Shown: positions 1 through 64,000 of the stretch, in pieces
Layout: every line of letters begins with the position of its first letter
Numbering within the stretch: the stretch's first letter is position 1
Assembly: GCA_958009085.1 (NCBI GenBank)
Contig: OY253683.1
Span: 434,001-498,000 of the forward strand
Origin: Protoeuglena noctilucae
Lineage: Eukaryota
Reading direction: 5' to 3'
DNA length: 64,000 nucleotides
Notes under the pieces: model-generated
Told to the model about the DNA's origin: nothing
Databases searched by the model: none
Seen by the model: only the letters and a program-made list of their open reading frames with translations
Made by a program: the position numbers and the translations under genes

Positions 1-3000
1 GTATTGCCACCCCCCACACCCCGTCGTTGCCCTCGTCGCCTGAAGTTGACTTCCCCCGCACATCTCCCCTCGTGCAGGTGTCGGAGCTCGAGGTCGCCGC
101 GGAGCGCGCCGAGCGGCGCTCGGACGCCGTGCGCCGCTCTGCCAAAGCGGACTACGACCAGCGGCTGGAGATGGAGTTGAAGGAGCAGCAGCTGCGGCAC
201 GAGCGCCGCGTGGGGGAGCTGGAGCTGGAGATCAAGCGGCTGCAGACAGGGCCCGGGGCGCAGGCGCAGGAGGCGTTCCGCAAGTGGGTCGAGTCGCGGG
301 CTGCGGAGGGGGCGGGGAGCGTCGCGAGGGCGCCGACGGCCCCACCGCCGCCTGCCCCTGAAGAGCCCGGGGTGCCGCCCGCGGGGTGGGTCTCTCGGGA
401 CCACCACATGGATGCGGTGAGCGGAGAATGGGTGCTGGATTGGTGTCAAGCGGTGGTGGTGGTGGAGAGGTGGCAGGGGCTGCCTTTGTGCTCTGGTGTC
501 ACGGGTGCTTTGCCGTCGCGGTTTGCATGAGCAACTCGTGTCTTGGGCTCTGCAGGTGCGCCGCGCGGCCTCGGATGCGCGCGCGGAGGAGGCGCAGGTC
601 TGGCGGCGGCGCCTGGAGCACGCGCGGGAGGAGGAGCGGGCGTCGGGGGCGGCGGCGCTCGAGGCGGCGCACGCCAGGTGACGCTCGGCATGCACAGAGC
701 GCTTGAATAGATAAGGCAGGCGAGGCTATCAAGGGATCAAGCCCATGAAATAATCAACCATCCTGCCAGCGCCCGTTCCTTGTGTCTCTGCGCGGTCACG
801 TCACGCCGCATTGCCTGCTGCTTGCAGGGTCGTGGAGGCCGAGCGCCGCGCCCAGGACGAGCTGCGGGAGGCGCGGGCGCGTCTGGAGCGTGAGATGACG
901 GCCGCGACGACGAGGGCGGAGTCGGACCTCGCGTCGGTGCAGCAGCGATTGGCGGAGACGAGAGACGCGCTGGAGGACGCCCGGCAGCAGCTGCAGGAGG
1001 AGAAGCTGGCGGCAGGTGAGCATAGCGCGACTGAGGGCAGTTGACAGGCCGCGTCAAGGGGTGGGGCTGCTGCATGGCATATGAGCACCGCCCTGTTGGT
1101 CGGCATCCGCATCTGGGTCAGCGTCCGTAACATGGCTGGTATTGGCGCAGGCAAGGCCAAGGCCCGCCTGGAGTCGGCCCGTGCGGCGCACTCGGAGCTG
1201 GAGGCGTCGTCCAAGGCCCGGGAGAAGCGACTGGACGACTGCAAGCGAGACGTGGCCAAGCTCAAAACCCTGGTGGAGGAGCAGCAGAGGAAAATGGCCG
1301 AGCTGGCCCAGCAGCTGGCGGAGGAGCGGCAGGTGAGGCGCTAGCGATGGTATGTTCTGAGATGAGGGCGGCGGGTGTCGAGATGAGGCGGGACACGGCA
1401 GGGCAGGCGATGAGATGGGTCATGAGTGCTGGTGATGTACATGTGTAGCTGCATGGCACGGGGTGTCACACATAGCAAGCGTTCCATTGCCTGCCCGAGG
1501 TGTCCACCCCAGGTGTCTGCCAAGGCCCAGGCGGCTGCCGAGAGCGCCGAGAGGGAGGCCGCGTCCCTGGGTGCGCAGCTGAGCCATGCCAACACGACCA
1601 TCGACCGGGAGCGCGAGAGGGCCTCGGAGCAAATCGCCGCCACGATGCGACAGGTGGGTCTGCCACCCGGCACGAGGTGCTTAATGGGCCCTGTACCTCG
1701 CACCACCAGGCTGATGTCAAATCGATTAGTGTCATCGCTGAGGATCGAACGGGTAACCTGGGATGCAGGCGGAGGACGACCGCGCCCAGGCGGCGGCGGA
1801 GGCGGCCGAGTCAATGGCCGCGCTGGCAGAGGAGGTCTCCGCAGCCCTGGACGCGGCGCTGGATGACGCCCAGAGATCGGGACGCGACGTCACCGATGCC
1901 GCGCAGGCGGCGGCGGGGGCCGTGGCGGCCTTCACCGGGGCGCTGCAGCGGTGCGCCGGGGCCGACGTGGCTGTGGTGAGGGACCCAGGCCAGAGCTGGC
2001 GACACTGCCGTGCCCGCGCCGGACAAGTTGCTCATGAGAGTTGGTTAAGAGCTGCGGCGTGCTCTGGACAGCAAGGTTTCCAAGCCTGCTTAGCTCTGAG
2101 CAGCCTCGCCCCGCTCGGCCCTGCGCAGGCCATGGACGACAACCGTGCTGCGGCAGACAGGGCCGTGATCGCCCTCCGCCGGGCCACGGGCACTCACCTG
2201 TCCACTCTCGACGAGTCCCTCCGGTCCCTCCGTGCCTTCGTGGAGGCATCAAGGGCCTCTACTGTGCCTGCTCTGTCGTACGGCCCCCCGCGCGTCACTG
2301 CGTCCCTCCCCGCACCCACGACGCACGCCCCCGTGGCCCGCCAGGACCTCTCCGCGAGCCTGGGGTCCCCCACGCGCGTCCACGCTCTCACCGCGTCCCC
2401 TCGCCGGGCCCTGGCCCTCAGCCCCACCCGCATGGGCGCCTCAGGCGACGCCGCCGCGGTGCTCCGGGAGAACCGGGCGCTCGCGGAGGCGCTGCGGGCG
2501 GCGCAGCGGCGCGTGGAGGACGCCACCAAGCGGGAGACGGAGGCTGCAGAGGCCGGGGAGGTGGGGGCGCGGGCGTTGCGGTCGGCGGCGGAGGCACTGC
2601 GGGCCGAGCGCGACGCGGCGAGGGAGAGCGCGGCGGCGGGTGCGGCGCGGGCGGAGGCCCTGGAGGAGCGGCTGCGGGAGGCGAGGGAGGCGCTGGACGA
2701 CGCGCGGCGCGAGGTCGCGGCGGCACGGCAACGCGGGGAGGACGTGGCGCGGGCGGCAGAGGCGGAGGCGGAGGCGTACACGTCCCAGCTGCATGCCCTG
2801 AAGGAGCGCGTGTCGCAGGTGTGGACGGGGGTTGCTGGGCAGGGGTCGTGGGCTGTCACGCTAACATCTCGCCAGGCTGACGTCTTGCGTGCAGGTGTAG
2901 TAGAAGCTCACAGCTCATGGCATGCGCCTGCTGGTGTTTCGTGACGCGCGCAGATGCAGCAGGAGTGCCGGGACACGAAGGCCGACGCGTCGGCGGAGAT

Positions 3001-6000
3001 GCAGCGGCTGGCGGCCGACTGGAGCCGGCGGATGGACGACCTGCGTGCGCGGGTGCGGGAGGCGACGGTGGCGGCCGAGAGCGAGAAGGAGGTGGCGGTG
3101 CTGCGGGCGCGGAAGGAGGCGGAAGACGCCACGAGGCGGGAGGTGGAGCAGCGCACTGAGGGCCAGGTGAATGATGACGCAGCAACCAGCACGGCACGCA
3201 GCTAACGCGCGTGTGGCACCCCCTGATCAAGACCCGCTCTCTCTCCGCCGTCATCCCCGCAGCTCCAGCGCATGGAGGCCGAGTGGCGCAGCCGCGTCTC
3301 GGAGCTGCAGCGCGCGGCGGAGGACGCAGAGCGTCGCGTGCGGGAGCTGCAGCAAGAGTTGGACCGACTGAGGCCCATCGTGGAGGCGGTGCAGGAGGGC
3401 GACGACACGGGCAAGGTGGACGCACTCCTGTCCGCCACGCTCAAGATCAAGGAACTCAAGGCACGCATCGACCAGGCCAACATGCAGGTGGGACCTGCGA
3501 GGGTCACAAGTCACCAAGCGACCGGGTGGCGGTTGCTGCTGCCCCTTTTGATGCCGCGGGCTCTCTGCTTCAAACACCCCGCCACGCCCGCACCCCACCC
3601 TCGCAGTTGTGTTTCCGGTTTCCGGCCCTTTCGACACCATAAGCCCCCGCTACAGTGCCGCAACCCATTCGCCTCAATGCCTCCATGCCCGCTCCCCCAC
3701 CGCGCAGGCCAGGGCAGCGGAGGCGGCCAAGGTCGAGGCAGACCGCACGAGGGACAAGCTGGGTCAGCGCCTGGAGTCTCTGTCCGAGGACATCGCGATC
3801 GTGCTTCTGACGCTCCGTGCCGAGGTGCCGTTCGACGAGGAGATCGCCGAGGGGCTCCTCAGCAACGACAAGCCCACCTTCAGCAGCGCGCTCCAGGACC
3901 TCAAGTCCGCCATCCAGGTGACCTATCAGACTGGTTTTTGCACCGCCAAGATAGCATGCTCGTCTTGCTTTGGACGCTTGCACGCGTAGACGTGCGTAGT
4001 GCACGCTACTCTCTGCCCCGGCTGCCCGACCAGCTCACTGTGCCGTCACACGATCCCCGCACCGCAGCGCCACATCGCGCGTCAGGAGATGAAGGCCGCC
4101 GAGGAGGCCCTGGATGGCAAGAGGCAGGTGGCGTCGACCGCCATGATGGCATTCAAGAAGGAGAGGCACGAGAAGCTGACCAAGGAGCTGGCGGCCGCAG
4201 AGCAGAGGGTGCGGGAGGTGGAGCGCGAGGTGAGGCGCGGGGTGGCGTGGGGCGATAGCTTCATGGGGCCTCACGGGGGGCACGTGGGGTAACGAGTCTG
4301 GCTGTAACAAGTCAGGCTTGCTTCAAACGGGCATGGATTAAATGGAGATGGTCATGCATGGAAAGGACATTGACACCAAGGCCCATCCATGGATACAAGG
4401 AACCGCTGCTGGGGTTTGCTGAGCGTGCACTCGCCCGCTGCCCCTGCAGCGCGAGTCCCTCCTGGCACAGCTCTCCGACGCCGAGTCCCGGTGCCAGTCT
4501 GCGGTGTCGGACGCGCGGGCGCTTCACGAGCAGCTGGAGGCCAAGGCCGACGAGTGCGGGGCGCTCAAGGAGAGGCTGAGCGAGGCCAAGAAGGTCGTCA
4601 ACGCCATGAACAAGAAGTGAGCAAAGGCGATGTCTGGATGACTGGGTGGCTGGATGACTGGGTGGGTGGGCGGTGGCTGGCTGGTTGAGTGGTACTCAGC
4701 TCTCAGGAGGGTAAACATACGTTGGTCCCCAAACATGGCTGCCTCGGTTCCCTCCCGGTCACTGAGCTGCCAAACAACCCATCAATCAATTAATCACCAC
4801 ATATTACCACAACCGATCAAGATCCATCGGCTCTTTCCCACAGGGCGTCGGAGATGGAGGCCCGCGTGGAGGACCTGGCCTCTCAATTGGAAGAGCGGGA
4901 GTCCGAGGTGGAGGCGGCGCAGGCGAAGCTGGTCGAGGCCAAGGCAGAGGCCAAGGAGAGGGCCGAGGAGGTCGGGGCGCTGCGGCACAAGGTGGCCGAG
5001 GCGGAGAGAGGCGAGTGGCAACAGTCGCGTGGTGTGGTGTGACGGGGTGGGTGGTACCTACCCCGTCGGTGGCACAGGATGCATGGGCGGGGTGTGCATG
5101 GAAGGTGTGGGCGATGTGAAGGGCCACTGGAAGGTGGCAGGGGCGCTGTTGGGCTGCGAGCGCCCATGCCATGTCAGTTGACTTGGCTTCGTCACAACTC
5201 GTCGCCCTCTCTCTCTCTCCGCAGTGGCGGCCAAGGAGCGCGGGGACCACGACCAGGCGATGGCGGCGCTGCGGTCCGAGGTGCGGGCCGTGGAGGCGCG
5301 GGCGGCGGCGGAGATGGAGGAGAGGGCCCGGATGGCGCGGGAGGTGGACGCGGCCATCGCCGACGCGGACGCGGCACGGCAGGAGGCGGCGCAGACCGTG
5401 CGGGAGTCGGGTGAGCGATGCTGCCGATGATGCGAGACGCGACGGTGGTATTCGCGTCGCGCCCACCTCCTCGTCTCTTTGGCACATCGCGCCACGGCGG
5501 CTTCTGTTTGGCGCGCGGGTGCCGATGCCCGCTTGCATTGCTCTGTCGTACCGACCCCTCTGGTGTCCTTGTCACCCTCGCAGAGGCCCAGGCTCGGCAG
5601 GAGCTGGAGCGCATGTCTCGTGAGTTCGCGGACCGCATGGCGGGCGTGCGCGAGGAGGTGGCGCGGGAGATGGAGACCGCCAGGAGGGACAGCCTGCGCG
5701 CGGCGGAGGAGGCCCAGGAGAACGCCGTGGCCCCGCTGCGGGCGCAGGTGCGGGGGTGCTGTGATGCGATGACATGGGTGGTGCAGCTGGGTCATGCAAT
5801 GCCAGGCGTGTCATGCCGAGTCAGTAATCGCCCCCTGTCCACTCCCGCAGGTGCGCAGCGTGCTGCAGCAGCTGGAGAGCGTGCGCGGGCAGTACGAGCG
5901 CGACGTGGGTGCCAAGGAGGCCGAGTGCGTGGAGCTGAGGCGGCGCCTGGAGGACTGCGTGAGGGAGGTCGACGCCGTGCAAGCCCGCGCCGAGAAGCTC

Positions 6001-6532
6001 CAGCAGGAGCTCTCGCGGGAGGTGCAGGCCGGGGACCGGCTCAGGCGAGGGCAGAGCCGACATGGACGCTTGCTGGGTTGCTGGGATCCGTGCCAAAGAA
6101 TGAGGTGGTGACAAGGACGCAAAGCGATCTTATTCCTGATGTAACATGCATGCCATGCCCCCTTTGCCTGTTATTTCTGTCCAGTCCAGTAACTGTCCGT
6201 TTCAACTTGGTACAGGCACCTCCACCCAGACGCACAGCAGCAGTGGTGCCGTCCACGCCACAGCACTTACGCCCGTGCCATGGCCTCCGCGCAGGTCGGA
6301 GAAGGCAACGCTGGTGACGTCCGTGGAGGACCTGGAGGGCCGAGTCAAGTACCTGGAGTCCAAGTGCGCGCGTCTGGTCAGGGATGCCGACACAGCGCGC
6401 AATGCGCTGAGGGAGGAGGAGGCAAGGGCGGCAGAGCTGGGGACGCAAGTGCGCGTGGCGAGGCGGTCCCTGCGTGGGCCCGGCGACACCTCGGTCCTGG
6501 TCGCGGCGCCGACGCCGGCCCGGGGAGGCTGA
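1..6532 (+). CDS. Long multi-exon coiled-coil protein, 5' truncated by the window edge
   Basis: About 16 exons of E/A/R/Q-rich heptad-like sequence (e.g. ELEMELKEQQLRHERRVGELELEIKRLQ, LEATVKYLESK-like segments) are flanked by GT/GC...YAG introns. The last exon RSEKATLV...PARGG ends at TGA 6532. Confidence 0.7.
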
Positions 6533-6862
6533 GGGGTCTGGGTAGCGAGCGAGGGGCTTTGTGTAGCGAGGGAGGTTCTTGGGGTGGCGAGGGGCCGGGG
6601 GCACTCGTGCTGGTCTCTTCTCTCTCTAGCGTGGTGTCCGTGATTTGTCGACTCGAGCTGTCGCGAGCGTTCTGTGCGTCGTTTGTCCACTGCAGCACCC
6701 TGGCACGTTGAAAGCGCAGGAACACATGCGTTGGCACTGAGCGATGGCGGCGACTCGTCTCATGCTTGCTAGGTAACCTACACGCAAAGGCACACCCGTC
6801 ACATGTCACATCGTTACAAAGCGTCACATGCGTGGCCCCAGCGACCCCAGCGTCCGTCTGTG

Positions 6863-9800
6863 TCAATGCCCTGGGGTCGGTGAGGCGGCACTTCGCTTCA
6901 CGTAGACATGGGACAGCCCAGACCGCCTGAGGTCCGCCAGGTCGATGGTACCGCTCTTCAGCATCCCCACGGACACTTTGATCCCCGATCCACCCGACAG
7001 GTCCCGGTCTGGCATCCACACGATCGCCTGGCATGATGGACTCGCGTCGCACTTGGCCGCCAGCTGCGCGACGGCGGGGACGAAACGTCATCAATTGTAC
7101 AAATAATACATCAGGGTTTTTTTGTTAAGCTGTTAGCGTCCTTTGCCTAGGTGACACAGGGTCATGAGGCACGCGATTGCGCTCACCGACGTGGCAGTGC
7201 CGGTGAGGACGCACTTCCCTTTGTCGAGGCTGTCTGGACAGGGGAAGTCGTACTTGTTCTCGGGGAGAGACCTGCATTGTCACAAGCCCGGTATTGGTGA
7301 CGTGGCTGCCCTGGGGGTTGGCAGCCTGCCTGCCCTCTCTTGCACATGACAAGCAGCTGCAACAGACTACCCATGTCGGTGCAGAGCAACAACGCGTGAC
7401 TCACCGGTTCTTGAAGAGGAAGTAGCTGCTGAGAAACGGGGTCTCTGGCAGGGGGTCGACTGTGCCAGAGTCGTCATCCACGCTGGCCCTGCAAGTCAAC
7501 AAGCGGTCGCTGACAGTAGCATGTGATGGTGCATATTATTCAGATTCGACCATTGCTAGAGGGTGACGACGTTTGCTCCTCGTATGCCAGGCGCAAGGCG
7601 CGTGCGGGGTTGAAGGGGACATCTCATGCGTAGACCTCACCGTGGGTACCCCTGCTGCCCAGCGCTGCCGGGGAGCTTCACGTAAGCGCAGGCGACCGGG
7701 TTCTCAGACATGAGCCTGGGAGTCAGCAATCGATGGTCGTCTCACTGCGACAAGTGCTGGGCCCTGAGCAAGCCCTACAGCACGTTCCCTCACCTCAGGT
7801 CTAAAGGTCCGTTCTTCAGGTACCCGACGCCCCCGGGCGTACCGTCCATTCGTGGCACGTACACAAACGCGAAACAGAAAGGGTCACTGTTGCACGCCCT
7901 GCCGACCTCCTGCAGCGACCCGGCAATGCCGCAGCCGCCGGCCCAGATGCTGGCGGGGCAGCTGTAGTCGTAGCTGTCCGGCCAGTCGCGGCTCGGGATC
8001 GCCTGGTACCCGGCCAGGTCACCCGCGGTGCCCTGGACTGGCGTTTGCACTGGGGTGGCTGGCTGAGTCGGGGCCGGCGACGGCTGCGTGGCTGCATAGG
8101 TGGCTGCGAAGCTGTTGTCCTGCAGGAGGGTCGTGCTGAAGGCTCCCGTCTGCGAGGATAGCAGACGAAATGCGTACCTGCACCGTGCACCAAGTTGACA
8201 GTTGTTGCGTTATGTTGGTGTCGGCATGTCGATTGGCCTTGCCTTGAGGAACCCTGTGGGTGTCGTCCGTTTCCCAATGCCCTTGGGAAGGTGCACGAAC
8301 GCCGTGCACGCGGCGTCGGCCTTGCACCGCCTGGCCACGTCCGCCGCCAGCCCGTCGATCTGGCACCCCGGTGGCCACACCGAGTCAGGGCAAGGGTAGT
8401 CCCCGTACCCGCCGAGGTCCTTGCCGCGCCAGACCTGGAACCCCGGCACGTCCACAGCTTGCATACCTGCGTGGCAGATTGAAAGCCATCGTTAATGGGA
8501 CGCGTACGGCAGCACTGTAACACGCTACGCATGCCCCACCGAGTGGTCGTGTCCCTGTCGCAAACGACCTGCATGGATGGTATTGTATTTATCACTGTCA
8601 CCTGGTGCAGCGCCCAGGAGGTCGACGATCTGTGTGATGACGCCGGGGTTGGGTGCGGGTGTGGCTAAGGCGAGGGCATGGGCGATGCGCAGCGCTGGGT
8701 CGCTCGGGGATGCCAACGGGGGGGTTGCAGCCACGACAGGCGCTGCTGGAGTCGAGGCCGGAGTTGCCCAAGTGCTGGCGTCCTGGGCTGACGAGTCTGC
8801 AGCAGCAAAAGGGTGATAACTCTCAGGCTGGCGCTTGCAGTGCTGGCCACAGGCACCCACGCTGCTGACAGGAAACGCCGCACAGTAACAACACTCACTT
8901 GGAGCCGCTTGCAAGGCCGCGTCGATGGCCGCTGCGGCGCTGGAGGCTGTGGCGCCTCCTGGTGTTGGCGTGTCAGCTTGTACAGCGCTCGGTGCTGCGG
9001 TGGCCTGACTGGGCGTGGGCGGCGGGGAAGCTGCGGGAGCCCCAGCGTCGGCTGCACCGCCTTGGCCAGTCGTCGCGTGGTTGGCGCCCTCAAAGAGGGA
9101 TGGGATGGTGTCACGGAGGAAGGAAACGATGCTTGGGTCGCTGAGGTTGGTGTAGACACCGGGTTTGCCTGGCTGCCCGCACCTCACGGCCTCACCCCAG
9201 GACACCAGCCCGACCTGAAGGTCCTTACTGGGCCTGAACAGTGGACAGAGGTGGGGTCATGTAATGACGGCCTCCCTGGCTAGTCATTCAACCATGCATG
9301 AGCCACAGCCATGGCACGAGCACTTCCGTGCATGGTTCGTTCGTATCACATTCCCGCGTTCGCCACTCACTTGCCGCCGTCGATGAGGATGGGGCCCCCC
9401 GAGTCTCCGTCACAGGCGTCAAAGATGCCACCCCCGGCACAGAACATCGATGCCAAGACGTGGCCATCCCAGGCAGACGGCTCGTTGCAGGACGAGGAGC
9501 TGACGTAGAGGAGGTCCACGTCCTGGAGAGTCTTGGCCTGCAAGGGGCGGTGCAAGATGAGGCGCGTCACATGCGGTGGGGACTCGTGGGGCCCAGGCTG
9601 AATGTCAACGCGCCGTCGTTGGGTGAGGGTGACAGTAGCATGGGCCAGGAGATTAGCACTTCCAACTCTGGAGAGGCTTAAAAGTCAGGCATGACATAGC
9701 ACGCAGCAAACGCCGCAAGGCGACATGTGCGACTCTCACCTTGTCCCCCGACTCGGTCCTGCCCCAGCCGATGACGGTCAAGACGCGGCCGTCGTAAAGG

Positions 9801-10670
9801 ACGTTCGAATTCAGGGAGAGCTGGACGGGCTGGAACCTGCTGGGCTCCTGCAGTGGCCGCCATGTGGGCAACGTGGCGAGCACGTTCGGGACTCCTATCC
9901 AGGCCTACGCGCGTGCAGCTACCTCCGCCACTAAACGCATATACGAATGGGGCTCGCCTCGAAGTGGATGAGGCCGATGTCGTTGAGCGCGTTGGTGGAG
10001 TTGTAGGCAGGGTGTACCACGAGCTTGGTCGCCAACCTCTTATCGTACGAGTCGGGGGGGCTGCTCTCGCTCAGCATCCCGATCCGCAGCTCGGGGTTCT
10101 TGACGTTGGAGCTCGGGCCTGCGTTGGAAGCGCAGGTTTTGGCGCTGGGCCCGAGCAAGAGCCTGCCATCTCGCGGCAGGGTGCCATGGGGCCGCCGCTG
10201 TCACCGTCCGATCCGTCGATGCAGTGCGCCGCAGTGGCGATCCACGAGGGATGGATTAACGACCCGCCACACACATGCTCGCCGTTCCGCCCGCGGATGG
10301 ACACGGCGTAGGGGTACCGGCCAGCAGGCGCATCGCCGCCATTCCAAATCCTGCGAGAGGCGTCGATCGGCGCGCATTCTCTGTCAAACGCACCATTCAC
10401 AGGTCGAGGTGGCAATGGCCACGCGTCCCGTCGAAGTACAGCACGCAGCGGCGCGCAGCTCGCGGTGGGCCTGCAGCGCCCCAACCTGAACTGCGCGAAC
10501 CCGGACAGCAGTTTTAAGGACCGCTGCTGCAGCGCCTGCATTTTCGAAGCGAGGGCAACCTCATTGCCCAGCCGAAGCGGCCTCGTCGAGTGAAACGGGC
10601 GCCATGCAGATGCCGCGGAGGTAGCTGCCAGCAGCACTGCGACCAGGAGGCTCGCTGCGACAAACTTCAT
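6863..10670 (-). CDS. Secreted trypsin-like (S1) serine protease with Pro/Ala/Thr linker and three Cys-containing PAN/apple-like repeats
   Basis: Signal peptide MKFVAASLLVAVLLAATSAASA is followed by RR-IWNGG, CGGSLIHPSWIATAAHC (His), NDIGLIHF (Asp), DACDGDSGGP (Ser) and SWG...CGQPGKPGVYT. Exons join in frame to repeats at about 8460-8060, 8010-7640 and 7430-6863. Stop TGA at 6865-6863. Confidence 0.85.
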
Positions 10671-10894
10671 GGCATCAGCGTCATGAGAGGAGACTATTCG
10701 CTGGCCAGGGGACCCAGGCGGCAGGTGGACCGCTTCAAATGGAAGGGGATCACCACACGGCCATGCAGCGCCAACATACAGGGGAGGTTTCCTATGCCGC
10801 GGAACCCACGCTTTCGCTCATTGTGCTCTGCAGCATACTGGCAGTGTGCCGACGTCGTTTCGGCTTCAAGGTTCATCCCCGTCAGACAGTCGCG

Positions 10895-12366
10895 CTACAT
10901 GGGCTTGTGGCTGCGGATGTAGTCCGCCAGGAACTCGAAGGGGTCGTCCGGCCGCGTTTTGACGAGGGCGCGCAGGCCCTGCCGGAGGACGGGCACCACG
11001 GTGCTGTCGAGGTACTGCCGCACGCCCACCTTCTTCGACGTGGGCGAGTTGCCAATGTCACCCAGCAGGCCATTGTCCCCCCCGTTCTGCTGCGGGAGAG
11101 GCCCGGGACCGTTACTATTGTTGGAGACGCAGGCAGCACCCTCGTTGCCCCGTGGCCGCCGCGCTACCCTCACGCATCTCACCTCCGCCGCGTGGGTCGT
11201 CTTGGCGCCGTGCTTCTCCTGCTTGATCGTCGCGACGCGCTTTCTGTCCCGGTGGCCGCGCGCGACGGCCTGGATCTTGACTGCGGCCATCTCCTCGTCC
11301 TGCCCCCCTGCCGGCTGCACCTGGGCAGAGCAGGCGACGACCAAGTTGGATGGCAGCGCAGGCGATATGCAACCACAGTTCCTGGTCGCAGCGGGCGTCA
11401 CCTGCTTCTGCGAGGCCTGCCTCTCCTCCTTCAGCTGCTTCACGCGCTTCCGGTCCCGCCGGCCCCGGTGCACAGCCTGGATCTTCGTGGCTGCCGCGTG
11501 CGCGTCGTCCTCCGTTTCCGCCTGCCCCTCGGCGCCCGCGTCGCCACCCTGCTCCTGCTCCGGCTCCGGCGCCTCAGCGCCCTGCTCCTCCGCCTCCGCC
11601 TCCGCAGTGGCCACTTCTGGCGAGGCCTCCTTCTGCGCCTTGATCGTAGCTACCCGCTTGCGGTCCCGGTGCCCCCGCGCGATCGCTTGAATCTTGATCG
11701 CCGCCTCCTCCTCGCCGACCTGCCGGACCCGCGGGCGAGCGTCGTGTTTGGCGCTGAAGGACGAGCACGCATGCCGCCCCCACCTGCGCCTCGCCCGTCC
11801 ACCAGAGGCTGCTCGCGCAAGCCAGCCCGCACCTTGCCCGCATCTCCACCCTCCCCGCCTTCCTTCAGCGCCTCGGCATTGACCTCCGGCTCCTCTGCGA
11901 CCATGAAACGCTTTTGAAGATAGCGTGCCGTGAAAGGCGATCTATTCTTTCCTCGCTTGCCTTGAATCAGCAACAAGTGGGGCTGACACATGCGCGGGAA
12001 TCGTCTCTCAGGCCCGACGCGGCACAGCGGGCTCCCCGCACAGCAAGGAAGCAAGGGCAGGGGACTTCCGAGGTCCCCTCGCCCCCTGGCAGGCTTTTGG
12101 GGAAGCACGCGCAATCGATTCGGGATATGCAACGCGTGGACGGCGATGCCGCGGTGGAGGCCTACCCCGCGACCGGATGGGCCACCGCGACATGTCCGCG
12201 TGCGAATGGATCCTCTGGGGCTGCAACCTGCAGGCCCGGTTCGCGCCAGCTCCAGCGACCGTTCCCAGCGTCCGTCGCGATACGCTTCATCACGAGGACG
12301 CGAAGAAGCGCGGAGCTCCTCCCGGACCTCACCGGCCATGGGCTGCTCCGGGGCCTCCTCCGCCAT
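10895..12366 (-). CDS. Protein with three IQ calmodulin-binding motifs and a C-terminal Dpy-30/RIIa-clan docking domain
   Basis: IQ motifs AAIKIQAIARGHRDRKRV, AATKIQAVHRGRRDRKRV and AAVKIQAVARGHRDRKRV. C-terminus VRQYLDSTVVPVLRQGLRALVKTRPDDPFEFLADYI. Exon joins are in frame from MAEEAPEQPMA. Confidence 0.8.
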
Positions 12367-12735
12367 TTCGACGATTCCCTCGCAATGCTAGTTCGCGATG
12401 CGTCCCACGGAGACCGTGACAGGCGCTCTCCACCACGCGCAAGCCTTGGCGCTGCCGACGAGCCACCGATTCCCCACAATCAACTGCCGGAGTGGAATAA
12501 AGGATCGATATAGCAACACGAGGAGGCGGGGAGGCCAATGACGCCGCGCACCGTCGACACGGTCGTTCCCGCTGTGAAACGTCAGGACCCTCTGCGAGAA
12601 CGCGGCAAAAGCGAGCTTGCGATGAACGTGCGGTTCATAGAAAGCATCTTGCAGCGCTGGGTACCCATCTCGCTCGCCCATTCGCGCCAGAGAGCTCTGG
12701 AGAGAGCTTGCGCTGCGTACTCGCGTGCCGGTGCG

Positions 12736-13769
12736 ATGGAGGACGAGGATTTCACGGCAAGAGAGCATCACCTGCGCATGATGCGCAAGTTTCTCGAGTC
12801 GAAGGGGCCGAGTGCATCTGACCTCCTGAGGTAGGACCTCAGGAGGCACGCAGTATGGCCCCCTATTGTCGCTGCAACCATGTGGCCTCGCCCCTGGCGA
12901 GCTCTCGGGCCCGTGCCACCCGCAGCCGCGTCCAGGGGGACTTTGACGCGCTCCAGGCGGCACATCGATTCATCCGGACGCCTGCGGATGATGCAGACGA
13001 CACTTCGGCCTCGCGGATGGCCAAGAGGTACTACGACAAGCTGTACAGGTGTGTCCTTGTCGTTCCCTGAGAGCCTGGGAGACGGCAGGGTGGCTTCCTG
13101 ATGGCACCATCCTTTTCCACAACCCTCCAGGGAGTACTGCCTGGCCGATATGCGGGGATACAAGGAGGGGAACGTGGGAATGCGGTGGCGCACGGAGCCC
13201 GAGGTGGTGACGGGCAAGGGGCACCTCGTGTGCGGGAACCTGGCCTGCGACGAGCGCCGGTCGCTGACGAGCTTCGAGGTCCCTTTCGGGTACGTGGAGG
13301 CGGGCGTCAAGAAGCAAGCGCTGGTCAAGCTCCGCCTGTGCCCGGAGTGCGCGTACAAGCTCCACTACCGCCGCATCAAGCGCATGAGGGCCACCGCAGC
13401 CGAGCCGTGCTCGGCACGGTCCCCGTTGCCCTCGGTAGGCCGCCTACCTGGCATGAGATGTGCGGCCGCAGCGCAGTTCAAAATGCGCACGTGTCGCGAG
13501 CGGCGCTGCACGTGTCACTGCAGGGCGAGGAAGGCCACGAGACGAGCGAAAGCGACGGGGGGGATGAGGAGGGCGGGGGCCGGGGATCAAATGCCAAGGA
13601 GAGGCCACGTGGGGAGCAAAGGGAGCGCTCTTGGAGTCGGGAGAGAGGGCAAAGGGAGCGCTCACGGAGTCGGGAGAGGGATGGGAAGGGAAGTCATGGA
13701 AAAGGCGCCGGTGGGGGGGCAAGCAGTGGGCGGAAGGAGGTTCGAGGGCGGCGGAGGGACGAGGGCTAA
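12736..13769 (+). CDS. FRA10AC1: FRA10AC1-family spliceosome-associated protein
   Basis: HRFIR...MAKRYYDKLYREYCLADMRGYKEGNVGMRWRTEPEVVTGKGHLVCGNLAC...SFEVPFGYVEAGVKKQALVKLRLCPECAYKLHY. The RS-like 3' exon is less certain. Confidence 0.85.
13616..13678 (+). repeat. Two-copy 33-nt tandem repeat in the FRA10AC1 3' exon
   Basis: gcaaagggagcgctc(tt/ac)ggagtcgggagag occurs twice and encodes QRERSWSRER / QRERSRSRER. Confidence 0.7.
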
Positions 13770-13785
13770 CACCTGAATGTCAGCC

Positions 13786-15553
13786 TCAAGCGTTGTCTGC
13801 CTTCCCCAGCGCCTCCATCAGCGTCGCCCGTAGCTGCGGCGAATTGTGGACCTGTGCACGAACGAGTAATTGCATTGAATGGCTGTAAGCGTGGCAACAC
13901 ACCACCATGCAGCTTCGCAAAGCACCCGAACACTGCTGAAGCGACGCTCACCATCTCTCTCAGAAGCTGCACCCCCTGCCGCGCGTCCCGGCGCCGCCGC
14001 GAGTTCCCCAGGCGTCGCGCCTGACCCCCCGCATCCGCGTGGTCGTCCGTCCGTCCCAGGAACATGGCGTTGAACGCCTCGTCGAGCTCATCGGCATCGC
14101 CGCCTTGCCGCAGGTCGCTCCTGTGCGGCTCGCGCCTGCCTGAAGGGCCCAGCCCCGCGCCGCCCTCGGGCGCGGGGATCCCGAACTTGGCCCGAATCGC
14201 CTCGGCCTGCCTGGGCGGCAGCACCTCCAGCAGCTGCTCCACGTCGCTCTGCACCTGCCTGGCGGCCTTGGCACGCTCCAACTCCTCCGCGGGGTCTCGC
14301 GTGTACCGAGACGACGAGTCGTCCATGCCCGTCGACGACACGAGCTCCTCGGCGCTGGCCTCGTCCCCGTCCGCGCGACGCGGGAGGTCGTCCAGCAGGC
14401 GCTGCATGCTCATCGCCTGCCTGGTCGACCTCACCTTCTCTGGCGTCGTCCCCAGCTCCCTGCAAACAACGCAGGATGCACGCGTAATGGCCCCAGCTGA
14501 CACTACCTCATGCCAGTGCATGTCGTCATGCATTCAGCTCGCTCGGCGTGCCTGGCACCTGGCCACCTCCGCATCCGTGGGCTCCCTCCGGAGCCGCGCC
14601 TCCAGCGCAGACTCCACGCGCGACATTCTGGCGTGCAACTCCAGCACGTAAACCGGGATGTGCACCGGCAGTCGCAGCGCGTGGGCCGCCCGCCACACCG
14701 CCTGCCGCATCTTCAACAGCCCCAGCGTGCTGAGCGACTTGGCGCGACCTGCGCGTGTCACGGCGTGGGACGGGCTCGGCACGGTGGCAAGCCCACTGAG
14801 CCACGCAAGAGCGTGCCCGTGAACCACCCGTCCCACTCACTCGGATCAAAGATCTCCGCCGTGCTGAGCAGCGCCTCGAATGCGACCTGCACCATGTCAT
14901 CGTAGTCGCCCCGGCCAGCTGGCGCCCCGATGCAGGAGCGCACCACGCCATGCACCATGCGCTGGTAACCCTCCCACAGCTCCCGGCGCGCTCGGCTTCC
15001 ATCCGTTAGAGCCTCCTGCTCTTCCTCCCAGCTGCGCGTGCGTACAGCACACCCCATGCTCAGTGGGACATCAGTGGGTGACCAGACAGGGGAAGCGTCG
15101 CAGGGCCCACGCGCACCTTGCCAGACCCAGCTGCGCCGGGTCCGTCGATTCCTCCTCGAGCGCTCGCTCCACCCGCCGCGCCCGCTGCCACCGTTGGCAA
15201 ATCCTGGCCTGTTCCTCGAAGGACAGCTTCCTGTGACTCTCCCGCCGCGACACAGCTGCGGCCACCCTCTCCGCCTCGCGGCGCTCCCTCTCCGCCTGGT
15301 GGCCGCTAGTCAAGCGAGCTCGCCGGTTGGCGTTGCGAGCCTGGGACGGCGCACCCCGAGCCTGGCGCGTCGGAGAGGGCCGCGTCCAGCTCCGAGGAGC
15401 CGCTGGAACCACCTCCGAAAGTTGAATCGGCACGTCGGTCGTCACAGCAAAAGCGGAGACCCTGCCGGGCCATCTCGCGCCCTGCAACCACCATGCGTCG
15501 AAAAGCGCGGTAGTTCTCCCGAAGCAGCCAGTTTCTCGCCGCGACATTCGCAT
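13786..15553 (-). CDS. Nuclear-encoded sigma-70-like factor (probably plastid-targeted), divergent
   Basis: Region 2-like ARRELWEGYQRMVHGVVRS...DYDDMVQVAFEALLSTAEIFDP, region 3-like RLPVHIPVYVLE...LRREPTDAEVARELGTTPEKV and region 4.1-like VEQLLEVLPPRQAEAIRAKFGI. The N-terminus is R/A/S-rich and transit-peptide-like. Confidence 0.75.
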
Positions 15554-16149
15554 GGCCAATAGAGGCTGCATAGTTCATTCCGCTCAGCAATGGACGCCAC
15601 GTGTTGTGTCCCCACCTGAGCGAAACGAAGTGCGTGCACGCATGTGGCGCAAGGCCTCCCACCCTGGGCGTGCATGGAGGTCACCAAGGCAACTGGCACG
15701 GCCAGCGCCGGCATTATTGCATGCATATATGACGCACTGCCCCCAGCGATCGGGCTACCGGGTCGGCGTGGGACAGATACGGAGCGGAGTAGGTCACAAG
15801 CCACAAATCGACGCGGAAGACGACAGCAAAGGATCTCGGCCGGCTCACGACTTTGTATGCGCTAAATGTTAGCGACTCGATAGGTCTGGGGTCTGCGTTT
15901 GGTTGACGTGGGCTCTGTCGGACGGTCAGACAAAGTGTCGGTGCAACGCGCGGGAACGGAGAGGCAGCTGACGGAGTGGTTGCGAAAAAAACGTTACTCT
16001 CATACGTGCCATGCGGTGTGCTCTCGGCTCTGGGCGCCGAGAAGTGTCAGGATGGAGCGCGTAGCAGCCCTCTGGCGAGGTGTCGCCGATTCCACGTGCA
16101 TGATTGCATGATTGCATGGATATAAGGAGGATGCATGCGGGGGTGACGG

Positions 16150-17296
16150 ATGCCGACCTCGCGTTTGCCTGCCGCGCCAGCAGGAACACTCGCACCACGG
16201 GCGGCGTCAAGCGCAGCCCTGAGCTTCGTGGCGGGCATGCTTGGAGTGATTGAGGGCGGGGAGGAGCTTACGCATCTCATCACGCGGAGGGGCCGACCTA
16301 TTAGCGCGACGGAGGTGAGAGTTGCTGGCTTGAAGCACGTGCCAAGCAATTTCCAGGCACGCCTCCACCTACGCGCCTTCCCTCCAACCACCGCAGAGCA
16401 TGGCGGCACTGCACCTTCTGCTGACGTCCGCGGTGCTGCCGGTGCTGGCCGTGGCCACACCGTGGCTCCCTGCGCCCGCCGTGGGGTCGCTCCTCACGGC
16501 CGTGGCCATCCTGGGCGCATGGTGCGCCGGCGCGGCGTTTGGTGCCCAGAAGTTCGTGCCAGCGGAGCTTGAGTGGGCCTGCCGGTCTCAGCCGTGGGAC
16601 AACTGCGCCAGCGAGGTGACACCAGAGCCGAGCACACGCAGCGCAGCGCTCCCTGCGCACCCGAGCCCCAGCGCAACGCGTCGCCTTGGTTCCCAGGTGC
16701 ACTCGAGCCCTCCGGTGCTGATTGAGCATGTCTCGGAGCGCATCGACCGGCTCGTTCTGTCCCAACTCGTCATTACCAGCCTGGCGACCGCTGCCGCGTT
16801 CCTCGTGATGCTGGAGGCCAGCACGCCTCTGGCCCTGATGCTCCGGCTGCAACGCCAGCTCGGCATCGCGGACGCCGCACCGACCCAGGGTGAGGCAGAC
16901 ACTGCCCGATGGCGGGCAGGGGCGGTGTCTTACAAGCACTCACCTCGTCAGACCTACGTCCAGCGATTCATCCCGGCCACAGTAGCCCTTCGCATCGCGG
17001 AGGTCACCGTCCGTGCGCTGGGGGACGACTCGGAGGGCGCAGGGCCCCTGGCAGTCACGCAGCCCCTCCTGCTGCGGCACCCTGGGGAGCTGAGCCCCGG
17101 GGGGACGTCCGAGGCCCACACCGGCGGCCCGCGCATCGCTGCGAGGCTCCCCGCATCCTCAGAGGACGTGGAGGCAGGGGAAGCGCCGCCTCATGATTCA
17201 CAACGCACGCGTGCGCCCCAACCAGAGAACCATAGGACCACTCGGAAGGACCCCAAGCATCTGATAGACATAGACAGGGACCACAACCACGCCTAG
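16150..17296 (+). CDS. Hypothetical multi-pass membrane protein (5' end uncertain, may extend to about 15600)
   Basis: Hydrophobic segments LHLLLTSAVLPVLAVAT, AVGSLLTAVAILGAWCAG and LVITSLATAAAFLVML, with GT-AG introns in phase. No family recognised. Confidence 0.45.
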
Positions 17297-20200
17297 CTAC
17301 CTGCCAGTTGCGCACCGCCATCCCCGCCCGCCCTTGCAGCCTCTCCCTGCGTTGCCTCGCCGCCGGCTTGCCCCTCGCTTCCCTGGCCCTCGCCCATGCC
17401 AGGCTCGGCCTGGCACACAGGCTCCCCAGGCTCGCCGCTGCCACCCCCGGCCGCCTCCATGCCGAGCTTTGAAAGCACCAGCGGCATGACGTTGTTGTAC
17501 TCGCTGTGCCGCACGATTGCCTCGGACAGGTCTGCGATCGCGAGGAGCACCTCCACTTCTCAGATTTCTCCCACACCCCGACATCAGCCACCCACCGTGC
17601 CAGCCGCGCATGGACCCTCGCCTATGTTCTCCACGCCCGGCTGCTCGATCGGCTGCAGCCCCGCGATGAGGAGGGACACGTTGCGCACGCGGACGAGGAC
17701 CGCCAGCATCCAGTCCCTTCGCGAGAAGCCGTTGACGAGCCGCGAGGCCACCACCTCCCGCATCGCACTCCACGTCTGGGCAGATGCGGCGGACGGCGAC
17801 CCGAGGAACACGGCGTCCTCCACAATGCCGAAGAGCTTGCGGCGGTGCAGCTCCAGCAGGCACGTCTCCAGCACTGCAAGCGGGGGAACATGGAGCGAAA
17901 CGATGGGCGAGAGGGAGCATGCCAGCAGTGCAACAGCTTTGGTAGTGAACGCGAGCTGGACAGCCGCGAGCGGTCGTCACCAAAGCACCCGGTCGAGTTT
18001 GCAAAGAGGCGCACGGGGCGGTCGCCGTGGGCGCCGGCTGCCAGGAGGTCTGCAAGGAGCACCCCGGCCTTCTTGGCCCTCGAAACGACCACAGGCCAGG
18101 GGTAATCGACCTGGGGAGGCGAACGCGTGAGGCCGTCGGGACGTGCGGGGCTAGTCTGAAAAACTCCAAGCGCTGCGCACGAGGGCAAAGGTGTGTGACA
18201 CTTGCCGCTCCCTCACCCAGTTGAGGAAGCGCAGCACTGCCAGGGGCGCCGTGAGTGTGTGGTACAGTGTCCCTGCAAGGGCGCACAAGGGTCAGGGGTC
18301 AATGCCGTGACACCGCAGCGGAGGCGAGTTGCTTGCGGATGTCAGCGTAACCCACAGAGCACAGCATAGGCCATGCACCTGCGAGCAGTGTGTACGCCCA
18401 GGCCTGGATGTGGTTGGCTACGGTGGACGTCAAATAGTCCTGGACCTCGTTGCTCAGCAGCATGACCTCCTTGCTGTCCCACACCAGGGCCAGGCGCTCG
18501 CTGTCTTCCCCGGACAAGCACCGCCAAGGCCGGACGAAGTCCTCCGCGTCAATCGCCCAGCCCCTGCAGATGGACAGATTGGCAGATAAGCAGCCGGCAG
18601 TTGTGTGAGGGCGGTCGAGTCGGTGTGGATGGCAGCGACACCGCCAGCGAGCGAGCCATCGATATCAGCGTGCAAGCCATCGATACCAACATCATAGTCC
18701 GCTCCTCACGTGATGCCGATGGTGACTGCCAGGCGTGACCGCGCCTGCCCCGCCTTCCACGGCAGCTCCACCCCGCGCGTCCCAGCGTCCTCCACGTGGT
18801 CCTTTGGGATAGGCAACACCATGTCCACCCAGCTCCCCGTGCGCCGGTGCATGCCCCGCTCGCCGTTCCCCGCCCCCGACCGCGACTCCCCCCCAGACCC
18901 CTCTCGCTTGCCACCACCACTATCTCCATCGCCCTCACCCTCGCCCTCGCCCTCGTCTTCGGACCGGGTCTCCAGCTCCGCATACGCCTCCCCCATGTGC
19001 TTGGCGCTGCGCCACGGGCGGCCGTCCCGTCGCGTCCTGGACTCTGGCCCCGGCAGCTCCCCCTCGCTATGGGTGCTCTCGCGATCGTCGCCCTCTCCCT
19101 CCAACTCCTCGTATCCCTCCGCGGGGGCCCGGGATCCCCGGCGCCAGTGCCGCCGATGCGGACGCGTCTGGCCCTCCCGATGCGCTGGCTCGCCCTCTCC
19201 GGAGCTCACGCGCTCCTCGGGAGCCGATGCCGAGGCCACCGCACCCGCTGCCCCCGCAGACCCCTCGCCCGCTGCCCCCGCATGGCGAGAGGTTGCACCG
19301 GCCCCGCTCGGCCCCGCCTCTCCCGCTTCGCCTGCGCCGCCCACGGCGTCACCCACGGCAGCCACGGCCGTCTGCACCACGCTCTTCACCGCTTGCGAGA
19401 GATAGCCACCGCCCACGTTGAAACGCCGGAGGTTGATGGCCGTCGCAAGGATGTTGCGGCTGTCGCGTGAGGCGTGCTTCACCTCCGGGATGGGCCTGGG
19501 CGCAGCGGTGCGGCGGAGATGTGAGCTTGGAGAGCGCATCGACGCAGCTATCAGTGGGACAGGCACGGGTGCATGGGCGCTCACCGGAAGAGAAACTCCT
19601 GGACGCCACCCACCCGCCGGGACATGCGCTGGGCCACGCTGTGCGCGCCGTACGTCCCGAACCCGGCCGCCACTGTCGTCGTCGTCGCCGCGGACGCCAC
19701 GCCCCCGACGATGGCCGCGGGGGCACCCACCGCCGTCAGCGCCCCGCCGAGCGCCGCCGCGAGCGCGGGAGCCGCGAGGCCCCCCGTCACGCCCACCAGC
19801 GCCCCTCCCAGCACCGCAGTGCCCGCGACCACGAACGCCCGGCCCCAGGCACCCGAGGCGCTCGACTGCCCCCGCACCGTCTCATGCGTCACCAGCACTC
19901 CCGCCAGGAACCCCTCCATCGGTACCACCGCCGACCAGGGCACCTCCAGCCACGCCGCCAGCTCCCGGACCGCCACGCGCGCGCGGGCGTCATACCACCG
20001 CTGCTCCGAGTCCCCTGCCACCCCACCCAGGCACCCGGCGATCACCTCAAACAGCATCGCCTCCCGCACCTCCTGACGCGCGCTCCCGGGCTTCTGCAGG
20101 CCCCCGGCGTCGTCCGGCAGCGTCACCCTCAGCGCCCGCGCCCGCCCCGGAACGGCACCCGCGCCCTGGGAACCCCGCTCCGGCCCTTCCTGCCCCGCCA

Positions 20201-21000
20201 AGGGCGTCCCCGGCAGCGTCCCCGCCTCCTCCCAGCCATCAGCGCCGTGCGGCTCCGACTCTGCAGCGTCCCAGTCCGCGTCGCCTGTCGACTCAACCGC
20301 CATGTCCTCCCGCCGCTGTGCCTCCTGCAATTGGTCCAGCAGGCCTTCCATCTGCCGCACCTCGGCCGGGGTCGGCGGCGGCGCCAGGTCTGCCGGCGCC
20401 GTGCCCGGCGACAGGTCGATGAGGTCCGGGGGCACAGCCGGGGGCAGCGGGGTCCCGGGCACAAAGTCGTCGCTCAGCAGCGAGACGAGGCCAGAGACGC
20501 GCGCCTCGAGGTCGCCCGGCTTGGTGTGGGGGCCCGCGATGATGGACGGGAGGGACAGGAGGCCCACCCACTTGGATCGGGGCACGTGGAGGTGCGCGTA
20601 GACTCGCTGTACCAGCCCCCCTGCGCCCCACAGGGCCGTGCCCCCGGGGTACGTGGAGGTGTCGACTCCCGGGTATTGTATCAACCTCTGGTCATTTGAA
20701 ACCTCCTTCTTCGAGCCCCACAGGAAGGAGGGGAGCCACGTGGACGATTTGGGCTCCTCGGGAGGGCGCCAGGACCGCCCCGCAGTGCGGTACAGCGAGA
20801 GCGTGAAGAGTGCCGCCATGGCATAGCGGATCGCAGCGCCAGAGTCCGTCGATGGATCTACGACGTCAGCGCGGGCAACCTGCGATGTGAACGCGTCGCA
20901 GGTTGCGTGCAAAGTGCGCTCCTGGGGTAGGGCCCAATCCTTGCGCGCTCACCCCCTCGGCGACCGCTGCCTCCATCGTCGCGATATCTTCGGGCTGCAT
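17293..21000 (-). CDS. TMCO4: DUF726 / TMCO4-like alpha/beta-hydrolase-fold membrane protein
   Basis: YDARARVAVRELA, GGALVGVTGGLAAPALAA, FGTYGA...MSRRVGGVQEFLF, RAKKAGVLLADLL, GDRPVRLFANSTG, GIVEDAVFLGSP, VASRLVNGFSRRDWML, AGLQPI...GVENIDLS...H.EY. Confidence 0.85.
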
Positions 21001-21320
21001 TTTGACGGTCGACGATCTGTCCGGGGCACGGATCCCTCCGCACGCGTGGTAAACGGGCTTGTAAAACTCTCGCTGCGCTTTGTGCAGAGACTCGCTCACT
21101 TGTTCTACAACTGAGGCGAACAGGACAGAGCAGTGCTTCTACAGATCATATTGTTCGTCTGGCTTGACGGCAGCTAGCAAGTACGCCTTCACAGCGCTGA
21201 CACACTTCCTGACGCAGATGCAGCTGCCTCTTGGGGCTATCCATGATCCAAGGCCACAATTATCCATGCACTGGCTACGTCTCTGAACTCGGACTTCGCA
21301 TGCCTGCCAGATCCCGGCGC

Positions 21321-22520
21321 TCAGTCGTGGTGGTGGTGCCCACCGTCCGCGGCGCCCGAGTCGACGGCACTGTAGCCCGCGTCCCCGTTCCCGCCGTGGT
21401 GGCTGTGGTGGTGGTGGTCGCCCGATCCGTGGTGGTCATGGTCGTGGTGGGCGCCGTATGCGCCGTACCCGTCCGGGTTGAGAGTCATCTCCCTCATGTC
21501 CCGGTCGACGTCGTCCGCGCCCGTCTGCAAACACACGCGGTCCTTCCGCTGCGGCCAAGTGGACTCGCCCCATGCCCCGCCCGCCCAAGCCTGGCATGCG
21601 GCCGCACCCTTGCCTGGTGATCGTAGCCCCCGCTGGCATGGTGGTTGTGCTCCTCGGCGTGGGCCGCGGCAGCCGCGTGGTGGTGCGCGGCGAGCTTCAA
21701 CTCATCGCTCCCTCGGCGCTGGGCCACCTCTGCCTCCCCCTCCACGTGGGCCTGAACGCGGAGAACAATCTTGACCTCCCCGCACTGGGGGACGTGCAGC
21801 ACGAGGGGAGAGCTCGGGGCCTTCTCCGCGACGTGGTCGGGGATGTTGAGGTCCGCGGACCCCAGAACGTTTACCGCCCCCTTGAAGTCCTTGGCCTCCA
21901 CCATCACACGATAGACCTTCTCCTCCCACGCCCCGGTCGCGCTGCGGTAGAGCGTGACCGTGAACCGCAGCGTCTGCGAGGGTGCGGGGCGGGCAGAGGG
22001 GTCGGCGCATGCGTCGGTCTCCCAACGCGCTGAGGGGACCTGGCGAGCGCCAGGGGCTGGTCCCACCTGGTCGACGTGGGCGCGGCTGTGAACGATAGGG
22101 ACGGGCGCCGTCATGGTGCGCTTGGCCTCCTTACCCTCTCTTGCGAGCGCGACGGTCACGACCTCGATGTCCTGCACCGCGGCCTGGCCCACCTCCTCCA
22201 GGCTGACCGTGTCGACGTATGCGTCCACGTCGAAGGACAGCTTCTGCATCTTCCGATGCGACAAGGTCCTCGAGAGGCTCCTGCATTCCCAACGACCTCA
22301 GATGCGCTCGATCCAGAAAACCAAAATGCTCGCCCGACCGCTCAAGGCTTTCAATTGAGACAAAGAGGGGATAAATCCAAAAAGATTGCGACCACGAGCC
22401 CCCTACGCCGCAAACGGCCAACCCCATTGCGGGGCATGTCGGAACGGTCAGCGCCGGGACCGCGGAGGCCTGCGCACCCCAGCCGACGCGCACAAACGCT
22501 CACTTAAGAAGCGACGCCAT
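21321..22520 (-). CDS. NT-C2 (EEIG1/EHBP1 N-terminal C2-like) domain protein with His-rich tail
   Basis: TLRFTVTLYRSATGAWEEKVYRVMV...VLGSADLNI matches the NT-C2 pattern. Four exons from MASLLK. Tail HHDHDHHGSGDHHHHSHH. Confidence 0.7.
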
Positions 22521-22915
22521 GGCGGGCCCCGAGCTGCGAGGACGCGACTTCTTCAGTCCGAATAACTGCACCGTTTGCCAAGAAACCAACGACATATAAA
22601 TTCTATCCTGCAAGCGCACAGGAAATAGCAACCCAATACCCAAGAAAGGTTCCAGGACTGCTGAAGTGGTTGTGGAATTGAATGCCCTCAGCAAGTTTGT
22701 GGTGTCCGCAACAATCCCGCCATCTTTCGTCGCTGAACGCCCAGCGCATGTGACGAGTTGCGCGGGGCCGTGACGGCAAGGTGGCGCCCCGGTCTCCTCG
22801 CCTGCCCTTCGTGAAAGAGCGAGTGTCAGCGAGCCCGGACTCCAGCCGATAGGGAGCCCATAGCGGCGCCAGGGACCCGTCCGTCACGCCGAGTGATGGG
22901 AACATGACCCGGGCC

Positions 22916-25900
22916 ATGTCGTGGGGCACTTCTCTGGACGCCATCCTCGATGATGCGCGGAAGCATTTGGGACTTTCGGTGAAGGGCTCGCCAGGCCGCC
23001 CCCATTCGGCGCAACGCCACGATAGATAGCAAGCGTGCTGAAGAACGCATTGCAGGCGCTGATGGGCCCATCGCCTCCGCGCAGGGGGACATCTCGGGAT
23101 GGCAGGGGAGGACGACGCACTACACGGCGCGGCTGGCCGCGCTCCCGCCACGGGAGACGCCTCGCGTAGTCGTGGGGTCCGTGGATGAGTATCTTGATCG
23201 TACCAAGAACCAGTTTGGGGATATTCTCACCGGTTTGCAGTCGACACTCAGCCAGGTACGGCGGCCCTGCAAGCGACGCCTTTGTGGCATGAGTGTCCTG
23301 TCCCTTAGAGGAACAGGTCGCTGAGGGACAAGCGCGTCACCTACCCAGGTGCGCATGGAGGCCGAGTCTGCACGCGCGTACTCGATGGAGGTGCGCTCGG
23401 GGATGCTGAGCAACCGGGAGTTCCTCAGGGAACGGTGCGGTGTGTCGGCGATCGAGGAGCGCCTCGCAGCGGTCGAGCGGCAGCTGGAGACGCTCGCGTC
23501 CTCCCACGAGGTCTCCAAGGGGCGCGCCGCGGAGGTTGTCGCCAGGCTCACGACCTTCGAAGAGCGCCTCGCAGCCTCCGAGGTGCGCGTGTGCCGCTGG
23601 ACCCTGACATTTCACCACCTCTGGCTTCCGTGATACCCGCATCGGCTCCCGAGCCCGCAGCTGTCTGGCAGCCAGGCCGTCGTCAAGGCCACCGACGCAT
23701 CGAAGCGCGCGGTGGCCGCGTCGCAGCTGGCCCGGGAGGCGCACGACGCGGCGGCCCTGGCGCGCCGCAACATCGCGGCGTTCGCCGAGCGGATGGACGG
23801 GCACATCGCGAGGGAGGAGGAGGCGGCGCGGGTGCGGGACCGTCGCGCGGCGGAGGACGTGGCCCGCGTGCGCGATCTCTCGGACGCCGTGCAGGCGGCG
23901 GCGGCCGAGGCGACGCGCGCGGCACGCGCGGCAGAGGCCGCCCGGGCCGACGGGCGCGTGCTCGCGGGGCGCGTGTCGGCCGTCGAGGAGCTCCCGACCG
24001 CCATGGACGTCATGCGCGGGGACCTCTCGCGTGCCTCCTCCCGACTGGAGGCTTTAGAAGCGCGGCCGCCCAACGTCCCGGAGGGCCGGCTGACGGACCT
24101 GGCTGACCGCGTGCGCCGCGCCGAGGCCCGTGCAGTAGAGGCATCGGAGGCGCTGCAGGGGTGGGTGCCGTTCCTCGAGACGGTCAAAGAGAGGCCGACG
24201 CCGGTGGCGCGCGAGGAGCTGACGGACGTGGAGAGGGTGAGGAGACGAGCACAGGGCCGTGCCGACACCCGCGTCGGCCCCTTCGCCCGACACAGACAGC
24301 CCAAGTCTTTGGCACGCTTTCGTCTTGCTGCACCCCGCGGCCATCGCGATCGCTTGTGCTGCGCTTATGACGCGCAGGTGCTCCACAGCCTGGAGGCGCG
24401 CATCATGCGCTTGGAGCTGGAGGGCGGCCCCGACACGCGCCAGGAGATCGCGGCAGACATGGAGCAGAAAGCGGAGCGCATCGCGGCACTGCACGCGGCG
24501 GTAGCGCACGCGGAGGAGCGTCTGCGGCACCGCATCGAGGAGGAAGCGCAGGCGAGGGTCGAGGGGCCGTGTCGCGAGTGGCTGCGTACGAAGCGGGCCA
24601 GGCCGACGGCCTCACAGCGCTCACAGCTCTCTGACGCACACATAGCTCTCACACCTCTGCCCTCGGTCCCTGCAGAGGCGCGGAGCGTTGGAGGCCACGG
24701 TGTCGGAACGCCACGCCCAGGAGCGCAAGGACCTGCGGGGCCTGAGCGAGCGCCTGGGGCAGGCGGAGGAGGAGGTGCATCGCATGACAGCGTGGCGGGC
24801 GGGCCTGGAGGACCGGATGCACGCCGACGTGGGGGCGCTGAGGAGCGAGGTGCGCGCTCTGTCTGGCGTGCGGGACCAGGTGGACCGCCTCTCGGAGGGG
24901 CTGAAGCGGGCGGCGGCGGAGCAGGCGCGGGCCACGAAGGACGCGGAGGACCGGGGACGCATCACCGCGCAGGAGCTGGAACGTGAGGGGCGCGGGTGGC
25001 CTGTGGCCTGTGGTGGGGACATGTCTCTGACCATGCGGTGCAGACACATGCCAGCCTAATGCGGTGCTTAATGGTGTATGCAAGGCGCGTTAGCATGTCC
25101 TCATGCGCAGAGCGCGTGGCCCAGGCGGTCAAGGAGCTCGCGGGGCTGCGGATGGACGTGCGCGACGTGCAGGGAGCCATGGAGCGTGTCGTGGAGGGGC
25201 GGAGACTCGAGGTGGGTTGCAGAGAGATGGGTCATGCCAGAAGCAGGGTCGTGTTGCACAGCAGCACGCACACGCAGAGCAGAGAGGGACGGGTTGCGAG
25301 TGGTGGTCTCCGCAGGGAGCGTCGCGTGTGGCGACCGAGGCGGACGAAGGCGTCGTTCAGGACTTGCTCCGCACCGTCAAGACGCAGGGCACCAAGGCGC
25401 GTGGCCTGCCGCATGTTGACTCAGTGTGACAGCCCCGTCGACCACGGTGGCCGCCGTGCTTGCAGCCGACAGCTGGTGTGGGGACCGACCGTGACTGAGA
25501 GCCTTGCGCCTGCCGCTTGCAGATCGCGGAGCTTCGTGAGGACCTGGATCGCATGTCCCACCGGATGTCCCAGAGAGCGCAAGAGGCGTCCACGCGGCCC
25601 CTGGCGTCGCCGGTGGCAGGCAGCGTCGCAGTTGCGGGCAGCAGCGGCGCCCTAGCGACCCTTGAGTCCGATGTTGCGGAGATCCGGGGCACGACGGAGG
25701 AGCTGCACATCATCTTCACGACGCTCAGGCAACAGGTCGAGGGCCTCCAGGACCGGGTCATCGTGAGTGCTGCTTCGGGTCGGCCACGGCGGAGGGAGGT
25801 TGCGTTGCTTCATCAAAACATGTTTAAATATGCCCTTCACCGAGATTCTGGCATCGATGCAGGAGACGTCGCACGGCCTGGCCGCGCTGGAGACGCGGGT

Positions 25901-28593
25901 GCGGACGCTGACAGCCACGTCCAACAACGACTGCACGCTGGTCCTCCTGAGCGGCCAGGAAGGGGCCAACGAGCACGAGGCGTCGTCCATGGGGATGCCC
26001 GCGGGCAGCGACAAGGGCTCTGAGGGTGCCGTGGTGGTGCGGTTGCCGCCCGCCAACCACGCCAATGAGGTAGGCGCAATGCATTGTCCACGTTTCATGC
26101 ACTGCGTTTGCAAGTGTTACAAGTGACGGTATGGGGTCTCACGGCTGGCTGCAATGCCTCCGCAGGCCTACGCCAGCCCCAAGACCCCTGGGTCGGCGGT
26201 GAGCTATGGAGGCCGTGCGCCATCCACGCCGCCTTCGCCGTCACCGGCACCAGCACCAGCAGCGGCTCACTCCAACGGCACGCCGCGCATCGCCAGCGCG
26301 AGTTCTGTGCGCGAGCCTCGGCCTGCCGACCGCTCGGCTGAGCCTCCCATGCGCTTCCATTCTCTGGCTGGCGCGTCATCGTCGTTATCAGAGGAGGATC
26401 TCGAGGACGTCCTCCTCCTCGCGACGCCTGACAAGACAGCAGAGGCGGCCAAGAGAGCCAGTGCGCGGGACCGGAATGAGCTCCTCCCCGTGTCGCCCAC
26501 CGGTTCCGTCAGCAGCTCGGGCTCCCCGGAGGTCGCGAAGAAGAGCGGGCCAGGTGAGGAGGCAGGTGGCGGGGTCGCAGCAGAGGAGCAACTGGGCTAC
26601 ACTTGTCGCCGCCGTGATGCCAGCGTTGGCTATGCTCGTATGCTGTAGTCAACAGATCTGGCTGTGCTTGCAGAGGCTCGTGCCGGAGCTGCTGCGGGGC
26701 GTGGGCCCAGCGGCCTGGACAGGACGTACACGGCGCTGGAGCGCGATGATCTGTCCCTCGATTCCTTGGACGGCATCCAGCTAACCGACGCTCCCGAGGC
26801 TGAGCCCGCCCACGCGTCGCCCCCTCCGCCCGCGCACGCCTCCCCGTCCCCTTCAGCGGCACAGGTTGGGCAAGCGGGAACCACCACACCCTCTAGCAAC
26901 GGCCCCAAAAAAACAGCTGCAGAGGAGGATCTGTCCGACTCTGGCTCGCTGCTGGAGATCCCATCGCTTCGCGGGGCTGCCGACGGGCAAGGCTCGGAGT
27001 CCGGCTCACTGCCAGACATCCCGTCCCTGCGTGGGGATGGAGACCTGGACCGTGCGTCCGAGACGGGGAGCGAGGCGTCGGCGGAGTCGGGCAGCGGGGA
27101 GAGGGACGTGCTGGACCTGCCTCTGTTCGACATCGGCAGTGCCGGCGTGGAGGGCCGGGACGAGGGCGCGCAGGGTGGCAAGCCCCAGCATAGCCGCGCC
27201 GGGGCGGACGTCACCCCGAGGCAAGCGAGCACCGTCTCTGCGGCTAGCGACTCCGGCAACAAGCCGCGGGGGCTGGGAGGGCTGGAAGCGATGCTTGCGT
27301 CGTTCGGGGAGGAAGAGCAGGAGGAGGACGCTCCTTCTCCTGCCGTGCACCCGACGAGAGTGTCCGTCGAGGCATCGAGCCCCGTCGTACCGGACCGGCG
27401 CGGGGAAACCGGGGCCTTCGTCGCGAGCGGGGGTGGTAAGTGGGAGGCGGTGCCGTGGGCGGGGAGCGGGGGAGAGGCCGAGGACAGCCGAGGGTCGCTG
27501 GGGTCGTCGTGGAGGCGGGAACGGGGCGAGGATGGGCGTGGTGACGTGGAGGCGGAGGACTCCACTCGAGGAGACGCCCTCGCCGTGGATGTCAGTGGAT
27601 ATGGGCCCGTCAGCCCCGCCCTCACGAGCCCGGCGAACGTGATGTCGACCGGCACGACGGCCATGGTGGGGGACGCGATTCGTGAGACCGGTGAGCGGCG
27701 CGACTGGCCTGTGCAAGCGCACCGCGTTTGGGCCCATGATGAGAGCACATGGGCATGCTGAGGGCTTGCGTGCCTCCCTGTGCTGTGCAGTCCAGGGCTC
27801 GCTGATGCCGGGAGACATCGACTCCGATACGTCCGGGTCCGACTCTGAAGGCTCCGACACAGACGAAGACGCAGAGCTGGAGCTGGAGATGCTGCCAGAC
27901 GAGGATGACGACGCGAGGGGCAGCTGGGGGTCGCGCCCGGTCGCGGGCGGTGGGGCCGCGGGAGGTGGCCCGGCGCAGACCGCTCCGCGCCAGCCGCACG
28001 CGAACGTGAGCGCCGCGCGGCGCCAAGGGCTCGGCTGGGGAGAGGCGGCGTCGGACAGCGGAAGCAGCGTGGAGAGGCCGCCGGGCGGGGATGGCATTCC
28101 CGAGCTGCCCACTCGCGATGCGGTCGCGAGCCGGGGCGGCGCTGACGCCGGGGGCGCGTGGGGCGAGGGCAGGGGCGGGGGGGCGGCCTGGGGCGAGGCC
28201 GGAGGGGCGAGGGGCGCCCGGTCGGGCTTGGCTGCGCAGCCGCCCGCGAGCGATATGGTGATCGACTTGGAGGAGGTGGACATGAGCTCGTCGGATTCTG
28301 AGCCGGGTGCAAGGGCCCGCATGCAGCCGCCTCCGCCTCCGACGGCGTTCCAGAGCGCGCGGTCGGCGCAGCCTGCGCCCCCCTCGGCGCAGCAGCCCGT
28401 GAGCGACGACAGCGAGGAGTTCGCAGACGCAGCGTCCGCATTTGACAATCCGTTCCGGGACGTGCCGATCGACGAGCTGATGCAGGAGCGCAACGCCCTC
28501 CTGCGTCTGGTGGGCTCGGGCGACCCGGCGGAGGAGGCGATGGCGGAGGACACGATCCAGCGCATCGACCACGAGCTCTCCCTGCGGCGCTGA
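22916..28593 (+). CDS. Large protein with N-terminal coiled-coil and C-terminal acidic/Ser-Pro-rich disordered region
   Basis: Exons chain in frame from MSWGTSLDAILDDARKHLGLS through heptad-rich exons to ...IQRIDHELSLRR*. No family recognised. Confidence 0.6.
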
Positions 28594-29005
28594 GTCGAGC
28601 ATTCCGTCGTTCCCGCCCTCTCGCCGCGGCCGCTGGTGCTGACTTTCTGTTTCTGACACTTCACCGCGCCGGCCCGCCTCGCCCTCCTCGCCCTCCCGAG
28701 CGGGGCGTTGCACAGTCGTCCGGGTTTGAAATTTTCTGCACATCGCGGTGCTCTGCGACATCGGATCGTTCGTGTCGCGAGGAGCGATCGCCCAGCCGCA
28801 GGTAAATGGGCGGGCGCCGGCGGGGCGATCGGGCCCCGGAGCAGGCGGGGCACGGCACGTCGTCTCCGTTAAAGCGCGCGAGGCGTTTCCTGCGGGCGGG
28901 GGGCGGCCTCCCGCGCGAGATACAACCCTCCCTCCCCCGACGCAAAACGGTGGCCCCGCCCCCGCACGCAGGATCTCGTCCGCCCGCGGCACGCCCGCGT
29001 CGAAA

Positions 29006-32000
29006 ATGGGCGCCGGCGGTGATGGTTCGAGGGGCCTGAAGCGCGCGAAGAACCAGGGGAGCTGGACCGAGCTCGCGTCGAAGGTGGGCAGGCCTGGGCC
29101 AACACCGGGCCTGATGCACGCGCCCCCGCCGAGCAGCAGCCCGCCGTGCGCGCCGCCGCGCGTTTTCTTCGGTCCCGCACCCCGTGTCCCCGCGTCCGGG
29201 GGGCCCGGTGGCCCCCCCGGGCAGCGGAAAAAGATTCTGCATGCGTCGTTCAAAGAGCGGCTGCTGGACGGAACGGGCAGGCCGCCGCATCGCGCGCACC
29301 CTGCGCCGCCCCGCCCCGCCTGCAGGTGAAGGACGACATCAAGGTCCTGCGCAACATCTGGTTCAAGAAGTTGGCCGACGGGGACCATGCCAAGCGGCTG
29401 GAGGAGTTCTATGCCCCCCAGGCGGAGGCATGTGAGGGCGCGCTGCGGAGCGTGCCGCCTGCGGTGCTTTTGTGACGATCTTCGCGCGGCGCAGGCGCGC
29501 TGCGGTTACTCCGGCGCGGGATCTCGCCCGCGCCCCCGCCGGCGGACGGGGGCGGGCGGGCGAAGCTGGCGCGGGGGCCCCGCGCGCCCCGCCCAGGCGC
29601 CGCGGCCCTGCGCGTGCGCAACGTTTTCCCGTACTTGTGCCCACGAACTGCGAGGATCCTCGGCCCGCGGCCGGCCGGCCGCCTGACCGTGGGTGGATGG
29701 AGGTGCGATGGAACGTGTCCCCTGCGCGGCCCCTGCAGATGACAAGTTCCGGGAGCACTTCCTGTGGGGCAGGAGGCCGCTGCTGGCGGCCCTGGCTGCG
29801 CGCCTCGCCGGCCGCAAGGACCTGGTGTGGGTGGACCTGGGCGGGGGCACGGGCGAGAACGTGCGCATGATGCTTGAGGAGTACATGGCTCCCAGCGCCT
29901 TCAAGAAGATCTACATCGTCGATCTGTGCCACTCGCTCTGCGAGCAGGCCAAGGTGCGTTTGGGTGGCCACCTCGGATGCTGACCCCCGCGACCCTGCTG
30001 TGGTCTGTGCGGCCTTGCATCTCCTGTGCCACCATGCAAGCTCCCTCGCCGCTGCGTCCCGCCCGCAGAAGAAGGTCAAGGCGCACGGGTGGAAGAACGT
30101 GGAGGTGGTGGAGGGCGACGCGTGCACGTTCGTGCCGCCCGGGGGCCTTCAGGCGGACGTGGTGTCCTTCTCCTACTCCCTGACGATGATCCCGCCCTTC
30201 CACTCGGCCATCGACGCGGGCAACAGCTACCTCAAGGATGACGGGTTCATGGGCGTCGCTGACTTCTACGTGTCGTCCAAGTACGACCTCCCCATGCGCC
30301 AGATGCCCTGGCACCGCCGCTTCTTCTGGAGGTCCATCTTCGACACCGGTGAGCGCCGACGCCGACGCGGAACTCCGCGGCTCGCTCGCCGCCCCGCCCG
30401 CCCCGCCCCGCCCGCCCTTCTTTGACCGCCCCGCCCGCCCGCGCACCGCCCGCAGACAACATTGACATCGGCCCCGAGCGCCGCCACTACCTGGACCACC
30501 ACATGCACCGGCTGTACGAGTTCAACTCCCAGGGCCCCATCCCGTACGTCCCGTACCTGCGCGCGCCCTGGTACATCTGGATCGGCCGCAAGAAGACGAC
30601 CGCGGAGCTGATGGGGGTGGAGGTGGAGGAGAAGGTGGAGGCCCCGCCGCTGTTCCCGCCCACGTTCCTCTACAGCCAGTCGTGGGAAGACCCCGCGCCG
30701 GACATGGAGGTGCTGAACATCAACGACAAGGACGTGTGCCTGACGCTGACGTCGGGCGGGTGCAACACGCTCAACCTGGCCCTGCACGGCGCCAAGGTGG
30801 TGTCGGTGGACTGCAACCCGGCGCAGACGGCGCTCCTGGAGCTCAAGATGGTGGCGATCAAGCAGCTGCCGTACGAGCTGGTGTGGAAGATGTTTGGGGA
30901 GGGCGTGCTGCCGGAGATCGACGAGGTGTACCACAAGCGGCTGGCGCCCTGGATGAGCGAGACGAGCCGCAACTTCTGGGACTCGCGCCTGCGGTACTTC
31001 AAGCAGGGGCTCTACTACCAGGGCGGCATGGGCGCCCTGGTGTACTTCTGGAGCTGGATGCAGGCAAGGGGCCAGCGAGCGGCCGGCCGCTGCGGGTCGA
31101 CACGCTCTGCAGCAGCACTCAGCCATGACTCGCTCGATCGTTCAAGATCTCGACACACATTGCCCCCTGCCCCTGCGCGCAGGTGCTGCTGTTCTGCAAG
31201 GGCCGTGTGCAGGAGCTGGTGTCGGCGCCCACGCTCGAGGACCAGCGCAGGATCTGGAACAGCTACTGGATCGTCCGCGTGCTGGTGAGCCCCCGCGCAG
31301 CTTCGACGAGCGCCCGCTTGGCAAGCCCCACGTGAAATGTGAGGCAGCCTGTCGCTGCACGTGCCCGCCTGTCACACGTGACACCCTGCCCGGCGCCCCC
31401 CGCAGACGTCCTGGCCCCGCTTCATCATCGCGCTGATCAGCAACGTGCTGAGCCTCGTGTTCCTCAACCGCTTCGTGATGTGGTACGGCGGCGGCGTCCC
31501 GCTCAAGCAGCTCGAGTGCATCAAGCGCGACGGCGTGCACATCGCCGAGTACGTCGGCCGCACCTTCCACGGCGCGGCGCTCTACTCGCACCTCAAGACG
31601 GACAACTACTTCTACCTCAACTGCATGCTGGGGCGCTTCACCAAGGAGTGCTGCCCCGCGTACCTGAAGGAGGAGAACTTCAAGCGCCTCAAGGCCGGCC
31701 TGGTGAACAACGTGACGGCCGCCAGCAACTTCTTCGTCCCCGAGCTCCGCAAGCGCCAGTACACCAAGGCCATCATCATGGACCACGCCGACTGGCTTTG
31801 CACCGACAAGCAGATGGAGCTCGTCACGGCCCTGCGCGACTGCATCGCTCCCGGCGGCCGCGTCATCTGGCGCTCGGCCTCTCTTGAGCCGCCGTACGCC
31901 GCCATGATGGCCAAGAACGGCTTCACCGTCCGCTGCATCCAGCGCTTCGACCGCATGCCCGACACGCAGAACCTCTACATGGATCGCGTCAACATGTACG

Positions 32001-32032
32001 CCTCCTTCTACGTCGCCGAGCGCAAGGAGTGA
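29006..32032 (+). CDS. BTA1: Betaine lipid (DGTS) synthase, BtaB methyltransferase + BtaA/DUF3419 fusion
   Basis: HAKRLEEFYAPQA, FLWGRRPLLAA, WVDLGGGTGEN, FSYSLTMIPPFH, DNIDIGPERR, FLYSQSWED, TLTSGGCN, DCNPAQTALLELK, IMDHADW, MDRVNMYASF. These match my recollection of chlorophyte BTA1. Confidence 0.95.
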
Positions 32033-32783
32033 GCCGGGACCGCGCGGCCGGGGCCTGGCGCTCGCGATTCGGACCTCATGCTGCCGCTTGCCCTCAGCCT
32101 GCCCCGGGATGGCCCCGCCCAGGCCGGTGCAGTGCCAGGCCTCGCATGATGCCAGAGAGTCTGTCCTTTAGCTAGTGTGTGATCTAGGCGAGGGTCGACT
32201 GCCGTCGCGTGGGCGCGTTTGCCCAGGCACGCCCTTCGCGCCCCATGCCTGCCTGGCTGGCTCGAACACCAGGGGCCCCGCACGGCCAGACAGTCTGGGC
32301 TTTGCGTCCCTGTTGAGCGGGGCGCGACTTTTGCAAGCCTCGTCGTTTCAATGCGCGACGGTGCTCGTCAGAAGCTGTGCTACCGTGCCATGTCACGCAA
32401 TGAGGCATGAAGCAGCGGCCCTGCGACTTGGTGTGCAGGCCGCGCCCTTCCGCTGTCACAAGCCAGGCGCCAGAGCGACTCGCCAGGGCAGTCCCTGGCT
32501 GTGTTGTCGCCCTCGGCAACCATGGCTGTGCTAGCGGGCCTGCCGGGCGGCGACGGGGGCTGGCTTATGGTCCCTACCCAGAGAGCCGCAGCGCCCTACC
32601 ACGCATCCGCTTCCGGGGGACGAGGGCAGAACCCGGGGGAGGCATGGCTGACGCCACCAGCACGCGCACGGGGGCCGCGGGTGCACCTGGGTCGACGGGA
32701 CAGCCCAGCGCCAGGGCAGACCTGCCCCAGCGCCGGGCACCCCGCCTCTCAGCAGGGCCTCCCGCGGACCACCGGTGCCACGT

Positions 32784-32880
32784 GCTGGCGCGTCACGGGG
32801 CGCGCGCTTCTGGGAAAGATCGGCAGCGAGAGAGCCCAGGGCTTTCCTCTCGCCGCGTCATGCGGGGACGCGTGCCAGCC
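32784..32880 (-). promoter_or_regulatory. SECIS element (type II) in the SelH 3'UTR
   Basis: The minus strand reads AUGAC-GCGGCGAGAG-G-AAA-GCC-CUG-GGC-U-CUCUCGCUGC-CGAU (core 32861-32819). It has a UGAC/CGAU non-Watson-Crick quartet, a 10-11 bp upper helix, an AAA bulge and an apical mini-stem. A lower helix gcugg..cgcguc / gacgcg.ccagc is possible. Confidence 0.9.
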
Positions 32881-32968
32881 GGGCGTGGCCAGTCAGGGCG
32901 GGGCGAGTTCGACTCGTCGACCCCACCTCGCCTGGCCACGCTGTGCCGCCGCCGCCGGCCCGTGGACA

Positions 32969-33765
32969 TTACTTGCCAGAGATGATCTGCGACGACGCAG
33001 GGGGGGAGGAGGGTCAGGGCTCCTGGCAGGCGCAAGTTGCACAGCGTCACAAAGTGCTCCTCCACCGCAGCCTCGAGGCACCCAGCCGTCACCTTCTGAG
33101 CGAGGTCCTCGATGTCGAGCTCGCGCAGGAGTTTGAAGGGCCGTGGCATGCCGATGAGCGAGACAGCCGGCTCCGGCTGGCCCACCACGCGGACCTCAAA
33201 CGTCCCCTTGCGCGCCTTCTCAGGATTCATCACGACCTTGAAGCCGGCGGCCTTCAGGAGGCCCTCAAGCTTGGTTGCCCTCGTCCGAAACACTCCTCAG
33301 GAGGAGCACCGCTCAATATGCACCTCGCGGCCGGCCTGTGATGAACGCAAACTATCTTTTTCGCAGCTGGACTCGGAGTGGCGCTGTGTGCCGTCGAAAT
33401 ACGCTGCAAACCCACCTGGTCGCGGGTGGCGAGCGGGGCGACTTCGGGGGCGGCCTCGGACGTCTTCCCCGAACGCTGAGTCGTGCTCTTCTTTACGGCA
33501 CCCGACTTAACTGCAAGCACATTAGTGCGAGGAAGGTCTGGGCCTTCCGAATGTGGTCCCGCTGCGCGCTAGAATCCCCAGATACGCGCCATCCACAACT
33601 CGCTGGCCGCATCGCATCTGAAGCTCCTCGGGCTGCAGCATCGGACCCAGTACAAAAACGCCACCGATCATATTTATACATGCGTCGCGCTGCCTCACCG
33701 CCCAGCTCCTTGGAGGCCTTGGAGACCGCCGCAGCGGCCTTCGCCTTTGCGCCCTTCGCGGGCAT
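32969..33765 (-). CDS. SELENOH: Selenoprotein H (Rdx/SelTWH family), about 140 aa, in-frame UGA read as Sec
   Basis: Exons 33765-33699, 33510-33416, 33335-33093 and 32986-32969 give MPAKGAKAKAAAAVSKASKELGVKSGAVKK...REVHIERCSS-UGA-GVFRTRATKLEGLLKAAGFKVVMNPEKARKGTFEVRV...SLIGMPRPFKLLRELDIEDLAQKIISGK*. TGA at 33299-33297. Confidence 0.9.
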
Positions 33766-34038
33766 GATGGCAGCGATCACAGCGCGCCGATGGCACCCGA
33801 GATAGCTGGCTGGCAGCGAGATCCGCCTGCGTGCTATCATTTCCTGCCCTGACAGCAGCCAATGCTGTCAGGGATCTGCCAGGGAAGCCGCAGCGACGGG
33901 AAGAGCGTGACTTCCCGGCTCTAGATGTTGGAGATTTGCGGGCGCTGGGCCCGGGTCTCGCATATACCGTTCGTTTCCCCCCTTTTCCAGTTCTTCCTGG
34001 TGACGGATAGCCTCACCGTCGCGGCGGCGGCGCCAGCC

Positions 34039-36573
34039 ATGCCCCGGCCGCTGAATGAGGCGCAGCGGGAGCTGCATGAGTGCCGGGTCTGCCGGAGGCA
34101 GCTGAGGAGCGAAGGCATCGAGAGCAAGGCAGACTTCCGCCGTTGGGCTCGAACTCACCATCCGGACAAGGGAGGCAGCGTGCGCCATTTCCAGCATGTC
34201 GCCCACTGCGTTGGTGAGGCTCGCGTGGCGTGGCTCTCGTGGGCAAGCGCAGGGGGAGGCTGCAACGACTTGAGCACAGCCAGCCGGCCGTCATGGAGTG
34301 CTGGGGGTTTCCTTCTCCGGTCCCCACGTGACACATGAGCTATATATGTCCGAACTGGATACCCAGCTTCGACTGCCGCCCTATCCGAGGCCCCCCCCAG
34401 ACGCACACTCCCGAGGCGCAGCTCCCGCAGACGCTCCGGTTTGGCTAATTCTATGCGCGGGCCGAGCATCGACACTGTTACTACCATACTTGTCCTCCGC
34501 AGACCTGGTTTTCCGTGACCGCTGCGTCGGCGACGGCTGGGACGTGCTCGTGCCGGAGATGCAGGGCGTCCTGGAGGGCTGGTTCGCAGCCCGGGCCGCC
34601 CTGACTGTCGTGTCCTCCGCCACGCTTCCCTTCGCCATCGACTTGTGGCCGTACATGAGGGGCGCGTCGCCCCGCAGGCAGCCCACGGGGGCCAGCCACT
34701 CCCCTCCGCGCAGGGCGGGCTTTGGAGTCGGCTACCGCGTCCGGTGCCCGGGCATCGCTGTGCTGGGCCGGAAGCTTCCCATCGTGAGTGCCAGCGAGTG
34801 TCATTGATAGGCCTTTGGGGCTCAATGCGGTTGGCTCGTCTGCCGCCCGTGGCTCTCCACCCGCTCGTCCCACCATTGCCCTGCCCCACCTTCGCTCTGT
34901 CACACGGCCTCTGTCTCTCGCCCCTTGCAGTGTGAGGAGCTTGAGTGCGTGGTCGGCACCACGTACCAGGGCGACTCCCTGGACGTCGGCTCCGTCTCTG
35001 GCATCTGGCGCACGTCCCTGCCCAACGCCAAGCTCTTCTGCTCCGTCATGCCCCACTTCCGCCTCTTGGGCGGAGACGCGGACCCGCAGCCGCGGCCGCC
35101 ACGACCCGCCCCCTCCCGCCCCGCTGGTCCGGTGAGTCTCGGGCTTGCCAGCTTGGCGCCCTCCAGCCGTCGTGCCTGGCTGCGCCCATGCCCACACACA
35201 CGCGTGCTTTACCCTCATCTCCCTCGCAGCAGGGGGACGGGGCCTTTGCAAGTGGCGGCAGCGGCCGCCCCGGCCTCGCGATGCCGGCTGGTCCAAACCC
35301 CATTCCACGGGAGGCATCTGACGCTCCCGGGGCGTCAGACACGGGGGCTGACTGGGCCGTGGGGCCCTCAGTGACGGTGGGGGCGCGCATCCAGGCGGGT
35401 CCGGCGCATGTCAGCGTGGGGCTGCGGGCGGGAGCCGTGCTGGCGGCGCTTGCTCGTCTGGCGGGGCTGGGGGGCGCTGGGTGGGAGCCGGGCGGTGGGG
35501 GCGGCTGGGGCGACGGGGGCAAGGGTTCGGACCCGCTCAGGCTGGAGGGCGTCTGGGGCGGGCTGGCGCGGGCCGCTGTGCTGGGCGTCGGGCTGGAGTT
35601 CGCGCGTGGGGGGACCGGGGAGGTGGGTGTGGCTGGGCGCCCACGGGGGATGTCGGTTCTGGGGTGCGGGATGGACTTCCGTGGGAGCGAAGACTTTGAA
35701 GAGTTGGAGGGGGGCAAGTACGGGATCACGGTGATTGGGAAGCGAGGGGACCCGCTCGGGAGGGCGGCAGCGGAACCAGAGGGTGTGCGGGAGGGCGCAC
35801 ATGGGGTGGGGGAGCCTGACAGCGGCGCAGCGGGGGCGTCGCGCGAAAGCCCGCCGCTTGTGCGAGACGGCGGGCTCCGTTCGCTGCTCCGGCGGGTTCC
35901 TGGGGTGGGTCCGAGTGCGGCTGGGCTGGGGCAGGGCAGGGCCCGGCCACGCGAGGCAGTGCCACAGGGCCATCATAACGCATTGGGGTTGCTGTCGGGT
36001 GCCGTGTGGGGCAGGGCGGCATCGGAGGGCGTGCGGGGCGCGGTGGAGTCGGCGCGAGCGGCTGCGGAGCGTCTGCGTGGGGCGGGGCAGGGACTGGCGC
36101 GGTGGGTGCAAGCTGTGGCACAGAGCCGGCCGGGGGTGCGGGAGCAAGGGGCAGTGGGGACTGCGATCGGGGCTGACGGCGGCGGCGGAGGGGTCACGCG
36201 GGTAGCGCAGGCGAAAGACCGGATGTCACAGGGTGCAAGTCGCTCCGCAGCGCAACGTGGGGCATCAAAGCGCAGGGAGGGGTGGCCGGGCCACGCGCAT
36301 GGGGATCGCTTGGCGGGGTCAAGGTCAAGAGGCGAGTCGCGTGGGGAGAGCCGGAGTGAGAGCAAAGCCCGGGGTCCAGGGAGCGCCGCCAGTGAGGGGC
36401 CCGGGAACCCCTTGGGGCGGTTTGGGGATTTCCGTGTGCCAAACATCGACGATTTGATGGGGACGTTTTCGATGGGGGGGCAGGATGGGAGCGGGACGCG
36501 CGTGCCGCATGTAGTCCTGGGCCGGCAGGGCGTGGCAGCAGCCGTGGCAGGGGGGGGGCGGATGTGCCCATAA
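34039..36573 (+). CDS. J-domain-like (HPD) protein with long Gly/Ala-rich C-terminus
   Basis: Exon 1 ADFRRWARTHHPDKGGSVRHFQHV is followed by plausible spliced exons (34500-34785, 34931-35131, about 35230-36573). Internal structure is uncertain. Confidence 0.5.
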
Positions 36574-37366
36574 TGAGTCGGTTTGACTTTGAACGCCGGG
36601 CCGGTCGCTGCTGCGTGAATGTCTTCAATTGCCGTGGAAAGACAGGGCGCCTTTCCACGCTGATGCAAGCGGTGGCGCGCGTGTGAGAGGGCAGGCGTGG
36701 CAGTGTGCCCCGTAGATTGGTGGGGAATCGCCAGAGCGTGGCAGGGAAAGGGGAAGGGACTAGGACGCTGGCTCGCTATCAGCACTCATCGAAAAACACC
36801 CCAGGCAGCGGCGCTGGGGCGCTCGAGGGGGCTTGGCTATGAGCCTACATCATTGGGTGTTGGGTGTTGGGGTGTGGGGGTGATTGGGCTAGGCAAACGT
36901 GTCATGATCAGGGCTGCGATGGGGCCAGCGGGGGGCAGGAGGGGAATTGGGGGGGAAAGCGAAAAACGGCTTCATGCAGCAACGTGCAGGGAGGGTCGAC
37001 GGAAAGGCGCCTGGCATCGCCAGGCACTTGCGCCGCGCACGAGCGCGGCCAAGCATGCCCCGTCGACAATTAGAGCATGCTCGTCTTACGGAAGGTGCCC
37101 AGTCACTGGGCTGCCTCCTCCGCAGCAAACGGCCCCATCAGGTGAAGGGGGTGGCCTACAACACAACACTAGGGGCAGCATGAGCAAGGGGCGACGAAGC
37201 CAGCCGGCAGTGCCCATGCCCACCAACGCCCTTCGCACCCGCCTGGGGTTTTCCACTCGATACAATCAACTTCCTGCATCCCTTATCCCATCTAGATACT
37301 GACGGCGTCGGCCCTGGTGACCTCTGGTCGAAGTCATCCCGGCCCAGCCGCCCCATGCGCCGCTTA

Positions 37367-40300
37367 TCAGCCGGCCACGCCACCTCCGGCGGTGTCAGCG
37401 CTCACCGGCCCGCGCAGCGCCAGTGGGCCGTCCCAGCCCTCGCCATCCCTCCGAGCCCCCGCCTGCCGCCGCTCCTCTGACGTCGCCCCAACGGCGCCTT
37501 GAGAGCTCCCCATGGCTACCACCACACCCCCGGTCCTGACGGAGCCCCGCGGGCCCACGTCGGGGCCCAGGACCGTGTTCAGCACGTCGTCCAGCAGCCC
37601 GCCCACCCCGTCCAGAGGGCCCCATCCTGCGCCCTCTCCCGCTCCCAGAGACCCGGCCCCCGCCCGGCCATCGCCCGAAGCATCTCTCTGCGCTGCGGAG
37701 CGCCCCAACGCCGGGCTGCCCGCGGGCAGGTCCCACGCTCCGTCGCTGTGGCGGTGCGCACCCCCCGCACGCCAGGCCTCGAGCCCAGTCCGCACCCGCC
37801 CTTGGCCTAACGCAGCCCGGGGCAGAGATCCACACACGAAGAAACCCCCTGCCTCCCCGCTCTGCGCGTCGTCGCCGCCCAGCTCGGGCGTCACCACCGA
37901 GTTGCGCATCGTCCATTCTGACGCCGCCTTGTGGTGGCCCAGCCACCGTCCGCTCCCAGACACGTCGCCACCCGCCCCTGCCGCATCGCCCCTGACCTCC
38001 ACTGGGCACGGGAACCCACGCCGCGGCGCAGCGTGGTTGCTCGCCTCGGTCCCTGTCACGCCACCATGCACCATCCACCCCTCCACGTCGCCGCTCGCAC
38101 CGCCCATGGCGCTCCCTGGACCCCAGGGGCCACCCACACCTGCACCCACGCCCACGGCCGTGCCCCCCACCAGCGCCGCGAGGCTCTGGATCTCCTCCGC
38201 CGCCCCGTCCATATCGCCCAGCCCTCCCAAGGCCCGCATCGCTTCCCCGACCTCAACGTCCCAGCCCTCGCCGCCCGCCTCCCACCCCGTCACTTGCCGC
38301 CCTCCCCCGCCCGCCTCCCCGCCCGCCCCTGCGTCGCCGGCCGACATGTCCACAGAGACGGGGTCGATGGCGTTCTGGATGCTGCTGAACAGCAGGAAGA
38401 TGTCGTGTAAGTCGGCGCCCGCCAGCTCGTCGTCTGCCGCGCCCAGGTCCCGTAGCCACGACCGCGCCCCCGCCTCGTCAAAAGCCCCCTGCGCACCCGC
38501 CGCCATGCGCAGAAGCACCGCATCCTCCTGGGCCACGCCGACCAGGGCGCGGAGCAGCGCGGTGCGGCGACGGGCCAGGGCCTGTGAGAACGCCGCCGCA
38601 GCCGCACGCGCTGACGCAGCCGACACACCGCCGCGCCCAGCGGGGGCGCCCAGCGCCGGGTCTGCCTCCGCGGCGGGCCCCGCTCGGCCGGGCATCGCGG
38701 GTGGCTGCGGGTTGCCGGTCCAGCAGGGCGCTCTGGCGTCCATCCAAGCGCCATGGTCCAAGGAAGCAGCGCCCGGCGGCATCCCCGGCGGGGGAGGGAC
38801 GACGTGCGGGGTCCGCGCGGGCAGCGGCCGGAGGGGCGGGGCGCAGGGGGCCCCGGTGACGCCCGGTGGGGCGCAGCCAAACGCGGGCGGGTACTCGTGG
38901 CACACGGAATGCATCATCATGTCGAAGCTGCCTGGCACGCGGATGGCCCCGGTCGCGGGGGCCGTGGGGTGCCGGGCGGGCGGCGCGGGCGGGCGGTCGG
39001 CGGGTACGGCGGCGCCCATGGCGCGTCGCTGGCTGGGCGGGATGCCGGCTGGGCGCGGCGGCTGCGGGCGCAGAGCAGGCCAGGGATTGGTCAGTTCTGC
39101 ATCTTCGCCCATGCCTGGCTTGCACGCTAGTCCCACAACCCGACTGCAAGGCGGGCTTGGGTGCGTGGCGGGAGCTTGGCTTACCTGTGGCATGCGGGTG
39201 GGGTCGCGCAGAGCAACGGGGCCTTGCCAGGCGGGCCGCGAGGGCCCGGGGGGCGCCTCCGGGGGCACCGCGAGGCTCGGGACGGGGGCGGAGAGGAACT
39301 CAGAGGAGAGGAACGGGGCGGCGCCCGAGGGAGGCGAGACGGTGGCGGACGTAGCACCCGAGTCCGCGGGGGTGCCGGCACCCCCTGCAAAGGACCAGGC
39401 GAGCCGTGCGTGGGCAGCCGTGGCTGGAACGAGCTAAGCGAAACAACCGACGCAGCGAGCGACGCAGTGACTGCTGCAATGAGAGGAGAGACGGCGTGCG
39501 AGGACGCAACCAGCCAGGCGCCTCACCGCTAGAGCCCTGCCCGCGGGCGCGAGCCCTGCGCCCCCCGCGCTTGCGCCGCCGCCGCCGCCGCGCCACGCCA
39601 CTGTCGACCTCGGAGCCATCGGCGCCCGTGCCCCCGCTCGCCTCCGGGCCCAGGGCCGGGCTATGGTCTCCGCTGTCGCTCCCTTGGCTAGACAGGGAGG
39701 CGTGGGAGGCCTCGCGGGCCAGCGGGCTGCCGTGCGCAGAAGGCCCCGACGACGACGGCTCGTCCGGCCGGGGGTTGCACGCGGAGCGGGGCGGGGGCGC
39801 GGGCGGGACGAGCGGGATGCGGCGGCGGCTGGGCGGCGTGTCGGGCGGCGGCGGCGGAGGCACCGGCGACGGCGCGAGCCTCGCGGGTCCCACCGGCCCG
39901 CCGTCGAGCTCCGGCGGGCGCGTGCCGTCGCTCGCGCGCCGGGGCTGCTGGAGAACCGTTGGTGGCCGCGGGGGCGACCGAGCGGAGGCAGGAGATCCCC
40001 GGGAGGCGCCTTGCAGAGGTGCGGGCGCCGGGACCTGGCGCGAGGGGTCATGCGCAGCCGCTAAGCCGTCCAGGAAGGCGCGGAACTCCCGGACGAGGTT
40101 CTGCGCGCCAAGAGCGGGATCTGTCTCAGTGACGGGCCCGCCCCGCGCCCGAGCATCTGCCCGCCTCCACTGAAGCCTTCTCTGACCTGGTACTTGTAGT
40201 TATGCTGTAGATCCTTCTTCCACAGCGGCATGCGGCACACGGGGCAGCGGGACTCCGCGATGCCCGGTCCCTCGAGCGTGCCAATCACGCAAGCACTGCG

Positions 40301-40978
40301 GGTGCGCGGGGGCGGTCGATGCGTAGTCAGGCGGGGCGGAAATCGAAAGATAGAAGGAGAAAGTCAAGAAGATCACCGCGGCGCACAAGTGCGAGATCGG
40401 CACGCCGTCCTCGCTGCGCGCCGAGTGTGCAGTGCGCCCTCGTTGCGCGGGCCGAGGTGCGCGGGCCGCGGGGTATGCGTGCGGCCCGAGCCGGGCAAGA
40501 GGAGCGACATAGCATGGAGGTGTCGCAGGGTCAAACGCCCGGCGAGGCGGCCGCTGCCGGCGGGGGCGGCAGAGGGCCTGTGCTGGGCACAGCGGGCAGC
40601 CCCAGGCACAGCCATCGCCACTCGGGGATCGGGCAAGGCGCAGCTAGACCGTACGCACTCACTAGCAGAAGGAGTGCCCGCATCCCGGCGCCGTGTGCGG
40701 GTCGTCGAACAGTCCATGGCACTGCGGGGCGTACGATGGGACAGGGGTCGATGGGACGCCTGGCGCCGACACAAAAAACGGGAATGCGCGGGTCTGGAGC
40801 GTCCTATCATGCACGTGAAGCGCGCGACGGAACACAGACCGGCAACGCGGCCCCGCTGCGGCGGCATTGGGCCCCCCGAGGAACAGGGTCATACCAGGGG
40901 ACAGGAGAGCTCCTGGCGCAGGTGGGACACGAGCGTGTCCGAACCACCCTCGACTGCCTCTCCGGAAGCGGCCGTCAT
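37367..40978 (-). CDS. C3HC4 RING-finger protein (BARD1/BRCA1-like RING) with long low-complexity C-terminus
   Basis: Spliced exons give LRQELSCPL|CHGLFDDPHTAPGCGHSFCY|ACVIGTLEG...SRCPVCRMPLWKKDLQHNYKYQ|NLVREF. The 3' end is uncertain. Confidence 0.7.
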
Positions 40979-41317
40979 CGCTACTGCGCGGACATTGGCC
41001 GGAGCGGGCGGCACTCTACGGCCAGCTAGCACGCGAGCGGAGAGCACAGATGCACATCTGGATACGTGATCAGCCAGCCGTCTACTAATGATCTTCGAGG
41101 CACAGGATAATTGGCCACGAGAGTCCTCGACGGCTCCGTTCGAGCGACTGCCCTGAGTCAGGAGCCCTGTGAGACGGCCCGCTCGCTCGGTTTAGGAAAG
41201 AGTGACCCGAGGAGCGCGTATCGAGATCACTTCGAGCGCTGGGGTGCGCGTCGTCGGCCGCGGACCCCGAGATTTCAAGTACAGATCTTTTTTGCGCTGG
41301 GTCCACCGGAATCGGCC

Positions 41318-41944
41318 ATGTTTGGAGGTCCGCTTCCAAGTGAGTGTTGGAAAGGGAGTGACGCAAAGTAGGGAGGCGGCTCGCGGCGTCGAAAGGGCCG
41401 GAAATCCGCATACTGCTTAGGGCAGCGCCCCTCGCCACGCCCCGGCGTCCTTCGTCGCATCGCTGGCCGGCAGCTGCTGGGAGTGTCGACACCTCTGCCC
41501 GCTGTATTCGTGTGGTGATCGTGGCGCTGCCTCCGGGCTCTCCCCCGTCGCAGGGCGCGACAAGGTGCTGCTCGGCGTCAACACGGCCTTCTTCGTCGGC
41601 TGTGCGGCGTTCGTGCTCCTCGGGGGCTCTCAGTACGTCGTTGACGTGGAGCCTACCTACAGGAAGGCGAGTATGCGTGGCGAAGGCGCGCCGAGTGCGA
41701 GAGGTCGCGTCCTGCGTGTCCTCCTACCCAAACGTGTCTTCTCTCGCCGCGTGCGCAGCTGACGGAGTGGCAGGGCCGTCTCCGGGAGGCTATCCAATCC
41801 CAGCAGCCGCGGCGCGAATCTCTGGCGGCGTCCATCGAGTACTGGTCGCCCACGGTGGCACGGACCGTGCGGGGCCGTGACACGAGGGCGCCAGGGGACG
41901 CGCCCAGGCCCGGTCAACCCCAGCGCGGTCCCGGGGACGCATAG
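41318..41944 (+). CDS. Small single-pass membrane protein, about 106 aa, unknown family
   Basis: Exons 41318-41339, 41554-41666 and 41759-41944 join in frame: MFGGPLPRRDKVLLGVNTAFFVGCAAFVLLGGSQYVVDVEPTYRKLTEWQGRLREAIQSQQPRRESLAASIEYWSP...GDA*. Confidence 0.65.
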
Positions 41945-41965
41945 AGTGTCCTAGATCCAATCGCC

Positions 41966-44900
41966 ATGGGCAACGAGCTGAGTGTCGGCGGGGCGCCGGA
42001 GGGAGGCCTGCGCCAACGGGAGGTGGACCGCGTCAGGTGATTCCCGGCGGGGGCGGGGCGGGCTTGATGGCGCGCATTGGAATCTACGCAAAAACGATGA
42101 CGCTGCGCGCCGCGGGGGGTCCCGGGCCCGCCGAGGGCGATCGTGCGCGCGTGCCACGCAGGCGGCGTTTTGCGCGCTTGGCGGGGGATGGCCGGGACGT
42201 GGCGGTCCAGGATTTGGCGACGGAAGTGAACGGTGGGCCCCTAACGGAGCGCCTGCTGGCTATCTTTGACCGGGATGGCGACGGCTTCATCAGCGAGACC
42301 GAGTGCTTGGACGCTCTGAAGGCAAGCGACCTCCCCAGGCAGCTACCCTACCCTACCAAGGAAGGAATGACTGAATGCACCGGCTCGGTTCTCATCGCGT
42401 TTTGCGGTTCTGTCGCAGGCATTGACGGACATGCGGAGCGAGGAGCAGCGTGCGTGGCTGCTGTTCCGTGTCTATGACCGCGACGGGGACGACTTGGTGG
42501 GGTGGGAGGATCTGCTGACCATCGTCCGCGCGATGCTTGGGGAGGGCGGAGATCAGGCGCAGGTCCACGACGTGGGACGCACCCTGCTGGGTGAGGCTGA
42601 GACGCATGCGTGCACCCGCAATCACACCCGTGCCTTTGGCTCACCAACCCCTGCCCCCTCGCGTGCAGAGGAGTTCGACCTGGACCGCGACCACGCGCTG
42701 AACTTTGCCGAGTTCTCCGCGATGCTCGGCAAGTGCCACGCCCTCCACGTCGCGGGGGTGCCGGTGTCGGCTGGATCGAGTCCCCAGCGTGCCACGCCCA
42801 CGCCGCCGTCGCCACAGCGGCCGGCCAGCCGGCCCGCACCGTCCGCGAGCGAGTCCATCCGCTCTGCGCGGCCCCAGGCGCCGGCCCAGCCCCCGCCGGC
42901 CCAGCCTGGGCAGCCTCAGCACCGGCCGGCGGCACCCCGGGATGCGGTGGCCAGCACGCGCACCCCGGGCGGGGCGCGGCCGGACGGGAGCGGCGCGGGG
43001 GCGGAGCGGGGGCGCACGCGGGCGGAAGGAGCGCGCGCAAGGCCGGATGGGTCGGTGGCGAAGGCGGATGGGTCGGTGGCGAAGGCGGATGGGGCGCCAC
43101 TGCCGGGGGATGGGGCTCGTCCGCGGGGCGATGGGCCAGGCGCAGGGCCTGACGGGGCGCGAGCACGAGCGGACAGAGCTGGAGTGCGTGCGGAAGAGTC
43201 GCGGTCGCAGCCTCGCAGCCAGCCCTCAGCCGCACCTGCCTCGCAGCCCTCGCGCGACGCCGCGACCGCAGCTGTCCCGGCCCCGGCCAGAGCTCCGTCG
43301 GCTGCAGACGGGACGGTGGACCCCATCCCTTCTGATGAGCGACCTAGGGGCAGGGGTGGCTCGGGCGCAGTTGCAAAGGCGGACGCCGAGGCTGGGAGGC
43401 GCAAGCCGAGGGCGGACGGCGCTTCGCAATCGAATGTGGATGGTGGTTTTCAGTCGAGGGCCGATGGTGGTTCTTCTCAATCGAGGGCTGATGGTGCTCC
43501 TCGTCGCGGCCAACCCATGGCTGGCGAAGAGGCGCAGCGCAGTGCCACCGCGAGCGCTCAAGCGGGAGTCGACGGTGTGGGCCCAAGCAGTCGGGACCCC
43601 GTTCGCCACCAGGCTCCTGCAGAGACCCGAGATGCGGGCCATGGGGGCTCAAGGGCCAAGCGGGGTGGGGAGGGCGTCGCGGGCGACACGCGGGGGCACG
43701 TGGTGGATGGGGCAGGCGTAGGGCCGGAGGCTGGGACTGCTGGCAAGGGAGAGCGGGCAAGGTGGCCGGCTCAGGATGAGGGCGGCGATGGCGTGCCTGG
43801 CACTCGTGCGAGAGGCGATGGGCAAGCCCCACCGGGTACCCTAGGGGCGCCGAGGGAAGGCAGCGTGGCTGTTTACGAGTCTCAGCCTCATGCGGAGCCT
43901 GGTCCGGCGACGCAAGGGGAGGGGCGCGCTCAAGCAGATGCGCTCGCAGCTGCGGGCGCGGCATCGGATGGGCCTCCGCTGGGGAGCTCCGATGGCCGGG
44001 CTGGTCAGGAGCACGTCGTGGCAGTGGAGAGGGGTCCCAGCGGCAGCGCGGAGGCCGGGGCTGGCGGCGGGACTGGGAGCGAGGGCAGGCTGGAGCACGA
44101 CGGCGCGGTGGCTGCCGCGGGGGACAGCGCTGCAGTACCGGCAGCGGCGTCGGTGGCGAACGGTGTGAGCCGCGGCGGGAGCCTGGGCTCGTCCAAGGGA
44201 ATGGGCGAGGCTTCTGGGCGCGAGGACGAGGACGGTGACCCGCAGAGAGGTGGGAGGCTGAGAGTGTCTGGTGGGGAGCACGCGGCTGGTGTGGACGGGG
44301 CAGCGCGTGGGCGTCCGGCGACGGCAGAGGCCGAGCGCAGTCCAGGCCTGGCCACGGGCGCGGGTCCGAAGGCCTCGGGCGGGGTGCGGACTGGGAAGGC
44401 TAGCCCTGGGCTGGCCAAGGCGTCGACTCCTGTCAAGGGAGAGGGTACGGCGAGGCGCGCGCCTGGGACCGCGGGCAGCGGGGGCGTTGAGGCCAAGGCC
44501 AGGCCTGCTCAGGAGGGCACCCGCCTGGCGCGGACGCCGTCTGCAGGCACCGATCGCCGGGGCACGGCCCTTGACGAGGGCAGGAAAGGAGCCGGGAAGG
44601 AGACTCCGCAAGTCGCCAAGAGCGCGTCTAAGGGGAGCGGCTCTCAGGGGAGTTCATCGTTGGAGAAAAGCGCGGCTCAGAGACGGTCTGGGGTCACGGC
44701 GAGAGGTATGGGCAAGGACGTTCCCGCCCCACCGGAGACGCCGGGTACGCCCGGGCGGACGTCGGTGTTCAAGGCGCCACGCACTGCGAGCGGACGGGAG
44801 GTGGCCGGGCCTAGCCCGATTGGTGCAGGGCCCAGCCCAGCGGCTGCAGGGCCTAGCTCTGTTGTCCCAGGGCAGGGCGACAGGGCCCGTTTGACGGGGC

Positions 44901-45436
44901 AGGGCTCGCGTGCCGCACACGTGCCGAATGGCCTGGGGGAGTCTGCGCGGTTGGAGGTGGGCGCGAGCACTGCTCGGTCCGTGTCGGGAGCCCTGGAGGC
45001 GCTGGCGATGAGCGGGCCGGAGCTGTGGGGCGAGTCGCCGCCAAAGACCACGGCAAGCAGCAGTCTGGGTGCCAGCGACCTGGCAGACGGCGTCGGCCGG
45101 GGCGACGCAGCGGCAGACGTGGGGCGTGCGTCCTTGCCGGCCACGCTAGTCACGGGCGCTGCCGGGTCTTCTGCCGCCCCTGCTGCAGCGGACGAGTCGA
45201 ATTTGAGCAAGGGAGGACCCCATGCAGACCCTGTGCCAGTGCCTGGGTCTCCATCACCGTCGTCGGGGCGTGGCAGCAGCGACATCATGCTGCCAGCTTC
45301 AGATGACGAGGACGACGGCGCGGGGTCGGCGTGGGCTCCGGGTGCGCAGCTGGGCGGGGGTGGGACAGGGGCCCTTCCGGCGGCGGAGGCCAGCTTGGCG
45401 TCGCTGCGGGTTCAGTCGCGGCGGGAGGGGCGCTGA
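41966..45436 (+). CDS. Calcineurin-B/CHP-like EF-hand protein with about 900-aa disordered C-terminal extension
   Basis: MGNELS (N-myristoylation-like), PLTERLLAIFDRDGDGFISETE, LLFRVYDRDGDDLVGWEDL and EFDLDRDHALNFAEF, then an open G/A/S/R/P-rich frame to TGA 45436. Confidence 0.75.
43047..43092 (+). repeat. 21-nt tandem duplication in coding sequence
   Basis: gatgggtcggtggcgaaggcg occurs twice (DGSVAKA x2). Confidence 0.75.
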
Positions 45437-45744
45437 AACCCGAGTCTTCTTTCGGGGCCTTCTCCTTGCGCCAGCAGTTCGAGGGGCGGCAATGAAGACT
45501 GCGGGGCTGGTAGTCGCGTTGCAAGCGTGGGGGCAGCTGCCATAGCTGTGGTGGGTGTGGTCGCGTCTTGGCGCAGCCGCTTGTGTCTCGTAGGCACGCG
45601 CAGTCGCATTTCAAGAGTGCGTGTTTCAACCATGTGAATGCCACGTCTCGGGCACTCATAAGCAACAGACCAGCTCTTGCCACCTGCAAAGCCAGCCAAT
45701 GTCCTTCCCCCACTCTGACGCACATATTGGCTCATGCACCCACC

Positions 45745-48700
45745 TCACGCAGCCTCGAGGGACTTAGAGACGATCTCAAAGACGTCGTCGCAGAGCCCCG
45801 GGGTCGCCGCGATGCGCTCGAGCTCGGCGCGCATGAGTGCCTGGCGCTTCGAGTCGTACTTCCGCCAGCGGACGAAGGGGTTGAGGACGCGGGCGGCGAC
45901 CTGGGCGTTGATGCCATTGAGCTGGATGACGCGGTCGGCCAGCCAGCGGTAGCCGGATCCGTCCTCGTTGTGGAAGTTGACGGGGCTGCTGGCGAAGGCG
46001 CCCAGGAGGGAGTAGCAGCAGTTGGGGTTCTTGATGGAGAAGCTCGGGTGGGCGAGGAGGGCGTCGACGGCCTTGAGGTTCCCGGGGACGTTGGAGGACG
46101 CGCAGAGGGACAGCCACTTGAGCATCACAAGGCTCTCCTCGCGCCACTTGTCGGCGAACTCCCCCAGCGCCTGCTCCCGCTGCAGGCCGGGGCTGTCGTT
46201 GAGCGCCGCGATGGCCGCCATCGCGTCCGTCATGTTGGTCGCCGCCCGGAAGCGCGCGTGGCAGTCGTCCAGGACCTTCGGGTCCCCCAGCTTGGCCAGG
46301 TACGCCAGGCACACGTTCTTGATCTTGCGCTTGCCCATCTCAGCCGCGTTAAAGGCGTACGGCGCGCCGGGCTCAGCGTCGAACCCCCGCAGCACCCTCT
46401 CCAGGTCGGGGCGCAGGCGCTGGGCCAGCAGCTTGCCTACCCAGCTGCGCACCGTGTGGACGGCGATCGGGTCCGCATCTGGGATCGCGTCCACCAGCTC
46501 GTTGGGCGCCGGGAGGACCAGGGCGTCGGCCCTGCGAGCGAGCGTGCAAGGGCGGGTATATGAGGGGCCGGCGGGGGCGGGCGGTGGCGGAGCGGGCGCC
46601 TGGGGCCGCATGGAGAGTCTAGACGAGCGACTGCCGCGGGTGGCGCATGCGGTGGTGCGGCTTGGCGGGTGGGTCGTCACCGGAAGGCCGGGTCGAGGTT
46701 GCTGGCGGTGAGGGTCGCGCGGAATGCCTCCACCATGGCATCTGACACGGCCCCTGCCTGGGCCATGGCGTCTTCAGGGGCCATGTCACGATGGGTCGTC
46801 ACGGCCTCGTACAGCGCCAGCAGGGCCTTCTTCGTCAGCCTGTGGGGATGCCCGACGAGCGGCGTTCGTGGCGTGGTTGCAACACAACCTAGCAGCATTG
46901 CATATGCTAGGCATATTGCACGCCCGTGGGGATTGTATCCGTCATCACGCCCTCCCGCGCGTCTGCAGACGTTTGATTTCCACGCCCGCCCCCTCACCTC
47001 TGCCCCGCCTCCCATCGGTTGAACTCATCCGAGTCGTGTCCCATCATGTGGAGCAGGTCCGCGTCGGTCTGCCCTTCGACCGTGAGCTTGACGGGCGCAG
47101 AGAACCCACGGAGCAGGGAGGGCACGGGGCGCTCAGGGACGTTAACGAACGTGAAGGTCTTCTCCGCCCCGTCCAGCAAAAGCACCGTGGTGGTCCCCGC
47201 GGGGGCCGAGGCACCCTCGAGGGTCAGAGGCAGGTCGTGGCCGTCCTTGCCGAGCAGACCCACGGCAATGGGGATGGGCACGGGCTCCTGAGAGGGGCGA
47301 GAGGGAAAGAGAGGTGCAATGAGCGTAAAGCGGTGTAGGAGAGGGACGGGTGGAAAGGACGGAGCAGGGGTGGGCGATCGGCTGTGTGCGAGTGAAGCGC
47401 GGCAAGGGACGCGAGAGCTACGGAGATAGGAAGAGCCTTGGCTAGCGTGGGCTGTCAGCACGAAAGCATCTTCTCGCCTTGGTGGGCTGGCCGGGCGTCG
47501 GGGGCGTGCTCTGCTTGCAGTGGAGCTTGAAGGTCTTGGTCGACTCGTTGTACTCGCACGACACCTCAAGGTTCGGGGTGCCGCCCTGCAGGTACCACCG
47601 CTCCATGTGGGACAGGTCCACGTTGTTGGCGGCGGCCATGGCGTTGCGGAAGTCGTCGCACGTGACCGCCTGGCCATCGTGGCGCCTGCGTGGAGGGGAG
47701 GCGTGGTGGGGAGGTGGGTGGGCCTCTAAGTGAACTTGGGTCTCTTGCATGCATCGGCGAGCCTGAATGACGGGGACCTTGGCAAGCAGCGGCAGCTCAG
47801 TGCGCACCACAGCTAGTCGGGCAGAGAAGTGTGCGACGCGAGATGGGCGCTCGTGGGCAGTAACCTCCTCAGCGAGCACGTGGCACATATACAGGGCACG
47901 CACCTGAAGTACTCGTCCATGCCACGGCGGAAGCCGTCCACCCCCAGGAGCGTCTGGTACAGCCGGACGACCTCAGCACCCTTCTCGTACACCGTGACCG
48001 TGTAGAAGTTGTTCCTGGGCGACAGAGGGAGAGTCGGGGTAAGTGTGCTTTTGGTACAAAAGCGTCGCTTGACGCCGGTGGGATTCGATGCCCCGACCCG
48101 GACCCGGCCGTGCGCCCTCACATCTGGATGTACGACTCGGGCTGGATCGGGTGCGCCATGGGCCCGGCGTCCTCCGCGAACTGCCTCATGCGGAGCGTGG
48201 CGACGTCCTCGATGCGCTTGACGGGGCGCGAGTTGAGGTCCGCGCTGAACTCCTGGTCCCGGAACACCGTGAGCCCCTCCTTGAGGGTGAGCTGGAACCA
48301 GTCGCGGCACGTGACGCGGTTGCCCGTCCAGTTGTGGAAGTACTCGTGGCCGATGACGCCCTCGATGCGGTAAAAGTCGAAGTCGGTTGCCGTCTCGGGG
48401 CTGGCCAGGACCAGGCGCGAGTTGAAGACGTTCAGCGACTTGTTCTCCATCGCGCCCATGTTAAAGTCGTCCACTGCGGGGATGCGATGGCCGGGAACGC
48501 GTGCCATGATTGGGACTCAGCACGGCGGAGGAGGCGAGGGTGAGCAGCCCACGCGAACAGCCCACGCGAGCAGCCCACGCGAGCAGCCCAGCACCACCCC
48601 GCACCTGCCACGATGTTGAAGATGTCGAGGTCGTACTCGAGGCCGAACCGGTCCTCGTCCCACTTCATGGCCTTCTTGAGCGACTCCATGGCGTGGCCGC

Positions 48701-50662
48701 ACTTGTGGATGTTGTGGTGCTGCGCGTAGATGCACAGCCGCACGTTCGTGCCGCCCTTCGTCACGTACTTGTCCTCCACCTTGCCCAGGTCGCCGGCCAC
48801 GAGGGCGAACAGGTAGCAGGGCTTGCGGTACGGGTCGCGCCACACCGCGAAGTGGCGCCCGCCCTCCAGGTCGCCCTGCGACACCAGGTTGCCGTTCGAG
48901 AGGAGCACGGGGTACTTGGCCTTGTCCGCTTCCATGCGGACCTGCGGAGAAAGAGAGGCCGGGCCATTATTCACAAGTCAAGTGTGTCACGTTTGCACGG
49001 TGATCGCCCACGCACGCAGCGAGGTGCGAGTGGTGCCCTGACAACATCGCGTCCTCGCTGTGCTCTCTTCGCCCCTCACCTCGTAGGTCGCCATGACGTC
49101 CGGCCTGTCCTGGAAGAAGGTGATGTTGCGGAAGCCCTCCGCCTCGCACTGGGTGCAGAAGTTGCCTGACGACTTGTACAGGCCCTCCAGGTCCGTGTTG
49201 TCCTGGGGCTTGATCAGCACCTCGGTCTTGAGCGTGAAGGGCTTCTGCGGCAGGGCCGCCGCCTTGATGACCAGGAACTTCTGGGGAGGGCGAAGCGGGG
49301 CGCGTCGAAGGGGTGCCGAGGGTTGCCCAGGTGCGGTGGGGAGCGCGGCGAGCGCCGGCCTGCATCATGCGGCGAGGCTCAAGCAACCGGCCATGGGCGG
49401 GCCCAAGCAGCTTGCGTGCAGCGTTATCAATTCGCATATCCACCAAGCCCACTCGCCTCCGTCAGCTCGAAGTGGTCCTGCGGGACGTCCTTGCCGTCGA
49501 CCTGGAGGATGCGCAGGGCCACGTTCTTGCCGCGGTTGAGCATCAGATCGGCGCCTGCGCGGAGAGAGTAAAATCGGCGGGTTCTCAGCATCAGGGGACG
49601 CCTTGTAGGTAGCACTTTCACGGCAGGGTGCGGCGGAGGGAGCGGCGCACCGGGGTTCGCCGGGACCATCTTCTGCTCGGTCGTCACGAGCGTGAACTCC
49701 TCGTCCAGCTTGAAGGTCATGTGGACCGCATCGACGTTGTAATCGACGGGCTTGTAGTCCTTGCGGAAGATGGCCTTGGGCTTCTGCGATGAGGGCGATC
49801 TCCCGTTCTAAGTCCCACCCAGCGGCGACTGTGTTGACAAAGCATGCCTCGACAGCCGCGCGCGGTCACCGCGGAGCTCATGACGTCGGTGGACGCGGTG
49901 CGACACACGAGGGGACTCCCCGAGTGGGGTGGTTGCCTCAGCCGGAGAGCCGCGGAGGAAACCCTCGCGTTGAGACGATCAGACCAGAACTTGGCGCTGT
50001 TACGGAAACCTGCGGGGATCAAGGGCGCCTACCGTCGTGTGCGGGTCCGCTGAGCTGGTACAGGTGGGTCGTCCGCATGCGCCTGGATCTCGCCCATCGG
50101 GAACCGCAATCACAGCCATGACATGATGTATTGGCCGATGCATGATAGATACGGGCATTTCTGGGGCCCCCGCGGCTGTGACACGCCGAAAGCCTCGGTG
50201 CGCTGAAAACCGCAAAGGTGCGCGCGAGTGCGCGGCGAGTCGGCCATCGCAGTATTGGACATGCTTTGTGTGATATACATGACAACCGCCAAAAGGCATC
50301 GGCCGGTCCAGGCCACAAGACCGGCCCTCCAACGCGCACTCAGGACACCTGCTTGGGATCGCTGCCAGGAGGGCGTCGTACGCGGATGACAGCGAAATAC
50401 TGATAACATTGATGCTGCGGCTGGACGCCTGGCGTGCGCGTCAGGGTGGACTCACCCTGGACTGACGTGGGTCTCCAGGTCACGACGCCAGCGGCTCGCT
50501 GGCGGAGCAGCCGACTGCGGATGCGATCGGGGACAGCGTGGGTGAGTGACCGCGCAAAGCTCTGCCCCCAAGGATGGCATCGGGGAACGGATCGAATGGT
50601 TCGTGGCCGTGTCACCTCGAGGAGGCCGCGCAGGCCGGAATCCTTGTGATGACACCGGTCAT
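45745..50662 (-). CDS. pepN: M1 aminopeptidase N (PepN-type), probably with N-terminal transit peptide
   Basis: [77 protein letters not shown] and [11 protein letters not shown]; ends ...SKSLEAA*. Confidence 0.95.
48542..48592. repeat. 13-nt intronic minisatellite, about 4 copies
   Basis: gagcagcccacgc / gaacagcccacgc / gagcagcccacgc / gagcagccca lies inside a PepN intron. Confidence 0.75.
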
Positions 50663-51027
50663 GGCGACCACATATGAACAAGTGGTTGTTCGAAGGCGGC
50701 GCTGACGACTCACAGCTGCCCTGAGGTGCGTGCACTGGCAACAAAAGGAGGTTTTGACCTTCTAAGCACCCAAGGGATGTTTCCTCGATGCCCACCTACT
50801 GCATCAGCGCGGTCAGGTGCTGGCAGTGCCATCCATTCCTTGGGCCGTTGACAGGACATAGGTGGTCACGATGTCCCTGGCTCATGACACAAACAGCACA
50901 TTCAAACAAACTAATCCCAGACACGCCGTCGTCGACTGAAGTGGAACCTCTATCCACGGCCTGGCTCCAACGCACGCATGCAGCAGGCGGCCATGCCGAA
51001 TGTCCATGTCGACGGACGTGGGCTTGC

Positions 51028-51758
51028 TCAGGACTTGAAATCAACGCGCTCCAGCGCCTCGATCTGCGACAGAAACAGACTAGGACTTCGCAAGTGTTTC
51101 CCAGCGTGGCACCTTGGCACGGCTTGAGCACAAACCCCATCGCACCCCATCTCCGCACCTCAATGATCGAGTTCCCCCGAATGACGATGCGTCCCAGCGG
51201 GGCCTGCGTCTCCTTCTCCATGGCTGCGTCGAGGGATGGGGCAAAAGTGCTCTGTTGCTGCTTTACAGCTGTGGGGTACACCGCACTGGGACCCCAGCCC
51301 CCAGCGGCGCTCGCGACGTTCGTGGCTGCGAAAGGGCGTCTTTGGGCACGCGAATGGCCGCCCCCGGATGAACTGCAACTCACCCTGGTCTAGCACGACG
51401 TTCATGAAGGGATCAAAGCCCATCAGCTTGCCGGTGACGACCCGGTTCGCGTTCAAGGTGACCTGCGGACGACACAAGCCCACTACGTGGAACCATCGTG
51501 TAGTTGACCGCGTCATTCACGTAACGGAGGGGCCGCATTCCGACGAGAGGGGCCAGGGAGGGCTGTACTCGCTTGCCGCCGGTGGGAGCTCGCCCCGGGA
51601 CCCAGCGCCGGGTTCGCCAGGACTCGCACGGGCACAAAGGTATCACAGGGGCCAGTCTTAAAACTCTGGCGGGCCCTGCACAACGCGGCGGCGTCGAGGC
51701 GCACCTGGAGCTGCTTGTCCAGGAAGCCGTCCAGCTCGGGACGAGCGGGCTTCGGCAT
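51028..51758 (-). CDS. SNRPG: Small nuclear ribonucleoprotein Sm G
   Basis: Four exons give MPKPARPELDGFLDKQLQVTLNANRVVTGKLMGFDPFMNVVLDQAMEKETQAPLGRIVIRGNSIIEIEALERVDFKS*. Confidence 0.9.
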
Positions 51759-52516
51759 GCTGACCCCCGACCCCCCTGACGCTCCAGTGTGTCCCTGATC
51801 GCCGGTTCCGCGGAGCAATCAGTGGTTCCAACCACCGCCAAGTAAGGAAAGGGTGAGCAAGGCAACAGGGGGGGTGCTCGGCGACGGCAGGAGAACTCGA
51901 CGGCCTGTCACAGCTTCGGATATCGCGGGCACGCCTCCGATGAAAGCGTTGATGCCCAACAGCCCGTCTGGCTGCCTGACGTCAGGGGGGCTCCCAGCGA
52001 AAGCGACGTGTAACTGCCCGCCTGCCGCCCGGTTACCAAGTACTCGTCGCATTGACCACAGCCGCATCGGTGTTAGGCTGAGGATGAGCGCCGTGAGCTC
52101 GTGTTGCCCGGCGCGGGCGCCTGCGGGCACCTCCCCCCGATGCGTCCAGGCCAGGCTGTCTGCAGCGGCGCAATCAAGGGTGCTGAGCAGGGCGGAATGC
52201 TCGATGCTTGCGAATACCTCCACCTCGACCCCAGGCGAGCCCCTGCGCCTCGCATCGGATGCCTCCCGCGCGATTGACGGGGCCGTTGTGGCGAATTTTT
52301 TTCGTGTGGCTGCTGGGACGTCGCTGCGCCCCTCAGCGCCACTGGCCGGGCGCACACCATCGGATGGGTGGGGCCTCCCAGCCAGGAAAGCCTTTGCCGC
52401 GCCCTGGCCCGGCAACCGGGGCGATACCGTGCCAGCGGCGCTCCCCAGCGTTACGGTTCTGTCTCAGCACCCATGGGACGCCGCTGGGGGGCAGCTCGCT
52501 GTCTGTGCGCGCGTCA

Positions 52517-54015
52517 TGAGCTTGCGGCCCACGGCCGCGCGCCTGCGAGATCGTGGCCGGGCCTGCCCGCGCACTGCGCGCCTTGTCTTGATGCGAGACG
52601 CTGGAGAACTTCCGTTGTGACACGACGCGCTCGTCCTCCTTGTCCCGCAGCCGGGCAGAGGGTGGTGACGTGCCGGGCCGAGGGATCTGGGGCGCAGAAG
52701 GCCGCGCAGGCCTCCGGCACGCCGGTCCCACGGGTGCGTCGGCGTGCGCCGCATATTTGACTCACCGTCGCCTCTGTCCTCCCCGCGCGCGATGCGAGAC
52801 GCCCGCGTGTCCCCACGCGCGCAGACGGCGCTGCTGGTGGTCGGTGGCACGGGGACGCTGGGGCGGCAGATCGTGCGGCGGGCGCTGGACGAGGGGTACG
52901 ACGTGCGCTGCATCGTGCGTCCGCGGGAGAACCCCGCGGACTTCCTGCGTGACTGGGGTGCCAAGACGATCCAGGCCGACCTGACGGACCCGGCATCGCT
53001 GCCGGCCACACTGGTGGGCATCCACACGGTGATCGACGCCTCCACGGCCAGGCCCGAGCAGAGCGTGCAGCAGGTGGACTGGGAGGGCAAGGTCGCCCTC
53101 ATCCAGAGCGCCCAGGCCATGGGCATCCAGCGGTACATCTTCTTCTCTGTCCACGACTGCGACAAGCACCCGGACGTGCCGCTCATGAACATCAAGAGCT
53201 GCACCGAGAAGTTCCTCGCGGAGAGTGGGCTCAACTACACCGGTGAGAGGCTGGCTGCGCGCGTGTGGGCGACTGGTGGTCCGCATGGCACTGGGCGCTG
53301 ACCAGCACTGGCCACTCTACTCGCAGTCTTCCGGCTGTGCGGGCTGATGCAGGGGTTGATCGGCAACTACGCCGTGCCCATCTTGGAGGAGCGGCCCGTG
53401 TGGGGCACGTCGGACCAGACGCGCACTGCGTACCTCGACTCGCTCGACATTGCCAAGATGACGATGGCGGCCCTGCAGCGGGACCAGACCATCGGGAAGG
53501 TCATGACCCTGTCGGGGCCCAAGGCGTACACGGTCCAGGAGATCATCGAAATGTGCGAGAACCTCGCCGGTGAGCGGCGCGCGCCATCTTCCACACGCTC
53601 GCGATGGGTGCCATGCATCGTGGCACGTGCGCGGCGGCACGCGTTACGCAGAAGTATTATCGTGGCTCCTAGTTCGCTCCAGAGGGCGCCTTTGATTACT
53701 GTGGGAGTTCCCTTACCTCCTGCAGGGGCTCGTGCGAGCGTGAACAAGGTGCCGACGGCCCTCCTGAACGCCACGCGCGCCGCCCTGTCGGGCTTCGCGT
53801 GGGCGCGGGACGCGGCGGACCGCCTGGCGTTTGCCGAGGTGCTGTCTGGGGAGAAGAACATCTCGGCAGACATGCGGGAGGCATACGAGCTGCTCGGCAT
53901 GGACGAGAGCCAGGTCACCACGGTGGAGGAGTACCTCAAGCAGTACTTCGACCGCATCCTGAAGAAGCTCAAGGAGGTCGGGGCGGAGTCCAAGCAGACC
54001 AACTTCTACGTTTGA
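52517..54015 (+). CDS. HCF244: HCF244/Ycf39 atypical SDR, photosystem II assembly factor (start approximate)
   Basis: LLVVGGTGTLGRQIVRRALDEGYDVRCIVRPRENPADFLRDWGA, LVGIHTVIDAST, VDWEGKVALIQ, QGLIGNYAVPILEE, AADRLAFAEVL and LKKLKEV. Confidence 0.93.
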
Positions 54016-54163
54016 GACCCCGGGGGGGTTGCAATCTCGAGCACCCTTGCGCGTAGCGACTGCCTGACGCATGTAGGCTGGCAGTCTGTGCGCGTGCACC
54101 CCGCACGTTCTGTTTGTAGCGCTCTGCTGACACCCTGACCCGTGCACCTTTCAAACATGTCCC

Positions 54164-55853
54164 TCATCGGAAGTCGTTCAGATCGATCAGCAGAGATATG
54201 TCGAAGGCCTTGACGCTGTGCGTGAGCGCCCCCACGGAGACGAACGTCACGCCCGTCGACCCGACCGCTCCCACCGTCTCTGCGGGCTCGCGTCGACCGA
54301 TTACAGCCGGGCTCCCGTTGCCGCGCCCAGCGCAGGGCGGGTGGCCGGGTCGCGTGCACGGAGCCAGCTAACGTCGACTTCGGTCAAATGCTCCTCACCC
54401 ATGGTGATGTTGCCCGAGGCTTCCGTCTGGGCTCGGTCCCCGATGATGGCGAGCGCTTGGCGGAGCAGTGACACGTCCACCCCACCCGGCTGGGACGCGT
54501 CCTTGAGAACCATGTTGTCAAGCATGATGCGCGTCAGCTTGGTAGTCGGGTGCGACTCCAGGTACGCCACTGCCTCCCGCACCTCCTCGATCGTCCGCGT
54601 CTCGCACTGCGGCGGATCGACACGTGCCGGGAGGTGGCACGCAGGGTGCACCAGGGAGGGCAAAGGCCCCTGCGGTGCATTGCGCTTACCTCGACCTCCA
54701 TGGACAGCCCCGAGCGTGCCAGGTGCGCATCCACGCGTTCCAGTGCCTCCGAGATGCCCCCCGCCGCAGCCACGTGGTTGTCCTGCGACCGCGACGGAGC
54801 AATGGCTCAATGGAGCCCCGACAACTCAGCCAATGACTTGACCTGGCTTTACCAACGGCCATTTGACAGCGCACCTTGATCATGACCATGTCGAAGAGAC
54901 CCATGCGGTGGTTCTCTCCCTTGCCGATGATGACGGCCCACTTGTCCAGGAGGCGCAGGCCCGGCACCGTCTTCCGCGTCTCCAACACTCGCGCCGGAGC
55001 GGCCTGCGGAGGAACCGGGGAGCCCACGGGTGTGCTGAGGCCCACCACATGCACTTGGCAGCGACCAGCAGCACTCTTTTTGCAAATTAAGTCACCTTCT
55101 CCGCCATCAGCGCCGTCATCGTCGCTATCCCACTCATGCGCTGCATGAAGTTCAGCGCGACGCGCTCCACCAGGAGGATGGAGCGCGCGCTCCCCGTAAT
55201 GGTGCCAATCACGTCCCCGCGAGCCAGCCGCTGACCCTCATCTGCGGCCGCGTCATTGCTGGCGCTTTGTATGTTGAGATCGCGGCCCAAATCGTCGACG
55301 ATGAAGCCGCGGGTTTTCAGAAAAGCATGCCAGCCCGCAGCCGCCCTAAATCCGCCGCCGCCGCTCACCAGAGCGCCATGACACCTCCAGTCCCGCGTCC
55401 ACGGTGCGAATGACAGCCTCAGCGACTCCCCGGCCCGCCAGCACGCCCTCCGATTTGGACAAGAACGTCGCCGTCGCAGTCGTGCCCTCCGGGATGGTCG
55501 CCGCGCTCGTCACGTCCCCGAGATCCCCCGCATCTTCATCCAACGCAATGCGAATCACTTCTTCGAGGTCGTAAGTGGGATGCGGCGGCGGGGGGACCTG
55601 GAAGCAGGTTGCCCATTTCTCGCGCCAACTGGTCCCCATCCTCTCCACCCAGCCTGGTTGGAGGGCTGTCCCTGGTACGAGGGTAGGCTCCCTGCCGACG
55701 AATGACGACACAGCGGAATGCACAGCGCCAACCGACGACCAAATGGCCTTCAGCAGCAATCACGGGTGAGTGATGTTGGCCGGAGCTCAGTCCCTGGCGT
55801 GCTCTGTGCGAATGCCTCTCTCACGCGCGCAACTTCATCCGCTCTGGTCCCAT
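54164..55853 (-). CDS. QPT: Quinolinate phosphoribosyltransferase (NadC)
   Basis: [78 protein letters not shown] and [17 protein letters not shown]. The first exon [10 protein letters not shown] is inferred from splice phase. Confidence 0.93.
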
Positions 55854-55898
55854 GCGCCCCCATAACCATCATGACAGCATGGGGCCTACCGGCGCAAG

Positions 55899-57695
55899 TC
55901 ATGCAGCTGCTGCCTGAAACAGCATAATGGGTCCCCACTTGTGCCTGTTGCGCCTCCACACCGCGTCCTCGTCGTTATCGCCGTGTGCGCATCCCGCATG
56001 GTCATGGTCATGGCACCCGTCGTGCCCGTGCTCGTGCCCGCTGCAGTCGGTGCAGCTGCTCGCTGGACATGCGTGGCCACACCCTGCTGTGTCCCCGCCT
56101 CCTCCCTCGCATCCGCCACCTGCCTCGGACTCGGCCTCGCCCCGATTGCTGACTTCCGCCCGTGGGGCATCGTCCCTGTCAATGCGCAGCCCCTTGAGCT
56201 CCAGCGCCAGCTCGTCCTCCGTTGGGCAGAAGCCCTCACGGACCACGGCCGCACACCCTGCCACGAGCATACGGCCGTCGTCGCTGAGCACCGCGGAGAG
56301 CGGGACGGCGCCGGCCGCGCACGGCGCTTCAACCACTTCCCCTGCACCGGGAGTGGGGCAGGGTGCGTCGGTGAGATACGCAGTGCAGAGAGGACAACGG
56401 ACATGAGCCATACCCAGCACAGCCTGCCCTGCTTGCCTGATAGGGGCTCCAGGAACCTCAACGCCCCGTCCCCGCACGCCAGCACCACCCAACCGGGCAG
56501 CCGCCCCCCGCAGAGGCTCAAGCTGTGGACCGTGACCCCCACGTCCAGCACGCACAGCTGGCGCATGGTCCGGACGTCCGAGACCGCGACGGTCCCCGCC
56601 CGGCTCGCGGACACGACCGTGAACGAATCCAGGAAGCTGCATGCGACCGCCATGCCGTCGTGGGCGTGGATGCTGCCCTGCGCCTGCCAGGCACCTCCCT
56701 CGCACCCCCAAAGTCTGCGACGAAGCCCAACAACGAATGATAACGACGTGCACATGCTTTGTGGACTCGCAACAGTGCGCGCCCCGCCACCTCCCCACCT
56801 GAGCCCCCCGTCGCTGCATGCTCCCGCAAACAGCTGCCCGTCTGCGCTTTGAGAGCACCCAAAGACGTACCCCGGCCGCCATCGCTCGGGCACGGTGGCG
56901 CTCTCGAGAGGGATGGGAGAGCTCCGGGCCACGATGTGCTGCAGGCATGCACGCACATCGTCATTAGTTCAACATGGCTCCAGCCAAGCACAGCACGCCG
57001 TCGCTGAGCCACCACACCTCCTTCTCCACGTCCCACAGGTACAGGTACTCTCCGGACACCGTCACTGCCTGATGCGCCGCATGTGCTCGCCACTGCGACA
57101 CGGCGGGGCTTACGAGTAAAGCCGGTGCTGTTCAGACCGCACGGCAGCTGCGGGGTGCCACCTGATCTTCCAGACTTCCACTGACCTCAATTGCATACAC
57201 CTCCTCTGGATGGTCATCCAGCACGGCACTTGGACCCTCCCTGTCCTCCTCCCGCCACAGACGGACAGTGCCGTCGGCAGAGCTAGATGCGAGGAGGGAC
57301 CCGTCCGCGTTCCAAGAGACCCGCAGCACGGGTTCCGTGTGGCCTCGGAGGCGACGGGAGAGCTGAAGGCCACCCTCGCTGGGTGGCGAGTCGCCCCTGG
57401 CGCCCGGCACAACGTGCCACACGGCTGCCGTCTCGTCATCGGAGGCCGTCGCTACGACGCCGCTGCGAGAACGAAAGGACCATCGTCGCACTCTGCTCTT
57501 GGATCCGACCAGGCCTCATTGGGCAAGCTCGGGCAACGCGTCTGCGCGCCTGTCGTGGGGGTGCAGCGCCACGTCGAAGACGCTGCCGGCGTGGACGAGG
57601 GAATCGCTACCGACGGGCTTGGCGGATGCGTGGAGCAAGCTCTGGATGACATCGGCGGCCTCATCGGGCGAGCACGCCCCGCCTTGCTGCTGCAT
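55899..57695 (-). CDS. WD40-repeat protein with Cys/His-rich acidic tail
   Basis: HAGSVFDVALHP..VVATASDDETAAVW, LRGHTEPVLRVSWNADGSLLASSSADGTVRLW, DHPEEVYAIEW, AHDGMAVACSF..VVSASRAGTVAVSD. Confidence 0.8.
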
Positions 57696-57969
57696 TCCAG
57701 TGACTGGGCGATGCGCCCGGCAACCACTGGTGGCCCAAGTGCAACTCCACGAACTCGCAGCGTACCAGCCAGCCAGCACAATTTCGAGAAGCGATCTCCA
57801 GAGCCTGCCACGCTCTGGCGTTGCGACGTCGCCTCGAAGCTGCGCGCGGCAGGCGACTGGGACCATTGCTGGTATCGAGGATATCCCGCTCCGCCACAAG
57901 CTGGACGACTGGAGTCAGAAAACGCGCTTTTCAGTGGCATTTGCTCGGGACGTCCTCGGTTCGGTCCCT

Positions 57970-59567
57970 ATGCAGGTCCTTGCGCAGGTTTCGGGGCGCT
58001 CCGCCACGGCGCTCGTCGACGTCTCTGCGGCAGACACCGGGGAGGATGTCCTTCGCCGCCTGCTGGGTCCCGAGTGAGTGCCGTGCCCGAAACTGCGTCC
58101 ACGTCGTTTCCCGAGGACGCGCGCTGCCCGTCGGGCGGCCTGGCACGCTTGTGTAGGAGATGACGGTGTTTATCAGTCACAGGCGCGCGGGTTCTGCGCG
58201 ATGGCTCGACCCACGCGGTCCCCGGCCGCGGAACCCCAACTGCGCGTGCGCCCGTCCCGCAGGGCCAGCTGTTCCGGGAGGCGGCCGTCGGTATGGGCTG
58301 GGAGCAAGAAGCTGCGACTGTCGCAGCCCCTGGCTGGTCAGGGCGTGCGGCCGCTGTCGCTGCTGACGGTCACGGGGCGCCTGGCGGGGGGCGGGGGGGA
58401 CGGTGGCAGCACGGGCGCCGAATGCCGCACGGCGTACCTTGAAATGTACAAGAGGAAGACTGTGGGGGCTCTGGACGCAGCGCAGGAGGCGCTGGCGCGG
58501 TGGACGCGGTGCAGCCTGTCCGGCGAGCCCCTGTCTGAGCCCGTCGTCGCTGACGAGCTCGGTTCGCTGTACAACAAGGAGGCCGTCGTCCGCGGCCTCG
58601 TCGAGCAGCTTGCCGATGGGCCCAAGCTGCCGCCGCACCTGACGCTCAAGACCATCATCGACCTCAAACTTGCCAGGTGCGTGACTGTGCGTCGGTCGAA
58701 TGCGCTGGCGGTCGCTCGACTCGTCGTTGGGCCAGCGTGCATGCGTAGCCCTATCTCTTACCTCGAGTCACAGGAACCCGGCGTATGCGGGCGATGGCGC
58801 CGAGTCTCGGGCCGTGTCGCCCTTCTGCTGCCCCATCACGGGGGCCGAGTTCACGAGCAAGAACCGCTTTGTCGTCGTCCGCAAGACGGGTCACGTGGTT
58901 GCCGAGAAGGCGTTCAAGGTGAAGCTTACTGGAAGTGACGGGACGCATGTGCCTGGCTTCGTCGCAACGCATCTGCAAAGTTCGTGGGCAAACTCTGGCC
59001 ACCCGCACATGCGCAGGAGTTGAGGAGTCTGGTCGAGGAGCTGGCGGGGTCCCCGGTCACTTCGGAGGATGTGATGGTGCTGAACGGCACGGAGGCCGAG
59101 CGCGCGGCCCTGGCCGAGGTGCGTGTGTGTGCTTGCCAACGTGCTCCATCGCGTGTATCACGCGTATGTCTTGCCTCGGGGCGTCATGTGAAAGCGTTTT
59201 GGCTGATTTGCCCCAGCTGTGCGCCCCGCCTGCACCACCACAGGGGCTCAAGGACAAGCTCGCCAAGCTGAAGGTCAAGAAGGCGAAGAAGGACAAGAGG
59301 AACGGCAAGGGCGAGGTTCCAGTGCAGGGAGGGGTGGAGAAGAAGAAGTGGGTGGCGGAGGAGCACGTGCCCGAGGTGGGTGCTGCTGCGGTGTGCGCAA
59401 GGGTGCGCGCGTGCCTGCTTGCCAGATTGCTTATCCAGCATAGCCCCGCTTGCTGTGTTCAGGGCGCGACCAAGGAAGTCTACGCGAGCCTGTTTATCGG
59501 GAAGAAGGAGCTGCCGAAGGAGAGTTACACGGCGAGGGGCACGCTGGGGCGGGGCGTGACCCTGTGA
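57970..59567 (+). CDS. RTF2: RTF2 (replication termination factor 2 / splicing-related) with N-terminal ubiquitin-like domain
   Basis: RLAGG-GGDGGSTGAECRTAYLEMY, WTRCSLSGEPL..PVVADELGSLYNKEAV, FCCPITGAEF..FVVVRKTGHVVAEKA and VYASLF...SYTARG. Confidence 0.88.
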
Positions 59568-59760
59568 AGGCGCCGGCGAGCACGCCTTGCAGCCCACCCA
59601 CCTGTGCTCATGTCGTTGTCGAGTGTCTAATCCATCGAGAGGGAACGGGCGTCTCGCTTGCTCCGTGCTCTGACTGGGGAGGGTTTTCTGCGCGCTTCGA
59701 GTCTCCCGGCCCCGCCTCACGACGCCCTGTTCGGAGCGTGTTGAATTCCGACTAGCAAAG

Positions 59761-60833
59761 ATGATGGCTGCTTCGTGCAACGTGTCGGTCGCCGCGCGCG
59801 GCGTCCAGGCCCGCAGGCCCGTGGCCCGCACTTCCAGGTGCTCGGGGGGGGAGGGTGGCGCTGCGAGGTTCCGTAAACGCGGCTGGGCTTGTCGCGACGC
59901 GGCTCGCGGGGTCGGACGGGGCCCCGGCCGGCCCGCGCGAGCGGTCGGAGTGGTAGCCAAATCTCGGGCGCGGCGGACCCGTTGGGCCGATTTTCCCGGG
60001 CGATGGGCGCGGCGGCGTGTTTCCGTTTGCGTGGGATGCGCGCGCGGCGTGCACGTGCCGGTTGCGCGGGCTCCCCCGACGAGATCTCGGGCGCTTTCCT
60101 TCGGCCTTCGTCGGGTCGAATGCCTGCCGCGTGCGCCATCCCTGCCCGTTCCGTCGCTCAGCCGCGTTATCTGTAGCAGATAGCTGCCGCTTGCGGTACC
60201 TCTGGGCTGATGCGGCACCGCGGGGCGTACAGGAGCAGGCTGGGTGCCTTCCCAGGCCCGTTATCCGCCCGCGACGGACAGGATGACCCGGACTGGGCTG
60301 GGCGTGTGCCGTCGAATGTGTAGCCGTCACTCGTGGCCTATCGCGGCATGCATCGGGCATCCGCAGAGCACACTTCCCAGTGCGCACGGGGTCGCGCTGG
60401 AGACGAACGCGCCCCTCGCCCTCGCAGGGTCGTGGCTCGCGCCGGGGAGGACAAGTACTTCGACATGCGCGACATGGAGAAGACCGCCGGCTCGTGGGAC
60501 CTGTACGGCCAGGACGACTCGGCCCGCTACAACGCCCTGCAGTCCATGTTCTTCGAGCGGGCGACCGACGGCGTGTCCCGCCGCGAGTCTCTGCGCGCCA
60601 TCGTCGCTCTCGGGGGTGCCGGTGCCCTCCTCACCTGGGGCGCCAAGGGGTCCAAGGACGCTAACCTCCCCATCACCAAGGGCCCGCAGAAGAAGCCCGA
60701 GGCGAGTCCCAACCCTCGCGGGGTACCAAGAGCTGTCCTTGTGTCGCTCGCGCGCACCCCAGGCCACCGGCACGCCGCTGATCAGTAACCACCCCGGACC
60801 CGCACGCAGGTCGGGCCCCGCGGCCGCATCTGA
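59761..60833 (+). CDS. PSAH: Photosystem I subunit H precursor
   Basis: Transit peptide MMAASCNVSVAARGVQARRP, then KYFDMRDMEKTAGSWDLYGQDDSARYNALQSMFFERA...ALLTWGAKGSKDANLPITKGPQKKPE|VGPRGRI*. Confidence 0.93.
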
Positions 60834-61041
60834 ACGCGCCCGCGCCATGCACCTTCCCTCGCCCACTTATCCGCATGGCCGTGTTCGCCTAGGACGCCGG
60901 CATAGGGTTTGCCTCCTTCCAACAACTTCTCTCCCCAACCTCTGTTTTTGAAATGTGCTTGACGGTGTGGCGCCCAATGTTGGCCTGGGCTAGAGCCCTC
61001 GCAACAGGCAAAGAAAGGAGCAAAAAGGCTGCGCTGGCACG

Positions 61042-62822
61042 TCATGTGCCTGTGACCTTGTCCTCCGCCTTCCTTGCCGTGCCCGTGAGGGCGCGCCCCG
61101 TCATTCCGTCGATGATGCTGGTGAGCTGTGATGCCCCCTTGGACTCCTTGGCATCTGCAGCGAAGCGGAAGCGGTGTGCGGCAGTCGCGTTGATGCGGCC
61201 GCTAGGGTGGTGCTGCTGGGGTGGTGCTGCTCTAGCCCCAGCCTTGGGTGGTGCTCACCAAACGTCCCCCGCTTGGCCTCGAGCTTGTACAAATCCCACC
61301 GCCTCTGGCTCATGAGCGGCATGTTGCGCCGGCGCGCATGCACCTCCTCGGTGTTGATGTCGCACATGAGCACCGCCTCCATCTCGTCTGCAAAGGGAAG
61401 TGAGGGTGCACCGTCACCGCCGCTCACGCCATGCAAGGCGCCTGCGATGCATCGCGGTCGGTGCATGGACGGGTGGTGTGATGTGGCCGAGTCGTCCTCC
61501 CATGAACGTCGCTCACCAAGGTTTGCCATGACCACCCCGTATGGACTGACGACCGTCGAATGACCCCATGCCACGTACGATGCCCCTGCGGGAGAGCGAC
61601 GTGTACGTCAGGGCTGTCAAGCAGAAAAAAAGCTTGCAGCTCTGCGCACGGCCCCATCCAGCGATAGCAATCTCACCATTCTTGCGTGCCGGCGAGCACG
61701 TCATGACAAACACTTGGTTGTCCACAGCCCTCGCTCGCTGCAGCAACTCCCAATGCAGCGGCCCCGTCGTCATGTTGAACGCCCCCGGATAAATGATCAT
61801 CTGGCACCCCTGCCGAGCATACAGCATGGCCAGCTCTGGGAACCTGATGTCGTAGCAAATGCCGACCCCGATGCGCCCCACGGGCGTGTCCACGACCGTG
61901 CCCTTGTCCCCGCCCGTCAAAGTTTCCGACTCCTTGAACGTGATCTCCCCAGGAATGTCGATGTCAAACAAGTGGACCTTGCGGTGCTTGGCAAGGAGCG
62001 CTCCGTCGGGTCCATACACCAGGCACGTGTTGTACAGCCGCCCCTGCACGCACCGGCACGGCACGAGCACAGTTGTCACTCCTGCCTGGCAGCATGTCGT
62101 CTTACCGGGCCGCGGACCTGCGTGGCGCACCTGACTTCGCTCTGGGATGGAGCCCCCGACCAGCGTGACTTTGTGTTCCCTCGCGAGCCGTGACATGGTC
62201 TCCGCGGAAGGCGAGGGGCCCCCATCAACGTCCTCAGCGTATTCTGGAAAGCTGTCGTTCTGCGGGGCGGGGCACGGTCGCACCGTCGCGGCGAGGGGCA
62301 GCCTGGACACATCAGCAGGGCGCATGGCCAAAAGAACGGATCGCGCGTCTGTGCGGGGCGCAGCGCACCGAGTACGGGCAGTTCCACATCTCCGGCAGCA
62401 CGACGAGCTGCGCCCCCGCCCCAGCTGCCTCCCGCACGAAGCTGCTAGCACGGTTCATGTTGAGCTGCTTGTCGGGGCCGACCAGCATCTGGCAGAGGGC
62501 TATCCTGACTTGCCGACCCTGCGGAGACAACGTACGGAACGAAAGGAACGGTCTCAGCCAGACGCTGCTCGGTCGGCGAGCGCGGGCGGCCCGCGGGCAT
62601 GCCGGTTGCGCCGTGCCCCAGCCCCTCGCCGCGCCCTCTCACCTCGGGGGGGTCGTGGAAATCCGGCCGAAAGGACGCCATGCTGGCCTTGAAGCGAGCT
62701 TCACCGGCCTGCGCGAGACCCCGCCGGAAGCGCGCGGTGCAGTTGGCAAGCGCCCGCCCTTCGAACCGTCCCCACGCGTGGCAGCGGCCGCGACGCGTTG
62801 CCTGCAGGGTCGCGTGCTCCAT
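61042..62822 (-). CDS. NIT2: Omega-amidase (NIT2/Nit3-type nitrilase family), possibly organelle-targeted
   Basis: [95 protein letters not shown] and AWGHS. Confidence 0.92.
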
Positions 62823-63310
62823 GTTTGCCCTCGAAGTCGACCAATCAATCAACGAATTCAGCAGTGCGGGCGCAGGGGACCGGTCAATGGGGTCGCCCTT
62901 GCAGGGTGCCTCGGAACTGGGGGCCGCGCACCGAGGAATGGAGAAAGGCCGTCCGCACGAGCCCAGGACAGCTCATCTGTAACGAGCGCGCCCCCGATCG
63001 GGGACGTCCTCCCCCCCTCCCCCAACTGCTCGCGCTCAAGTCCACGTCAAAAGCCGGGTCCGCTGCCGAGGCGCCAGCCGGCCATGTCAGCGTTGCAGTG
63101 GGCAAGAAGTGGAGCTGGTTCTAGCGACGGGGGCTCGCCTCGCGCGGATGCGGCCACGAGTTCTGCCGCCAGAAACAGGGGGTTTCGTGCGTATGAAGCT
63201 TTCGGGCGCCGGCCAGGAGCTCCATGGTGACTATGTTGTTGCGCATCGCACCTGCCTGAGCGTGGAAGTGTCGCTGTCCTTCGTAATCGCTTGCGTAACG
63301 ACCAGGCGCG

Positions 63311-64000
63311 ATGACGGCCATCCGGCGCGTGCTGGCTCAGGGCCTCGCCGCCCAGAGCAGGGGTATCTTCGGTGAGGATTCGTGCCGTCGGATGGTGCAG
63401 TGCCGACGACCGCTGGCGCACCAACACCGAAACCCGTTGCCCGGGCCCGATGCCGAGCGATGCTGCCCTGCGTGCATCCCGACGGCATCTTTTGAAGTTT
63501 GTGGCACGCGTGCTGAGTGCTACGTGCCCAGCAAACGTCAGGAGCGGGTTCTCCATGCGCAGGGACGCCGGTGGCGATGGGCCTGTGGGACAAGACGCCC
63601 ATGGCTCCCCCCGACCCGATCCTGGGCGTGACCGAGGTACGCGGTGGCATGCATGCACCCGACAGACCGGCCGGCGCGGGATGGGCCCAGCGACGGGCCT
63701 TCTTGGCTCACGAGCGCGGCGCCTTCCGCTTACGCAGATGTGGAAGGCCGACGCGAACCCGCAAAAGATCAACCTGGGCGTGGGTGCATACCGTGACGAC
63801 GACGGCAAGCCCGTCGTGCTCAGCGTGGTGCGCAAGGCCGAGCAGATGATCTCGGGGAAGGAAAACATGGAGTATCTGCCGATGGGGGGCCTCAAGTCGA
63901 TGGTGGACGCCTCGGTGCGCCTGGCGTACGGGGAGAGCCACGAGGTCGTCAAGTCCAAGCGCGTGGCGGCCGTGCAGAGCCTGTCGGGCACCGGTGAGGC
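63311..64000 (+). CDS. ASP1: Aspartate aminotransferase, mitochondrial-type, 3' truncated
   Basis: Presequence MTAIRRVLAQGLAAQSRGIF, then APPDPILGVTE, KINLGVGAYRDDDGKPVVL, EYLPMGG and VQSLSGTG. Confidence 0.92.

Follow-up and report, generated by a model that had tools for sequence, protein, structure and literature searches.

The locus described here raises the question of whether an in-frame TGA ends a short open reading frame or is read as selenocysteine (Sec). The codon lies on the minus strand of the 64-kb stretch of DNA that we analysed (hereafter the window; G+C content 67.6%), and the original prediction had placed it within a four-exon gene for selenoprotein H (SelH) that is followed by its own SECIS element. 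When the exons were joined by script, the minus-strand coding sequence 33765..32969 comprised four exons and 423 nt, corresponding to 140 codons plus TAA. Internally this frame holds one stop, the TGA at 33299-33297, which stands between HIERCSS and GVFRTRATK. The predicted 140-codon frame, broken by one TGA in ERCSS-TGA-GVF, was reproduced on the joined exons, and re-reading the sequence showed that all coordinates given in the prediction were right. The parts of the gene are as follows.

33763-33765, minus strand: ATG start codon (33765-33763), from the exon join and its translation
33699..33789, minus strand: exon 1, at least 24 nt of 5′ UTR, then ATG plus 22 codons plus one base (MPAKGAKAKAAAAVSKASKELG); RNA contigs X1 record 1 and X3 record 4 span 33699-33789 and join to 33510
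33765..33699, minus strand: coding part of exon 1, from the exon join
33511..33698, minus strand: intron 1, 188 nt, GT..AG; joint 33510/33699 found in two RNA contigs and not in DNA run X7
33416..33510, minus strand: exon 2, encoding the Lys/Ala-rich basic N-terminal region
33336..33415, minus strand: intron 2, 80 nt, GT..AG; joint reported as 33334/33415 with cut +1
33093..33335, minus strand: exon 3, core of the Rdx/thioredoxin-like domain, with CSSU and NPEKARKGTFEV
33297..33299, minus strand: in-frame UGA, codon 67, in the CxxU motif C-S-S-U; predicted selenocysteine codon
32987..33092, minus strand: intron 3, 106 nt, GT..AG; joint 32986/33093 found in two RNA contigs
32969..32986, minus strand: coding start of exon 4, the last five codons (IISGK) and TAA at 32971-32969
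32400..32968, minus strand: 3′ UTR, at least 569 nt; X1 record 1 and X3 record 4 span 32400-32986 and run past its end

To follow the gene at the RNA level, public runs were searched with a 1.2-kb stretch, and four runs were aligned to 32400-34100. Marine metatranscriptomes matched roughly half of the words in the 1.2-kb query, which is what a spliced mRNA would give. Two RNA contigs from one study (P1), X1 record 1 (1087 nt) and X3 record 4 (1071 nt), covered 33789-33699, 33510-33416, 33335-33093 and 32986-32400 without a single differing letter, and they skipped exactly the three predicted introns (CT..AC ends on the plus strand). From a second study (X5, P2) came an RNA contig of 249 nt that covered exon 3 only, including the TGA, again without any difference. 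The contig from DNA run X7, which may be the source of the window, lacked the intron joints and was identical over the TGA. The spliced RNA contigs therefore retain the TGA, as the prediction implied for the mature mRNA. They also reach beyond 32400, so that the mRNA does not end before 32819 and the proposed SECIS lies inside it. Assembled RNA contigs give neither transcript ends nor expression levels; judged from the lengths of the contigs, which extend about 70 nt past 32400, the 3′ UTR is ∼640 nt long. Together these results show that the gene is real and expressed, that it has four exons, and that the UGA is present in its mature mRNA.

What a UGA means in this mRNA depends on the genetic code in use. 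In the window, TGA directly ends two open reading frames (ORFs) whose Pfam match runs to the end of the profile, namely DUF3419 (384/385) and DUF3458_C (320/320; the aminopeptidase-N C-terminal domain). This indicates that UGA is not globally reassigned; being a normal stop in the window, it must be recoded locally in SelH. No tRNA genes were found in the 64-kb window, and none of the 159 long ORFs scanned in it gave a Pfam match to a Sec machinery factor. Pfam likewise returned nothing for nine window ORFs of at least 395 aa, which indicates that these are spurious ORFs driven by the high GC content. As regards the neighbourhood, a divergent ORF at 33925-34335 (plus strand) contains an HPDKGG motif, seen by eye, and has no Pfam match at E ≤ 0.01. 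Elsewhere in the window, an omega-amidase exon has best named matches that are 58-61% identical (Trebouxiophyceae, other green algae and land plants), and closer matches of 99% and 81%.

The family of the encoded protein was approached through profiles, names of relatives and structure. Exon 3 scored below the cut-offs of both relevant profiles, with E 0.014 and 16.1 bits for Pfam Rdx (PF10262; cut-off 22.6) and E 6.4e-5 and 23.2 bits for the NCBIfam SelT/SelW/SelH profile TIGR02174 (cut-off 34.2). Homologues P0003, P0013 and P0018 passed the TIGR02174 cut-off, and P0003 and P0018 passed that of Pfam Rdx. 'Selenoprotein H' was the name of four of the ten relative clusters that were looked up (Ananas, Rhynchospora, Salix). 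Among the 120 matches listed, SelH was named in eight, from Protea, Adiantum, Ceratopteris, Guillardia theta, Pleodorina, Chlamydomonas incerta, C. reinhardtii and Haematococcus (the latter worded 'Seleno protein H'); a Prymnesium row read 'Selenoprotein F/M domain-containing', and SelW or SelT names were absent from these 120. All such names are the sources' own and were assigned automatically. The SelH-type motif NPEKARKGTFEV named in the original prediction was found in the translation of exon 3.

An AlphaFold2 model based on an alignment of 31 sequences had a pLDDT of 95.6 and a pTM of 0.84. Its elements follow the order beta1-CSSU-alpha1-beta2-beta3-beta4-alpha-alpha, with strand 4-9, C10..U13, helix 14-29, strands 33-36, 46-50 and 58-60, and helices within 68-81. 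The top PDB neighbours in Foldseek were mouse SelW (2npb, probability 0.99) and MIEN1 (2ljk), followed by bacterial SelW-like proteins and thioredoxins; the E-values were modest (0.01-0.1), and no SelH structure was among the PDB matches from Foldseek. A PDB sequence search with exon 3 alone gave nothing significant, and a search with a profile gave weak Rdx matches only (3dex, E 0.02; 2ljk, E 0.13). We read the model as a confident prediction of an Rdx/thioredoxin-like fold in which CxxU sits between beta1 and alpha1. The informative names, which read Selenoprotein H, and the Rdx-like model support the assignment to the SelH family. The N-terminal 56 residues contain 9 K and 2 R against 1 D and 3 E, together with 14 A, and the alignment shows that homologues also have Lys-rich tails. 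Inspection of the 140 residues by eye revealed neither an AT-hook (RGRP) nor an RKRK sequence.

The exon-3 peptide, with U written as C, was scanned with HMMER against 1.84 billion representatives; 232 proteins reached E ≤ 1e-3, of which 24 reached E ≤ 1e-10. The residue facing the UGA was then read from an alignment of 149 homologues shorter than 400 residues, taken from among the matches listed.

Sec column, Cys: 69 of the 149 listed homologues, mostly the IEHCKQC of land plants
Sec column, Trp: 18 of the 149 listed homologues, CKSW; most simply a TGA called as Trp
Sec column, gap: 42 of the 149 listed homologues, most of which begin just after the column
Sec column, other residues: 20 of the 149 listed homologues

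The 73 codons downstream of the UGA form an intact frame, are joined in phase by splicing and show 45-55% identity to homologues. As judged from these alignments, the in-frame UGA stands at the column where homologues have Cys, and the frame is conserved on both sides of it. Two further loci have an in-frame TGA at the same column as the window SelH. At locus L001 the frame reads MGK..IIERCGS-TGA-GVFRTRATKVEK.. and is otherwise uninterrupted, with GVFRTRATK after the TGA. The exons of genomic locus L002 encode ACKS-TGA-SAFKTR, ATKLEKLL..NPEKPRKGCFEV and MPRPFKLLKELDIEQL. Another candidate, L003, was rejected as a SelH locus; its match was 20 residues long and it had no SelH frame.

Reading a UGA as Sec in a eukaryote would call for a SECIS element in the 3′ UTR. 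The AUGA core of the proposed hairpin lies 107 nt downstream of the TAA stop, and this is the only ATGA within the known 3′ UTR. The candidate element has the following parts.

32806..32871, minus strand: putative SECIS element, type 2, from Rfam SECIS_1, pattern scan and MFE
32871-32867/32810-32806, minus strand: helix I, four of five pairs formed in the Rfam alignment
32861-32858, minus strand: core AUGA, with GA at 32821-32820; U after the GA
32856-32847/32832-32823, minus strand: helix II, C.C at the core, then 10 pairs (G56-C23 to G47-C32), one of them G.U
32846-32843, minus strand: unpaired GAAA (AAA at 32845-32843), from the Rfam alignment
32842-32840/32836-32834, minus strand: mini-stem GCC/GGC, 3-4 bp, with a 3-nt loop

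In a search of 101 nt (32790-32890), Rfam SECIS_1 (RF00031) was the best match at 32871-32806, with 26.7 bits, positions 1-64 of the 64-position model and E 9e-4; the curated gathering score, 35, is not reached. A search over 1.5 kb gave no SECIS match. Since SECIS_1 does appear in the 101-nt search, this miss reflects a filter effect and not absence of the element. We also used a pattern scanner whose template consists of ATGA, a helix of 9-13 positions of which no fewer than 8 are paired, AA, 8-34 nt of apical sequence, and GA. On the two strands of the 64-kb window (128 kb in all) it returned a single match, the hairpin at 32871-32806. The mean expectation from 40 dinucleotide shuffles was 0.35 matches per 128 kb, or about 0.002 per 640-nt UTR. 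Helix II and the mini-stem form in the unconstrained MFE structure of the 66-mer. In a 91-nt context, part of the AUGA core is paired in the MFE structure, whose energy is no better than that of shuffled sequences (z = -0.03); thermodynamic stability is no useful test for this GC-rich UTR.

The hairpin resembles the type 2 elements of RF00031 in helix I, the AUGA/GA kink-turn core, helix II, the unpaired AAA and the mini-stem. It differs in its lower score and in its 3′ core, which is CGAU in place of the consensus UGAU, so that the fourth non-canonical pair is C.C and not C.U. The description of the element as a canonical SECIS is thus right for the AUGA, the helix, the AAA, the mini-stem and the GA, and has to be amended for the CGAU core and the score of 26.7, below 35. 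Its placement in the 3′ UTR of its own transcript is borne out by the RNA contigs, inside which the hairpin lies, and by the full-length match to SECIS_1.

A second RNA contig from run X1, record 2 (476 nt), matches the window only at 33289-33314 (26 nt) and 32843-32861 (19 nt). Reverse-complementing its loose ends by hand gave ..LVVEIERCSS-TGA-GVF. The contig has in common with the window the 19-nt 5′ arm of the SECIS, from AUGA to AAA; the apical part differs, and in a hand reading its 3′ arm forms ten Watson-Crick pairs with the 5′ arm and ends in UGA. Conservation of core and helix with a free apical part is the pattern predicted by a functional SECIS, a pattern read here from the 30-letter consensus ends of one contig. 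For the other two loci, Rfam SECIS_1 was not found in the 3′ UTRs of L002 (886 nt, then 101 nt) or L001 (216 nt). Candidate hairpins, based on pattern or hand reading, are present at an AUGA at 5966 of L002 (by hand) and at 575-626 of L001 (scanner). A scanner match at 5385-5443 of L002 was discarded as spurious, as it lies in an intron.

Considering all of this, we think it highly probable that the locus is a genuine SelH gene whose UGA is decoded as Sec, with Sec insertion itself deduced from the features described above. The other readings of the codon differ in what they have to explain away. If the TGA were a true stop, the gene would yield only a basic peptide of 66 residues with ERCSS at its end, and the downstream frame would be a relic of a Cys-type SelH in which TGC or TGT had changed to TGA. 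TGA is indeed a normal stop in this genome, and Cys occupies the column in land-plant and many algal homologues. Against this stand the 73 intact codons with in-frame splicing and 45-55% identity, the SECIS-like hairpin in the UTR, three further homologous sequences with TGA at the same column, and an mRNA assembled in runs of two studies; we regard this reading as very unlikely.

It is extremely unlikely that near-cognate or suppressor decoding inserts another amino acid (Trp or Cys) at the UGA in place of Sec and that the hairpin is incidental. Such decoding would agree with the Trp at this column in 18 listed database homologues and with the SECIS_1 score under the Rfam threshold. The Trp calls are nevertheless most simply explained as artefacts of gene callers using code 4, since their flanks fit the CxxU/CxxC consensus, and a redox CxxW would be chemically senseless beside 69 CxxC/SxxC homologues. 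Moreover, other genes in the window terminate at TGA, the SECIS features are complete, and the 5′ arm is identical in the mRNA of a relative. Finally, an assembly or sequencing error, in which the codon would really be TGC or TGT, is almost certainly not the explanation. Nothing was found in its favour, and the codon reads identically in four assemblies: the RNA assemblies X1, X3 and X5, which come from two studies, and the DNA assembly X7, from which the window itself may derive.

According to the Sec-decoding reading, the nuclear genome of a marine green alga with GC-rich DNA encodes a 140-residue SELENOH protein of the Rdx/thioredoxin-like type. UGA codon 67 would specify selenocysteine by means of the type-2 SECIS 107 nt past the TAA. 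As in the established eukaryotic pathway, the machinery of which the alga presumably possesses, SBP2 would bind the kink-turn core (AUGA/GA) and recruit eEFSec and Sec-tRNA[Ser]Sec to the ribosome. In the product, a basic N-terminal tail of ∼55 residues, rich in Lys and Ala, is followed by a beta1-CSSU-alpha1 redox centre; the protein most likely acts as a thiol/selenol oxidoreductase. Animal SelH is nuclear, and by likeness to it the algal protein may be nuclear as well.

A more far-reaching view seems unlikely to us. It starts from the 58-61% identity of the best named omega-amidase matches and from the lack of an annotated copy of this SelH in the protein collection. It holds that the lineage is one poorly represented among named genomes, whose use of Sec is uncatalogued, that its SelH, with a Lys/Ala tail that resembles histone H1 and stands where animals have the AT-hook, would be a chromatin-associated redox protein, and that the 5′ arm of the SECIS would be a lineage-specific signature. 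The last part draws on the near-identical 5′ arm in the second, divergent SelH mRNA of the same samples, if that reading holds.

The Sec-decoding reading matters mainly for annotation, because ORF-based and standard eukaryotic gene callers cut SelH at the UGA. The protein collection searched held no annotated copy of the window SelH. The only near-identical public protein, P0002 (72 aa, 99% identical), starts at a GTG two codons past the TGA and spans the exon 3/4 junction (AQK|IISGK). In the homologue alignment, the annotated entry of Chlamydomonas reinhardtii is without the CxxU segment. The truncation of the gene by pipelines, which had been foreseen, is therefore evident both in P0002 and in the gap (42 of 149) or Trp (18 of 149) at the Sec column of the listed homologues, and many database homologues are truncated at the UGA or carry a spurious Trp. 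The window gene has so far been mis-annotated, in a group that is already known to use Sec, and the right model adds one more selenoprotein to the proteome of the alga.

Both the family and the mechanism are well known. The locus offers no new mechanism, and SelH selenoproteins of marine green algae have been published since 2007. The statement in the original prediction that SelH itself is a known family agrees with the algal SelH proteins described in two papers (PMC2375036, PMC7539508). SelH is one of the 26 selenoproteins listed for Ostreococcus tauri and of the 29 listed for O. lucimarinus (Lobanov et al. 2007, Genome Biol 8:R198; PMC2375036). For 137 algae, more than 1000 selenoprotein genes have been predicted, and SELENOH is one of the 42 families to which they belong (Jiang et al. 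2020, PMC7539508). Aquatic life is linked to large selenoproteomes in PMC2375036; the full Sec pathway and the need for selenium that a SelH gene would imply for this alga fit that link.

The closest known system is the SelH of Ostreococcus. Both are marine green algal proteins in which a UGA is recoded, in the window gene very probably, through a SECIS in the 3′ UTR (PMC2375036). According to the same paper, the SECIS of Ostreococcus SelH is exceptional in being of type I, and an unpaired G before the core is usual for Ostreococcus SECIS elements. In contrast, the predicted window element is of type 2, with a mini-stem, and has the canonical A before the UGA, a comparison made by description. 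The Cys-type SelH proteins of land plants and some algae (CKQC; for example the UniRef entries of Ananas comosus, Salix dunnii and Protea cynaroides) have the same domain and are 40-49% identical over exon 3. They have in common with the window protein the motifs IE.C..[C/U]..FKTRA, N.EKPRKG.F and M.RPF..L..LD and a basic N-terminal extension, and differ in having Cys for Sec, in needing no SECIS and in their longer N-terminal tails. The Rdx family comprises SELENOH, SELENOW, SELENOT, SELENOV and MIEN1/Rdx12 (PMC13437758). The window protein resembles human and mouse SELENOH and the Rdx family in its predicted Rdx thioredoxin-like fold and in the position of CxxU between beta1 and alpha1. It differs from human SELENOH in having a Lys/Ala-rich tail where PMC13437758 describes an AT-hook and an RKRK nuclear localisation motif.

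In the window, long open reading frames are no evidence for genes: at a G+C content of 67.6%, six-frame translation gave 168 stop-free stretches of at least 170 aa, and only 16 of the 159 that were scanned matched Pfam (150 of the 159 were scanned with a cut-off of E ≤ 1e-6 and the other 9 with E ≤ 1e-5). The genes discussed here together with the selenoprotein H (SelH) gene are the following.

30353-32032, plus strand: DUF3419 gene, two exons (Pfam E 8.5e-45 and 1.6e-49)
33925-34338, plus strand: upstream neighbour of SelH (RNA contigs from 33940/33954 onward)
45745-47972, minus strand: aminopeptidase-N-like gene, several exons (Pfam DUF3458 Ig-like and DUF3458_C, E 3.6e-92)
61513-62454, minus strand: omega-amidase/Nit2-like CN-hydrolase exon (Pfam E 5.5e-40)

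The upstream neighbour is transcribed divergently from SelH. About 150 nt separate its start from the 5′ end of the SelH mRNA, an arrangement suggesting that the two genes have a common bidirectional promoter region. By eye, its reading frame contains a J-domain-like HPDKGG motif; it gave no Pfam match at E ≤ 0.01. On the other side, the DUF3419 gene, whose domain is that of the betaine-lipid synthase BTA1, is convergent with SelH and stops at a TGA (32030-32032). The SelH 3′UTR extends to about 32330, which places the 3′ ends of the two genes at most about 300 nt apart. The aminopeptidase-N-like gene ends with a TGA stop codon. The best named relatives of the omega-amidase/Nit2-like exon, green algae and land plants, are 58-61% identical to it, indicating that for that gene a close named relative is absent from the searched collection.

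One of the marine metatranscriptomes that yielded a contig of the window's SelH mRNA contains a second, divergent RNA contig of 476 nt. Its only stretches in common with the window are 26 nt around the Sec codon (33289-33314) and the 19-nt 5′ arm of the SECIS (32843-32861). Its loose ends translate to ..VVEIERCSS-U-GVF, and its apical loop is unlike that of the window SECIS. This contig is probably a SelH mRNA from a related alga, or a paralogue.

In a metagenome locus with a SelH homologue (L002), a tandem repeat with a unit of about 60 nt (..GTGTACATGCGGTGTTTTAAACACAGA..) fills the homologue's intron at 3200-4000. Among the database proteins, Chlamydomonas reinhardtii CHLRE_02g120301v5, named Selenoprotein H, is annotated with 91 residues. 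In the alignment of SelH homologues the IE.CxxU segment is missing from this protein and its N-terminus is unrelated, which suggests that its public model bypasses the UGA through an invented start or exon.
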